DNA of 62,890 bases, counting the filler, from Octopus bimaculoides (taxonomy: Eukaryota): the NCBI RefSeq assembly GCF_001194135.2. It is 5 parts of 5 records of this genome, joined end to end, with 100 filler letters (N's around TTAATTAATTAA, not from the genome) between each part and the next. Parts side by side here need not be neighbours in the genome. Positions count along the whole stretch, not along the records: positions 33,738 to 59,141 come from NC_068990.1; 4 more parts are not named here. One strand, written 5' to 3'. Both the position numbers and the translations under genes were made by a program. Under the pieces are notes generated by a model. The model saw only the letters and a list, made by a program, of their open reading frames with translations. It did not search any database and was not told the DNA's origin. Shown one piece after another: positions 1-62,890 of the stretch. Each line of letters opens with the position of its first letter. Within the stretch, counting starts at the first letter, position 1.

Positions 1-14
1 GTAGTCATCGAATA

Positions 15-199
15 TGGTTCAATTTCGATTTCGATTTCGATTTCACTTGCCCCAACTGGTCTTCACAAGCAGAGTTTAGTGTCCAATGAAGGAGAGGTTG
101 GCATGGGTGCCATCATCGGATTCGGTTCGATTTCGACTTCAGATTTCAATTTACTTGCCTCAACAGGTCTTTGCAAGCAGAGTTTAGTGTCCAATGAAG
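15..199 (-). mobile_element. RTE-type LINE 3' tail, two tandem partial copies, antisense
   Basis: cacttgcc..caa..ggtctt..caagcagagtttagtgtccaatgaa at ~41-91 and ~149-199 is the reverse complement of the 3' UTR at ~534-580. Confidence 0.65.
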
Positions 200-249
200 T
201 AAAGACACGAATAAGTGAGCTGGCCACACTTCTGGCAGAGGCCACAGCT

Positions 250-585
250 TCAGATGTGGTGTGCAAGAGAGACGACTGCACTGGTATGGTTATGTGCTGC
301 GAATGGATGAGGACAGCTGTGTGAAAAAGTGTCACACCCAAGCAGATCCAGGAAAACCTGGGATGAGGTGGTGAAGCATGGCCTTCGAACATTGGGCCTT
401 ACCGAGGCAATGACTAGTGACCGGGACCTTTGGAGATATGCTGTGCTTGAGAAGACCCAACAAGCCAAGTGAGACCACAGCCCATGGCCTATGCCAATGG
501 GTGTAACCATCCCATTTATGAATACCCCTCATTCATTGGACAATGAACTTTGCTTGCGAAGACCTATTGAGGCAAGTGTAAACAA
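250..585 (+). pseudogene. RTE-clade LINE C-terminus plus 3' UTR
   Basis: RRLHWYGYVLRMDEDSCVKKCHT, then after a deletion/frameshift SRKTWDEVVKHGLRTLGLTEAMTSDRDLWRYAVLEKTQQAK* (TGA 470-472); typical RTE post-RT motifs. Confidence 0.85.
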
Positions 586-594
586 ATCAAAATT

Positions 595-1077
595 GCTGAC
601 GTGGCTGATGACAGTACTGCCTGATTGGCACTTGTGCCAGTGGAACGTTAAAAGCACATCTGAGCATGATCATTGCCAGAGTCACAGATTGGCTCCTGTA
701 CCGGTGACATGTGAAAAGCACCATTTGAGCATGATCATTGCCAGCGTCGCCTTACTGGCACATGTGCCAGTGGTGCATGAATATCTACATTTGAGCATGG
801 TCGTTCCCAGTGCCACTGGACTGGCTACTGTGCAGGTAGCATGTAAAAACACCTTTTGAGTGTGGTCGGTGCCAGAACTTCCCCTCGTGCCGGTGGCATG
901 AAAAATCACCCACTACACTCTCGGAGTGGTTGGCGTTAGGAAGGGCATCCATCTATAAAAACTTTGCCAGATCAGATTGGAGCCTGGTGCAGCCTGTGGC
1001 CTACCAGTCGTCAGTCAAACCATCCAACCCATGCCAGCATGGAAAGCGGATGTTAAACGATGATGATGATGATGATA
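595..1077 (+). mobile_element. SINE-like repeat with internal ~55-60 bp tandem units and (GAT)n tail
   Basis: units like aaaagcaccatttgagcatgatcattgccag; 3' block ggagtggttggcgttaggaagggcatcc...gttaaacgatgatg recurs at 40985-41445 and 44070-44452. Confidence 0.8.
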
Positions 1078-1084
1078 TATATAT

Positions 1085-1605
1085 TTATATAAGCAGTAAT
1101 GAAGTCACTTGGAGACTCCTTCATTTCCCCACCATGACAGATATCGCACAGTTGTCCACATCTCTGTTCATTCAGAAAATGGCCAAAGAGTTTATTTTGA
1201 TCCATGGAATCCCAAAAGAGCTAGAGGACAAATATTTGCGCAACAGGTGACAACTTTCATAGCATTCTTTGACAAGTGTAGAAGTGACGTATTCACCATG
1301 ACAATCTTCTACTGTGATGTACCGAAGTATTACACCTGGAATAACGATGTTAAGAAGTGGAAGAGGAGAAAGCTTGGTGTAACCGTTGAAAGGCATCCAC
1401 AAATAGAAAAAAGTAATACTCTAGGTCGAGTTTATACGGTCCACCCCAAAAACTTTGAATACTGTCTCCGGATGTTCCTCCACAAAGTTCCTGGACCAAC
1501 CTCATTCAAAGACCTTAAAATAGTAAACTCCTTGATTTGCAAAACATTTTGACAAGCCTGCTAACTACGAGGTCTTTTTGAAGATGGCAGTCACTCTTTG
1601 TGATG
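1085..1605 (+). pseudogene. Helitron Rep/helicase fragment
   Basis: YISSNEVTWRLLHF / TVVHISVHSENGQRVYF / DVPKYYTWN / LGRVYTVHPKNFEYCLRMFLHKVPGPTSFKDLK / F*QAC*LRGLFED match recalled conserved RepHel segments; frameshift and stops. Confidence 0.9.
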
Positions 1606-1830
1606 CAGCAAACTACATCCACAAAGTGAATGTAAGTGTTTTCAAATCAAAACTGGATCTCTTTCTGTTGAGAGTCCGAGATGAACCTACCTCGCAACAG
1701 GAGGTGCAAATGAGAGTAGCGACATCAACTCCCTATTCACCAAATGCTACATATCTCAATAATAATAGTGTAGTAAAATGGCAGTGCCCCAGCATGGCGA
1801 CAGCTTTGAGCAGAAACTGATAAAGCAACA
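1606..1830 (+). pseudogene. CR1/L2-like LINE 3' end
   Basis: VNVSVFKSKLDLFLLRVRDEPT resembles the FK.KLD.FL..(I/V)PD.P C-terminus; 3' UTR ggcagtgccccagcatggcgacagc. Confidence 0.65.
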
Positions 1831-2004
1831 ATATATTTGTGTGCCCATGTCCCCAAAAAGTTTTTGTGAGTTAGAAAAAGAAATGCACTTGCACATTGTT
1901 AATAGAATGGGTATATTACTTATGCAGTATTGTGTTTGGTAACAAAAATTGGCTGTTATGAAACTAAATTCATAATTCTGTATAAATAATATATATGTAT
2001 GTGT

Positions 2005-2009
<5 letters not shown>

Positions 2010-2074
<65 letters not shown>
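2010..2074. repeat. (CA)n microsatellite
   Basis: direct reading. Confidence 0.95.
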
Positions 2075-2078
<4 letters not shown>

Positions 2079-2584
2079 CAATATATTGATTAACAAAGTT
2101 AATATGTTCCACTTATTCTTTTTATTTCACTAACAGAAATTTTGTTATCAAAGGAATGGAAAACACAATTTTTATGCAGATAAATTATTTTGATTATTGA
2201 CAAAAAACAAAACAAAAGAAAAAAGAAAGAAAAGAAATAAGCACTCATTTAAAACAGTTAGGTTACAATGGCCTGACATATATAGAAAAATTTCCTTTGT
2301 GCAAATCTGGAATTCATTTATAAAATATGGTATTACTGAGTGTGTTAGATGTTTATTATCATCAAAAATAAAAGAAAGACATCATGGCTCGACTATTTTG
2401 TTCAATATTTAGATTGCTTTCTGAGAGTCACTGTAAAGTGGAACTCATTTCATTAAGGTGATAAAGATGTCTGCTGCCAGGTCTAGTTGTGGTGGTTATT
2501 TGAACTGGATACTTGTTTGTTATTTGAACTAGATACTTGTAGTTCTGTTAAATTCTTAAGGCTTTCACTGATGATGGTCTGGTA

Positions 2585-2745
2585 TCATCATCATCAGCAT
2601 TTAATGTATGTCTTTTATGCTATCATAGGTTGGATGGTTTGACAACATCTGATGCTCCAATGTCTACTTTAGTATAATTTCTATAGTTGGATGCTCTTCC
2701 CATAATCAACCACTTTACAGAGTGTATAGGATGCTGCTTTCATGA
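2585..2745 (-). mobile_element. degenerate antisense 3' part of the (GAT)n-tailed SINE-like repeat
   Basis: catcatcatcagcatttaatgt...ggatgctcttcc..aaccact is a diverged reverse complement of 925-1070. Confidence 0.6.
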
Positions 2746-3001
2746 TCGCCTTGTAACTTGCCACTTAAAGTAGCATCTATAACTGAGGGAGAATGGAAGA
2801 GAGAGTGAGCAATGATCCCGGGGGGTGGGAATGAATGATGATAAAAGGAGTGTGTGGGGAAATATGGTAGGGAATAGATAGAAGGGGTTAGTGATATGGG
2901 TTATTGAAAGACATGGGGATAGGGTTGAAAGGTAACAGGGTGGATTATAAGGGAATGGGTATCATGCAATAAATCCTGATTGATGCCTGCATCACCTTTA
3001 A

Positions 3002-3222
3002 CCCTTTAGCATTCAAACCAGCCATATCCAGCCAAAATATTCTACCTGTTTTATGTTCAAAATGTTCAGATCTGAACTCTCACACCAACCCTACATTATC
3101 TTTCTAAAAATTAACAGTTACCTTGTACAAACTTGCAAAGTTACAAAATAATGCATGATTAATTCAAAACAATGTGAATAAATAAGCATTACTTTTGATA
3201 AAACAATGCAAACGCTAAAGGG
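3002..3222. mobile_element. piggyBac-like MITE, family 1
   Basis: TTAA (2998-3001) CCCTTTAGC ... GCTAAAGGG TTAA (3223-3226); no ORF. Confidence 0.85.
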
Positions 3223-3322
3223 TTAAAATCCCACTTCCAATACCATCCAGACAAACTATTGCTAATAGAGATTATGGCCTTCATGAACTAAATTTGGACT
3301 CAATTTTTTCCCAAGCCACAAT

Positions 3323-3480
3323 CTCTCTATATATAAAATTCTTTGTCTGATGTTCCCTATGCATTCTCAAATGGCTCCATCAAATCAAATTTTACAAGGT
3401 AATAGTATTACACCCTGCGAGTGTCAACATGTAATTTCTATTTTCATTTGAACTAAAATAATATAACATTTTCTTGAAAA
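3323..3480 (+). mobile_element. possible non-autonomous Helitron 5' end
   Basis: a|tctctctatatataaaattctttgtctg...tatgcattctcaaatggct resembles recalled Helitron 5' termini; no 3' end found. Confidence 0.3.
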
Positions 3481-3833
3481 CAATCTTTCTATAGTCAACT
3501 ATAGTAACATACATTTTATACCACAATGACATCATATTTTGTATATGAGTGCGTATGTGTTTGCGCACTCATTGTGTACAAGATAGTAAAGGACATTTTA
3601 TACCATGATGACGACACATCTGGATCATTCTCTCCTTATTATGTCAACTATTCTGTCTAGCATTTACTGTTGTAATAATGTCTGGTGCAAAAAAAATTAT
3701 TACAACTACTTTCATTGTTTACAGTCTTTTGCACTGGTGTATTTGTGTACACCAACACATAAACAAAATGTTAGAAAAGCTGAAGGATCAAACAAAAACA
3801 CTGTACCAGTGTATTTGTGTATCAGTAAATAAC

Positions 3834-4307
3834 CATGGGTAAATATTTCATAAAGGACCCATTTGCACCTCAGTGTGTAGGTGCATTCAATGTATATGAC
3901 CTCCAAACCTGCCGCAAGCCAGTGGGAGAGGGGTCAAAAAATTATTTCACAGCGAAATATCAGCCAACCTTTCATTGCAAATAGCTGTTATGTGGTAGTA
4001 GGGCAAGCTAGAAATAGCAGCCAAATCTTTCCTTCTCTGGGGAAAGGAGCCGTTTACACGTGATTTCAATGTCACATTCGTTGAAAGTGTGTCAAATAAT
4101 CTGGAAAAGAAAAGCAACAACCTGTGAAACAAAACTCTGTTGGTGGGAAACTCCGAGGTCCCCCTTCCCCCTCATTCTTTTCTGGAAAAAAGGGGCTTGC
4201 GGTGGGTTTGGAGGTCAGATACATTGAATGGACTCAAAATACCATGTGGAAAAAAAATTATTTCACACCAAGGTACGAATGAGTCCTTTATGAAATATTT
4301 ACCCCTG
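3834..4307. mobile_element. TIR MITE, superfamily unassigned
   Basis: catgggtaaatatttcataaaggacccatttgcacc vs ggtacgaatgagtcctttatgaaatatttacccctg; second inverted block cattcaatgtatatgacctccaaacc..cgcaagcc vs ggcttgcg..ggtttggaggtcagatacattgaatg; no clear TSD. Confidence 0.8.
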
Positions 4308-4334
4308 AATGAAACTGGGTCCTTCTGCTTGTAA

Positions 4335-4775
4335 GAAATAAATGCTTAACTTCCTTCCAGGTATCTTCAATATTATTTACTGCTTGCACAATATTGTAAT
4401 TTTTCCAGAATTCTTAGATAGAAGTTTATCAGTCACTGAAACCATCTGAATTCAAAATTCTTCTATGGTAATGAAGAACAGAAATAATTCTGGTCCATAG
4501 ACTATAGAAGTGAATCTGTGTTTGGTAAAATGAAAACAATGTCACATGTTGGGAGTGATTTAAGATTTGAACAATGATCAAAATCATTATCCAAGAGCAG
4601 AAATGCCTAGAGGTTGAAACTATTCCACAGTAGCTGTTAGAGGTAGGACAGGAATGTTCAATAGACTATTCAGTAAGCAAATCTTGAATAACCCAAACCT
4701 TTTTGTTAGAATTTCATAAAACTCTCATCTAAGTTAGTCTTTTAAGGTTGACATTGTTGTTGTCCACTGTCATAT
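4335..4775 (-). pseudogene. pogo/Tigger DDE transposase fossil
   Basis: minus strand NSNKKVWV, FLLLDNDFDH, IVFILPNTDSLL*SMDQ, EFWKNYNIVQAVNNIEDTWKEVK in Tigger motif order. Confidence 0.85.
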
Positions 4776-4849
4776 AATAGTCATTTCCCATCCAATAACC
4801 AGAGTTCAATAATGTTAATTGTAGTTGACAAATGGATGGCTGATCTATA

Positions 4850-5085
4850 CATCATCATTCTCCTCCTCTAATGTCTGCTTTCCATGCTGGCATGGGTTGA
4901 ACAGTTTGACCAGAGCTGGCAGGCTGCACCAAGTTCTAGTCTAATTTGGCATGGTTTCTGCAGTTAGAAGCCCTTCCTAATACCAACCATTTTACAGTGT
5001 GTGCTGGGTGCTTTTAATGTGATGCTGCACAAGTACTTTTACATGGCACTGGCACAAAAGCTTTTTATGTAGCACCGGTACACAA
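4850..5085 (-). mobile_element. antisense copy of the (GAT)n-tailed SINE-like repeat
   Basis: ctgctttccatgctggcatgggttg...gcccttcctaataccaacc is the reverse complement of the 3' block at 925-1060. Confidence 0.75.
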
Positions 5086-5144
5086 CTCATGCAGGCCAAT
5101 CCTCTTCACCAGGGAATGCGACCTTAACACACTGCTGTGGATGA

Positions 5145-5305
5145 CAGGTTTTCTTGAATACAGCAAGGTGCCAGGTATCTTGGTCCTTTGTTATCTTGTG
5201 TGAGAGGTTCTGTGACTGGAGGTCATCCTTTAGTTACTTTGTTCTACATCTTCCCAGGTCTCCCTCTTCCATGTGTTCCATTCACTTTGAGAGATTGCAC
5301 CTATA
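5145..5305 (-). pseudogene. RTE LINE C-terminal fragment
   Basis: minus strand QSLKVNGTHGRGRPGK... then KDQDTWHLAVFKKT. Confidence 0.7.
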
Positions 5306-5723
5306 CCACTGTAACATTGATTTATTGATTCAGTGACAATAAAACTGCTCAAATGATCCTAGCTATTTCCAATGTTTTATGCCACATAACCTGCCAAGGA
5401 CATGATATAACACCTTCCTCCACACCATTAGAAAATATAAACATTCTATTGGTTTATTGATTGTGATTCAGTCAATCCTTAACTGTGATGGAATGAATCT
5501 GGGGTTTTGTGGGTGAGGTATTGGTAGGTGGGAGGGATATGTGACATTGGTAGGTGGGGACAGTTTATGGTACTAGGAGGTAGGATGGTTTGATGTTTAG
5601 TCTAGAGTCAGACCTAATCAAGATCTATGATCAACAGCATTCCTTCCATGGCCACCCTGTCTTTTTGTATATCAAGATCTACACAGTGTTCTTGTGTTTT
5701 TGTGCCTCAGTTAGAAATTATCA

Positions 5724-5763
<40 letters not shown>

Positions 5764-5765
<2 letters not shown>

Positions 5766-5975
5766 GGCAGTGAGCTGGCAAAATCATTATCATGCCAGAC
5801 AAAATGCTCAGTGGCATTTCTTCTGGCTTTATGTTCTGAGTTCAAATGCTGCTGAGGTCAAATTTGCCATTCATTCTTTCATGGTTGATAAAAAAAGTAT
5901 CAGTGAAGTACTGGGGTCGATGTAATCAACTGCTCCTTCCCCCAAAATTTCAGGCCTTGTGCTCCTGGTAGAAAG
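5764..5975 (+). mobile_element. tRNA-derived SINE with Meta-domain-like core (MetaSINE-like)
   Basis: gagctggcaaaatc...gagttcaaat B-box; core like tttcatcctttcggggtcgataaaataagtacc; many copies in window; family assignment from memory. Confidence 0.75.
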
Positions 5976-6765
5976 AATTATAATTTTCTCTCTTACTCTC
6001 TCTCCCTCATTTATACTTTTATACACAAACAGATCATCCACAACTATGGCCATGTTTATGTAAAACAGTTAAGTTAAATAACAACGTGAATTAAAATAAT
6101 TTATTTTTCTTTGCTCTTAGATTATTGTGGATTAGTGACAGAACAAACAGGCAAAGTTCAATTCCTGACATGGTTCTCTGTAATGATCTGCTTGAGTTAT
6201 TTTTATTACCCGCAGAATCACTTCATACAAGAATTGTCACTAATAGCAATATAACATTTCAATGATTTTGAAAACATGAAATATTTTATTTCAAGAACAT
6301 GATATAAAATAAACTAATTTCAATAGATTTTGCTGAAACACATTATTTATTGTAAGAATATTGAATATTTTCATTAAATTATTGAAATTTGTTTCAGAAT
6401 TTTAATGTATAAATGGAAAAAAAAAATCAAAGAACTCCTTGAAAGGAAATGGTAATCACATCTTTTTAAACACTGAACTAAATACAAGTATTGCAATACT
6501 GAATTTCGCTGTTTCTAATTTACAAAAATAAAGAAAACATAATAAACAGCAAAAATTCATATTCTGTTCTATCTTTATTTTTGCGGATATTATACTGAAA
6601 GTTTGGAGAAGAACAGAAAGATATAATTCATTGCAATATGAATTAATAATATTTTCTGTACAAAGATCATGATACAGGATAATGCTGTATCCTAGACTTG
6701 TGTCAACAGGGATAAAAAAAGGACAAACTATTGGTAATATTGGTTTGTCAATTAGGTGCAAAGAC

Positions 6766-6950
6766 AGCAATTTTAAGAGGAGAGGATATGGTGAAGCCAC
6801 TGACTCCACCATACCGTCTCCCAGTACTCGGAAAGGATGAAAGGTGCAAAGTGATCATGGCAGGATTTGAACTCAGAACATAAAGAACCAGGACAAATAC
6901 CACAAAGCAATTTTTCTGGCACTCCAACAATTCTGCCAACTCATCAGACA
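6766..6950 (-). mobile_element. MetaSINE-like copy
   Basis: ggaaaggatgaaagg..atttgaactcagaac antisense core. Confidence 0.7.
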
Positions 6951-7055
6951 ATTATTGATAAGAAAGATGTTTGTTATCATCAAGCTTCAGGGGGTGAACA
7001 AAAGAGTCCCAGGAAAGGACTCGTATAAATCTGAAATCACCTGCTGCATTTCATA

Positions 7056-7099
<44 letters not shown>

Positions 7100-7400
7100 T
7101 GTGGGGCAAAATGTGGCTGAGAAACTTTGCTTCCCAATCTAGTGGTTTTGGGTTAAGTCCCACTGTGCAGCACCTTGAGCAAGTATTTTCTAATATAGCC
7201 TTGAGTCAACCAAAACCTTGTATGTAGATTTGGTAGACAGAAACTGAAAGAAGCCAATTGTATGCGTATGCATGTAAGAGTGTGTGTGTGTGCATGCATG
7301 TACCATTGTCTTGACATCATGAAATGACTGTAGATGAGTATCATTGTCATACAAGCAACATTTATTCATTTCTGGTCTTCTGTGAGAAATGTTTAACCAA
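7100..7400 (+). mobile_element. tRNA-derived SINE with CORE-like block (octopus OR/OK-type)
   Basis: cttgcttccca...agtcccactg..gcaccttg.gcaagt...gaaactgaaagaagcc. Confidence 0.75.
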
Positions 7401-7529
7401 AGAAAAGGCATACAGATGTAGAAAAAGTGCTTCAGTAAACTATCATGAAGTACAGGAAAGTGGACATTGAACTGATGATGATACATATTAATATTTAGCG
7501 CACCTCCTTTGTATGTATGCACACACACT

Positions 7530-7565
<36 letters not shown>

Positions 7566-7585
7566 NNNNNNNNNNNNNNNNNNAA

Positions 7586-7658
<73 letters not shown>

Positions 7659-8273
7659 TAGAGAGAAAAGTTATTTTATACCACACAGGTAGAAATATAG
7701 GAAAAATAGAAGTTGAAAATGCACTGAGAATAGTTTAAATATTTTTATTAATACATTTAAAGCTTTAACTGGTTTCACAGTTTACACTGATTTTTAAAAT
7801 GTTCAAATAGAAAGATGTGGTTTATGTTGCAGCTGTCTTGCTTCTGACTAGTGTTAGAATCTTGGCCTATTTTTATAGGGAGTTCATGGCTCAAATTAGT
7901 ATATGTTTTGAATAGGATTTGATTGGTAGAGGATAGTCACATGTTTGGTCTTGGAAATTTTTGTAGGTTTCCTCCGTTATGCCCATGTGTTAGTATCAAG
8001 TGACAATGTTTGGCATCATAAGTTAAGGCCGACATGGTTGACTGAACATGTCCAAACAATCAATGCTCTGAATGTTTTCTGTCAAGTGCTTAGTGCTTGT
8101 AGAGAATAAATAAGTTTATAACGTTTTGTACGTTTCTTGCTACGTGTGTGCATTAGTGTTACATGACAGTATGTTTTGTGCCTAAAAAGAAGGCCAATAT
8201 GATTGATGATGATGATGATGATAATAATATATAGGATGTATATATTGATATTTAGACTAGCTTTCTGGCTCAC

Positions 8274-8335
8274 CACAGAGAAATAGGTTATATGAAAATA
8301 CAGGAGGTAGGGTGGGTGGTATGAATGAAATCCCA
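8274..8335 (-). CDS. candidate internal exon of an unidentified gene
   Basis: acceptor tatatttttatttctcag, donor gtgagc; 62 nt, two open frames. Confidence 0.3.
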
Positions 8336-8659
8336 CTGAGAAATAAAAATATATGCCAATACATTCACCACCTTTGAAGAGCCAAAAGGTTACCATGACA
8401 ACCATTATAATCAATTTTTCTAATTATAGCACCTTTCATCAAATCATACACTTCCTTAATTGTACTGACAAATAAATTGGGTTTGATTTGCTCCACTTAA
8501 CAAAACAAGTGATTGTAAAAGTTAGCAATGATTTTGAACATCAAGACAAATACAACTAGATTTAAACTAGGATTTAAAAAAAAACAGGTAATTTTTTAAA
8601 AATATCTTTCAAGTAAGAGCAACAAGAATAATAATAGCTCACTGCTGTTAGTACAATGT

Positions 8660-9095
8660 GTGTTCCAGCAGGCCACCTTGTTTGAATGCCTGACATACAA
8701 CTACCCAAAAAACTATTTTATAGTGAACTGGCAGAAGGTAAATGCACAATGTGGGCAGAAAAAGTGCTTCAAAGATACACTCACAGCCTCACTGAAGTGC
8801 TTTTAGATCAACCCCAACACCTGGGAAATGCAAGCAAAGGACCACTTAGCCTGGCAAGGCTGCACCAACAGAGGTGCCACCTTCTACAAACAGATGAGGA
8901 TCGTAAAAGTACATAGAAATTTTGAGCTGTGCAAGTCCAGAGCCAACTCCTTGCCTTCATTCCCAGCAGACCACCAGTGCCTGACTGCTGCAGAACCTTC
9001 TGAGTGTGTATCAGCCTGATTGAACACAGTTGGATGCACTGTGACTCATCTTCTCACATGTGATGTCCTTGGTCATCATCAACAACAACAGATGA
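8660..9095 (+). pseudogene. BovB-like RTE LINE 3' end with C-terminal zinc finger
   Basis: GHLV.MPDIQLPKKLFYSELAEGK; WEMQAKDHLAW; frameshifted CPDC...SH-type finger; tail gtcatcatcaacaac..gatgaac. Confidence 0.85.
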
Positions 9096-9231
9096 ACATT
9101 ATTATTATTGTAATACATACTGATTATATATACTAGCTACTGGAGACACTCGGACATCTATTTGTCAGGTCGTTTTCAGATTCTGGTATACAATACAAAA
9201 GCTGCAGCTACGAGGATTTATTTCTTTCATT

Positions 9232-9443
9232 TGCATATTTCTATTGAAATGTACAGACTTTGCTTCAATTAATTTTGAAAATAACGAAGCATTGAGTAAA
9301 ATATCATTGTCCTTATTAAGTTGGTGTCTAAAACATAAATTAACATGAAATTTTGATGGAAAATTTTAATTGAGATTACTTTAAAAAAAGAAGTTTGTAT
9401 CATAGAATCAGGAGTTGCCTCAGGTAGGTGGGTATCAAAAGGG
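9232..9443. mobile_element. old piggyBac-like MITE related to family 2, left end lost
   Basis: right end ggtatcaaaaggg|TTAA (9444-9447); interior similar to 42120-42341. Confidence 0.7.
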
Positions 9444-9584
9444 TTAAATGTAATTAAATGATATTCGTTTAATTAAGACAAAGTTACCCAGAAATATAAT
9501 GCTTGTTTTTCTAAACACTCTATTTTCTGACACAACAGTTGCAATAATAAATACCTAATAATAGTTATGGTTTTTAAATTAGAC

Positions 9585-9850
9585 ACAGGACCAGCTATTT
9601 TGAGGGGAGGGGGTTACTCAACACCATTCACCATTGGTATTTGATGTGTTATCATATCAGCCCAAGAAATATCAATGATCTAAAATTTTGGCACAAGACA
9701 AACAACTCTGGGGGAGGAGGAAAGTCGCTTACATAACCCCAGTATTCAACTGGTACTTACTTTATCAACTCGAAAGGATGAAATACAAAGTTGACCTTGG
9801 AAATATTTCAAAACAGAGCATAAAGCTAGAAGAAATGCCACAAAGCATCT
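9585..9850 (-). mobile_element. MetaSINE-like copies
   Basis: cccagtattcaactggtacttactttatcaactcgaaaggatgaaatacaaagttgacc. Confidence 0.65.
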
Positions 9851-10968
9851 ATATCATATATATGATATATATATACACACATTAACTTTTTTTACTTATT
9901 ATTTCTCATTTTTTACAATTTATTTTCTCTAATCCATTGATGGTCTCTTTACTGTTCTAAATTTTAATTTAATATAATGTCTTGTTTAGATTATGTATAG
10001 TTGAGGAGATTATATTATATTATACATAAGCATTATTTATTAGATTTACTTCTATTTGACCATTAACTTGTGTAAAAAAATATATTTTTAATATTTTTAA
10101 TATCTAGCAGTTTTTTTCTTCTTTCTTGTTTTTTTTTATTTACTTTCATAAGTCCAACGGCTTTTTGAAATGTACAGCGTCCCGTACTTGTTCGCTATTT
10201 AACTTCATAGGCTAATATCATAACTTAATATCACTTTTCACTTACTCTGCTTTCTAACGGTTTCAAGACCGATATATGCTATACAGTTTCAATACGTGTC
10301 ATGTCTTTTCAACTTGTTTACATGCATGTAATTGTAGGACAACTATGAATGTTGTCTATTTTTACTGTCTGCTATGAATTACTCTGACTCTGAAGAGATA
10401 CAATATTCCATATTTTATGATATGCATGAGTTNNNNNNNNNNNNNNNNNNNNNNNNNNNNNNNNNNNNNNNNNNNNNNNNNNNNNNNNNNNNNNNNNNNN
10501 NNNNNNNNNNNNNNNNNNNNNNNNNNNNNNNNATTTGACTGAGGACTGGTGAACCAGATGGCTGCACCAGGCTCCAATCTAGTCTATCATATTCATATAT
10601 ATATCATATTTATATATATATATATATCTATATAGACATGCACTTATATACATGTATACACATACATATGAAGCCTGTAACTTGCTTTGTCACAGAGTTT
10701 CTTTACTGATGAGATGTTTCAGGCAACAAACTGACTTATTTAAGTATCATCTGAAAGAGTGCATCAAGCGTGAATCTGTGTAATGACAAAGTAAATTAGC
10801 AGCTTTAAATAAATGTACTCTATAACATGTATTGAGTACTCTTTATAACTCATATACACACATGCCCAAGTACACATGCATTCATATAATGAATATACAT
10901 AGACACTCAAATGGTATGCATACAGAATAAAAACCGAGCGTGTGAGTGTGTGTATATATGTGTGTGTG

Positions 10969-11008
<40 letters not shown>

Positions 11009-11036
11009 NNNNNNNNNNNNNNNNNNNNNNNNNNNN

Positions 11037-11090
<54 letters not shown>

Positions 11091-12431
11091 TCCAGAAAAT
11101 CCACAATAACATGCAAAAATTATACCTCATTCAGTCACATATACACACACATGTGAATACATGCACACAAACAAAAACATAAATGTATAAACATATACAT
11201 ATAGAATAGCATACACACACTTAGACTAAAACATACAGAAACACACATAAACGTAGAGAAACATTCACATACACAGACACAGAAAGAAGCATTCACACAC
11301 AGAAACAACAGAGACACACAATATACATAGTAGTTAAAATGTAAATGAAATCAACCAACCATCCAATTGCTAGCCACAATAACAACAACGTTGGTCTTCA
11401 TCAGTATGGTTGAGTTGTTGGTCCAGAGAAATGTTGATAAGACTGATTTGATATGGATGTCACTGTCAGATAAAACAGAGGCAGAACTGTTTTAGCAGTC
11501 AATAATGATATTAATGGAAATTAAAATAGACAGACTGTGGCTCCCTTTCTCTTTGAAACACTGCCATGAATGGCTGCATTGAGAAGATTTAAAAGAGAGG
11601 TACTATAGCAGTAGTAATGATGTACTGTGAGGGGTTGTCCTGTGGGTAGAAGGAACATTAGCCACTACTTAGAGATAGAGTAATAATGGTAAACATCTGC
11701 TAACAATTAATGACATTACTCAAGTCAAACCTCCCATAGTGAGAGACAAGCACATTTTAACAGCAGACACTTGGAAGATGTGAGTATGTGTGTCTGTATC
11801 TATCCTTCTATCTACCACCCCTTCTCTCTCTCCACACACACTCACACACATATACATAGCAACCTCTTTCAATGTTTAGGTGAGGTATGCCCATGTGTTT
11901 AAGAAGTCCACTTTGCAATGGCATGATCTGGGGTTCAGGCACACTGCAAGATACTTTTGGAAAGCGTTTTCAACTGTAGCCTCTAGCTGATGATGCCTTG
12001 TGAGTAAAGTTGGTAGACACAAACTGTGTAGAAACCCATCACGCACGAGTGCGTGCGTGTGTAGAAATCTAAACAAATGATTAGAAGTTCTAGTCTAAAG
12101 TGATGTAAAAGTATAAGACTATTAAAGCAGGTTATTTGTGATGATAAAGTCTCAAGGGATATAATTAACAACACTAATTAATCACTCAGGAAAGGAAGAG
12201 TATATAAACTGTATACAGCCACAAGATTCCCTTGGCAATAGTTCCAGTTACTTCCACCCTTCCTTGTTAAGTGAAAAGAAAAGAGTAAAAAGGGGAATTA
12301 AAGATGCATAAACAGATAGACTGACAGATAGCTAGCTAGATAGATAGATAGACTGACAGACATATAGAAAGGGGAGAGAGAGAAAGAGAGAGAGTAGAGA
12401 AAGAGAGAGAGTAGAGAAAGAAACAAACTGC

Positions 12432-12496
12432 CTTATGAAGGCTGTGTCCAATATTTTCTTGTATCTTAAAACAGTTTATCCTGGTCACAGATGGTG
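12432..12496 (-). CDS. candidate exon (SPSVTRINCFKIQENIGHSLHK)
   Basis: acceptor ttgactccattag; only one open frame; phase-1 start matches upstream candidate; weak GC donor. Confidence 0.3.
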
Positions 12497-13062
12497 CTAA
12501 TGGAGTCAACCAAGATGAAAATAACATTTAATAAATATATATTTTGGTTTAACATTTGTAACAAGTATTTATACTTTTATAATGAGGAACTTCCTTCTTG
12601 TCTGCAGATGTTGTAGAGATTAAGAATGTGAACTGAAACCTGGTTTAGACTGATCAACTTATATTGTACAAAGCTCTAAATTCATTTGTGTTAGTCAGCT
12701 AAATCAAGACAAACAATTAGAAAAGCAACAATTTATGTGCTTTTATTTCCATTGTAAACTAAGATAATAAACAACAAATGAAAGAAACTGAAGCACTTTG
12801 ACAAGCTTCCTCATGAATGGAATCCTAAAATGTTTTAGAACCTCAAGGAAAAGAAATAAATAAAAATCAATAAATGTTCTGAATTTAAATCTAAAGTGAA
12901 GAATAATACTTGTAGTTTGACAGTTTAAATTAGCATATAGCAATCACTGTTATACAAGCACATCTACTTATCTATGCACAAACATATACATGTAAGTACA
13001 TACACATCAATGTTACACATGTTTGTCAGGAAAAAACTAACAACAACAGAAAGAAACCTTAC

Positions 13063-13098
13063 ATTTCTGTTCTCTTTCTTCTTCAAAAGAAAACATCA
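13063..13098 (-). CDS. candidate 36-nt exon (LMFSFEEEREQK)
   Basis: acceptor gtttataatcag, donor gtaagg; only one open frame, phase 1-1. Confidence 0.35.
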
Positions 13099-13439
13099 CT
13101 GATTATAAACAGACTAAATACAATAAAATCATTGATGGCTGATATTGAATCAGATAAGAACTGGTTGACAAAATAAGAGAAATAACATGGTTCTACAAAT
13201 AGATAAGTTAATCACTGAATTGTCTGGCATAGTCACAGTACAGTGTCAGTCACAGTAGAGTACAGTGCAGTGTCAGTCACAGTACAGTACAGTGTTAGTC
13301 ACATTATGTTGTAAGTCTAATCATAGCACAGTATGACCAAGTTCGAAACAGTAATTATTACAACTTGTACCAAAGATGTACAATGCATATTTGTAAAACA
13401 TATGACATACATAAAAACATAAGATAGATAGATAGATAC

Positions 13440-13600
13440 ATACATACATACATACATACATACATACAAACAAACAAAAATACCTTGTTGTTGATGTTGA
13501 AATTCCAATGAAGGAGCCTCGGATCTAGGTTAGAAACTGGTTCTGTCTCCATTGACAAGAAATCTTGAAATAAACTGAATAATGACTGAATGACTGACTG
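13440..13600. repeat. interspersed repeat flanked by (CATA)n
   Basis: aaataccttgttgttgatgttgaaattccaatgaaggagcc...gaaataaactgaataatgac recalled as a common octopus repeat; single copy here. Confidence 0.4.
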
Positions 13601-13689
13601 ACTGACATACATACATACATACATACATACATACGTACACACATACATACATACATACATACATACATATTTTCAGTTATGAACTAAAA

Positions 13690-13795
13690 ATTGTGCTAGC
13701 GGTGTAAACATTGACACCTTCCCCAGAGCACTGTGCCACAGTAAACCAGTGAACAAGTAAAAAGCACTTACATTGAGAATTAGCAGTCAATAATG

Positions 13796-13831
<36 letters not shown>

Positions 13832-14040
13832 AACATATGCATACATATATGTATACACACACACACATGCAACAAGCTTCAGTATAGTCTCCATTTGCCA
13901 AATTCTACTCTCAAGGAATTGACCAGCCTGAGGCTGTAGTAGAAGACACTTGACTAAGTTGTCATAAAGTGGAAATGAATCTGGAACCACAAGGTTGTGA
14001 AGCAAACTTCTCACTCACACAACCATGCCTGCCTACATCC
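13690..14040 (-). mobile_element. OR/OK-type SINE, antisense
   Basis: agaagacacttg...gaaatgaatctggaaccaca.ggttgtgaagcaaacttc. Confidence 0.7.
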
Positions 14041-14275
14041 AGTGATTATTTCTCTCTCCCTTTGTTCTGAGTTCAAATCTCATGAGGATCAACTTCATCT
14101 TCCATAATTCTGATATCAATAAAATAAAAGTAGTCCTTGAGTACAGACCCCTATTACACCTATCATTAGTAATGGAGTTTGGCCAACATAAGAAATCAAT
14201 ACTAAACAGAAGCAAATACGTGATTTTGTAATTAAAATAACTGGTTATTCAACTAAAGTAGTTTTCTAAACTTAC

Positions 14276-14320
14276 AGCAAATATGATTTAGATGATTGCT
14301 TAAAGGATTATTAATATAAT
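14276..14320 (-). CDS. candidate 45-nt exon (YINNPLSNHLNHIC)
   Basis: acceptor ctattgtttttgctttgtag, donor gtaagt; only one open frame, phase 1-1. Confidence 0.4.
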
Positions 14321-14482
14321 CTACAAAGCAAAAACAATAGATCACGGAATAATAAAAGTGCAAGGAATAAAAGGAACTCATTCATGGAACTATAACCACC
14401 CCTTTACAAAAATTGGACTTGTGCCCATTAAATATACATAAATATGTATAATATATATTATATATATAATATATTGTATATA

Positions 14483-14692
14483 CAGGATAGCCCAAAAGTA
14501 GGTTTACAATTATTCAACTATCTCTTTCACATTCATATATTAATTTAGATCTTAGTTATAAAAAAAATATGAAACCATTATTCTATGCTAATTTACTTAA
14601 TTGTAAGACAGAAATTTAAATGTAATAAAATGTTTAAAAAAAAATTTAAAGTGCCTATGTGATAACTGTAAACCTACTATTGGGTCACCCTG
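14483..14692. mobile_element. Tc1/mariner-type MITE
   Basis: TA|caggatagcccaaaagtaggtttaca ... tgtaaacctactattgggtcaccctg|TA. Confidence 0.85.
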
Positions 14693-14920
14693 TATATATA
14701 AGTGTGTGTGTCTATAAATATATATGTGTGTGTGTGTGTGTATATAGAAATATATATGTATAAGGTTAGTAAAGTTATATATATATTATAAATATATATA
14801 TATATACATATATATAATATATATTGATAGGAAGGACAACAAAAGAAAGAAAGAGACCTCGATATTATGTAAATAGAGGAATTTATCTGTAAAAATATGT
14901 GACACTTATTCGGTAGCCAT

Positions 14921-14970
14921 GATAAAACTCTGAGTTTCGGATGCAGGGGTGGGAGCCGTCATCAACATCT

Positions 14971-14971
<1 letters not shown>
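14921..14971 (-). ncRNA. degenerate hammerhead-like motif in a Penelope-type repeat
   Basis: minus: TTGATGA c gg..cc GAAA ctcagag TT; C3 substituted, weak stems I and II. Confidence 0.35.
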
Positions 14972-15022
<51 letters not shown>

Positions 15023-15289
15023 NNNNNNNNNNNNNNNNNNNNNNNNNNNNNNNNNNNNNNNNNNNNNNNNNNNNNNNNNNNNNNNNNNNNNNNNNNNNNN
15101 NNNNNNNNNNNNNNNNNNNNNNNNNNNNNNNNNNNNNNNNNNNNNNNNNNNNNNNNNNNNNNNNNNNNNNNNNNNNNNNNNNNNNNNNNNNNNNNNNNNN
15201 NNNNNNNNNNNNNNNNNNNNNNNNNNNNNNNNNNNNNNNNNNNNNNNNNNNNNNNNNNNNNNNNNNNNNNNNNGGAACATTGTGCGCTC

Positions 15290-16870
15290 TAGGACTAACT
15301 TATATTTTACATTTGCGGCTCCATTGGTGGCTAATGAGCCCTGCTCTTGACAAGCATACATGACTGCAAACATTGCAGACCAAGCTTTCCCCATTCACTA
15401 TACGAGCCGTGCGCTTTCGCGCAGCTCGCTTAAGTTCTTCATGCTGGATACGTGCTCTCTCAAAAGTGTCGATTCCCTCCTTAACCTGCTTCCTCCATCT
15501 GTGGTGATGACAGGCATTATTCTCCCAGTCAGTGGATTTCCTGGTGCAGGCTGGAACATTACAACAGTCTTGTCTAGGCTAATGCTAAGTCCAAATGCCT
15601 TGCAAGAAGCAGAAATGCAATTCATGAGTATTTGCATGTCATCCACTGTATGCACCATCCCTCCAGACTGCACTAATAAGTTCATGAAGGGAGTGTGTGA
15701 TGTAATTACCACCAAATCGCATGACCTCAGCACAAATTCCATCCTTTCCAGGTGCCCAACCAAGATTCAATTTACTTATTGATGTCATTACTTCATCTCT
15801 TGAGGGCGGAGAGTCTAAGGAGCCAATGATAGGTCTTTGTTGCATAGTATCAATCACTGTTTCATCCACAACTGACTCATGGTTTAGGAGTTCAGAGAAG
15901 TGTTCGATCCAGCGACCTGTGATTTCTGTTGATTTAGTAAACAGGGTGGAAGACTCCTTGGAAAGCAAAGGAGCTGATGTGGAGCTCTTAGGTCCATAAG
16001 CNNNNNNNNNNNNNNNNNNNNNNNNNNNNNNNNNNNNNNNNNNNNNNTCCATAAGCTCACTTCATAAGATGGTAAAGCTTCTTGCTGTCATTTGCATCAG
16101 CAGTAGCCTGAACATCACGAGCAAGATCCTCCCACCAAATGTTCTGCATCTTCCTGAGAGATCGCTGCAGTAGTGATTTTACACTGTTTTAGTGGGCAAG
16201 TGCTAGACTTCACTGCACAGTAGACAGTTCTCTGTGTAGCAATACACTGTGAGCATGGCGCTTTACCACCAATAGTCGCTGAACTTCAGCATCATTCTCG
16301 TCAAATCAGTCTCTGTGTCTGGCAGTAACATATCCCAGGGTTTCGGCTGCACATAGTAGAACGCGGTCTCGAAAATCCTCCCATGCTGCAGCAGTTTCAA
16401 TGCTAGACAAGCAAGTCTGAAGCTCTTTACTAACCACACCATCATATACCTTGTGGACATTTAGACGGTGAGGAATGCTGACTGGTCCTCTTCTCTCTTT
16501 CACTCTAATTACCATTCGGAACTTTGCTCGCACCAGACTATGGTCTGTCCAGCATTCTGATCCATGGAAGGACCTGACATTACAAATGTCATAAATGTCG
16601 CGCTTGCGGATGATGACATAATCCAGCAAGTGCCAAACTTTGGAACTTGGCTGCATCCATGTTGTTGTGTGATCACCTTTGTGCATAAAATGAGTGCTTG
16701 TGATGTAAAGTCCATGTTCTTCACAAAGCTCCAGTAGCATGAAACCATTGCTATTCATTTTCCCTACTCCAAAACGTCCTAGAGAGTTCCATGTTTGCTA
16801 GTCTGTTCCAACTCTGGCATTAAAATCATCCAGTAGAATGGCTATTAGAATTGGGGATTTTTCTAAGTAT
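15290..16870 (-). pseudogene. RTE LINE with AP endonuclease, internally deleted RT and C-terminal zinc finger
   Basis: DDFNARVG, TWMQPSSKVWHLLDYVI, ECWTDHSLV; RWIEHFSELLN, APGKDGI; DDMQ...FGLSISLDKT; CNVCSHVCLSRAGLISH. Confidence 0.92.
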
Positions 16871-16989
16871 GGCTCTCAGCTGGGTATAAAAGATTGTTTA
16901 TCTTCATCACGGCTAGTCAAAGTAGGTGCATAAGTACTTATTAGAGTAGCAAACTGCTTACCTTTCAAGTGCATACATACATACATATA

Positions 16990-17290
16990 TAGGTGTATGC
17001 ATGGTTTTGTGGTAAAAAGCTTGCTTCTCATCCACATGGTTCCAAGTTCAGTCCCACTGTGTGGCACCTTAGCCAAGTGTCTTTTACTGTAACCTTGGGC
17101 CGACCACTTGATAATCGTTGTTGGTGTGCTTACATCACCCTAAGTTAGTGGTTTTGTGAAAGAGAATGATAGAATTAGTACTAGGCTTAAAAAATAAGTC
17201 CTGGGGTTGATTTGTTTAACTAGAACCCTTCAAGGCAGTGTCCCAGCATGGCCGCAGCCAAATGACTGAAACAGGTAAAGCATAAAAGCA
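16990..17290 (+). mobile_element. OR/OK-type SINE
   Basis: head agcttgcttctca.ccacatggttccaagttcagtcccactg; tail ggcagtgtcccagcatggccgcagccaaatgactgaaac. Confidence 0.8.
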
Positions 17291-17505
17291 AAAAATATAG
17301 GAAGTTAATTATATAGTCAGTCATGGAGTGACCAATGATTTTACATCCATAAGGTGCTTAACTTCGTAGACGACTTGTCAGACTCCACTGGCCGCAGATA
17401 CTTGAGTTTGACTGGCCATATAATTTACTTCCTGTAAATACATTACTGGTCTAATGTTTAGAGTGTGCTTCTATTTCAGATGTATGTTCCACCGACGATA
17501 TATAA

Positions 17506-17547
<42 letters not shown>

Positions 17548-17651
17548 TATGTACGTATATGTATGTGTATACGTGTGTGTATACATATGTATATGTATGT
17601 GTATTTATATGTGTGTGTATACATAGATATATTGAAATATATATATATCAT

Positions 17652-18024
17652 CAGCGTAGCACTCTGTTGGTTATGACAACAAGGGTTCCAGTTGATCCAA
17701 TGAACAGAACAGCCTGCTCATGAAATTAACGTGCAAGTGGCTGAGCACTCCACAGATATGTGTACCCTTAACATAGTTCTCGGGGAGATTCAGCGTGACA
17801 CAGAGTGTGACAAGGCTGGCTCTTTGAAATACAGGTACAACAGAAACAGGAAGGGAGAGTGAGAAAAAGTTGTGGTGAAAGAGTACAGCAGGTTTCACCA
17901 CCATCCCCTGCCGGAGCCTCGTGGAACTTTAGGTGTTTTCGCTAAATAAACACTCACAATGCTCGCTCTGAGAATCGATACCGCGCTCCTACAACTGCGA
18001 GTCCGCTGCCGTAACCACTGGGCC
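17652..18024 (-). mobile_element. near full-length tRNA-derived SINE, third family
   Basis: reverse complement of 61401-61783 along its length. Confidence 0.88.
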
Positions 18025-18124
18025 NNNNNNNNNNNNNNNNNNNNNNNNNNNNNNNNNNNNNNNNNNNNTTAATTAATTAANNNNNNNNNNNNNNNNNNNN
18101 NNNNNNNNNNNNNNNNNNNNNNNN
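18025..18124. other. artificial scaffold linker (44N-TTAATTAATTAA-44N)
   Basis: six-frame-stop 12-mer at 18069-18080; same geometry at three other sites. Confidence 0.95.
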
Positions 18125-18174
<50 letters not shown>

Positions 18175-18185
18175 TGATGATGATG

Positions 18186-18216
<31 letters not shown>

Positions 18217-18242
18217 TAATAATAATAATAATAATAATAATG

Positions 18243-18301
<59 letters not shown>

Positions 18302-18302
18302 G
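18125..18302. repeat. (AAT)n array at the tail of an antisense MetaSINE-like copy
   Basis: direct reading. Confidence 0.9.
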
Positions 18303-18535
18303 ATAATCCTTTCTGTTATGGGCACAAGGCCTAAATTTGTTTCTTTTGCGAGGAAGGCGGGGATAAATTGATTACATCCATCCCAATACTCAACTGCTAC
18401 TTATTTTATCGACCCCGCAAGGATGAAAGGCAAAGTCCCCCTTGGTGAAGTTTGAACTCAGAAAGTAAAGTTGGAAGAAATACCGCTAAGCATTTTTCCT
18501 AACGTGCTGAAGTGCACATTCTGTCAGCTCGCTGC
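18303..18535 (-). mobile_element. MetaSINE-like copy
   Basis: ctacttattttatcgaccccgcaaggatgaaaggcaaag..tttgaactcag. Confidence 0.8.
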
Positions 18536-18560
18536 TTTCATCATCGTCGTCATCATCATC

Positions 18561-18610
<50 letters not shown>

Positions 18611-18822
18611 TCAGACAAATACATAACAAAAACACTAGGACTTACAAATATATATAACATACAGAAAATTGCACTGCTGGGCACTGCACACATCCTACGC
18701 AAAACACTTTCAATACAGTAACCATAAGAACATCACAGCAAACCACAGCACATACCCAAGGCACACAGAGCTACGCTCGGTAGTGAAGTGAAAGCACGTT
18801 ATAAAAATAAAACTACTGAACA
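18611..18822 (+). mobile_element. R4/Dong-like retrotransposon 3' end, family A
   Basis: SDKYITKTLGLTNIYNIQKIALLGTAHILRKTLSIQ* plus 3' UTR; (AAT)n on both sides. Confidence 0.85.
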
Positions 18823-18847
18823 ATAATAATAATAATAATAATAATAG

Positions 18848-19172
18848 CCAAGAAGGAAGGCGAAAAATAGATGAATGCAACCTTCTTAAGTACGAAATAG
18901 CCCGGCTGTGGAAAATGAAGAAGGTGAAGATAGTGCCAATTATTGTCGGGTCCTTGGGAATAGTATCAGAAGGCATCAAGAAGAATATCAAGGAAATTGG
19001 AATAGAGTGCCCAGTAGAACTGTTAAAAATATTTTGCCTCCTTGGAACGGCCAGAGTAATCAGAAGAGTATTTGATAGCTGAAAACAACGAATAGCATGG
19101 TGCCGTAGGCTGCAGGTAGCAAGCCCGCTACGCATGGAGGATTCCAGGAGCTCCAACAAAACTTGTCATAAA
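18848..19172 (+). mobile_element. R4/Dong-like 3' end, family B
   Basis: KYEIARLWKMKKVKIVPIIVGSLGIVS...LLGTARVIRRVFDS*; (AAT)n on both sides. Confidence 0.85.
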
Positions 19173-19175
19173 GAG

Positions 19176-19267
<92 letters not shown>

Positions 19268-19814
19268 GATAATAATAATGATAATTTGTGTCAGAGGTAT
19301 GTGGTTTCGAATTATTGTTTTGTTGGCGAGAATGATCTATCGATTGTATCGAAACCAGAAATTTATTGATAGGTTTTGTTTTTTTTTATTTGCCCAACCT
19401 GGAAAGATGAAAAGATAAAGTTGATCTACGTATATCATAAGCTGTCCTTCATTAGCTTTTTATTGTTGCTTTCCGGCGTTGTAAAGATTCTGTTAATCCA
19501 CGACGGCGATCACTACAATGACGATGGTTATAAAACGTGCAGGCGGTGCTGGTGGCGGAGAGGAAGATGGTTACAACGACGATGATAGTCAGGCCATACA
19601 GACGATCACAACGATGAATAATGATGGTTGTCATCATCACCATCATAGTCATCATTATAATTATGATGACGGGGTTGAGAGCGGATGGGCAGAGGTGAGA
19701 AGGCAGAAGGAAGAGGGAGCTGATGATGGTGATGCCAATAACATTAGAGACAGCTGTAGTGACGTAGATAGTAATGACCATTAAATCTGTTGACCACAGT
19801 GATGAAGAGATTAC

Positions 19815-19921
19815 GTTAAATCAATAACAAAGATGGCTACTCTTTCATTTCGTAAGCTGTTTCTTGCCAGTTTCTTTGTATTTTTTATTTCGTCGAAATA
19901 AAATTCGGTTTGTGTCTCCAT
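19815..19921 (-). CDS. possible ATG-bearing exon (METQTEFYFDEIKNTKKLARNSLRNERVAIFVIDL)
   Basis: acceptor aaatttgtag 8 nt upstream of ATG, donor gtaatc, further donor tag|gtaatc near 20100; no homology recognised. Confidence 0.2.
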
Positions 19922-20323
19922 CTTAGACACTACAAATTTTAACGACGAAGGATTTAACTTGTCTCTTCGAAATAGGTTTACAAGTAGGTTAACAATATAT
20001 AATACATAAATATCATGTGTGTACATAAAAATTTGATTATCAAATTTAATACACGTTTCTGTTTATGAATCACCAACATTTAGAATAAATTTGATTACCT
20101 ACACCGCGCAGGTGACCAAGAACGCCAGTGTGTATGTGTTTATATAGCAGGGGCTGTGTGCGCATGTGTGAGTGTTGAAGTGTATTTATGAGTGTGCATT
20201 TGTCTGTGCGTGTATTTGTGAGTGTGTTCCTATCTGTCTATGGGTGTGCTTCTCTAACTCTTATCGAATTTCTTAAGCGGCCATATGCACATACACACAT
20301 ACATATGTGTGTGTGTGCGTGTG

Positions 20324-20366
<43 letters not shown>

Positions 20367-20444
20367 TATATACGTGTGTGTGTATATATATGTATATATA
20401 TATGCATGTATATATGTATATATATGTATATATATGTATGTATG

Positions 20445-20493
<49 letters not shown>

Positions 20494-20599
20494 GTATGTA
20501 TGTATGTATGTATGTACGTACGTACGTGTGTTGCGTGTGAGTGTTCGCTTTTTCTTAATTTAGAGTGAATTTTGACTTTTTGACTGGCCATCTTGATAG

Positions 20600-21690
20600 C
20601 AAGGTTGTGAAGGAAAGCATCTTGTTTTGTTCATTATCTTTTTAATTTAAGGTCTTACAGATTTTTAGTGTCCCAGATATCGTGATCCTTTTTAAGTGTA
20701 TGAATTAAGTAAGGACTTGCGTTCTCTTCCCATGATCCTAAGTTCAGCCATACTTTGCTCCAGACGGGTTTCTATGTATCCTGTTGCTCCAACAATAATA
20801 GGTATGAAACTGAAAGTATATCTTGAGCACTGAAATTTCAAATTCCCCTTCAAATTCCATTTTTCTCACCACATTGGTGTCCAGATGGCAGTTGATTTCC
20901 ACAACAGAACATATCTTCTCTTTGTAGTCACATACAACGATATCTGGCTGGTTGTGTTTTAACTTGGAGGTAATTTTAATTTTTAAATTCTTCCAATATT
21001 CTTATAAAACACCAGTCTCTGTATACGAGTTAACCTTGCCTGTGGGTGTTTTCTTTTATGGTGTCCCGTTCCAGATTGTTCTGGCCAATGCAGCATGCCT
21101 CATGGGAAGACAATTTCAAAAACCATTCTCTCGCAGTTGTTAATAGTGTGGTTGATGTCTCCACTCTTTGTTTTGCACAGCCAACATTTGTTCTCTGTCT
21201 GTTTTCTGCCTTTTATGATGTAGGTACATGGTTGGGGATCACTTGTTCGTGAATTGTATGGAGATAGCCTTCGAAGTGGAATGCCATAAACTAGACGGTA
21301 CACCTTCTATGCTCTGTGTTTTTCGTGCCTAGTACCCGTGTACTAGCTTCTCAGTAAACTTGTCCGATTTTTTCTTCTTTCTATTCTTTTGATACATAGA
21401 ATTTACCATTACTCCTTGGGGAGAGGTCTGTATTAGTTCTTATATCGTGTTTCTCCTTAAGTTCTTTAGCTTTGCTAATTATGTTATTGATCTCAAAGTT
21501 GCAAATTTGTTCAAGGCTAGTTAATTGCTACTTTCCTCTGCTGCAGATGTGGTTTCAGTGTCCTATTACGTATTTCGTACATCAATACACATCTGAGACC
21601 ACTACCGCCATACTTGTGCGGGAAGCATAGCCCATCTACATCTCCAATGATGTTGAAGTTCCGGTAACACTGAACAGCTTGCAATGTATG
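20600..21690 (-). pseudogene. R4/Dong-like fragment (post-RT, CCHC, RLE), family D
   Basis: LCFPHKYGGSGLR; NKCWLCKTKSGDINHTINNC; HNQPDIVV..KEKICSVVEI. Confidence 0.85.
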
Positions 21691-21794
21691 TATGTCTTTC
21701 TCTCTGGGTTTGTCTCCTGTTACAGCTTAAATATATATATTTCTTTCTTTCTTTCTTTATTTATTTATTTATATGCATGTATGTGTATGTATAT

Positions 21795-21985
21795 ATTTCC
21801 GTGTCTATGATTGTCCCCCAACATCGTTTGACAACCGAGGCTGGTGTGTTTACGTCCCCGTAACTTAGCGGCTCGGTAAAAGAGCCCGATAGAATAAGTA
21901 CTAGGCTTACAAAGAAAAAGTCCTAAAGGCGGTGCTCCAGCATAGCCGCAGTCAAATGATTGAAAGAAGTAAAAAAATAAAAGTA
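21795..21985 (+). mobile_element. OR/OK-type SINE 3' half
   Basis: gacaaccg..gctggtgtgtttacgtccccgtaacttagcgg...ggcggtgctccagcatagccgcagtcaaatg. Confidence 0.85.
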
Positions 21986-23329
21986 CATATATATATANNN
22001 NNNNNNNNNNNNNNNNNNNNNNNNNNNNNNNNNNNNNNNNNNNNNNNNNNNNNNNNNNNNNNNNNNNNNNNNNNNNNNNNNNNNNNNNNNNNNNNNNNNN
22101 NNNNNNNNNNNNNNNNNNNNNNNNNNNNNNNNNNNNNNNNNNNNNNNNNNNNNNNNNNNNNNNNNNNNNNNNNNNNNNNNNNNNNNNNNNNNNNNNNNNN
22201 NNNNTATATATAATATATATATATATATACATACATACATGCAGACACATGCACAAAAATGTCAAAGCAAATTACCCACGACCTACCATTAGGAGCCCAG
22301 CAACCGTAATAAATTGGAGATGCACTGATCTCCGCTCAAGGGCATCCAACAGGAGTACTTACACTATCGCGATGTACTAGTTCGGAATTATGTTTAGAGC
22401 GAAGGAATAGGTACGTGACCTTATTTTAAACGCTATTGAATATGAATTTGGTCAGTGATATAACTAAGAAATTTCTCTCTCTGGTAAGACAACATTTTCC
22501 GTTAGCACACAGACATAACAAACGCTTGGACACCAATAACTTTAGGATCGGCTATTCCTACTTAGCTAAATCACTTCCTTGATCACAAACGGCAACCGAA
22601 ATCACTTCCTTGATCACAAACAGCCACCATTCCACAGTAGAAATATTTCTATCTGCCCCGACAGAGGACGGGTAAATGCACAAAGTATTACTAACACAGC
22701 GTGACGATATTGAAAAGAAGGAGATGGGGTTTAAAGAGAAAACATTTCAAAATTGCTGCAACATGAAGATGCATTCAGATCAGTCAGTGAGAAAACTTCA
22801 GAACATTGTTCCAATTCTACTGGAAACTAAAAATTCATGGATCGAAACATGTAACACCATGAACGATGCAACGCTATACTTCAATGTATCTGTGTGTGTG
22901 TGTGTTTGTGTATGTGTGTGTGTGTGTGCGTGTGTATTCATGCGTGCGTATGTAAAAATTGCGGGTACGGTTGAGTATACCTTCTTTTATAGACGCAAGA
23001 AATTCGACAAGTTTTTTGTTCGGTTTCTATGACATTATACAAGTGGCAGAACTCTTTTTTCTTTTTTTTGCACCTCATACCATCGAAGATAATTTTAACC
23101 TCTGCAAGCCAACGAAACACTCATCAGTTATTCAGTGTACCCGCTTCTTGTACCTATGGCCTTTACTACACTTCACAACTGGTGAGAGATGTGTCTTGAA
23201 GAGAGACACAATGCATCCACCAGTCGATAAAAAGGTTCGTGTTGTTGTTGTTGTTGTTGTTAAGAAATCTGGTTTGTGATGTTCCGGAATAAATACTACA
23301 AGGCAGTATCGGACAGTTTAACAATTGCG

Positions 23330-23432
23330 TAAGGAGGAGGAGGAGGAGGAGGAGGAGGTGGAGGAAGAGAGAAGAAGAAGAAGAAGAAGAAGAAGAAGAA
23401 GAAGAAGAAGAAGAAGAAGAAGAAGAAGAAGA
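23330..23432. repeat. (GGA)n/(GAA)n microsatellite
   Basis: direct reading. Confidence 0.95.
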
Positions 23433-23869
23433 ATTTTTCCTACAATTGGTAGAAGACCGGAAATTTAGTGGGGTGGGGTTAGTCAATTTCAACAACTGCG
23501 GTGCTCACCTGGTACTTATTCTGTCAACACCGAAAATGTAATGATTTCTCTTATTGGCCACAAACGGTCCAAGGCATCGAAGACAATATCAAGAATCAAT
23601 CAGAAGGAATCAACAACAAAATGTATTTAGAAAAAAAAGGATATCAATATAAGAATTCAGAGAAATAAATAAACAGAATCCTCTGTAGTAAGGAAATTAT
23701 TTTTTCGGGGGTCACTAAGACAAGAACCAGGTCAGCACTGGGATGGATGTAACTGACAAACACCTTCTCTCTAAATTTTAGGTCTTGTGTCCATACTAGA
23801 AAGGATTCTTCTTGCCCTTCTTTTTATTGTCATTATTATTGTTGTTATCGTTGTTGTTGTTGTTGTTTT

Positions 23870-24125
23870 ACTTCTCAGAGCGCTCGGTCTTGTTTGCCCT
23901 GATTGATTCTGTGGGAGCGGACGGCAGCCTGTTGTCAGAGGTCCCACAAGGTCTCTTTCCGAAAATCATAAACTTTAATAATTGGTTAATTAAAGACATT
24001 CAATACCCAAGTACCACTCTCAAAATCCTAGCTATCCGTAGCAGAGCGGTTTTTGGGAGGAAGGGCTTGCTCTGTTCGCATGTCAATTCCGATTTCTGTG
24101 GCATATTTCTCGAGGTTGGTTGCTG
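23870..24125 (-). mobile_element. R4/Dong-like 3' end, family C
   Basis: minus: NLEKYATEIGIDMR...QKTALLRIARILRVVLGY* (frameshift); tail (AAC/AAT)n. Confidence 0.75.
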
Positions 24126-24133
24126 TTAGTTGT

Positions 24134-24196
<63 letters not shown>

Positions 24197-24199
24197 CAT

Positions 24200-24409
24200 A
24201 TTCAGTAGTTTTATTTTTATAACGTGCTTTCACTTCACTACCGAGCGCAGCTCTGTGTGCCTTGGGTATGTGCTGTGGTTTGCTGTGATGCTCTTATGGT
24301 TACTGTATTGAAAGTGTTTTGCGTAGGATATGTGCAGTGCCCAGTAGTGCAATTTTCTGTATGTTATATATATTTGTAAGTCCTGGTGTTTTTGTTATGT
24401 ATTTGTCTG
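24200..24409 (-). mobile_element. R4/Dong-like 3' end, family A
   Basis: DKYITKTPGLTNIYNIQKIALLGTAHILRKTLSIQ* antisense; ends at a gap. Confidence 0.88.
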
Positions 24410-25190
24410 NNNNNNNNNNNNNNNNNNNNNNNNNNNNNNNNNNNNNNNNNNNNNNNNNNNNNNNNNNNNNNNNNNNNNNNNNNNNNNNNNNNNNNNNNNN
24501 NNNNNNNNNNNNNNNNNNNNNNNNNNNNNNNNNNNNNNNNNNNNNNNNNNNNNNNNNNNNNNNNNNNNNNNNNNNNNNNNNNNNNNNNNNNNNNNNNNNN
24601 NNNNNNNNNNNNNNNNNNNNNNNNNNNNNNNNNNNNNNNNNNNNNNNNNNNNNNNNNNNNNNNNNNNNNNNNNNNNNNNNNNNNNNNNNNNNNNNNNNNN
24701 NNNNNNNNNNNNNNNNNNNNNNNNNNNNNNNNNNNNNNNNNNNNNNNNNNNNNNNNNNNNNNNNNNNNNNNNNNNNNNNNNNNNNNNNNNNNNNNNNNNN
24801 NNNNNNNNNNNNNNNNNNNNNNNNNNNNNNNNNNNNNNNNNNNNNNNNNNNNNNNNNNNNNNNNNNNNNNNNNNNNNNNNNNNNNNNNNNNNNNNNNNNN
24901 NNNNNNNNNNNNNNNNNNNNNNNNNNNNNNNNNNNNNNNNNNNNNNNNNNNNNNNNNNNNNNNNNNNNNNNNNNNNNNNNNNNNNNNNNNNNNNNNNNNN
25001 NNNNNNNNNNNNNNNNNNNNNNNNNNNNNNNNNNNNNNNNNNNNNNNNNNNNNNNNNNNNNNNNNNNNNNNNNNNNNNNNNNNNNNNNNNNNNNNNNNNN
25101 NNNNNNNNNNNNNNNNNNNNNNNNNNNNNNCAGCAATTAAAAATCCTTCAGTCTCTGCTTTGAGTCCTGAGCTTCGCAGCCATTGCTGGG

Positions 25191-25245
<55 letters not shown>

Positions 25246-25664
25246 GTTTGACTCTGGCTTTGTATTTGTATAAATTGACTCCAAGTCTCATCCAGAGACC
25301 TCAAGCCACAACAAATTAGAAGTCTAAGTCAGTATTATGACTACCGTTCCATATCTGTGGTTTTGGACAGAGTATTATTATTCTAGAGAGTGTCTGTCAA
25401 AAGATAAGAAAATTAGAAGTTTGTTTTAAAAGTAATTTGGTGATAAGATGATAGTGTGATCTTAAGATGACAGTAAAAGGTATTTGCTATTATGTACATT
25501 TAAAAGTACTTTTGACAATGTTTACAGATTATAATGTTTTTGAGATTACATCGACAATATTTTTCGTAGGATATGAGTAGTTCCATGATCAATGTGTTTT
25601 TTTAATTTCTGTCATTTTTGGATTTCCTGATATCTGAGATAGATAGCAATCAGCCCCTTTAGCT

Positions 25665-26760
25665 ATCATTCCTAGAGCACCTATGACAACAGGCATTGTT
25701 TGAGTCTTCTGGTTCCACATTTACCAAATTCTATTTCAAGGTTTTTATATTTGTTCAGTTTTTCGTAGGTCTTGAGAGATACATTCAGGTCGTCTGGGAC
25801 ACTCATAGCGATAAGGAGGTGTGATCTTTGTTTGAAATCCTTCAATATAATCTCTGGCCTATTTGCATCTATCCTTCTCTCAGTTTGAACGGTAAAGTTC
25901 CAAAGGAGTGAGAAGTGATCATATTCAAGCACTGGAGGTGGTTTGTTTCCCACCAGTTTTTATCATGGGGCAACTCCAGGTCTTTGCTAATTTATCAGTT
26001 AATATACTGCGCCGCTCTATCATGCTTATTGAGATACTGTGTAGATGCAAGAAGACAGCACATGGAGTCAATAGGATTGATGGTTTCAGTTTGTTGTTTA
26101 CATACACGACATGTTGGGCTACTGCCGTTCTTTAAGATGCTGGCCTGGTAACTTCTTGTAGGTAAGCATTAATCTTGAGCTGCTATGATAAATCCTGCTG
26201 TCTCTGGTTTTAAGCCAGAAGACGCCAACCATTAATGGGTAACGGTTTTGTCAACATCAGTATCATTATCTCTCTTTCAGTATTCACCATTGAGAGGTTT
26301 TTTCTCGCTATTTATCAGTAAGAATATCTAAGACAGCAGTTTTAGCAAGGGTTTGGGTAATTCGTGGAAAACCCCACTCATAAAAGCCAAGATTATTCTA
26401 CCGTCTCCAAGGCATCAAAAGTTCCCTCTTTCAGTTTCTTTCTTCCTACTTCAGAAAGCATATTCAGAATAAAAATCAACAGTTTTGTCACTTTCATCCG
26501 CCTTTCGGCAAAGACACTAAGAGACAGCACCACTCCTTTACACTCGCCCGAAAAACTTGATGAATGTTTGGCCAGATAGGAAGGTGTCAGCAAGACAGGT
26601 CCTCCATACAACTTCTTTCACCACAGCCTCTGCGTCGAAAAATATCTGCCTCTCTTTTCTGCCCTATCTTGGTCTATGATTGACCCATGATTGCAGGTTG
26701 GTCCAAGAGTGAAGCTACGGAAAGCCTTATAGCATAAGTGACGACGCGCACACCTGTTCG
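25665..26760 (-). pseudogene. R4/Dong-like fragment (CCHC + RLE), family E
   Basis: WLASSGLKPETAGFIIAAQD, TCRVCKQQTETIN, LWNFTVQTERRIDANRPEII, YEKLNKYKNLEIE. Confidence 0.88.
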
Positions 26761-26789
26761 CTTACGTTTTCATCATAATCGTGGACATC

Positions 26790-27015
26790 ATCACCTTAAA
26801 CTACATATTTCTACAGGTTGTTTCAGCCTCACTGTGTACCGATGCTTCACCAAGGACGGCATCTTGAGACCACCATGCAGTGGGTGTTGACAGCAGATGG
26901 ATTTCTTGATCAGCGGAAGAAACGGGAAAGTAAGTGCTCCAATCTGGTCCGCCGTTTCTTAGAACAAGGTACGATGGTCGGGCAGCAGTACACCTCTGAG
27001 GCTATATGTCCATTC
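26790..27015 (-). pseudogene. L1/Tx1-clade LINE post-RT fragment
   Basis: TIVPCSKKRRTRLEHLLSRFF / PLIKKSICCQHPLHGGLKMPSL resembles the F.FLW...GGLG.P motif. Confidence 0.6.
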
Positions 27016-27019
27016 ACTA

Positions 27020-27445
27020 CTTCCGCGAGCTGGTAGAATCGTTGGCATGCCGGGTAAAATGCTTAGCGGTATTTCATCCGTCTTTACGTTCTGAGTTCAA
27101 ATTCCGCCGAGGTACACTTTGTCTTTCATCCTTTCGGGTTCGATAAAACTTGAACACTGGGGTCGACTTACTCCCTCCTCCAAACTTTGAAATCATTATT
27201 GATATTCTTCTTGTTGTTACGACAAGGGAACTACCAGAATTGTTAGCGCGTCGGACAAAAGGCTTGATGGTATTTCTTCTGAATTTTTACGCACTGAGTT
27301 CAAATGCTGCCAAGATCACTTTTGCCCTTCGTTCATCCGGGGTCCAAAAATTTAAGTACAGGTCAAGTACTTGTGTCAATGTAATCAGTTAATCCCTTGC
27401 TGCTACAATTGCAGGCCTTGGGCCCAAATTTGAAACAATTATTAT
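27020..27445 (+). mobile_element. two tandem MetaSINE-like copies
   Basis: gcgagctggtagaatcgttggc...gagttcaaattccgccgagg, then a second older copy ending attattg. Confidence 0.8.
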
Positions 27446-27449
27446 TGCT

Positions 27450-27690
27450 GTAAAGATTGTTTGCCAACAGAACATGGCAGTCCTGGTTTAGGACGAATAT
27501 TGCTGTGATTTAGCCCCAGGAGACATCGTCTCCAGCTGGCTATACGACACGATCTGTGTCCTTTGTTCGAAAATATAAGGACACAGATTGTGTTGTATAG
27601 CCAGCTGGAGACAATGTCTCCTGGGGCTAAATCACAGCAACATTCATCCTAAACCAGGACTGCCATGTTATGTTGGCAAACAATCTTTAC
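27450..27690. mobile_element. fold-back (palindromic) element: 114-bp arms, 13-bp loop
   Basis: 27450-27563 is the reverse complement of 27577-27690 with 6 mismatches. Confidence 0.92.
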
Positions 27691-28024
27691 TCCAAAGTAC
27701 TGTTGCTGAATATCTCTCGTTGTGAGATTTAGAAATAGTAATTTTCTAATTATTATTGCTGTTGTTGTTGTTATGTTGCATTAGCAGAATCATTTGGATA
27801 TTGCCGAGGTTGACTTTACATTCCATCCTTCTGGTATTCATAAAATACCTTAACTGCAATGCGTAATAATATAACCGAATTAATCAACTGTACGATTCCC
27901 TCTTTAAATATTAATATTCTATGTTTATGTTACAAATATCTGTTATTTATTCCGACTTTTTAGTAGCGATACTTTGATTAACTCTTTCTGTTCGGACGAA
28001 TTTGTTTGTAAGAAAGCTGGTAGA

Positions 28025-28148
28025 TACATTATTTACATTATTGACATTTGACGGATATTTGTCCTCATCCACGAGCATATGGAGTAGTGCTTAAGAGCGC
28101 GGGCTACTGACCCAAAGATTCCGAGTTCGATTCCAGGCAGTGACCTGA

Positions 28149-28183
<35 letters not shown>

Positions 28184-28190
28184 AATAAAG
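28025..28190 (+). mobile_element. tRNA-like SINE head + (AAT)n, preceded by an inverted piece of its putative tail
   Basis: gcatatggagtagtgcttaagagcgcgggctactgaccc..ccgagttcgattcc (A/B boxes) at ~28073-28149; 28025-28069 matches ~55131-55178. Confidence 0.75.
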
Positions 28191-29128
28191 TGCAAAAAAT
28201 CGTGTTAACTGGAACGACTCATGTACTGAGAAGAGCATTATTGCTGTGAAAACAACATCCATTCATGATTTTTTTTTTTTTTAAATACATATGTTACCTG
28301 TGAATTTGCGTGTGTAAATTGGGAATGCATACAATGAGTTTCTCTGTCCTAGTTGTACAGAAAACACTCAGCAAGAAATCGAAGAAAATTTGANNNNNNN
28401 NNNNNNNNNNNNNNNNNNNNNNNNNNNNNNNNNNNNNNNNNNNNNNNNNNNNNNNNNNNNNNNNNNNNNNNNNNNNNNNNNNNNNNNNNNNNNNNNNNNN
28501 NNNNNNNNNNNNNNNNNNNNNNNNNNNNNNNNNNNNNNNNNNNNNNNNNNNNNNNNNNNNNNNNNNNNNNNNNNNNNNNNNNNNNNNNNNNNNNNNNNNN
28601 NNNNNNNNNNNNNNNNNNNNNNNNNNNNNNNNNNNNNNNNNNNNNNNNNNNNNNNNNNNNNNNNNNNNNNNNNNNNNNNNNNNNNNNNNNNNNNNNNNNN
28701 NNNNNNNNNNNNNNNNNNNNNNNNNNNNNNNNNNNNNNNNNNNNNNNNNNNNNNNNNNNNNNNNNNNNNNNNNNNNNNNNNNNNNNNNNNNNNNNNNNNN
28801 NNNNNNNNNNNNNNNNNNNNNNNNNNNNNNNNNNNNNNNNNNNNNNNNNNNNNNNNNNNNNNNNNNNNNNNNNNNNNNNNNNNNNNNNNNNNNNNNNNNN
28901 NNNNNNNNNNNNNNNNNNNNNNNNNNNNNNNNNNNNNNNNNNNNNNNNNNNNNNNNNNNNNNNNNNNNNNNNNNNNNNNNNNNNNNNNNNNNNNNNNNNN
29001 NNNNNNNNNNNNNNNNNNNNNNNNNNNNNNNNNNNNNNNNNNNNNNNNNNNNNNNNNNNNNNNNNNNNNNNNNNNNNNNNNNNNNNNNNNNNNNNNNNNN
29101 NNNNNNNNNNNNNNNNNNNNNNNNNNNN

Positions 29129-29161
<33 letters not shown>

Positions 29162-30029
29162 TCTTTTTATTATTAATTCGAAAGAAGTTCAGCTTCGAAC
29201 TGTAACATAGAAAGAAGACAAAAAAAATAATGATAAATAATAACAATAATAATAAAGACAAGGGAAATAATTATGAGCGAGAATTATAAATGACGATGAA
29301 ATATGGATGAAAAAACAACAAAAGTCAAAAAGATAAAACACAAAATACATAAAATACAATTTTGAAAACAAGAAAATAAATGGGTGGGGAGAAAAAATAG
29401 ACACAAAACAAAAACAAAAGAAAAATTTGAATAAAATTATAATGCAATTTCATTTTGAACATACGGCAAAAAAAAACATTTCTTTCATGTTCATAAAATT
29501 GGTGTTTTTTAAAAGAATCACGTTTGAGTTCATTTTTATAACTGAGAGAAAGAGAGAGAAAATAACCATTACGTTTAAGAATGTTTAATGCAATTGAGGT
29601 TGTAGACTTATTTTGGTTTTGTTTTCATTGTCTTTTTAAATTTTATTTATTGCTGTTTTTCTATTGTTATTGCTGTAGTAGCGGCGGCGGCGGTGGTGGT
29701 GATGGTGGTGGTGGTGGAGGTTCTATTGTCTTCGATTTAATTGGAGCCCCGTGGAATAATACAAGTGTTTCGATCACCATAAAATCATCTGTCATTCTGT
29801 TGGTCAAATATTTTTGATTCGTTAAAAGAAGCAGCACAAATTTTTAATGATCTTTAAAATCTTGTGATTTAAGTAAGATTTTCGTGAAAATCCTTAATTG
29901 ACTGTGAAAGGCAGAGAGAGGGGGGAGGGAGAAGAGAGAGACAAACAGAGACAGACAGACAAAGACAGTGAGAGACAGAGAAAAAACAATGCAGCATATT
30001 TAAGTAAACAAAATACAAAAAATAAGACG

Positions 30030-30450
30030 GTGACTGTGTGATAAGGAGCTTGCCTCCCAACAACATGGTTCCGGGTTCAGTCTCACTATGTAGTACCTTG
30101 GGCAAGTGACTTTTACTTTAGCCTCGGGCCAACCAAAGGCTTGTCAGTGGATTTGGTAAACGGAAGCTGAAAGAAGCCTGTCGTATATATACAAACATGC
30201 ATATATGCATTTGTATGTATGTATGGATGTATATATGTATGTATGGATGTATGTATGTATGTATATCGTTGTGTCTGTTTGTCCGCCCAGTATCACTTGA
30301 CAGGCGACGTTGGTGTGTTTATATCGCTGTAACTTAGCGGTTCAGCAAAAAGTGCCCGATGTAATAAGTACTAGGCTTACAAGCAATGGGTCCTGAGTTC
30401 GATTTCTTCGATTAAAATACCCTTTAAGGTGGTGAAGCAAATAAATGAAT
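30030..30450 (+). mobile_element. OR/OK-type SINE, full length
   Basis: head gagcttgcctcccaacaacatggttccgggttcagtc; (TATG)n spacer; tail gtaacttagcggttcagcaaaa. Confidence 0.85.
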
Positions 30451-30747
30451 AAAAGGATAAAGTTATAGAAAAGAGAAATTTGTTACCAAAGTAGTAGTAG
30501 TAGTAGTAGTAGTNNNNNNNNNNNNNNNNNNNNNNNNNNNNNNNNNNNNNNNNNNNNNNNNNNNNNNNNNNNNNNNNNNNNNNNNNNNNNNNNNNNNNNN
30601 NNNNNNNNNNNNNNNNNNNNNNNNNNNNNNNNNNNNNNNNNNNNNNNNNNNNNNNNNNNNNNNNNNNNNNNNNNNNNNNNNNNNNNNNNNNNNNNNNNNN
30701 NNNNNNNNNNNNNNNNNNNNNNNNNNNNNNNNNNNNNNNNNTAGAGA

Positions 30748-30808
<61 letters not shown>

Positions 30809-30879
30809 GGTGGTGTTAGTAGTAGTAGTAGTAGTAGTAGTAATAGTAGTAGTAGAAGTAATAGTAGTAGTAGTAGTTA

Positions 30880-30915
<36 letters not shown>

Positions 30916-31533
30916 ATGAAGTAAAAACAAAATGACTGATGCATGTATATGTGTGTACTTGTGTGTGTGTTTGCGTCTGTGTGTGTGTGTGTGTCTGTGT
31001 CTGTGTATGCGTGTGTTATTTTACTGGTTTCAGTCATTGCTCTACAACCATGCAGGGACAACGACTTCAGAGATTTTAGCTGCTTTAGTAAGTATTCAAA
31101 CCTACCGGATATATTGATGATTACGTATGTAAGACAACGAGCACAAAAATTAAGACATTATATATACATACATATAAATATAAATAATATATATATATAT
31201 ATATANNNNNNNNNNNNNNNNNNNNNNNNNNNNNNNNNNNNNNNNNNNNNNNNNNNNNNNNNNNNNNNNNNNNNNNNNNNNNNNNNNNNNNNNNNNNNNN
31301 NNNNNNNNNNNNNNNNNNNNNNNNNNNNNNNNNNNNNNNNNNNNNNNNNNNNNNNNNNNNNNNNNNNNNNNNNNNNNNNNNNNNNNNNNNNNNNNNNNNN
31401 NNNNNNNNNNNNNNNNNNNNNNNNNNNNNNNNNNNNNNNNNNNNNNNNNNNNNNNNNNNNNNNNNNNNNNNNNNNNNNNNNNNNNNNNNNNNNNNNNNNN
31501 NNNNNNNNNNNNNNNNNNNNNNNNNNNNNNNNN

Positions 31534-31583
<50 letters not shown>

Positions 31584-31594
31584 CATGCATATAT

Positions 31595-31870
31595 GGGTAC
31601 AGGACGTCATCAACAGTAAGCAACATGAAATACGAAAACAAATGAGTTAAATACGCAAAGAACGAGAGAAACAAATGGAAAGCAGGACAATTAATACAAT
31701 TAAACAGAGAAAGATCCTTCATCAGTTGTCGAATGTCTGTCTACTACTCATTTCGAGCATTCAGCGACAATATGAGTCTTCAAAGACAGCTGCTCCCATG
31801 AGTACCAAATTAAAATTTGGGATTCATGGAGGATCAAAATTGGGAACAAATGTAGGACAGTGGTGACATA
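31595..31870. repeat. interspersed repeat, Penelope-terminal-repeat-like; related to 44495-44770
   Basis: both start gggtacaggac.tca and share ccttcatcagttgtc...gtctact..catttc.agcatt. Confidence 0.6.
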
Positions 31871-32222
31871 CAAGAAAACAAGTAAAAAGATAGAAGAGAG
31901 AGAGAGACAGGATAGGTCCAGTCCTTAGGACAGTCCTGAAAGAAGACAAAGATGAACACTTTAGGAAAAGAAAGATGGACGATGGTCACGTGTGAGCAAC
32001 AAGAGAGAGTGAACAGGAGAAAGAGGGAGGGAGAATGAGAGACAGACAGACAAAAAGACAGATAGAAAACGATGAAGGGGAGAAAAAGGGGGAATTAGAG
32101 AAAGGTAGAGAGAGAAAACGATGAAGAAGAAAAACAGTATAGAGTAGAATGAAAACGATTAAGATAAACTTACTTGGAAATGGGTGCGTGACGTTCAATC
32201 AAATAATAATATAAATAATATA

Positions 32223-33251
32223 CACAGACATGCAGGATACTTTACTGATAGACGCCTTTAATCTTGAAAATCTTTTATTTAATACACAAAGCGAACAATT
32301 AAAATGTAATCGATAGGTAGGACTACATACTTTAGTATTTAGTTGACATTCCCTTTGCAGTTTTTAATTCAGAAACTCCTTTTGGTATTGAACTGACGAG
32401 CTTTGTGATTGTCTCTTGTGGAATTTCTGCCCACTTTTCACGCAACAATCGAAACAATTCATCTTTAAATTTAGGTTTCTGTCGAATTTTTCGTATAGCT
32501 CTATCTAGTATGCGCCAAAGATTTTCAATTGGGTTCATGTCAGGAGATTGGCTCAGCCAAGGAAGCTTTTTGATCCCATTTTCAGTCAACCATTGTTGAT
32601 TCGTTTTCGCTGTGTGGCATGGAGCCCCATCTTCCATGAATAAAACCTCATTTTTCGTTATGTCATCGTGTGAATACATCGGAAGTAGTCCTTGCTTAAG
32701 TATTTTGATGTATTTTTCAGAGTTTATGGTTCCAACACATTCGATCAGCTCAGAACGACCATTACTGGTGACAGCTCTCCATACCATGACAGAGATACCG
32801 TCATGTTTCAGAGTTGGTTGAAGTAATTTCAAATCAAATTCTTGAGACGCAAACACGTCCACTGTGTGAAAATAAGGCAAATCTGGATTCATCTGAGAAA
32901 ATCACTCTATCCCAAAATGAACTGGATTTTTCTGACATCTCCTTAGCCCATTTCTTTCTTTTCATGATATTAATTGGTTGAAGAAGAGGTTTTCTTCTAG
33001 CTGCTCATCCATAATACCCAAGCTTATGCAGATATGTAACACACGTTCTTGCACTAACTTCTAGCTGTTTTGCAATGTCAGAAGCCTTCGAACGGAGTTC
33101 GTTTTCCACAATTCTCTTCAAACAGCGAAGCTTCCTTTCCGAGGGCCCAGATCACCCGGGACGAGAATCTGTTGATTCTTTTCCTTGGCTTTTGAATTGC
33201 ACTATAATTCTATATCAAGAGGAATTTGAAGATTTTCCGCAGTTTTTCGCA
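32223..33251 (-). pseudogene. Tc1 transposon, 5'-truncated; DD34E transposase pseudogene
   Basis: WDRVIFSDESRF, VMVWRAVT, FMED-34 aa-E (SPDMNPIENLW), stop at 32332; frameshifts upstream; end ta|cacagacatgcagg at 32221. Confidence 0.93.
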
Positions 33252-33438
33252 AGGACGCAGTCAAATGACTGAAACAAGTAAAAGAACGAAAGAATAAAGA
33301 ACAGAATTAGGGTTTAAGATTTACACCAGCTGTTTCGGTATAATTTTATTCATGTATTCAGAGATTACACCACAGCACATAATCTAACATCTGCAGATAA
33401 AATTTTAAACAGGTATAAACAGGCGAGATAATACCTTA

Positions 33439-33467
33439 ATGATGACGAATCCAACGAACATTTCTTG
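33439..33467 (+). CDS. possible short exon ending in a consensus donor
   Basis: ATGATGACGAATCCAACGAACATTTCTTG|GTAAGT; no homology recognised. Confidence 0.15.
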
Positions 33468-33637
33468 GTAAGTGGTACTTTGCATCTGATACCATCATGT
33501 TTGTCTGCCACACCCTTACTGTGAACCTTATGGTATTGTACCTAGCCATTTCTGGCGTCCTGCGTTTTAATACGTCTCGATTCTAATGAATCCTATATCT
33601 AATATGTATGTGTATGTATATATATATATATATATAT

Positions 33638-33737
33638 NNNNNNNNNNNNNNNNNNNNNNNNNNNNNNNNNNNNNNNNNNNNTTAATTAATTAANNNNNNN
33701 NNNNNNNNNNNNNNNNNNNNNNNNNNNNNNNNNNNNN
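33638..33737. other. artificial scaffold linker
   Basis: 44N, TTAATTAATTAA at 33682-33693, 44N. Confidence 0.95.
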
Positions 33738-33850
33738 ATATATATACCGGAGTAAGCACATGAAATGTGCAACAAGGTGGAAAAAAGAGTACTCAAATAC
33801 CAGAGGTAGAGTAATATGCTTTATTTAAAAGCAGCAGAAAAATAACAAAA

Positions 33851-33891
33851 GACTGTTACTCAGAGTTTCACGTTCCCGTTCATCGGACAGT
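33851..33891 (-). ncRNA. type I minimal hammerhead ribozyme (U4C core)
   Basis: minus: actgt CCGATGA acg-ggaa-cgt GAAA ctc-t-gag TA acagt. Confidence 0.7.
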
Positions 33892-33906
33892 TTTGTTTCT
33901 AACAAA

Positions 33907-33946
33907 ACTGTCTGATGAACTGGAACGTGAAACTCAGAGTAACAGT
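33907..33946 (+). ncRNA. type I minimal hammerhead ribozyme
   Basis: actgt CTGATGA act-ggaa-cgt GAAA ctc-a-gag TA acagt; one stem II mismatch. Confidence 0.75.
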
Positions 33947-34009
33947 CTTTTGTTATTTTTCTGCTGCTTTTAAATAAAGTATATATATATATATAGATGC
34001 ATGTATACT

Positions 34010-34215
34010 TTCTCAGTGTCTTTGTGTTTGTCTGCTACCACTGCTTGACAGCCAGTGTTGGTGTGTTTACATACCCTGTCATATTGCAGTTCAGCAAAAG
34101 AGATCGATAAAATAAGTTCCAGGCTTATAAAAAAACGGATTGGAGTTCATTCATTTAACTAAAATTCTTCAAGGTGGTGCTCCAGCCTGGCCACAATCTA
34201 GTGACTGAAACTTAG
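34010..34215 (+). mobile_element. OR/OK-type SINE 3' half
   Basis: gcttgacagccagtgttggtgtgtttac...ggtggtgctccagcctggccaca. Confidence 0.75.
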
Positions 34216-34599
34216 ATGTACATATATAAACATAGACATATGTATACACACATACATACATACACACACATATGTATATATATGCACACATATACATATA
34301 CACACGTATGTATACATACACACACATATATATATGAGTGCATGTATGTTGATGTATATGAACATGTGCACAGAAACCTCTTTCTCTCTCTATATATATA
34401 TACATTGCACAAACACACACACCTGTCCATATGTAAGGTTACTGATATATGTGTGTGTGTGTGTGTGCGTCTGTGTGTGTGTATATAAGCATGTGTTTAC
34501 GTGTGTGCATGTGTGTGTTTGCATGTGTATGTTTGCATGTGTGCCTGTGTGTGTGTGTGTGTGTGTGCATGTGTGTGTGCATGTGTGTGTATTGGTGTC

Positions 34600-35040
34600 T
34601 GTGCATATATGGGTGTGTGTATGTGTGAGTGAGTGCTTATGGGTGCGTGTGTGTTAATGGGTGCATGTGTATGTATGTGTGTGTGCATATCTGTGCGTGT
34701 ATGCGCATGTGTTTGCATGTGTATGTATATGTGTGTACATGTGTGTGTGTGCATGTGTGTGTACATGTGTGTGTGTGCATGTGTGTGTATGGGTGTGTGT
34801 GTATGGGTGTGTGTGTATGGGTTTGTGTCTGTATGGGTGTGGGTGTGTATGGGTGTGTGTATGGGTGCGTATGTGTATGGGTGCGTGTGTGTATGGGTGT
34901 GTGTGTGTATGGGTGTGTGTGCGTATGAGTGTGTGTGTGTGTCCGTGTGCATGTGTGTGTGTGCACGTGTGTGTAAGTGCGCATGTGTGTGTGTATAGGT
35001 GTGTGAGTGTTTATGGGTGTGTGTGCATGTATGAGTGTGT
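34600..35040. repeat. (GT)-derived minisatellite with gtgtgtatgg units
   Basis: direct reading. Confidence 0.85.
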
Positions 35041-35374
35041 GTTTCTGGTTCCATTTTCTCACACTTGGTCATTTATTCTTAATGAGTGAATTACAGAGAG
35101 ACAAGTTATTGAGATTCATACGTTGCCATGTGGGAATTCTCTCAACCTGGCACTTATCTCTTTATCAGTTTTTATTTCAGTGCTTTTCATCAAAACACCT
35201 TAATTCAACTCTGCCCCTTTTTACTTAATTATCAGATAAATCTACCAGGTTCTTCTGACAAAATTACCTGGGTTCATTCAACGAAGGAAAGACTGCAATT
35301 TGAGAAAAAAGAAGGTTCTTATTATTCCGTGTTTTAACATTTCATATAATAACAGTTTCTGCTAAGACCTGAAT

Positions 35375-35790
35375 TTTTTTTTATTGTTTTACTTGCTTTA
35401 GTCATTTGACTGTGGCCATGCTGGAGCACTGCCTTTAGTCGAGCAAATCAACCCCGGGACTTATTCTTTGTAAGCCTAGTATTTATTCTATTGGTCTCTT
35501 TTGCGAAAACAAGTTACAGGGACGTACACACGCGAATATTGGTCGTCAAGCAATGATGGCGGAACAAACACAAACACATACACACACACGACAGGCTTCT
35601 TTCAGTTTCCGTCTACCAAATTCACTCACAAGGTTTCAGTCAGCCCGAGGCTATAGTAGAAGACACTTGCCCAAGGTGCCACAGAGTGGAACTGAATCCA
35701 GAACGATGTGGTTGGGAAGCAAGCTTCTTAACANNNNNNNNNNCGATGTGGTTGGGAAGCAAGCTTCTTAACACATACTCATGCCTACGC
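35375..35790 (-). mobile_element. OR/OK-type SINE, full length, antisense
   Basis: tttcagtttccgtctacc...agaagacacttgcccaaggtgcc...ggttgggaagcaagc. Confidence 0.85.
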
Positions 35791-35894
35791 CTATAATTCT
35801 TTTTTTTTCTGGTAGGTATATGTCAATTGCATTGACCCCAGTACACAACTGGTACTTAATTTGTCGACCCCGAAAGGATGAAAGGCAAAGTCAA

Positions 35895-36011
35895 CCTTGG
35901 CGTTCTGGGTTCAGTTCCACTGTTGTGGCACCTTGGGCAAGTGTCTTCTACTATAGCCTCGGGCTGGCCTTGTGAGTGAATACGGTAGATGGAAACTGAA
36001 AGAAGCCTGTC

Positions 36012-36082
<71 letters not shown>

Positions 36083-36325
36083 CGTGTGTGTGCGTGTGTG
36101 TGTGTGTTTGGGTGTCTGTTTTTGTCCCCTGAACCTTCGCTTGACAACCGATGCTGGTGTGTTTATGCCCCCATAAGCTAGCGGTTCGGCAAAAGAGACT
36201 GATGGAATAAGTACTAAGCTTGAAAGGAATATGTCCTGGGGCCGATTTGCTCAACTAAAGGTGGTGCTCAAGCATGGCCGCAGTCAAATGACTGAAACAA
36301 TTAAAAGAATAAAAGAATAAAGAAT
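35895..36325 (+). mobile_element. OR/OK-type SINE
   Basis: gggttcagttccactg..gcaccttgggcaagtgtcttc...gcatggccgcagtcaaatgactgaaac; tail (AAAGAAT)n. Confidence 0.88.
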
Positions 36326-37499
36326 AATGACTTAGTTTGGAAATGAATGAGTAAAAAGGCAAAGGCTATGATATGATTCTCCACAGATTGCTCTGCTAAA
36401 GGCACCAAAAGTGCCAAGAGGTGGAATTAGAGCAAGCAGCAGAAACCGAAAATGGCTGAGGAATTTTGTAATTCCAAAATTTCATAGAAACTAAACTTTG
36501 ATATTTAACAACAGAAATTGTTGTAAGAAACGGCAAGAATTGTCAGTGGCAGTTGTTTGTTTGAGATAATGTCACAAGGAAACTGCTTGATACTTAAGTA
36601 AATCCAAAATTAGTTTTGGTAGATCTACCCTGATCGGATCAAGTTGAAATTCACTCCTGATTCCTATGGTAAATCCAATGAGGTTTGGCATTCGGAATTA
36701 TTTCTTTTCAAAGTGATTGACGGAATGGAAGTAATGTTTGTGGTTAGAATCATAATACCTTGAGTCAGTCATGGTGGTTGTTGTAATTCTGTCAAAGACA
36801 CACACCCCAAATCTCTATTCTCTCTCTCTCACCCTCTCTCTCTCTTTCTCATGCACACACACACACACACACACATACATATCGGTACATGCATATAGAT
36901 ATACATATGTACATATACATATGTACACACACGTATGTATACACATACATACACATGCGTATGTACTCATACACATGTACGTACAAACACACACATGCAT
37001 GAATGTATCCATACACACACACGTATCAATAGAATATACATACTGACATGCATATACATGTACATACCCACATACATCCACACACATGTACGTACATGTA
37101 TATACACACACATATACATACACACATATGTATCAGTACATATACACACACATGTACATACATATGTACACGTTTGTATGTCNNNNNNNNNNNNNNNNNN
37201 NNNNNNNNNNNNNNNNNNNNNNNNNNNNNNNNNNNNNNNNNNNNNNNNNNNNNNNNNNNNNNNNNNNNNNNNNNNNNNNNNNNACACATGTACGTACATG
37301 TATATACACACACATATACATACACACATATGTATCAGTACATATACACACACATGTACACACACACATGCATACACTCACACATATATTGTCTTCAAAA
37401 TGACTGTCATAACAGGACAATATTTGTACATCCATTACAGATATCATACACATAAAGATATACAAACCTCTGTCTCATGTACATCATAAGATATCACAT

Positions 37500-37935
37500 A
37501 CAGGAGTGGCTGTGTGGTAAGTAGCTTGCTTACCAACCACATGGTCCTGGGTTCAGTCCCACTGCCTGGCACCTTGGGCAAGTGTCTTCTACTGAAGCCT
37601 CGGGCTGACCAAAGCCTTGCGAGTGGATTTGGTAGATGGAAACTGGAAGAAGCCCTTCGTATATGTATATATATATAAGTTTATGTATGTGTGTGTATAT
37701 GTTTGTATGTCTGTTTGTCCCCCCCAGCATCACTTGACAACTGATGCTGGTGTGTTTACGTCCTTGTAACTTAGCGGTTCAGCAAACCGCTTACAAAGAA
37801 TAAGCTCTGGGATCGATTTGTTCAACTATAAAGGCGATGCTCCAGCATGGCCACAGTCAAATGACTGAAACAAGTAGANNNNNNNNNNCATGGCCACAGT
37901 CAAATGACTGAAACAAGTAAAAGAATAAAAGAATA
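37500..37935 (+). mobile_element. OR/OK-type SINE
   Basis: caggagtggctgtgtggtaagtagcttgcttaccaaccacatgg head and standard tail. Confidence 0.88.
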
Positions 37936-37974
37936 TGGAGATTTCTATATATATCTTGCAAAAACAATTTGAAA

Positions 37975-38300
37975 AGCAAAGTCAACCTCGGCAGAATTTG
38001 AACTCAGAATGGAAACACAGCATTATGCCTGGCGTCTAACGATTCTGCTATCTCACCACCTTCATAATGATGACGATAGTAATAAAGATTTCTTTTTTTG
38101 GCACAAGGCCGGAAATTTCAGAGAAGGATGTAAGGTGATTACATCGAATCCCAGGGTTCAATTGGTGCTTATTTAATCAAATCTGAAAGGATGAATGACT
38201 AATTCAACCTCAGCAGAATTTGAACTCCAGACATAAGGATGCATGAAATGCTGTCAAACATTTTGCCCAGAGTGCTAATGATTCTGCCAGCTTGCCAGGC
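37975..38300 (-). mobile_element. two antisense MetaSINE-like copies
   Basis: aaagtcaacctcggcagaatttgaactcag at ~37977 and again at ~38205. Confidence 0.75.
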
Positions 38301-38302
38301 AC

Positions 38303-38795
38303 ATGCCAAAAAAGGTCACAGAAAATGAGAAAGCAACCATACTATGGGATATACCAATACACACAGATAGAGAAATTAAGGCCAATAGGTCAGATATAGT
38401 TGTCAGAGATCACGAAGAAAAAAAATGCTTTTTAATTGATGTATCAATACCAACAGATGACAATGATTCTCTAGAAGAAATGGAGAGACTTTCAAAATAC
38501 AAAGACCTGGAAATAGAGGTAACTCGAATGTGGAATCTAAAAGCAGAAACAATACCTATCAACTAGGTACGATAAAAAAAATATTCAAACAAATACATAA
38601 CAAAAACACCAGGACTTACAAATATATATAACATACAGAACATAGCACTACTGGGCACTGCACACATCCTACGCAAAACACTTCCAATACAGTAACCATA
38701 AGAGCATCACAGCAAACCACAGCACATACCCAAGGCACACAGAGCTGTGCTCGGTAGTGAAGTGAAAGCACCTGATAAAAATAAGACTACTGAAT
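38303..38795 (+). pseudogene. R4/Dong-like family A, complete RLE domain + 3' UTR
   Basis: ILWDIPIHTDREIKANRSDIVVRDHEEKKCFLIDVSIP...RLSKYKDLEIE; tail runs into (AAT)n. Confidence 0.92.
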
Positions 38796-38814
38796 AATAG
38801 TAGTTATAATAATA

Positions 38815-38847
<33 letters not shown>

Positions 38848-38867
38848 ATAATGATAATAATAATAAC

Positions 38868-39080
38868 TTTTACTATAGGCACAAGGCCTGAAATTTTGGG
38901 GAGGGAACTAGTTGATTACATTCATCCCAGTGTTTCACTGGCATTTATTTTATCGACCCTGAAAAGATGAGAGGCAAAGTTGACCTCGGTGGAATTTGAA
39001 CTCACAACGTAGTAATGGGCAAAATACTGCTAAGCATTTCGTCCAGTGCTTGAACAATTCTGCTACTTCACCACCTTAAA
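38868..39080 (-). mobile_element. MetaSINE-like copy
   Basis: tactataggcacaaggcctgaaatt...tatcgaccctgaaaagatgagaggcaaagttgacctcgg. Confidence 0.82.
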
Positions 39081-39119
39081 TAATAATAATGATGATGATG
39101 ATAATAGTAATAGTAATAG

Positions 39120-39283
39120 GTGCAGGAGTGGCTGTGTGGTAAGTAGCTTGCTTACCAACCACATGGTTCCGGGTTCAGTCCCACTGCGTGGCATCTTGGG
39201 CAAATGTCTTCTACTATAGCCTCGGGCCGACCAATGCCTTGTGAGTGGATTTGGTAGACGGAAACTGAAAGAAGCTCATTGTA

Positions 39284-39334
<51 letters not shown>

Positions 39335-39400
39335 TTGTGTGTCTGTGTTTGTCCCCCCAACACCGCTTGACAACCGATGGTGGTGTGTTTACATCCCCGT
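39120..39400 (+). mobile_element. OR/OK-type SINE, 3'-truncated
   Basis: gtgcaggagtggctgtgtggtaagtagcttgcttacc... Confidence 0.88.
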
Positions 39401-40061
39401 AACAGAGTAATAGTAATAATAATAATGATGATGATGATGATAATAGTAATAATTATGATGATGATAACAACAACAACATTACAGTACATGAACACTTGAT
39501 AATACTGAATTTATGTAAGACCAGAAGACATCATTAAGGTTCCTATATAAACGAAAAATATATAAGTGGATACAAAGAATCTCATTCATTCCTCTTAGAT
39601 TCCTTCCAAAATAGAAACGGGTCATGTTTATGTATAAAAAAAACAACAACAAAATAAACCCCACATAAGTAAAGAAAAGTTTAAAAAAAAAAAAGAAATT
39701 TTAAACAGTTATTCATTGACCATTTCACAATCCCACTTCTGTACGGATGCACAATATGGTCCCCAAGAAAGTGGCTTGGGTTAAATAAATATTATTTCTT
39801 TCATGAAAGCTTGTCTTATGATATAAGCTTCCATCACACGTTATTGAGACAGGGGCCCGGTAGTGGTGGTGGTGGTTGTGGTGGCGGTGGTGATGGGGGA
39901 TATGGTAAAAGTTAAACATTGTTTTAACGGAATTTATGGCATATCTATAAATGACAGAATACCGTGTTTGTAAACATTAAAGCAAATTTCAAGCAATTAG
40001 GGAGATTATTAGTAGCTATCTCATGCTGAGAGTGTGTATATGTGTATGCCTGTGTGTGTGT

Positions 40062-40114
<53 letters not shown>

Positions 40115-40285
40115 NNNNNNNNNNATATATATATATATATGTGTGTGTGTGCGTGTGTGTGTGTGTGTGTGTATATGTGATTCAGTATGTATATACAGGT
40201 GTGTATTTTTGTGTGTGTATCATATACATTATCCCATGATAGTCAAACTATACTGAAAATTAGGGGATAAATTTTGCACACAGTA

Positions 40286-40330
<45 letters not shown>

Positions 40331-40334
40331 TGAT

Positions 40335-40505
40335 AGGCATAGGAGTGGTTGTGTTGTTATGAAGCTTGCTTCCCAACTATATAGTTTCAGGTTCAGTCCC
40401 AATGCGTAGTACTTTGGGCATATGTTTCCTACCAGAGCTCCAAGTTGACCAAAGCCTTCCGAGCAGACTTGATGGACAGAAACTGAAAGAAGCCTGTCGT
40501 ATACA
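40335..40505 (+). mobile_element. OR/OK-type SINE 5' half
   Basis: taggagtggttgtg..gaagcttgcttcccaac...gaaactgaaagaagcctgtcg. Confidence 0.8.
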
Positions 40506-40528
40506 TATATAGGTGAACACTGAGCTGC

Positions 40529-40577
40529 CATAACTGATGAGGCAACGGAAATTGTTGAAACTGATGTCAGTCTTAAG
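40529..40577 (+). ncRNA. degenerate type I hammerhead-like motif
   Basis: cataa CTGATGA ggcaac-ggaa-attgtt GAAA ctgatgtcag TC ttaag. Confidence 0.5.
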
Positions 40578-40984
40578 AATTCTTGGTCGGCATTTTTCGG
40601 ACAATTATGTCCCTGCTAGTGTATATGATTTCATCCATGTGCATTAACTACAACACGAGAGTATTTTAGCTCTTATTTCTAGCAATGTAGGTGTTTTTTT
40701 AACACCCGAGTCACATTTAATGACAATTATAATTCTTCTTTTTGGTGAAGCATTGCAAACTGCTGTTTAATTTTATATATATATGTGTGTGTAACTGAAT
40801 GTTTACAGGCTGATGTTTGTCGACTGTTTATCCTCTCCATTTTCTTATTTGCCTTATAAATCCTGGGTAAATTTCTGTTTTACCCCCACTCATACCTAGT
40901 GTTCAATTGCAATACTGCCCTGCAATAGTTAGCACTTTGATATAAATATGTAGGTATACATCCAGTAGTGAACCATATTTGATG

Positions 40985-41440
40985 ACCTGTGCCAGTGGAG
41001 CACTAACAGCACCGTCTGAGCGTGATCATTGCTAGAGCAGCTGTCTGGCTTTCATGCTAGTGGCCAGTATATAGCACCATTTGAGTGTGATCGTTACTAG
41101 TGTTGCCATACTGGCACTTGTGCTGGTGGTACATTAGAAAATCATTCGGGCAAGGTCGAGCGAGGTCGTTACCAGTGCCGCTGGACTGGCTCCTGTGCAG
41201 GTGGCACATACAAAACACCATTTTTGAGCGTGGCCATTGCCAGTACCGCCTGACTGGCCTTCGTGCCGGTGGCGCATAAAAGCACCCACTACACTCTCAG
41301 AATGGTTGGCGATAGGAAGGGCATCCAGCTGTAGAAACTCTGCCAAATCAGATTGGAGCCTGGTGCAGCCATCCGGTTCACCAGTCCTCAGTCAAATCGT
41401 CCAACCCATGCTAGCATGGAAAACAGACGTTAAATGACGA

Positions 41441-41445
<5 letters not shown>
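40985..41445 (+). mobile_element. (GAT)n-tailed SINE-like repeat with internal tandem units
   Basis: matches 595-1077. Confidence 0.85.
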
Positions 41446-41478
<33 letters not shown>

Positions 41479-41566
41479 GAGAATATACAAATAATAACAA
41501 CAGACGAGGACAGGTGGTGTAAATAACAAAAGGATGTATTAGTATGACGCTCGGGAATACGGAAAG

Positions 41567-41603
41567 TCTTTGACGTTTCGAGCTACGCTCTTCAACAGAA
41601 AGA
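41567..41603 (-). ncRNA. hammerhead-like fold with non-canonical CUGUUGA core
   Basis: minus: tcttt CTGTTGA a gagc-gta-gctc GAAA cg TC aaaga; lies in a CpG-rich repeat at ~41475-41670. Confidence 0.55.
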
Positions 41604-42115
41604 ATACGGAGACAAGGAGAAAAACACGGAGAAAAAAAAATTGAATAGTGTTCAGTCAACGGTCAATCATAATATATATATATATATACGTACACACGCA
41701 CATGCACACACACCAAAAAATTTAGGAAACCAGACTCCTGATCATAAAGCTTGAGTAAGACCTTTCATCCAATTTTTTTTTAATATTTAGAATAGAAAAA
41801 CTTGAAAAATCTTTGATGCAGTATTGTATGATTTTAAAAGAATGACTTATTTTTCCATTTCAGTGGATAAATCATTAAAGTGGAAAATAATCATGGAAAA
41901 AGTCATTCTTTTTCACTTTTTCAAACACAAACACACACACAAACAAATACACACCTACATAATGCCTTATATAGATACATACATATATATATTATTATCA
42001 AGCAAGTAAACAAAGGTTGAAGTCACAAGTCAAGATGATCTTCACAATGTATTTGAGTCTCAGTACTGAATCACCCTCCATCAGAAAATGCTCACATATT
42101 AATCTGAAAAGCATT

Positions 42116-42839
42116 TTAACCCTTTTGTTACCATATTTCTGTTGAGATGCTCTGTGTTTCTTTCAATTAATTTTAAATATTACAAAGAATTTAGTAAAAT
42201 AACTTAGTTATCATTAAGCTAGTGTTAGGAACATAAATTATGACTAAAGTGTGGTGGAATATTTTAATTCAGAACTTATGAAAACAAGACATTTATACTA
42301 CAGATCCAGAGGTGATTTCAACCAGGTTGGTATCGAAAGGGTTAAAAATATCATGGTGACTTTAACTTTTTTGTTACCATATTTCTCTTGAGATGCTCTG
42401 TATTTCTTTCAATTTATTTTAAATATAACAAAGAATTTAATAAAATAACTTAGTTATCATTAAGCTAGTGTTAGGAACATAAATTGTGACTAAGGTTTGG
42501 TGGAATATTTTAATTCAGAACTTTTGAAAACAAGACATTTATACTACAGATCCAGAGGTGGTTTCAGCCGGTTTGGAATCGAAAGAGTTTAAGATATCAT
42601 GGTGACTTTAACCCTTTTGTTATCATATTTCTCTTGAGATGCTCTGTGTTTCTTTCAATTAATTTTAAATATTTTAAAAGAATTTAGTAAAATAACTTAG
42701 TTATCATTCAGCTAGTGTTAGGAACATAAATTTGTAACTAAGGTTTGGTGGAATATTTTAATTCAAAACTTATGAAAACAAGACATTTGTACAAAAGAGC
42801 CAGAGTTGGTTTCAGCTGGGTTGGTATCAAAAGGGTTAA
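42116..42839. mobile_element. head-to-tail trimer of piggyBac-like MITE family 2 with conserved spacers
   Basis: units 42120-42341, 42366-42587, 42612-42835; junctions TTAA-aaatatcatggtgact-TTAA and TTAA-gatatcatggtgact-TTAA; outer TTAA at both ends. Confidence 0.92.
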
Positions 42840-43629
42840 ACATATAAGTGTGTGTGTGTATGCATGTGTGTGTGTGTGTGTGTGTGGCATAAACAATGGG
42901 CTTTAGATATTTCTTTATTTGTGCATTTCTGACTTACAGCTGTTTCTGATATATTTTTAGGTGCATTCATTGTTCTGATTGCTCAATGTGTGTATATTGA
43001 TCAACTGAAAAATTAAATGGCCTGAACAAATGCCATCATTGTCAGAGCCCACGCACACACACACACACACACACAGTGGAGCATCACTGACCCAGTCATT
43101 GATGTTCAATAAAGAACTTTTGATAGCTCATAATAATTATGATGATGATGACGATGATAATGATGATGGTGATGATGCATTATTATTATTATGAAATAAA
43201 AACATAAATAGTAAATCTAACAATGGTGTGTGTGTTTTTAATAGTGATATACTGACTCTGCCACTTGTTTGAGACTTCTCACACACACACACACACACAC
43301 ACACACTTTCACAACTAATCACTCGCCAAACAACTGCTGCGTCTTATGAATGCTTCCCCCCCCCTTTCTGTTGTTTGGTTTCTGCTTTACTCACATTTCG
43401 ATTTTTGTTTTCTCCCAATATTTACAATGGAATTAAATGTTGAAAGAAAAAAAGGAGATGAAAAACACACCATGTCTGTTTGATTAAACACAGATCATTT
43501 CTAGCAGTCCATTTGCATGATAAACAAAAACAAACACACAAAAAAAGAAAACAAAAACAAAAAAAAAAAAGGAAAACAAACGTTGTTGGTTTTGAAAGCA
43601 AAATAAACCTTATGTGAGAGTGAACCACA

Positions 43630-43780
43630 TTTGTGGCTGTTTGGTTAAGAACTTTGCTTCAAGCCATGTGGCTTAGGGTTCACACTCACTGTGCAGAACC
43701 TTGGCCAAGTGTCTACGACGATAGCCCTGGGCTGACCAAAACCTTCTGAGTGGATTTAGGATATGGAAACCCAAAACAGT
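43630..43780 (+). mobile_element. OR/OK-type SINE 5' half
   Basis: gaactttgcttc..gccatgtgg...accttggccaagtgtct...gtggattt. Confidence 0.7.
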
Positions 43781-43938
43781 CCCTGTCATCAAACATAAAA
43801 ACTAATAAATGACACTTCACTTTGTCTTTCTACTGTTACTTCCATAGTTCTTTGGGACACACACGTGTGTATGTTTGCTTATTATATCAAAAGTTTGCCC
43901 CAGCCTGGCGTGTTCACAATTCTTATATTATGATTTTG

Positions 43939-43996
<58 letters not shown>

Positions 43997-44069
43997 ATAT
44001 AAATAATATATATATATATGCATATTTATATACATGTACATACATATATATGTATATACACATGCATAC

Positions 44070-44448
44070 TTGTACCAGTGGAGCACTAAGAGCACTGTCC
44101 GAGTGTGATCATTGCCAGAGCAGCTGTCTGGCTTCCGTGCTGGTGGCATGTAAATAGCACCATTTGAGTGTGATTGTTACCAGCGTTGCCTTACTGGACT
44201 GGCTGCTGTGCAGTTGGCATGTAAAAAACACCATTTTTAGCGTTGCCATTGCCAGTACTGCCTGATTGGCCCTTGTGCCGGTGGCACGTAAAAAGCACCC
44301 ACTACACTCTCGGAGTGGTTGGCATTAGGAAGGGCATCCAGCTGTTGAAACTCTGCCAGATCAGATTGGAGTCTGGTGTAGCCATCTGGTTCACCAGTCC
44401 TCAGTCAAATCGTCCAACCCATGCTAGCATGGAAATCGGACGTTAAAC

Positions 44449-44452
<4 letters not shown>
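44070..44452 (+). mobile_element. (GAT)n-tailed SINE-like repeat
   Basis: matches 595-1077 and 40985-41445. Confidence 0.85.
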
Positions 44453-44494
<42 letters not shown>

Positions 44495-44500
<6 letters not shown>

Positions 44501-44770
44501 GTACAGGACATCAAAAACATAAACAACATGAAAAACAAGAACACGAAATACAAAAACATGAAAAACGAACTTTCTTTGCAAACAATGAAAGAAACAAATA
44601 GAAAAACAAGACAAGCAACATAAAGAACAATCCCTTCATCAGTTGTCCACTGTTTTGTCTACTCCACATTTCAAGCATTAGGACAGGATGCATCTTCATC
44701 AAAACAGTTACTCCCGCAAAGCAAATTAAATAAAATCTGGGATTTGCGGAGGCTCAAAGTTGGTATGTAT
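44495..44770. repeat. interspersed repeat related to 31595-31870
   Basis: shared start and shared ccttcatcagttgtc core. Confidence 0.6.
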
Positions 44771-45304
44771 ATAAGAGTGTATAAAGATTTATACACAGAG
44801 AGAAGACCTTTCACAGGACTTCTTATATGCTAAAAAGAGCAGTTAAACTCAAACCACGAAAAAATAATTCTTACGGCATGCTGTTAATGGCACTCTTATA
44901 TACAAAAATATTTTATGTCTTTTGACTTTTACTATACATGCAAACCACTGGTAATGGATTATTTTGATTTTTTGCCCTCGTAATTTACACAGCATATTTA
45001 TAATACATGTTTATGGATTTGTTTTGTAAGATTCCTGAAGTGAAACCGTGTGTGGAAACAGATATTGTTATATTTTGGGATGGTCATCTTTTTTTTATGC
45101 ACTGTATATTTGTTCCTCACTTCAGATTTATTTCTGTTCTTATTTTATGTCCATTGTCGCAAAGTCTTATGTTACACCTCCTGTGACCTCTTCAGCAACT
45201 CTCTATCCTACGTGTGTCTTCTTGTTCTGTTTAGTCCATTAAGAATGGAGATACATGGGGTACACACACACACACCATTGCCTTATCATGATATGATGCC
45301 CTAA

Positions 45305-46380
45305 AGGTGAGATGAAAGAGGGCTAATACAAAAAAAAGATGAAAGAATAAGATGAGATAGAGTTGTTGAAATGAAAAGAAAGAGCAAGGAAGATGAGATG
45401 AAATGCATGAAATGAAAGGAAGATGAGATGAGAAAATGATGGAATGAAAGAAATATGATGTTAGAAAGATAAGACCAAAGATGGGAAAGAGGATAAAATA
45501 AGATTTTAAAATGCTGAGATGAAAGAAAGATCAGATGATAAAACATAAGGAGAAAGGAAAGTGAGAAGAAATAATGCTGAGATGAAAGGATGAAATGAAA
45601 GATTAGATGAAAGAAAGATAATTGGAAAGGCAGATAAGATGACTGAATGATAAGATGAAAGAATCATAAGAGAATAAAGAAGAGAAACAATGAACAGATG
45701 AAAAAAAATGGATGAAAGAAAGATAAGGGGGGTTAAGATGAAAGGATGAAATGAAAGAGAAAAGAATATGAAGAAAGATAAGAGGAAAAAATTATAAGAT
45801 GAAAGATGAAGATCAAATGACAGAAAAATAAGGTAAAAGAAAATGAAAGAAAAGATGAAAGTGAGATGAAAGGATGATAAGATAAAAGATGAAAGACTAA
45901 ACAAAAGAGGGATAAGGGGAAAGAATAAGCACAATGAAAAATGAGGAGAGATAAGATGAAATGATGAAGTGAATGAAAGACAAGATGAAAGAAAAATAAA
46001 AAGAAAGATCTGAGGAAGAAAGATCAGGTGAAAGAAATATAAGATGAATGCAAAGCAATATTATATTAGGATAAGATGAAGTTAGAATGAAAAGAAGATG
46101 AGTTTAAAGAGAATCTTAAATATCAATAAGAAAAAATAGAATGGTTAAAAAAAAAAATAGAAAAGAAAATTTAAATGAAACTGAATGAAACAATAAATAA
46201 CTGAATGAAAAAAGAATGATGGAATTGCAAAAATGGTAAAGAAGAATCAAAATAAAGGGTGAAAAAAAATTAATGAATAAATATAGTGAAAAAAAGTAAA
46301 AAGAGAATAATTATAATAAAGTAGAAAAGATTGAAGAATGAAAATTACAATGAAATATAATAGGGAAAGATATAAAAAAA
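45305..46380. repeat. ~1-kb degenerate purine-rich tract (gatgaaa/aagat units)
   Basis: plus strand almost devoid of C. Confidence 0.85.
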
Positions 46381-46752
46381 NNNNNNNNNNNNNNNNNNNN
46401 NNNNNNNNNNNNNNNNNNNNNNNNNNNNNNNNNNNNNNNNNNNNNNNNNNNNNNNNNNNNNNNNNNNNNNNNNNNNNNNNNNNNNNNNNNNNNNNNNNNN
46501 NNNNNNNNNNNNNNNNNNNNNNNNNNNNNNNNNNNNNNNNNNNNNNNNNNNNNNNNNNNNNNNNNNNNNNNNNNNNNNNNNNNNNNNNNNNNNNNNNNNN
46601 NNNNNNNNNNNNNNNNNNNNNNNNNNNNNNNNNNNNNNNNNNNNNNNNNNNNNNNNNNNNNNNNNNNNNNNNNNNNNNNTTTTGAAATTCAGCAGAAAAT
46701 TGATACAAAAGAAAAACAAAATTGAATAAATATAACAAAAAGACTGTGTATC

Positions 46753-46786
<34 letters not shown>

Positions 46787-46846
46787 CATTCACACACATA
46801 GACATATGTACCTATGATACATGTACATATGTATGTATATGTGTGA

Positions 46847-46886
<40 letters not shown>

Positions 46887-47599
46887 AAGAATGAAAGCAA
46901 TTATCTTAATCACTTGCATCTCAACACACACACATATGCACAGATATACCGTACATGCACACACACAAATATACCAGTATATATGCATAAGTTTGTACAC
47001 ATACACACTCACACATATGAATATATATATATATATATATTAACATCATTTTACATCCACTGTAGCTATCTATATATCTATATCTATCCCCATATCTACC
47101 TACATATATAAACAAGTTGACAGCGACTAAGTATAACCATTGCAGCTTCTTCAACTTGTGTTTGTGTATATACACATATATACACGCACACATACATACA
47201 TATATATATATATATGTTACGCATACATAAAGACAAAACCAAAGCATGTATTCTACATAATCTAATCAACCAAAACTACATTTATAAAAAAATATATAGA
47301 TATATAAAACTGTATGTATAAACTGTATAAAACTGGGTGTATATATAATGTATAAAAGTCAATATTTAAAGAGGAAAGTTAAACATTAAAATATATTTTG
47401 GTGGGTGTGCAGACAGCCTTGAATTATTGGAAGATGGAGGGACTGGGAATTGAACTAACAACCACCACCACCACTTTGATGGTTGCTACTACTACTACTA
47501 TCACCACCACCACTATGATGGCTGCTGCTACTACTACCACCACCAAACTATCACTACAATCACCATTGCTAATATTACCACTACCATTTCAACTTTGAT

Positions 47600-48046
47600 T
47601 CTTCACTTTCAGTACTAACCCTAACTTCCCCCAGCACCACCATACAACTACCACCAATACTATTATACACACTACCACCACTAATACCACAACATTATTG
47701 TCACCATCAACATCACCACAGTGGTTATTCCAACACTTCTACTATCAGTGTACTACGACCACAACCAATACTTTTTGATGGAAACAACCACTACCACCAC
47801 TAACTGTACTACTACTACTACTACTACCACCACCATTACTACTACTACTACTACCACCACCACAACCACTACCACCACCATTACTACTACTATTACTACT
47901 ACTACCACCACCACCACCATTACTACTACTATTACTACTACTACTACTACCACCACCATTACTACTACTACTACCACCACCACAACCACTACCACCACCA
48001 TTACTACTACTATTACTATTACTACTACTACCACCACCACCACCAT

Positions 48047-48082
<36 letters not shown>

Positions 48083-48159
48083 CACCACCATTACTACTAC
48101 TACTACTACTACTACTACAACCACCACTATTACTACTACTACTACTACCNNNNNNNNNN

Positions 48160-48195
<36 letters not shown>

Positions 48196-48665
48196 CACCA
48201 CCATTACTACTACTACTACTACTACTACTACAACCACCACTATTACTACTACTACTACTACCACCACCGCCACTACCACCACCACCTCTATTACCATTAC
48301 TACTATTACCACAACCATCACTGACATTACATCACTATATCCCATCACCTCATACTAACATATTTAATATGACACTACTTCCAACTATCACCACTACGAC
48401 GACAATATTATCTTCACTCTTCTGCCACTACTACTCACCACTACCACCGCCACCGCCACCACCACAACAACGACTGTACCCCCACCTTGCTGCCATCCCC
48501 ATCACACTACAGTGATACCCTGCTCTACCACCACTACTACTACGGCAGTACCTCCACCCTGCCACCCCTCATCAACCATACTACAACGTTACTCCACCAC
48601 CCACCATCTCCATCACCACAACAACAGTACTCCCCACCCCCACCCTGTTACGATAGTACCCCACC
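47600..48665. repeat. compound (ACT/ACC/ATT)n trinucleotide array
   Basis: direct reading; recurring block accaccacaaccactaccaccaccattact. Confidence 0.9.
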
Positions 48666-49329
48666 NNNNNNNNNNNNNNNNNNNNNNNNNNNNNNNNNNN
48701 NNNNNNNNNNNNNNNNNNNNNNNNNNNNNNNNNNNNNNNNNNNNNNNNNNNNNNNNNNNNNNNNNNNNNNNNNNNNNNNNNNNNNNNNNNNNNNNNNNNN
48801 NNNNNNNNNNNNNNNNNNNNNNNNNNNNNNNNNNNNNNNNNNNNNNNNNACTATTTATTATTTATTTATTTGCCCTGTTTCTGCCTTTTTTGTTTTTTTA
48901 AAAAATCAATTTGAATTAAAGATGACAACAGTGGGAACTGTTAACATTGTTTAGTGGAGTCAAACATTAGTAAACAACAACTACTACTACTACTACTACT
49001 ACTGCGCCTACTACTACTACTACTACTACTACTATTACTACTACTACTACTACTGCTACTACTACTACTACTACCACTGCTTCTACTATTACTACTACTA
49101 CTACTGCTCCTACTATTGCTACTACTACTACTACTGCTCCTCCTCCTCCTCCTCCTCCTCCTACTACTACTGCTGCTGCTGCTGCTCCTACTACTACTAC
49201 TACTACTACTACTATTTACAAGAGTAATGGCATCATCATCATTATCACCATGATAGACATCAACTGCAGCAGCCATTACCACCACCACCACCACCATCAC
49301 CATCATCATCATCATATGCAATAATAACA

Positions 49330-49500
49330 GCAATGATATTGGTTTCAAATTTTGGCACAAGGCCAGCAATTTCAGGGGTGGGGGGTGGAATAAGTCGATT
49401 ACATCGACCCTGGTACTCAACTGGTACTTATTTTATTGACCCCAAAAGGATGAAAGGCAAAGTCAACCTTGGTGGAATTTGAACTCAGAACGTAAGGATG
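49330..49500 (-). mobile_element. MetaSINE-like copy
   Basis: ggtactcaactggtacttattttattgaccccaaaaggatgaaaggcaaagtcaacc. Confidence 0.82.
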
Positions 49501-49699
49501 GCTGAAGTCTTAGCTGTAATATTACCACACCCCAACCCTATTCGCTTAACCATCATCATCATTATCATCATCTGTACCACCATAAAACCTTATTATCATT
49601 CACATATATACAAGAACACACTGCATCACCTGGTCCAGGAATTGAAACCACAATCTTACAATTAAGAGTGCAACACACTAACCACTAAGCCACGTGCCT

Positions 49700-50060
49700 C
49701 CACACACACACACACACACACACACAAGATGTATATAAACACATAAGATACACACATACACACACACACAAGATGTATATAAACACATAAGATACACACA
49801 TACACACAAAAGATGTTTATAAACACATAAGATACATACACACACACACAAGATGTGTATAAATACATGCACACACACACACACACACACAAAATGTAAA
49901 TAAATGCATGCACACACACACACACACAAGATGTATATAAACACATAAGATATACACACACAAGATGTGTATACACACATGCACATCTACACAAACATAA
50001 AATGTAAATAAATACATGAACACACACACAAGATGTATATAAACAACATAAGATGCACAC
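49700..50060. repeat. ~40-bp minisatellite (acacaagatgtatataaacacataagat)
   Basis: about 8 variable units. Confidence 0.85.
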
Positions 50061-50384
50061 ACACACACACACACACATAAACATCTACAGACAGATGCAT
50101 AAATAAACATATTCCTGTACACATAGACACACACACAAACATCTTGCATATACACACACAATGTCCTCACACACACACACACACAGACGGCTTACGCATG
50201 CACACCAACACATGCAGACATGCATAAATATGCAGACATTCCATGCATACAAAACATTTTCATCTGCACAAACACACGCACACACTGTCACTAATACATA
50301 TATGCACAAGCACACACACACACATACACAGGCAAATACATAAACACACATGCACACGCACAAAAATACACATGCATACACACA

Positions 50385-50640
50385 TACATACAAACAAAAT
50401 ACACAGTCATATCCCTACATTTGCATATAAACACACACTTACACACACACACACACAAAGTACACAGCTATACCCCTACATTCACATATAAACACACACT
50501 TACACACACACACACACAATCATACAAACACACACACAAACAAAATACAGTCATACCCCCTACATTCACATATAAACACACACACAAACAAACAAAATAC
50601 CCCCTACATTCACTCATAACACACACACACACAATCATAT
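50385..50640. repeat. ~60-bp minisatellite (ccctacattcacatataaacacac)
   Basis: 4 units visible. Confidence 0.8.
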
Positions 50641-51699
50641 ACACACACACATTTTCATGCTTGATTGATTAATTTTTGAATATTTTGATTTGTTGTTAGT
50701 GTTGTTTATGCTTGAGATGATTGGGGTGGTGGTGGTGGTGGAAGTGGTGGTGGTGGTGGTGGTGGTGGTGGTGNNNNNNNNNNNNNNNNNNNNNNNNNNN
50801 NNNNNNNNNNNNNNNNNNNNNNNNNNNNNNNNNNNNNNNNNNNNNNNNNNNNNNNNNNNNNNNNNNNNNNNNNNNNNNNNNNNNNNNNNNNNNNNNNNNN
50901 NNNNNNNNNNNNNNNNNNNNNNNNNNNNNNNNNNNNNNNNNNNNNNNNNNNNNNNNNNNNNNNNNNNNNNNNNNNNNNNNNNNNNNNNNNNNNNNNNNNN
51001 NNNNNNNNNNNNNNNNNNNNNNNNNNNNNNNNNNNNNNNNNNNNNNNNNNNNNNNNNNNNNNNNNNNNNNNNNNNNNNNNNNNNNNNNNNNNNNNNNNNN
51101 NNNNNNNNNNNNNNNNNNNNNNNNNNNNNNNNNNNNNNNNNNNNNNNNNNNNNNNNNNNNNNNNNNNNNNNNNNNNNNNNNNNNNNNNNNNNNNNNNNNN
51201 NNNNNNNNNNNNNNNNNNNNNNNNNNNNNNNNNNNNNNNNNNNNNNNNNNNNNNNNNNNNNNNNNNNNNNNNNNNNNNNNNNNNNNNNNNNNNNNNNNNN
51301 NNNNNNNNNNNNNNNNNNNNNNNNNNNNNNNNNNNNNNNNNNNNNNNNNNNNNNNNNNNNNNNNNNNNNNNNNNNNNNNNNNNNNNNNNNNNNNNNNNNN
51401 NNNNNNNNNNNNNNNNNNNNNNNNNNNNNNNNNNNNNNNNNNNNNNNNNNNNNNNNNNNNNNNNNNNNNNNNNNNNNNNNNNNNNNNNNNNNNNNNNNNN
51501 NNNNNNNNNNNNNNNNNNNNNNNNNNNNNNNNNNNNNNNNNNNNNNNNNNNNNNNNNNNNNNNNNNNNNNNNNNNNNNNNNNNNNNNNNNNNNNNNNNNN
51601 NNNNNNNNNNNNNNNNNNNNNNNNNNNNNNNNNNNNNNNNNNNNNNNNNNNNNNNNNNNNNNNNNNNNATTATTATTAATATTATTATTATTATTATTA

Positions 51700-51733
<34 letters not shown>

Positions 51734-52180
51734 CACTATCATCGTTATTATTATTATTATTAATATTATTATTATTATCATCATTCTCATTCTCGTTATT
51801 ATTATTATTATTATTATTAATATTATTATTATTATTATCATCATTCTCATTCTCGTTATTATTATTATTATTATTAATATTATTATTATTATTATTATTA
51901 TCATCATCATCGTTATTATTATTAGTATCGTCATTATTATTATTATTATTATCATTATTGTTATTATTATTATTATTGTTGTTGTAAACTTTATCCCTTG
52001 TTCGATGATTAACTAATGACTGTAAGGAAGCTTAGGAAATTTTCCAGGAGGTTTGTTAGTATCGCAGTTGTTGTCCATATTACTGTTGTGGTTATTGTAG
52101 CTGTTTGTTGTTGTTTGTTGTTGTTTTTATCTTCATATTTGCTTAGGAAACCAATATCATTATTTATAATCTCTGCAATG

Positions 52181-52247
<67 letters not shown>

Positions 52248-52257
52248 CGACGATGAT

Positions 52258-52385
52258 AAGCAAGTCTTCTTCAGTTGGCAGCAATACTTTGGAACAGCTC
52301 ATGTGTTGAGAAAAGTGTTACGTCTCTAAGCTGCAGGATGGAGCTGAGATGTGACACAGATAAATCAGAAGTTAAGCGAATACAT
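52258..52385 (+). mobile_element. R4/Dong-like 3' tip, family F
   Basis: FGTAHVLRKVLRL*; between (GAT)n and (AAT)n. Confidence 0.65.
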
Positions 52386-52419
52386 AATAATAATAATCAT
52401 AATGATGATGATGATGATG

Positions 52420-52640
52420 ATGATTTCGAATTTCAGCACAAGGCCAGCAATTTCGGAGAAGTGGGTAAGTTGATTACATCACCCCCAGTGCTCATCTGGT
52501 ACTCATCTTATTGACCCCCCCCCCAAAAAAAAAGGATGAAAAGCAAAGTTGACCTTGGTGGAGGTCAAACTCAGAACATAAAGTCAGACACAATGCCATG
52601 AGGCATTTCCCCCATAGTGTTAATGATTCTGTCATCTTAA
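52420..52640 (-). mobile_element. MetaSINE-like copy
   Basis: cagcacaaggccagcaatt...ggatgaaaagcaaagttgacc. Confidence 0.75.
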
Positions 52641-52689
52641 TAATAAAGATAACAATAATAATAATAACAATATTCTGACAAGAATTTAT

Positions 52690-52905
52690 TTCTGCTCTGA
52701 TGCAGTACCAACCAGGTATTGGTTCTCATGGCTTCTGATCTTAACTGATTGGAAGTATTATCATGTACATTGTTTTGTCTTGGTGTAAAAAGATGGGCTA
52801 CAACAAATATTCTGCTCAGTACCATAGATTTGCTTGTCAGTTGTTTGACCTTAACAAGTTGAGCATGTCCCTTAATGGATGATGTTATGTGCATCTCTGA
52901 TCATG
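52690..52905. repeat. interspersed repeat, unclassified
   Basis: ctcatggcttctgatcttaactgattggaag...gagcatgtccctta recalled as a common octopus repeat; single copy here. Confidence 0.4.
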
Positions 52906-52909
52906 AGCA

Positions 52910-53038
52910 GGAGCAGTTTCCAAGGGCTTTGAAAAACATATTAAGAATATTGGAGCTACTGTCAGGCTCGAAGTGATCCAGAAGACAGAATTGTTGGGTA
53001 CAGCTCGCATTCTAAGGAGAGTCTTGTCTCTTTGAGTC
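52910..53038 (+). mobile_element. R4/Dong-like 3' tip, family G
   Basis: GAVSKGFEKHIKNIGATVRLEVIQKTELLGTARILRRVLSL*. Confidence 0.75.
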
Positions 53039-53470
53039 NNNNNNNNNNNNNNNNNNNNNNNNNNNNNNNNNNNNNNNNNNNNNNNNNNNNNNNNNNNNNN
53101 NNNNNNNNNNNNNNNNNNNNNNNNNNNNNNNNNNNNNNNNNNNNNNNNNNNNNNNNNNNNNNNNNNNNNNNNNNNNNNNNNNNNNNNNNNNNNNNNNNNN
53201 NNNNNNNNNNNNNNNNNNNNNNNNNNNNNNNNNNNNNNNNNNNNNNNNNNNNNNNNNNNNNNNNNNNNNNNNNNNNNNNNNNNNNNNNNNNNNNNNNNNN
53301 NNNNNNNNNNNNNNNNNNNNNNNNNNNNNNNNNNNNNNNNNNNNNNNNNNNNNNNNNNNNNNNNNNNNNNNNNNNNNNNNNNNNNNNNNNNNNNNNNNNN
53401 NNNNNNNNNNNNNNNNNNNNNNNNNNNNNNNNNNNNNNNNNNNNNNNNNNNNNNNNNNNNNNNNNNNNNN

Positions 53471-54006
53471 NCAATACCAGCAGATGACAACGTTTCTCTA
53501 AAAGAAATGGAAAAACTTTCAAAATACAAAGACCTGGAAATAGAGATAACTCGAATGTGGAATCTAAAAACAGAAACAATTCCTATCATAGTAGGTGCCT
53601 TAGGTATAATAAAAAAATATTCAGACAAATACATAACAAAAACACCAGGACTTACAAATATATATAACATACAGAAAATTGCACTACTGGGTACTGCACA
53701 CATTCTACGCAAAACACTTTCAATACAGTAAACATAAGAGCATCACAGCAAACCACAGCACATACCCAAGGCGCACAGAGCTGCGCTCGGTAGTGAAGTG
53801 AAAGCACGTTATAAAAATAAGACTAATGAATAATAATAATAATAACACAGAAAATTGCACTACTGGGTACTGCACACATTCTATGCAAAACACTTTCAAT
53901 ACAGTAAACATAAGAGCACCACAGCAAACCACAGCACATACCCAAGGCGCACAGAGCTGCGCTCGGTAGTGAAGTGAAAGCACGTTATAAAAATAAAACT
54001 ACTGAA
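53471..54006 (+). mobile_element. two stacked family A R4/Dong-like 3' ends (53471-53830, 53847-54006)
   Basis: EKLSKYKDLEIEITRMWNLKTETIPIIVGALG...KTLSIQ*, then (AAT)n and a shorter, slightly different copy. Confidence 0.88.
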
Positions 54007-54200
54007 TAATAATAATAGTAAATAATGATAACGGTTTCTTTATTAACCATGAGGGTTTACATGAAGGAAAACATTATGGACAGCACAGGACAGAATAAAA
54101 AATATGTGTGTGTATGTATGTGTGTGAGTGCATGTATGTGTGTGAGAGTTTTACTTGTAAACGAGACTAATAAAGTTTTAAAAAAAGAGATCAACAATAT

Positions 54201-54248
<48 letters not shown>

Positions 54249-54659
54249 TATTATTATTATTATTNNNNNNNNNNNNNNNNNNNNNNNNNNNNNNNNNNNN
54301 NNNNNNNNNNNNNNNNNNNNNNNNNNNNNNNNNNNNNNNNNNNNNNNNNNNNNNNNNNNNNNNNNNNNNNNNNNNNNNNNNNNNNNNNNNNNNNNNNNNN
54401 NNNNNNNNNNNNNNNNNNNNNNNNNNNNNNNNNNNNNNNNNNNNNNNNNNNNNNNNNNNNNNNNNNNNNNNNNNNNNNNNNNNNNNNNNNNNNNNNNNNN
54501 NNNNNNNNNNNNNNNNNNNNNNNNNNNNNNNNNNNNNNNNNNNNNNNNNNNNNNNNATGGTGCTAGGGAAGTTAGGCAGATGGTAAGGATGTCTTCAGGT
54601 AGATAATGCTTTACCATATTTATTTTTGTCCTTTTATCTTTTACTTGTCTCTCTCATTA

Positions 54660-55000
54660 AAATGTGGCCATGCTGGAGCACTGCCTTGAATTTTTAGTTG
54701 AACAAATCAAACCCAGTAATTTTTTAAATTTTTTTCGTTTTTAAGCCTCGTTCTTATTCTATCAGTCTCTTTTGCTGGACTGTTAAGTTATGGGAGTGCA
54801 AACAAGCCAACACTGGTTGTGAAGCAGTGTAGCAGGACACACACACACACACACACAGGATGGGTTTCTTTCAGTTTCCGTCTACCAGATCCACTCACAA
54901 GGCTTTGGTCAGCCCAAATCTATAGTAAAAGGCACTTGACCAAGGTACCATGCAGTGAGATTGAACTTGTTACCAAGCTTCTTACCACACAGCCTCACTC
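54660..55000 (-). mobile_element. OR/OK-type SINE, antisense
   Basis: tgtggccatgctggagcactgcc...ttcagtttccgtctaccagatccactcacaaggc. Confidence 0.8.
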
Positions 55001-55124
55001 ATGTATTTACTGTATTTTGTTTCTTTTACAGTTACCAATATGGCTTACTGAAATATTTGCAATGTTTGTCAACTGGTGAAACATGGGATGCTTTTTGTCA
55101 CATCTTGTATAATAACCACCTAGA

Positions 55125-55290
55125 AAAATATTATTTACATTATTTACGTTATTTACATTTGATGGATACTTGTCCTCATTTTGTTTGTTGCTAACACAAT
55201 GTTTCAGCTGATATACTCTCCAGCCTTCATCAGGTATCTTGGGGAAATTTCGAACCTGGATTCTCATTCCTAAGGTATTTTTTGATATTA
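55125..55290 (-). mobile_element. hammerhead-bearing tail of the putative tRNA-headed element
   Basis: minus 55193-55240: gatac CTGATGA a ggctg..cagct GAAA ca TT gtgtt; CpG-decayed; ends in (ATT)n. Confidence 0.65.
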
Positions 55291-55426
55291 TTATTATTAT
55301 TATTGTTCAGTAGTTTTATTTTTATAATGTGCTTTCACTTCACTACCGAGCGCAGCTCTGTGCGCCTTGGGTATGTGCTGTGGTTTGCTGTGGTGCTCTT
55401 ATGTTTACTGTATTGAAAGTGTTTTG
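55291..55426 (-). mobile_element. R4/Dong-like family A 3' tip inserted in that (ATT)n
   Basis: gttcagtagttttatttttata..gtgctttcacttcactaccgagcgc. Confidence 0.85.
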
Positions 55427-55892
55427 NNNNNNNNNNNNNNNNNNNNNNNNNNNNNNNNNNNNNNNNNNNNNNNNNNNNNNNNNNNNNNNNNNNNNNNNNN
55501 NNNNNNNNNNNNNNNNNNNNNNNNNNNNNNNNNNNNNNNNNNNNNNNNNNNNNNNNNNNNNNNNNNNNNNNNNNNNNNNNNNNNNNNNNNNNNNNNNNNN
55601 NNNNNNNNNNNNNNNNNNNNNNNNNNNNNNNNNNNNNNNNNNNNNNNNNNNNNNNNNNNNNNNNNNNNNNNNNNNNNNNNNNNNNNNNNNNNNNNNNNNN
55701 NNNNNNNNNNNNNNNNNNNNNNNNNNNNNNNNNNNNNNNNNNNNNNNNNNNNNNNNNNNNNNNNNNNNNNNNNNNNNNNNNNNNNNNNNNNNNNNNNNNN
55801 NNNNNNNNNNNNNNNNNNNNNNNNNNNNNNNNNNNNNNNNNNNNNNNNNNNNNNNNNNNNNNNNNNNNNNNNNNNNNNNNNNNNNNNNNATT

Positions 55893-55974
55893 ATATGCCC
55901 GTGGGCATATGGTGTAGTGGTTAAGAGCACGGGCTACTAACCCCCAAGATTCCAAGTTCGATTCCAAGCAGTGA

Positions 55975-55980
<6 letters not shown>
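55893..55980 (+). mobile_element. tRNA-like SINE head starting at a palindromic junction
   Basis: atatgccc-gt-gggcatat, then ggtgtagtggttaagagc..gggctactaacc..gttcgattcc; same head as 28073-28149. Confidence 0.75.
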
Positions 55981-56031
<51 letters not shown>

Positions 56032-56053
56032 TAATAATAATAATGATAATAAT

Positions 56054-56445
56054 AAGCCAAACATAGTGTTGAGAAAGAAAGCAAACTATGCTGGATCATA
56101 GATATAGCATGCCCAGCTGACAACAAGGTATGCGATAAGGAAGAAAGAAAAGTCGACAGATATGACAGGTTAGCTTGGGAAGTTAAGCAGTTGTGGTCCA
56201 TGGAAAAGGTGTTGGTTGTACCAATAATTGTCGGAGCCCTGGAAACAGTGAGTAAAAATCTTGAGATGCACGTGGAACAAATAAGGGCTGCAATAAGGGT
56301 GGAGCACTTGCAGAAAACAGCACTGCTTGGAACTGCTCAAATACTCAGGAAAGTGCTTGAAAAATGAGAGGTGTTACCTTAGTTCACTGGTAGAGAACAG
56401 CTGACACTGTAGTACATCTCCAGTGTTAGAAGCTGTGCAAAGGCA
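56054..56445 (+). pseudogene. R4/Dong-like RLE domain, family H
   Basis: LCWIIDIACPADNKVCDKEERKVDRYDRLAWEVKQLWSMEKVLVVPIIVGALE...LQKTALLGTAQILRKVLEK*; (AAT)n on both sides. Confidence 0.88.
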
Positions 56446-56834
56446 ATAATAATAATAATAATAAAAAGAAGAAGAAGAAGAAGACGAAGAAGAAGAAGAC
56501 GAAGTACGAGTGGAAGTACAGCAGTTGATTTAATCAACTGCACCCCTTTTCTTTCCAATAAACTGTGTCCTTGGGGGACAACTTAAGAAATCATTACAAC
56601 TACTACTAATATTACTCCTACTACTACTGTGTATTTCCAATAATTGCCATTGCATCACCAGGTGTGTCTCTATTTTCTGGAAGGAGGTTGGTGCATTGAG
56701 AAAAAGAGGGCAAAGTCGTTTAGTGTGTTAGGTTTTAATTAAATTTGATGTGTCGTGGGGTTGGTTTTTACCATTTCTGGTTTAATTCGTTTTGCTTATT
56801 GTATAGAATATGTGTGGTTGTGTGTGAGATGTGC

Positions 56835-57350
56835 TGGAAGAGGAACTTGGCTCATGACCATAAGGTTGTGAGTTCGAATCCCGGTGATGCGTTGTGTCCT
56901 TGATATTTCATGTTGCTCCAGTCCCCTCGGCTGACAAAAGTGATGTGTACTTGTAATTCAGCCGGGTTGGTATCGAAAGGGTTAAAAATATCATGGTGAC
57001 TTTAACCCTTTTGTTTCCATATTTCTGTTGAGGTGCTCTGTGGTTCTTTCAATTAATTTTAAATGTAACAAAGAATTTAGTAAAATAATTTAGTTATCAT
57101 TCAGCTTGTGTTAGGAACATAAATTATGACTAAAGTTTGGTGGAATATTTTAATTCAGAACTTTTAAAAAGCAGACATTTGTATTCAGAGCCAGAGCCGG
57201 TTTCAGGCAGGTTGGTATGAAAAGGGTTAAGGGTACACATCCATGAAGTGCTCAACCACTTGCATGTTAATTTCATGAGTAGGGTGTTCCATTAATTGGG
57301 TCAATTGGAACCCTCGTTATCATAACCGATGGAGTGCCAGTTATAGTGTC
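56835..57350 (+). mobile_element. tRNA-SINE interrupted by piggyBac-like MITE family 2 (remnant + spacer + full unit 57006-57226)
   Basis: SINE 5' part ends gtacttgtaattca; resumes TTAA|gggtacac as in intact copy 61663-61674. Confidence 0.85.
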
Positions 57351-57404
57351 GAGTGGTGACAGTGTTCACAATGTGTTGTGTGTGCATGCACACATTTTTT
57401 TGTG

Positions 57405-57620
57405 TTTCCCTGTGTTGACATAGCATGATAGTTACAAACGAACATCGACATCACACAAGAGGAGCCCTCCATTTCCAATCCTCCATGTAAACATGTCAGG
57501 CCACAGAGAAACATTGCTTTATTTGGAAACAGCTGAAAGTTGGCAACAAGAAAGGCATCCAGACATAGAAAATCTCTGCTTCAACAAATTCCACCCAAAT
57601 CATATGACCACAGGAAAGTG
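57405..57620 (+). mobile_element. SINE 3' module
   Basis: ttgacatagcatgatagtt...gttggcaacaagaaaggcatccag; similar to 7305-7400. Confidence 0.55.
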
Positions 57621-58555
57621 ATAGCAGTAGTAGTAGTAGTAGTAATGGTGGTAGTCATGGTGGTGGTGGTGGTAGTAATTGTAATAGTAGTAGTAATTGG
57701 GATCTATTTCAAAACGGGGGGGGGGGATAGTGGTAGTAATTGTAGTAGTAGTAGTGGNNNNNNNNNNNNNNNNNNNNNNNNNNNNNNNNNNNNNNNNNNN
57801 NNNNNNNNNNNNNNNNNNNNNNNNNNNNNNNNNNNNNNNNNNNNNNNNNNNNNNNNNNNNNNNNNNNNNNNNNNNNNNNNNNNNNNNNNNNNNNNNNNNN
57901 NNNNNNNNNNNNNNNNNNNNNNNNNNNNNNNNNNNNNNNNNNNNNNNNNNNNNNNNNNNNNNNNNNNNNNNNNNNNNNNNNNNNNNNNNNNNNNNNNNNN
58001 NNNNNNNNNNNNNNNNNNNNNNNNNNNNNNNNNNNNNNNNNNNNNNNNNNNNNNNNNNNNNNNNNNNNNNNNNNNNNNNNNNNNNNNNNNNNNNNNNNNN
58101 NNNNNNNNNNNNNNNNNNNNNNNNNNNNNNNNNNNNNNTGGTGGTGGTGGTGGTGGTGGTGGGATTATGAGGCAAAGATGTTATTGATAGAAGTACAAAA
58201 AGACTGAAATACAGTGGTATGGGGTGGGGGTGGGGACAGAGAGAGAAAGAGAAAGGGAGGAAGAGAGAGAAGGGAGGGAGAGAGAGAAGGGAGGGAGGGT
58301 GAGAGGGCTGAAGAAGGTGGGATTAGGGGGGAAAATGTGTTTTTGAAAGGAGTACAAAAAAACTGGGAAACACAATAGTATGGGGGGAGAGAGGGGGAGA
58401 AACAATGTGTGAGTGAGAGAGAAAGAGAGGGAGAGAGAGACAATGTGTGAGTGAGAGAGAAAGAGAGGGAGAAAGATAGGGCGTAAGTGAAAGAGAATGA
58501 GAGGGGGTGACAGGAATGGAGAAACAGAGAGTGTGTGAGTAAAAAGAGGACATTA

Positions 58556-58588
<33 letters not shown>

Positions 58589-59141
58589 AATAGACAGTGT
58601 GTGTGAGAGCAAGAGAGGAAGAGAAACAAACAGAGAGAGAGAGAGAGACAGATAGACGTTAGCAAGCATGTGTGAAAGAGAGAGAGAGAGAGAGATTTGA
58701 AATATGATGACATTAGTTTGGTATGTTTAGTTCTTGAAAGAAGGTTACCAATAAAACTGACTTAAGTCACTGAGTGACTCCTGTCGTGGTGGAGGTGGTA
58801 GTGGTGGTGGTGGTGATGAAGACTGTGATGATGGCCCGGTGGTACCAATGGTAGGTACTTCATTGTCTCAAACACATCCACTAATCCATGTACTTCTTTG
58901 CTAGCTTCACCACCACTACCACCACTATCATCATCACCACCACGATCATCATCACCGTCATCGTCATCATCATCATCAGCACCACCACCAAAATCATCAT
59001 CACTATTGTCATCATTAAGGATGATGCTGTCCCTTTTGCCAAACTCCCATCAACATCATTGTCATCATCATAAACCATTCCTATCATTGTGACCACCACA
59101 ACCTCCGCTGCCGCCACCACCACCACCACCACCACCACCGC

Positions 59142-59241
59142 NNNNNNNNNNNNNNNNNNNNNNNNNNNNNNNNNNNNNNNNNNNNTTAATTAATTAANNN
59201 NNNNNNNNNNNNNNNNNNNNNNNNNNNNNNNNNNNNNNNNN
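59142..59241. other. artificial scaffold linker
   Basis: 44N, TTAATTAATTAA at 59186-59197, 44N. Confidence 0.95.
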
Positions 59242-59460
59242 CTTCTTGTGAAACACCGTCCTGGTTCCCTGCCTCATGTTTATAGCGTTTATTATGGAAA
59301 TAGTAATGTAATTTATCAGTCCGAATGTACTCAAGCATATTACTATTTTACTTATGACTGCTTAGCGCTTCTCCTCTGTAATTTATTTGAAGTTGGTACA
59401 TCATCGGATATGCACATAAACAACTATAGTTCGAAAATTCAGTGTTTTATAAAATACTAT

Positions 59461-59674
59461 GGTAAATTTTCAGATTAACACCCGCACCATTTTCACTAGG
59501 GTGTTAAAGTTAGGGTTTTAGGGTCAGGGTTGGGGTTTTAGGATTACGGTTAGGGTTAGGCTTTAGGATTACGTTTAGGGTTAGGGAATTCCGTCCCTAA
59601 CCCTAACCCCTAAAACTAAAACTAACCCTAACACCCTAGTGAAAATTGTACGGGTGTTAATCTGAAAATTTACC
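59461..59674. mobile_element. Merlin-like MITE with internal telomere-like repeats
   Basis: 46-bp TIR starting GGTAA (2 mismatches); 8-bp TSD aatactat at 59453-59460 and 59675-59682. Confidence 0.85.
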
Positions 59675-60683
59675 AATACTATAAAACGATAATTAAGGAG
59701 TTTAAATTACAAGATATCAGAAATAACAACATTTCGTTCGGACACATAACGACTATTCCGGGTGAATGCCAGCTTATATCGCAACCATTATGAACATTCC
59801 TGAATGGAACTGTTACTGATCTGTTGTGATTTAAATTCCTTAAAGCATTGGTTTCTCCCTGTGTTATATAAATATATAAATGTCTTTGTAATCACGGGCC
59901 CCCTCATTTACTAATTAATTAATTTCATTAAATGTGTAGAATCAACCGAATGTTTATAAACGTTTTGGTCATTTTTCATTTTGACTTGCAGAACTGTCAT
60001 TTGGATCGGCTGGTTTTGTTCGTTAATTTCCGTAAATTTTTTTTATTTATTTACTTTTGTTTTCATGACGTGTGGAAGGCGATATTTGCTTTGAAGTGAG
60101 AGCAGAAAGTGAAAGATGTATGTATGCGTATATGAAATGGACATGTATATGTGAGAGAGGGAGAGTACACCCATTATCTTTCATATATATGTACATACAT
60201 AAATATATATGCATACATCTTTTTTTTTATGTATGTGTGTGAGAGAGAGAGAGAGAGTGAGTGCCACTTATACATGACAACACACCTCTTCTCTCTCACA
60301 CACACATACACATACGTCCATACATCTTTCACTTTCTCCTCTCAGTTCAAAGCAAATGTCGCCTTCCACATGTCATGAAAACAAGTAAATAGATAAAAAA
60401 AAAATTTAAGGAAATTAACGAACATTAATGACAAGTTTGCTAGTCAAAATGAAAAAGAAAACACCATAAAACGGCTATTCATTCAATTTAATTAATCTTT
60501 GTAAAATTAATTGGGTGAATGTAGCGTGTCGCATCTTTGCAGCCCTTTCTGTTTTGTATCGCATCTTTGTGGCTCCTGCTTTTGGTTTTGTATCAAGGTC
60601 AGCAAGCGCACATAAAGTGAACAAGAAAAGCACTTCCGGGAGGATACACTCAAAACCTCACTTAAGAGCTTTAAAATTTCACC

Positions 60684-60783
60684 NNNNNNNNNNNNNNNNN
60701 NNNNNNNNNNNNNNNNNNNNNNNNNNNTTAATTAATTAANNNNNNNNNNNNNNNNNNNNNNNNNNNNNNNNNNNNNNNNNNNN
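60684..60783. other. artificial scaffold linker
   Basis: 44N, TTAATTAATTAA at 60728-60739, 44N. Confidence 0.95.
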
Positions 60784-60801
60784 ATATATATATATACATA
60801 T

Positions 60802-60832
<31 letters not shown>

Positions 60833-60869
60833 CACACACACATATATATATATACATGCATATATATGT

Positions 60870-60909
<40 letters not shown>

Positions 60910-61400
60910 ATATATATATATACATACATATATATATATACATATACACACACACACACATGTATATATATATATACACACACACATATATATATATACA
61001 TGCATATATATGTACATATATACACACATACATATATATATATATACATATACACACACATACATATACATACATAAACATATATATTCACATACATTCA
61101 TATATACCTATACATACACATACACACACACAAATATATGTGCGTGTGTGTGGATTTTGAGGGTACGTATGCATGCGTGTCTTTGTTTCGTGTATGTGTT
61201 TGTGTATGTTCGCGTTTAGCATATATATATATATATTTCTATATCTATACCTATGTGCATCTATGTGTATACGTGTGTGCGTATCTGTTTTCCATTCTTT
61301 CGGAAAGCTTATCACAATTAACCTTGTTCTTCTTCTTGTTGTCATTGTTCTTATTGTTCTTGTCCTTATCTTCTTCATTGGTTATGGCTGTTATTGTGGA

Positions 61401-61783
61401 GGCGCAATGGCCCAGTGGTTAGGGCAGCGGACTTGCGGTCATAGGATCACGGTTTCGATTCCCAGACCAGGCGTTGTGAGTGTTTATTGAGCGAAAACAC
61501 CTAAAGCTCCACGAGGCTCCGGCAGGAGATGGTGGCGAACCCTGCTGTACTCTTTCACCACAACTTTCTCTCACTCTTACTTCCTGTTTCTGTTGTGCCT
61601 GTAATTCAAAGGGTCAGCCTTGTCACACTCTATGTCACGCTGAATATCCCCTGAGAACTACGTTAAGGGTACACGTGTCTGTGGAGTGCCCAGCCACTTA
61701 CACGTTAATTTCACGAGCAGGCTGTTCCGTTGATCGGATCAACTGGAACCCTCGGCGTTGTAAGCGACGGAGTGCCAACAACA
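61401..61783 (+). mobile_element. full-length tRNA-derived SINE, third family
   Basis: A box tggcccagtgg, B box ggtttcgattcc, (CAA) tail; antisense copy at 17652-18024. Confidence 0.9.
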
Positions 61784-61784
61784 A

Positions 61785-61950
61785 GTATTTCTTGCTCTCT
61801 ACGTTCTGAGTTTCAAATTCCACCGCGGTCGACTTCGCTGTTCATTCTATCGAGGTCGATAAAATAAGTACCAATTGAACGCTGGGGGTCGATGTAAGAT
61901 ACTTACTCCTTACCACAAAATTTCAGGACCTGTTCCCATAGTGGAAAGGA
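61785..61950 (+). mobile_element. 5'-truncated MetaSINE-like copy
   Basis: gaggtcgataaaataagtacc core. Confidence 0.78.
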
Positions 61951-61989
61951 CTACTACTATTTCTACTACTACTACTACTACTGTTATCA

Positions 61990-62540
61990 TTATTATTGTC
62001 TTCTTTCAAATTTTGCTTCCATTTCTTGCCGAGTGTCTTCCCAACACCTAGCCAATCTTTATATACTCTGAGCTTATCAAATTCCTTTGCCGAGATTTTA
62101 TGGTCACAAGGTATGCTCATGTCAATCAATAAACAGATTTTATTGTTTTGGTCTTTCATAGTCTTTCACAAAAATATCTGGATTATTAGCTTTGGTGGTC
62201 CTATCTGTATTTACTGCAAACTCCCAAATAATTGTTACATTTACACTGTCAACAGTTTTGATTTTATAATGTCGACATATTGTCAAGTGTATACGTTGGT
62301 CAACTCTGTCATGATTTACACTCTACTGGTGCTAAAACCTTACATCCAGAGATTAGGTGGTCCACTGTTTCAATCTCATTGCAGAATATCAGCACTTTGG
62401 GTCTACTCCATTTTTGATCACATTTGCTTGGTAGTTCCAGGTCAATAAACTCTGATCTTGAGCAGCAAAGATAAAGCCTCCGCTCTCTACTTTTAGCCCT
62501 GAGCTCTGTAGTCTCTAATGGACGTGATTCTGGTCGACAT
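61990..62540 (-). pseudogene. R4/Dong-like fragment (CCHC remnant + RLE), family I
   Basis: WNYQANVIKNGVDPKC; IIWEFAVNTDRTTKANNPDIF; KICLLIDMSIPCDHKISAKEFDKLRVYKD. Confidence 0.82.
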
Positions 62541-62563
62541 CAGCTTGGTTGCTACGGGCTACA

Positions 62564-62599
<36 letters not shown>

Positions 62600-62600
<1 letters not shown>

Positions 62601-62870
62601 GTTCAGTAGTTTTATTTTTATAACGTGCTTTCACTTCACTACCGAGCGCAGCTCTGTGCACCTTGGGTATGTGCTGTGGTTTGCTGTGGTGCTCTTATGT
62701 TTACTGTATTGAAAGTGTTTTGCGTAGAATGTGTGCAGTATCCAGTAGTGCAATTTTCTGTATGTTATATATATTTGTAAGTCCTGGTGTTTTTGTTATG
62801 TATTTGTCTGAATATTTTTTTATTATACCTAAGGCACCTACTATGATAGGAATTGTTTCTGTTTTTAGAT
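62600..62870 (-). mobile_element. R4/Dong-like family A 3' end
   Basis: antisense ETIPIIVGALG...KTLSIQ*; (TTA)n on both sides. Confidence 0.88.
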
Positions 62871-62890
62871 TTATTATTATTATTATTATT

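Follow-up and report, generated by a model that had tools for sequence, protein, structure and literature searches.

A tandem array of TTAA-type MITE units in Octopus bimaculoides and the recurrence of its 16-bp spacer at a second locus

A tandem array in the genome of Octopus bimaculoides (assembly GCF_001194135.2) is made of three copies of an element which, judged by its structure, is a piggyBac-type MITE. Neighbouring copies are joined by TTAA, a conserved 16-bp spacer and another TTAA, and the same junction is found again at a second locus, whose flanks are unrelated to those of the first and whose right border falls exactly at the end of the element. The account that we prefer, and to which we would assign a probability of roughly 40%, is that a TTAA-type MITE was duplicated in tandem together with a part of its flank, multiplied by unequal exchange and relocated to the second locus, which was later truncated. 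The analysis covers a 25-kb piece (positions 33738-59141, derived from NC_068990.1) of the window, that is, of the whole stretch of 62,890 nucleotides under study, and its evidence base consists of two loci lying 14 kb apart on the same draft contig (Table 1).

In the output of Tandem Repeats Finder, positions 42115-42845 form a single array with a period of 246, 3.0 copies, 90% matches and no indels. When the sequence is read directly, locus 1 (42116-42839) resolves into three head-to-tail units of 222, 222 and 224 bp, with pairwise identities of 89.6-92.3%, and the 246-bp repeating block proves to be TTAA + MITE + TTAA + 16 bp. The trimer of approximately 222-bp units joined by TTAA-spacer-TTAA, which had been proposed in an earlier note on this DNA, is thus confirmed by both approaches, with a slightly longer unit 3. 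Three copies of the 30-base junction of this block were found in the piece, at 42339, 42585 and 56979, with 0 expected by chance. The spacer had been described as conserved and 15-16 bp long; its conservation stands, while the variation in length does not, as by homology it is constantly 16 bp, and the literal TTAA string is shifted by one base in junction 2 because of a single A-to-T substitution (TTTA). To the left of locus 1 the flank reads ...AAAAGCATT and is followed by the outer TTAA.

Table 1. Features of the two loci carrying the MITE units (positions count along the window)
Feature	Position	Strand	Basis
Locus 1, outer left TTAA of the trimer, putative target-site copy	42116..42119	+	sequence reading
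Locus 1, MITE unit 1, 222 bp, CCCTTTTGTTACCA...TGGTATCGAAAGGG; nearest the consensus, 3 private changes	42120..42341	+	
Locus 1, junction 1: TTAA (42342-42345) + 16-bp spacer AAATATCATGGTGACT (42346-42361) + TTAA (42362-42365)	42342..42365	+	
Locus 1, MITE unit 2, 222 bp; both ends mutated (CTT..., ...GAG)	42366..42587	+	
Locus 1, junction 2: TTTA (mutated TTAA, 42588-42591) + spacer AGATATCATGGTGACT (42592-42607) + TTAA (42608-42611)	42588..42611	+	
Locus 1, MITE unit 3, 224 bp (two 1-bp insertions); CCC...GGG ends intact	42612..42835	+	
Locus 1, outer right TTAA of the trimer	42836..42839	+	
Locus 1, right flank ACATATAAGTGTGTGT, 10/16 match to the spacer; may be what is left of a fourth spacer, decayed and invaded by the neighbouring (GT)n microsatellite	42840..42855	+	
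Locus 2, last 25 nt of a MITE unit (TTCAGCCGGGTTGGTATCGAAAGGG), remainder of the unit missing	56957..56981	+	
Locus 2, junction: TTAA + AAATATCATGGTGACT + TTAA, identical to junction 1	56982..57005	+	30-base query, 0 mismatches
Locus 2, full MITE unit, 221 bp, 86.4-89.6% identical to units 1-3	57006..57226	+	
Locus 2, outer right TTAA, directly after GGG; then GGGTACACATCC..., unrelated to the spacer (2/16) and to the locus 1 flanks	57227..57230	+	

The unit itself is, structurally, a piggyBac-type MITE, non-coding and non-autonomous, its mobility being read from this structure. A TTAA duplication and a CC[C/T]T terminal motif are hallmarks of piggyBac elements (PMC2872659). The unit ends, CCCTTTTGTTACCA and TGGTATCGAAAGGG (CCCT...AGGG), form a 14-bp terminal inverted repeat, complementary at 12/14 positions in unit 1, whose consensus is CCCTTTYGWTACCA (the termini can also be written as CCCTTTTGTTACC). 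A search of the piece for the terminus TTAACCCTTTYGWTACC with at most three mismatches returned 9 matches against 0.3 expected; all nine are unit ends at the two loci, read TTAA + CCCTTT, and leave no further TTAACCCTTTYGWTACC terminus in the piece beyond these loci. TTAA, the putative target-site duplication, stands at 42116, 42342, 42362, 42608, 42836, 56982, 57002 and 57227, and is mutated to TTTA at 42588. In the DNA fold the unit ends pair with each other, and the body does not form a long hairpin (z = -1.7). The longest open frame found in units of this size (221-224 bp) has 47 aa, crosses a junction and is without a homologue among 5.8 billion proteins. No ORF of the 25-kb piece contains a Pfam domain, that of a transposase included, and there is therefore no transposase nearby. 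Taken together, TTAA on both sides, the CCCT...AGGG termini, the inverted repeat, the length of 222 bp and the lack of coding capacity bear out the identification as a piggyBac-like MITE. The two loci within the 25 kb together contain four full units and one fragment. All copies are 8-14% diverged and are probably immobile relics; nothing points to a host function, and no host consequence is evident.

A conserved 20-mer of the unit had 0 matches in viral contigs and 4 in metagenome contigs, the latter being, by BLAST, chance matches of 20-27 nt, and a conserved 22-mer had 0 matches in 185,579 prokaryote genomes. The junction sequence likewise had 0 matches in viral contigs, and three diagnostic strings were found neither in the literature searched nor in the supplement of the Octopus vulgaris repeat paper.

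The second locus (56957-57230) has a right end that coincides with an element end and a left edge that lies inside a unit. When 400-660 bp of each flank of both loci were compared with the piece by BLAST, no similarity was found between the loci and no paralogue of any flank elsewhere in the piece. The flanks being unrelated, a segmental duplication with shared flanks, which the earlier note had set against its own reading, does not appear within the piece. As an identical spacer cannot have arisen twice, the block of MITE, spacer and MITE was formed once and now stands in two contexts. Three of the four outer boundaries lie exactly at a TTAA next to CCC or GGG, each of which would be a coincidence of about 1 in 246 for a plain 246-bp tandem repeat. 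The sequence at the right boundary of locus 2 argues that this boundary was made by a transposase rather than at an arbitrary duplication breakpoint, and it hints that a multi-unit block may have been relocated.

The surroundings of locus 2 offer a possible view of the insertion site. Its two flanks (56826-56956 and 57227-57345) look like what we take to be the head and body of one tRNA-derived SINE, presumably resembling an abundant octopus SINE that contains GTTAAGGGTACAC. A B-box-like GGTTGTGAGTTCGAATCCC is present at ~56866-56884, and the right flank begins with TTAAGGGTACAC. If both flanks are one SINE, the MITE block would have inserted into the SINE's own TTAA, and if so, a later deletion, possibly at a shared TTCA, would have taken about 60 nt of the SINE together with most of the left MITE. 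A second copy of this SINE was not found in the piece; its read-through peptide had no protein matches, and a degenerate DNA pattern derived from it was absent from prokaryote and viral contigs.

Changes at the ends of unit 2 (CCC to CTT and GGG to GAG) had been noticed before, and they are real; the adjoining TTAA is changed as well, to TTTA. The altered ends had been taken as part of a contrast between damaged inner and intact outer ends, as if only the outer ends were used, and this contrast did not reach significance. In the trimer, changes amount to 6/72 at inner versus 0/36 at outer ends (Fisher p=0.08), and with locus 2 included they amount to 7/90 versus 1/54 (Fisher p=0.13). The excess is confined to unit 2; elsewhere, at the two remaining inner ends of the trimer and at that of locus 2, there is no change or a single one. 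Unit 2 shows 9 private changes with respect to the four-unit consensus, of which 5 lie in the terminal 18+18 columns (a comparison chosen post hoc; binomial p=0.0065). For all units together, 8/38 private changes fall in terminal columns (p=0.23), and with unit 2 excluded 3/29 do. We give the inner-versus-outer argument little weight, because a fixed copy at ~10% divergence is under no selection for its ends.

Sites at which the four units are divided two against two support all three groupings (4, 4 and 2 sites), and they are interleaved along the unit. The units are related in a star-like or mosaic manner, which exchange between repeats would lead one to expect, and no simple duplication or single-crossover history is visible. 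The idea that unit 2 is a single-crossover recombinant of units 3 and 1 was considered and found to be unsupported, since the informative sites are interleaved.

The sequence to the right of the trimer bears on where the spacer came from. The first 16 nt beyond the outer right TTAA (ACATATAAGTGTGTGT) agree with the spacer at 10 of 16 positions (binomial p=0.006), a match that was noticed after the fact; against 232 other 16-mers following a TTAA in the piece, ACATATAAGTGTGTGT is the only one to reach 10 matches. The array called by Tandem Repeats Finder extends 6 nt beyond this outer TTAA, and the second half of ACATATAAGTGTGTGT runs into a (GT)n microsatellite. A transposase preference for A-rich DNA after TTAA may explain part of the match. 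Clean outer ends had been claimed for the trimer, and this holds as far as the presence of the outer TTAAs is concerned, not for the right end with its spacer-like continuation. A derivation of the spacer from the MITE itself was also tried and rejected, as local alignment of the two was no better than that of shuffles (p=0.94).

From this anatomy we infer a part for a transposase, an order of events and a source of the spacer as follows. A piggyBac-family transposase, encoded elsewhere in the genome, would bind the 14-bp inverted repeats, cut at the flanking TTAA and insert the element into another TTAA. One such MITE insertion would have been duplicated in tandem at or near locus 1, and its target-site copy and the 16 bp next to it on the right would have been carried along; the duplication may have come about by replication slippage or by unequal exchange between two T-TTAA motifs 246 bp apart. 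Two copies could then have become three via unequal exchange between the 222-bp repeats. A multi-unit block would have been relocated by 14 kb to locus 2 if the transposase brought together the left end of one unit and the right end of another further along, and a later deletion at locus 2 would have removed most of the left unit.

It is also possible that the first step was a double insertion, in which two MITEs of the same orientation entered TTAA sites 16 bp apart at an ancestral locus, with the resulting dimer moving by its outermost ends and the trimer arising by unequal exchange. Such a history would explain the exact TTAA-CCC and GGG-TTAA junctions that flank the spacer, as these are what transposase-made ends would look like; it also agrees with the finding of one spacer at two loci that differ in their flanks, and with the exact right end of locus 2. 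Moreover, double insertion has been documented, together with unequal exchange, for P-element and hobo dimers and for R1 units separated by identical 33-nt target duplications (PMC5932611). On the other hand, it does not predict the 10/16 spacer-like match after the outer TTAA of the trimer, and the support that it might draw from inner decay is not significant (the two Fisher tests above) and comes from an excess in unit 2 only. The spacer-like right flank is explained by a tandem duplication of TTAA-MITE-TTAA-16 bp flank no less well than by double insertion. The clean end of locus 2 at a TTAA without spacer-like sequence (2/16) and the mosaic of variants shared among the four units count against the account that we prefer. 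We thus lean slightly towards a tandem duplication of MITE and flank, with double insertion at neighbouring TTAA sites close behind. Of the earlier proposal that the spacer is DNA captured at such a locus, the conserved spacer and its common junction at two loci stand, and its origin by two insertions 16 bp apart is not established. A bolder version of events would make the MITE-TTAA-16 bp-TTAA-MITE block itself the mobile unit, with non-adjacent ends routinely paired and dimers and trimers scattered at many TTAA sites, where they would seed a young satellite. We consider this version unlikely. Of the features of a composite transposon moved by its outermost ends, the piece shows the common junction in two unrelated contexts and the exact right end of locus 2; against them stand the truncation of locus 2 on its left and the likeness of the right flank of locus 1 to the spacer. 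With two loci only, the block may be called a candidate composite.

Two further explanations dispense with a moving block. Segmental duplication, ectopic repair or a fault in the assembly could have copied, at the level of DNA, a part of locus 1 to locus 2 or a part of locus 2 to locus 1, the trimer being a local tandem duplication around an old MITE. The two loci do lie 14 kb apart in the same orientation on one gap-ridden draft contig, and the left edge of locus 2 falls within a unit, as such copying would allow. We nevertheless find it improbable, given that the right edge of locus 2 is exactly GGG-TTAA (about 1 in 246 for an arbitrary breakpoint), that the flanks of the two loci share nothing on either side and that no run of N lies within or adjoins either locus. 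The locus 2 unit also differs by 10-14% from every unit of locus 1, and therefore locus 2 is neither a recent copy nor an assembler's duplication. Finally, the array might not be a transposon at all and could represent a common tandem repeat of 246 bp, a satellite in the making, or a bivalve-type repeat-bearing element, in which TTAA and CCC/GGG would be incidental. Its regular 246-bp period with no indels and a folding z-score of just -1.7 would be in line with this, and the MITE-like elements for which molluscs are known, with satellite-like repeats inside them, count in the same direction. Bivalve elements of the pearl/CvA/DTC84 type are short, non-coding and mobile, contain one to few satellite-like repeats and have been proposed as seeds of satellite DNA; their repeats lie between conserved left and right modules, and they are not known to be bounded by TTAA/CCC...GGG. 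Unlike in these elements and in Helentron-associated repeats, the two octopus loci share no flanking modules by BLAST against the piece, although a bivalve-type element would require them on the left and on the right. The array boundaries, furthermore, coincide with inverted-repeat ends at 3/4 outer edges, and the 12/14 terminal inverted repeat carries the piggyBac CCCT motif, so that we regard a non-transposon origin as very improbable.

The piece contains several other repeats, which we describe here as observations in their own right. A SINE-like family of ~150 nt is represented by at least 6 copies in both orientations, with 70-85% identity (35566-35733, 37515-37682, 39137-39292, 40355-40500, 43678-43775 and 54849-54975). 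Several of these copies run directly into (TA)n(TG)n microsatellites, e.g. at 39263-39352, which suggests that the tail of the SINE-like element seeds microsatellites. Another repeated element (41060-41434 and 44112-44443) includes a 68-bp x 1.9 internal duplication at 41158-41286, and both of its copies end in ...GACGTTAAA(T/C)GA(C/T)GA followed by a microsatellite, (AT)17 at 41443 and (GA)23 at 44452. Microsatellite density over 33738-59141 is extreme in general, with (TAC)n of ~150 units at 47807-48261, (ATT)n of ~100 at 51669-51977 and (ACT)n of 78 at 48980-49214, accompanied by a TG-rich 600-bp block (34450-35042) and 40-bp minisatellites (49705-50067). The many runs of N in this region indicate a short-read draft assembly. 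Rfam and tRNA scans of the piece returned low-complexity noise only, all Rfam "miRNA" matches being far below gathering scores.

A retroelement is also represented in the piece. Open-frame fragments at 56056-56364 (+) and 38282-38563 (+) correspond to the same C-terminal region of this retroelement, without a Pfam domain. A 176-bp sequence occurs as two tandem copies (97% identical) within 53671-54021, as an inverted copy 1.3 kb away (98% complementary; 55291-55426) and as a further copy (91%) at 38674-38814. Two of these copies adjoin the ORF fragments just mentioned, N gaps interrupt the region, and the 176-bp sequence probably represents the terminal repeats of a retroelement. The ORF at 56056-56364 has 24 homologues, the best with 77% amino acid identity, all in ENA assemblies and located downstream of RVT_1 reverse-transcriptase ORFs. 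Their contigs are 1-9 Mb long with 88-278x coverage in the metagenome assemblies ERZ25066843 and ERZ25066847, and they are evidently host DNA. Six homologue loci (~100 kb) have only the ORF in common with the piece, at 75-78% nucleotide identity; as the MITE, the SINEs and the other repeats of the piece are absent from them, these loci come from other species.

Several repeats in the piece resemble what we take to be abundant octopus SINEs. If this resemblance is right, the unit divergence of 8-14% would sit near the expansion of DNA transposons seen in Octopus vulgaris at a Jukes-Cantor distance of 0.09 (PMC13282606), which we regard as a lead only. In that species piggyBac families are still active (PMC13282606).

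Arrays of this general kind have been described before. Wang et al. 2010 (PLoS One, PMC2872659) reported Acropora CMITEs, piggyBac-like MITEs that occur in tandem arrays of full-length elements, with some gaps conserved within an array, and attributed these arrays to replication slippage. The octopus array resembles them in being composed of a piggyBac-like MITE with a TTAA duplication and CC[C/T]T termini, and in its tandem full-length elements with conserved gaps. This likeness is one of structure. The octopus array differs in that the host is another one and CMITEs are defined by a conserved internal region; moreover, the same gap sequence at separate loci with different flanks, as seen here, is not described in that work. 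Xenopus Xstir (Hikosaka and Kawahara 2004, as cited in PMC2872659) likewise forms tandem arrays derived from a piggyBac-type MITE, but in the form in which it is summarized there the repeated part is a partial internal segment, whereas in the octopus whole elements with both ends and TTAA are repeated.

McGurk and Barbash 2018 (Genome Res, PMC5932611) used population data to describe how double insertion leads to transposon dimers with target-derived junction sequence, which expand by unequal exchange and provide a route to satellites; their examples include dimers of P-element, hobo and jockey, besides the R1 units already mentioned. The octopus array shares with these tandems the head-to-tail arrangement of whole transposons, the target-derived sequence kept in the junction and the expansion by unequal exchange, as far as our reading of its history goes. 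In those tandems, however, the junction is normally the target-site duplication of one shared site, while here it is TTAA + 16 bp + TTAA and thus needs either two neighbouring sites or a duplicated flank. Satellites count tens to thousands of head-to-tail units, usually at several loci, far more than the 3.0 copies at locus 1 and ~1.1 at locus 2. A route from MITE to satellite, which the earlier note had suggested, is a published concept (PMC5932611, PMC2872659) that an array of only three copies does not establish. The literature already contains full-length piggyBac-like MITEs arrayed in tandem with conserved gaps, and also double insertion as a way to satellites; the main difference of the present case is that one spacer is found at two loci with different flanks.

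The value of this finding lies mainly in annotation, as what is called a 246-bp "tandem repeat" consists of three copies of a TTAA-type MITE and is not an independent satellite. If the block spreads as a whole, nature would here offer a clear example of how a family of cut-and-paste transposons becomes one of tandem repeats, in which the 16-bp spacer would serve as a built-in marker tracing every descendant of one founding event. Such an example would help in deciding whether double insertion or slippage comes first on the way from transposon to satellite. Should the reading in which blocks move to many sites be true, a transposase-driven step from MITE to satellite would have been caught in the act, rather than a purely local duplication.

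Follow-up and report, generated by a model that had tools for sequence, protein, structure and literature searches.

Possible composite movement of a tandem piggyBac-type MITE segment into a putative SINE in Octopus bimaculoides

How did the tail of one MITE unit, a 16-bp spacer and a complete second unit come to stand in a row at about 57 kb, when the same arrangement occurs inside a three-unit array at about 42 kb, and did the segment arrive there as one block? The two loci lie in a window of 62,890 nucleotides of Octopus bimaculoides DNA (assembly GCF_001194135.2, five parts joined by filler letters), in which positions 33,738 to 59,141 form a 25-kb piece of NC_068990.1. A preliminary description of the window had proposed that the MITE multimer moved as a unit into a TTAA belonging to a SINE, and that the left part of the insert was removed by a deletion.

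Anatomy of the insert and of the three-unit array

We read the insert base by base and aligned it to the 42-kb repeat; all of the features given below lie on the plus strand. The left flank (56830-56956, with an approximate 5′ boundary) may be the 5′ portion of a CORE-like SINE derived from a tRNA, and closes with ...gtgatgtgtacttgtaa. Next comes the remnant of a MITE unit, its final 25 bp (TTCAGCCGGGTTGGTATCGAAAGGG, 56957-56981), of which 23 agree with the end of A1 in the array. The inter-unit junction (56982-57005) consists of a TTAA at 56982-56985, the 16-bp spacer AAATATCATGGTGACT at 56986-57001 and a second TTAA at 57002-57005. It leads into a full MITE unit of 221 bp, named S2 (57006-57226), which runs CCCTTTTGTTTCC...GGTATGAAAAGGG, that is, from CCCTTTT to AAAAGGG. 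On the right, the insert ends in the exact unit terminus GGG and then a TTAA (57227-57230), which is either a target-site copy or the target's own TTAA. The right flank, gggtacacatcc... (gggtacac), is a putative 3′ part of the same SINE and extends over 57231-57345 with a putative 3′ boundary. In this respect the preliminary description, which gave the insert as a unit tail of about 25 bp, the same 16-bp spacer and a full unit, was correct in both anatomy and coordinates.

The two ends of the insert are not alike. The right TTAA alone survives, and the left junction is located 25 bp from a unit's end. The TTCA at 56957-56960, which forms the first four bases of the MITE remnant, is a proposed microhomology and can be assigned to either partner. 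The unit-to-unit junction between 56968 and 57019 is itself an inverted repeat, in which the right and left unit ends face each other across 14 nt with 84% complementarity; such a hairpin-prone junction could favour slippage or aberrant end pairing.

The reference array occupies 42116-42839 and was reported by Tandem Repeats Finder with a period of 246, 3.0 copies and 90% matches. It opens with a TTAA (42116-42119) and unit A1 (42120-42341), followed by a TTAA (42342-42345), a spacer (42346-42361) and a TTAA (42362-42365). Unit A2, both termini of which are mutated, covers 42366-42587 and is followed by TTTA (42588-42591), the spacer AGATATCATGGTGACT (42592-42607) and a TTAA (42608-42611); unit A3 (42612-42835) and a last TTAA (42836-42839) complete the array. 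The outer unit termini are intact, and a TTAA stands at both of them. In the middle unit, CCC has become CTT, GGG has become GAG and the next TTAA has become TTTA (42366-42591).

The sequence just right of the array, ACATATAAGTGTGTGT (42840-42855), passes into (TG)n and shares 10 of its 16 positions with the spacer (p about 0.004, the frequency among all 16-mers being 0.0037). Among the approximately 231 non-spacer 16-mers that follow a TTAA in the 25-kb piece, it is the only one with at least 10 spacer matches; this likeness was a post hoc observation. In addition, the array left flank and the spacer both end in TTTAA ahead of CCC, a possible 5-bp microhomology. The likeness fits an array born by tandem duplication of a block made of TTAA, unit, TTAA and 16 bp of flank, and suggests that the 42-kb array grew by local tandem duplication of a unit with its flank, or that it once reached further. 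Given this resemblance, transposition is not required for arrays to form here.

The insert and the array share their interior and differ in their surroundings. A 36-bp junction probe has three matches in the whole window, with none expected by chance: one at 56976 and the other two at the internal junctions of the 42-kb array. The spacer of the insert is identical to the A1-A2 spacer at all 16 positions, and the inserted segment follows the array sequence without interruption and in register. The two loci have unrelated flanks, as the preliminary description had held. An internal spacer identical to that of the array within unrelated flanks is what composite transposition predicts.

At 57 kb the spacer is foreign to the local sequence, as the right flank reads GGGTACAC..., and yet unit DNA stands on both sides of it. 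We infer that more than one unit, together with the spacer, was copied between loci and came as a single piece from an array located elsewhere. The same difference between the spacer and the local flank led us to reject amplification in situ of a monomer at the 57-kb locus.

The repeat unit, its age and its surroundings

The repeat unit is best classed as a non-autonomous piggyBac-type DNA transposon (MITE), because it has TTAA flanks, CCC/GGG termini and short inverted ends without an open reading frame (ORF). The units are 221-224 bp long, with stop codons in all six frames. TTAA flanks A1, A3 and S2 on both sides, and the right side of A2 reads TTTA. The unit ends, CCCTTTTGTT(A/T)CCA and TGGTAT(C/G)(G/A)AAAGGG, form 18-nt arms including the TTAA that are complementary at 15 of 18 positions (83%); the end sequence of the unit is CCCTTTTGTTACC. 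Within each 246-bp module, TTAA occurs about six times.

The repeat annotation of O. vulgaris lists six piggyBac families as recently active (PMC13282606). In the 25-kb piece, the ten larger ORFs scanned had no Pfam match, so that no transposase was seen among them, and an exact look-up of ten local ORFs in a collection of 15 billion proteins recorded none of them. MITE copies are present at two loci of the 25 kb, 14 kb apart and on the same strand, and absent from 72 kb of other Octopus DNA, namely the rhodopsin loci of O. vulgaris, O. bimaculoides and O. sinensis (24 kb each). A junction 30-mer and a junction 19-mer had no match in viral contigs. The 19-mer had five matches in prokaryote genomes, about the number estimated by chance for a collection of that size, and an 18-mer of the MITE retrieved 72 loci from metagenomes, all of them chance matches of 20-35 bp.

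The array units A1 to A3 are 89.7-92.4% identical in pairwise comparison, S2 is 86-90% identical to them, and the overall divergence among units is 8-14%. Private changes number 21 in S2, the most divergent of the units, and 3-9 in the array units. The preliminary description had pointed to a tree of units from both loci as a check. The informative sites for such a tree split 4:4:2, and a donor-recipient relation is not visible. We likewise discarded a resolved unit tree and a clean signature of unequal crossover, given this split and an apparent mosaic structure of A2 that needs about five switches. Since S2 differs by 10-14% from every unit of the neighbouring array, the 42-kb array was not a recent donor.

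As a yardstick of age, we used non-coding DNA at the Octopus rhodopsin locus, found with a query of rhodopsin and tropomyosin (the tropomyosin isoform was not recorded). At this locus, O. bimaculoides is roughly 73-89% identical per aligned block to O. vulgaris or O. sinensis, and the latter two are about 95% identical to each other. The divergence among units is of the same order as that of non-coding DNA between species, so the events are old, approximately as old as those species splits. Orthologous empty sites may exist in related Octopus species.

The DNA on both sides of the insert was compared with known SINEs. The left flank contains GTTCGAATCCCGG (56872-56884), similar to a tRNA B box, and its alignment with a MIR consensus, over the head and CORE, is moderate (z = 4.2); against the same consensus, the right flank gives z of about 1, nothing significant. 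The Octopus SINEs OR1 and OR2 have been described as CORE-SINEs. No tRNA was called in the flanks by ARAGORN or Rfam, and a six-frame query with the chimeric SINE peptide had no match at E <= 1. Pattern searches with three mismatches and blastn with word size 7 found no second copy of either flank in the 25-kb piece. The preliminary description had regarded the right flank as part of a SINE that occurs intact elsewhere in the window, at 61663 and about 17767, both outside the 25-kb piece; in the piece and in the 72 kb from the three Octopus rhodopsin loci, no SINE copy was found, including the intact read-through ...gtaattca...TTAAgggtacac. A candidate target duplication of the SINE, TGTG(G)TTGTGTGTG, present as TGTGGTTGTGTGTG at about 56812 and as TGTGTTGTGTGTG at about 57371-57373, has p = 0.08 when compared with window pairs drawn at random from the piece. 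A SINE split by the MITE insert is plausible, although the evidence beyond the motif and alignment of the left flank is weak.

We also considered, and set aside, an origin of the spacer from the adjacent SINE-like sequence. The spacer matches the reverse complement of 56893-56908 (tgtgtCCTTGATATTT) at 12 of 16 positions, which is marginal (p about 0.05-0.2 after scanning). Only four non-spacer 16-mers in the piece match the spacer that well, and one of them lies 78 bp from the insert.

Other repeats surround the locus. Directly 3′ of the right flank, at 57460-57700, a repeat tail (...ggcatccagacatagaaaatc...) ends in (GTA)n and recalls the 3′ end of a SINE or LINE, and the insert is therefore surrounded by nested repeats. 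The C-terminal ORF of a retrotransposon (ILWD...ANRSDIV...LIDVS.P.D...KY.DLEIE...W) is represented by three fragments, at 38303-38566, 53507-53731 and 56101-56367. They had no Pfam match, and are 50-81% identical to unnamed ORFs on ENA contigs and to proteins of cnidarians, insects and a shrimp that are labelled 'uncharacterized protein / reverse transcriptase zinc-binding'. A LINE-tail protein query retrieved only short ENA contigs (76-81% identity) together with cnidarian and other proteins. A retroelement tail is followed closely by two tandem copies of a 176-bp unit, 97% identical (53671-54021); the unit recurs inverted about 1.4 kb downstream (55329-55430), with the ORF start MLSLHYRAQLCAPWVCAVVCCGALMFTVLKVF on both strands. 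A different, abundant SINE-like repeat, usually found beside (TG)n or (TA)n, occurs at 35553-36312, 38773-39403, 40229-40604 and 54819-55079; copies of the first two, 82-94% identical, are present in the rhodopsin loci of O. vulgaris and O. sinensis. Together with a cephalopod-like ENA contig, these matches mark the window as octopod DNA. Finally, Tandem Repeats Finder reported a 68-bp tandem duplication at 41158-41286 (1.9 copies, 77% matches, consensus ...CCGCCGGACTGGCTCCTGTGCAGGTGGCACATAAAAACACC).

Routes to the 57-kb locus

The reading that we favour, with a probability of roughly 0.45, is that a multimer was mobilised by transposase, inserted at a TTAA and later shortened by a deletion on its left side. 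A TTAA-integrating MITE of about 222 bp would have become a head-to-tail array with its units separated by TTAA, 16 bp and TTAA. The 16-bp spacer would be a fossil of the DNA beside the original MITE insertion, captured either when a unit and its flank were duplicated in tandem or when two insertions hit TTAAs separated by 16 bp. Next, a piggyBac-like transposase supplied from another locus would have brought together the left end of one unit and the right end of a unit further downstream. The composite thus excised, at least two units with their spacer, would have entered a TTAA near 57.2 kb, in an apparent tRNA/CORE-type SINE. A later deletion, possibly joined through TTCA, would have taken the left target copy, the left unit or units except for the last 25 bp, and probably some of the SINE.

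The canonical right boundary, an exact unit end followed by TTAA, favours such a transposase-mediated insertion of a multimer, and the TTAA at both outer termini of the 42-kb array is counted on the same side. The presence of two same-strand loci 14 kb apart, with none in the 72 kb of other Octopus DNA, fits local hopping. On the other side, the left junction falls within a unit, at a place that a transposase would leave uncut, and the resemblance of the array right flank to the spacer makes growth by local duplication possible, which also counts against the transposase account. Composite transposition should leave both outer termini and a duplicated target; at the 57-kb locus, the left end and the left TTAA are absent, so there is no pair of target-site copies to mark an integration. 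The left end may have been lost secondarily, and such a deletion would be unremarkable if the events are old. The earlier claim that a dimer with its spacer transposed independently is thereby divided: the shared spacer and the unrelated flanks bear out the import of more than one unit, whereas, with the left end and a TTAA pair missing, the action of a transposase is no more than the favoured reading.

The main rival, less probable but serious, does without a transposase. A double-strand break in the SINE would have been repaired by a synthesis-dependent or polymerase-theta-type process, for which a MITE array, perhaps the one 14 kb upstream, served as template over about 270 bp; the copy would have been joined by microhomologies of 4 bp at its left (TTCA) and right (TTAA) ends. 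One event explains both junctions here, whereas the transposase account needs two. Repair also accommodates a left junction within a unit, away from any transposase cut site, and it agrees with an insert of contiguous, in-register array sequence, a nearby donor array on the same strand and the six TTAAs in every 246 bp. Its difficulty lies at the right junction, which coincides with a unit terminus: with TTAA at this frequency, a join restricted to TTAA microhomology would fall on that exact boundary about one time in six, and a join without the restriction much less often. A chance of one in six is not negligible, however, and so also tells against the exact boundary as a sign of a transposase. 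It further requires that both TTCA and TTAA pre-existed in the putative target, and the divergence of S2 from all of the nearby array units, which does not fit a recent copy from that array, tells against the most convenient donor.

Two separate arrivals would dispense with the multimer. First in place would have been a fragment with a unit tail, TTAA, the spacer and TTAA, for example the remnant of an older array or insertion, and S2 would have come later as a monomer into the TTAA at the right edge of the spacer. Every boundary of S2 is a TTAA, S2 taken alone looks like a normal monomer insertion, and piggyBac-type elements target TTAA. Nested or adjacent insertions are common in A-T-rich MITE DNA. 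Transposon dimers often arise from repeated insertion at preferred sites (McGurk and Barbash 2018, PMC5932611). Chance, however, would have to recreate the spacer, orientation and register of an arrangement seen twice at 42 kb, and the spacer-bearing fragment would still have been imported; we therefore regard this sequence of events as improbable.

A larger duplication or ectopic recombination could instead have copied the end of another array together with its own flank, in which case the supposed right half of the SINE would not be a target at all. This would agree with a right flank that matches no SINE or repeat in the piece and with the p value of 0.08 for the target duplication, but the left flank resembles the head of a tRNA/CORE SINE and stops abruptly, the preliminary description cites intact SINE copies elsewhere, and we hold out little prospect for this explanation. 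An assembly artefact, by which a longer array was collapsed or mis-joined in the short-read draft assembly, is very improbable: the locus does lie in a 1.9-kb contig between N gaps (55427-55889 and 57758-58138) and tandem 246-bp repeats are prone to collapse, but the 4-bp TTCA overlap is far too short for a graph mis-join and no N crosses either junction.

Extending the favoured transposase reading, we tentatively suggest, with somewhat less assurance than for the locus itself, that the short tandem piggyBac-MITE arrays in octopus are mobile composites, whose outermost ends carry blocks of units and a fossil spacer to new TTAAs.

Comparison with known tandem transposons

Composite transposition, or macrotransposition, through the outer ends of linked elements is classical in bacterial IS composites and dimers and in the Ac/Ds macrotransposons of maize. 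In these systems, the transposase uses the outer ends of two direct repeats and carries the intervening DNA with them, which is the logic of the mechanism favoured for octopus. The likeness is one of mechanism logic alone, as the 57-kb insert retains one outer end and no transposase was identified. We know of no report of composite transposition for piggyBac-type MITEs.

If multi-unit MITE blocks transpose, tandem arrays, the seeds of satellites, would have a simple route to new chromosomal sites. Proto-satellite arrays would then be seeded across the genome by cut-and-paste, beyond local amplification, and the octopus locus would offer a natural case of composite transposition by a piggyBac-type element, in a cephalopod whose genome abounds in SINEs and DNA transposons. 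If confirmed, movement of whole arrays would extend the known kind modestly; its present basis is a single degraded locus, and it belongs to ordinary selfish-DNA biology and leaves the general picture unchanged.

The closest known arrays are the CMITEs of the coral Acropora, which are piggyBac-type MITEs with TTAA and CC[C/T]T termini, whose full-size units are arrayed head to tail (Wang, Zhang, Meyer and Matz 2010, PLoS One, PMC2872659). One of these arrays has gaps between its units, with conservation of units and gap sequence alike (PMC2872659). The coral and the octopus are alike in their tandem piggyBac-type MITE units with a conserved gap. The coral arrays were ascribed to replication slippage (PMC2872659), and the slippage proposed for the arrays with gaps is an origin of the same kind as the duplication that we propose for the 42-kb array. 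Compared with the coral, where no array segment was shown at a second locus (PMC2872659), the octopus has the module of unit plus gap at two loci with differing flanks, and in a cephalopod host; there is no evidence in octopus of a conserved internal region common to families.

In Drosophila, tandem dimers of DNA transposons arise by double insertion and are expanded by unequal exchange (McGurk and Barbash 2018, Genome Res, PMC5932611). Their junctions keep target-site sequence, some with extra intervening sequence, and the dimers seed larger arrays (PMC5932611). The Drosophila junction is normally a single target duplication, whereas the octopus junction reads TTAA, 16 bp, TTAA, which points to two neighbouring TTAAs or to duplication of a unit with its flank. 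Movement of the dimer itself, which is proposed here for the octopus array, is not the topic of the Drosophila paper (PMC5932611). Among molluscs, MITEs that contain tandem repeats are known from bivalves; Donax trunculus carries DTC84, which, at least as outlined in PMC3879986, comprises short dispersed MITE-related tandem arrays whose repeats are internal modules between MITE ends. DTC84, so described, and the octopus array are both MITE-related tandem arrays of a mollusc, but the octopus repeat is a complete MITE with its own ends. The octopus case is a cephalopod addition to the known tandem piggyBac-MITE arrays, for which arrays with a conserved gap, as well as transposon dimers, are already published.
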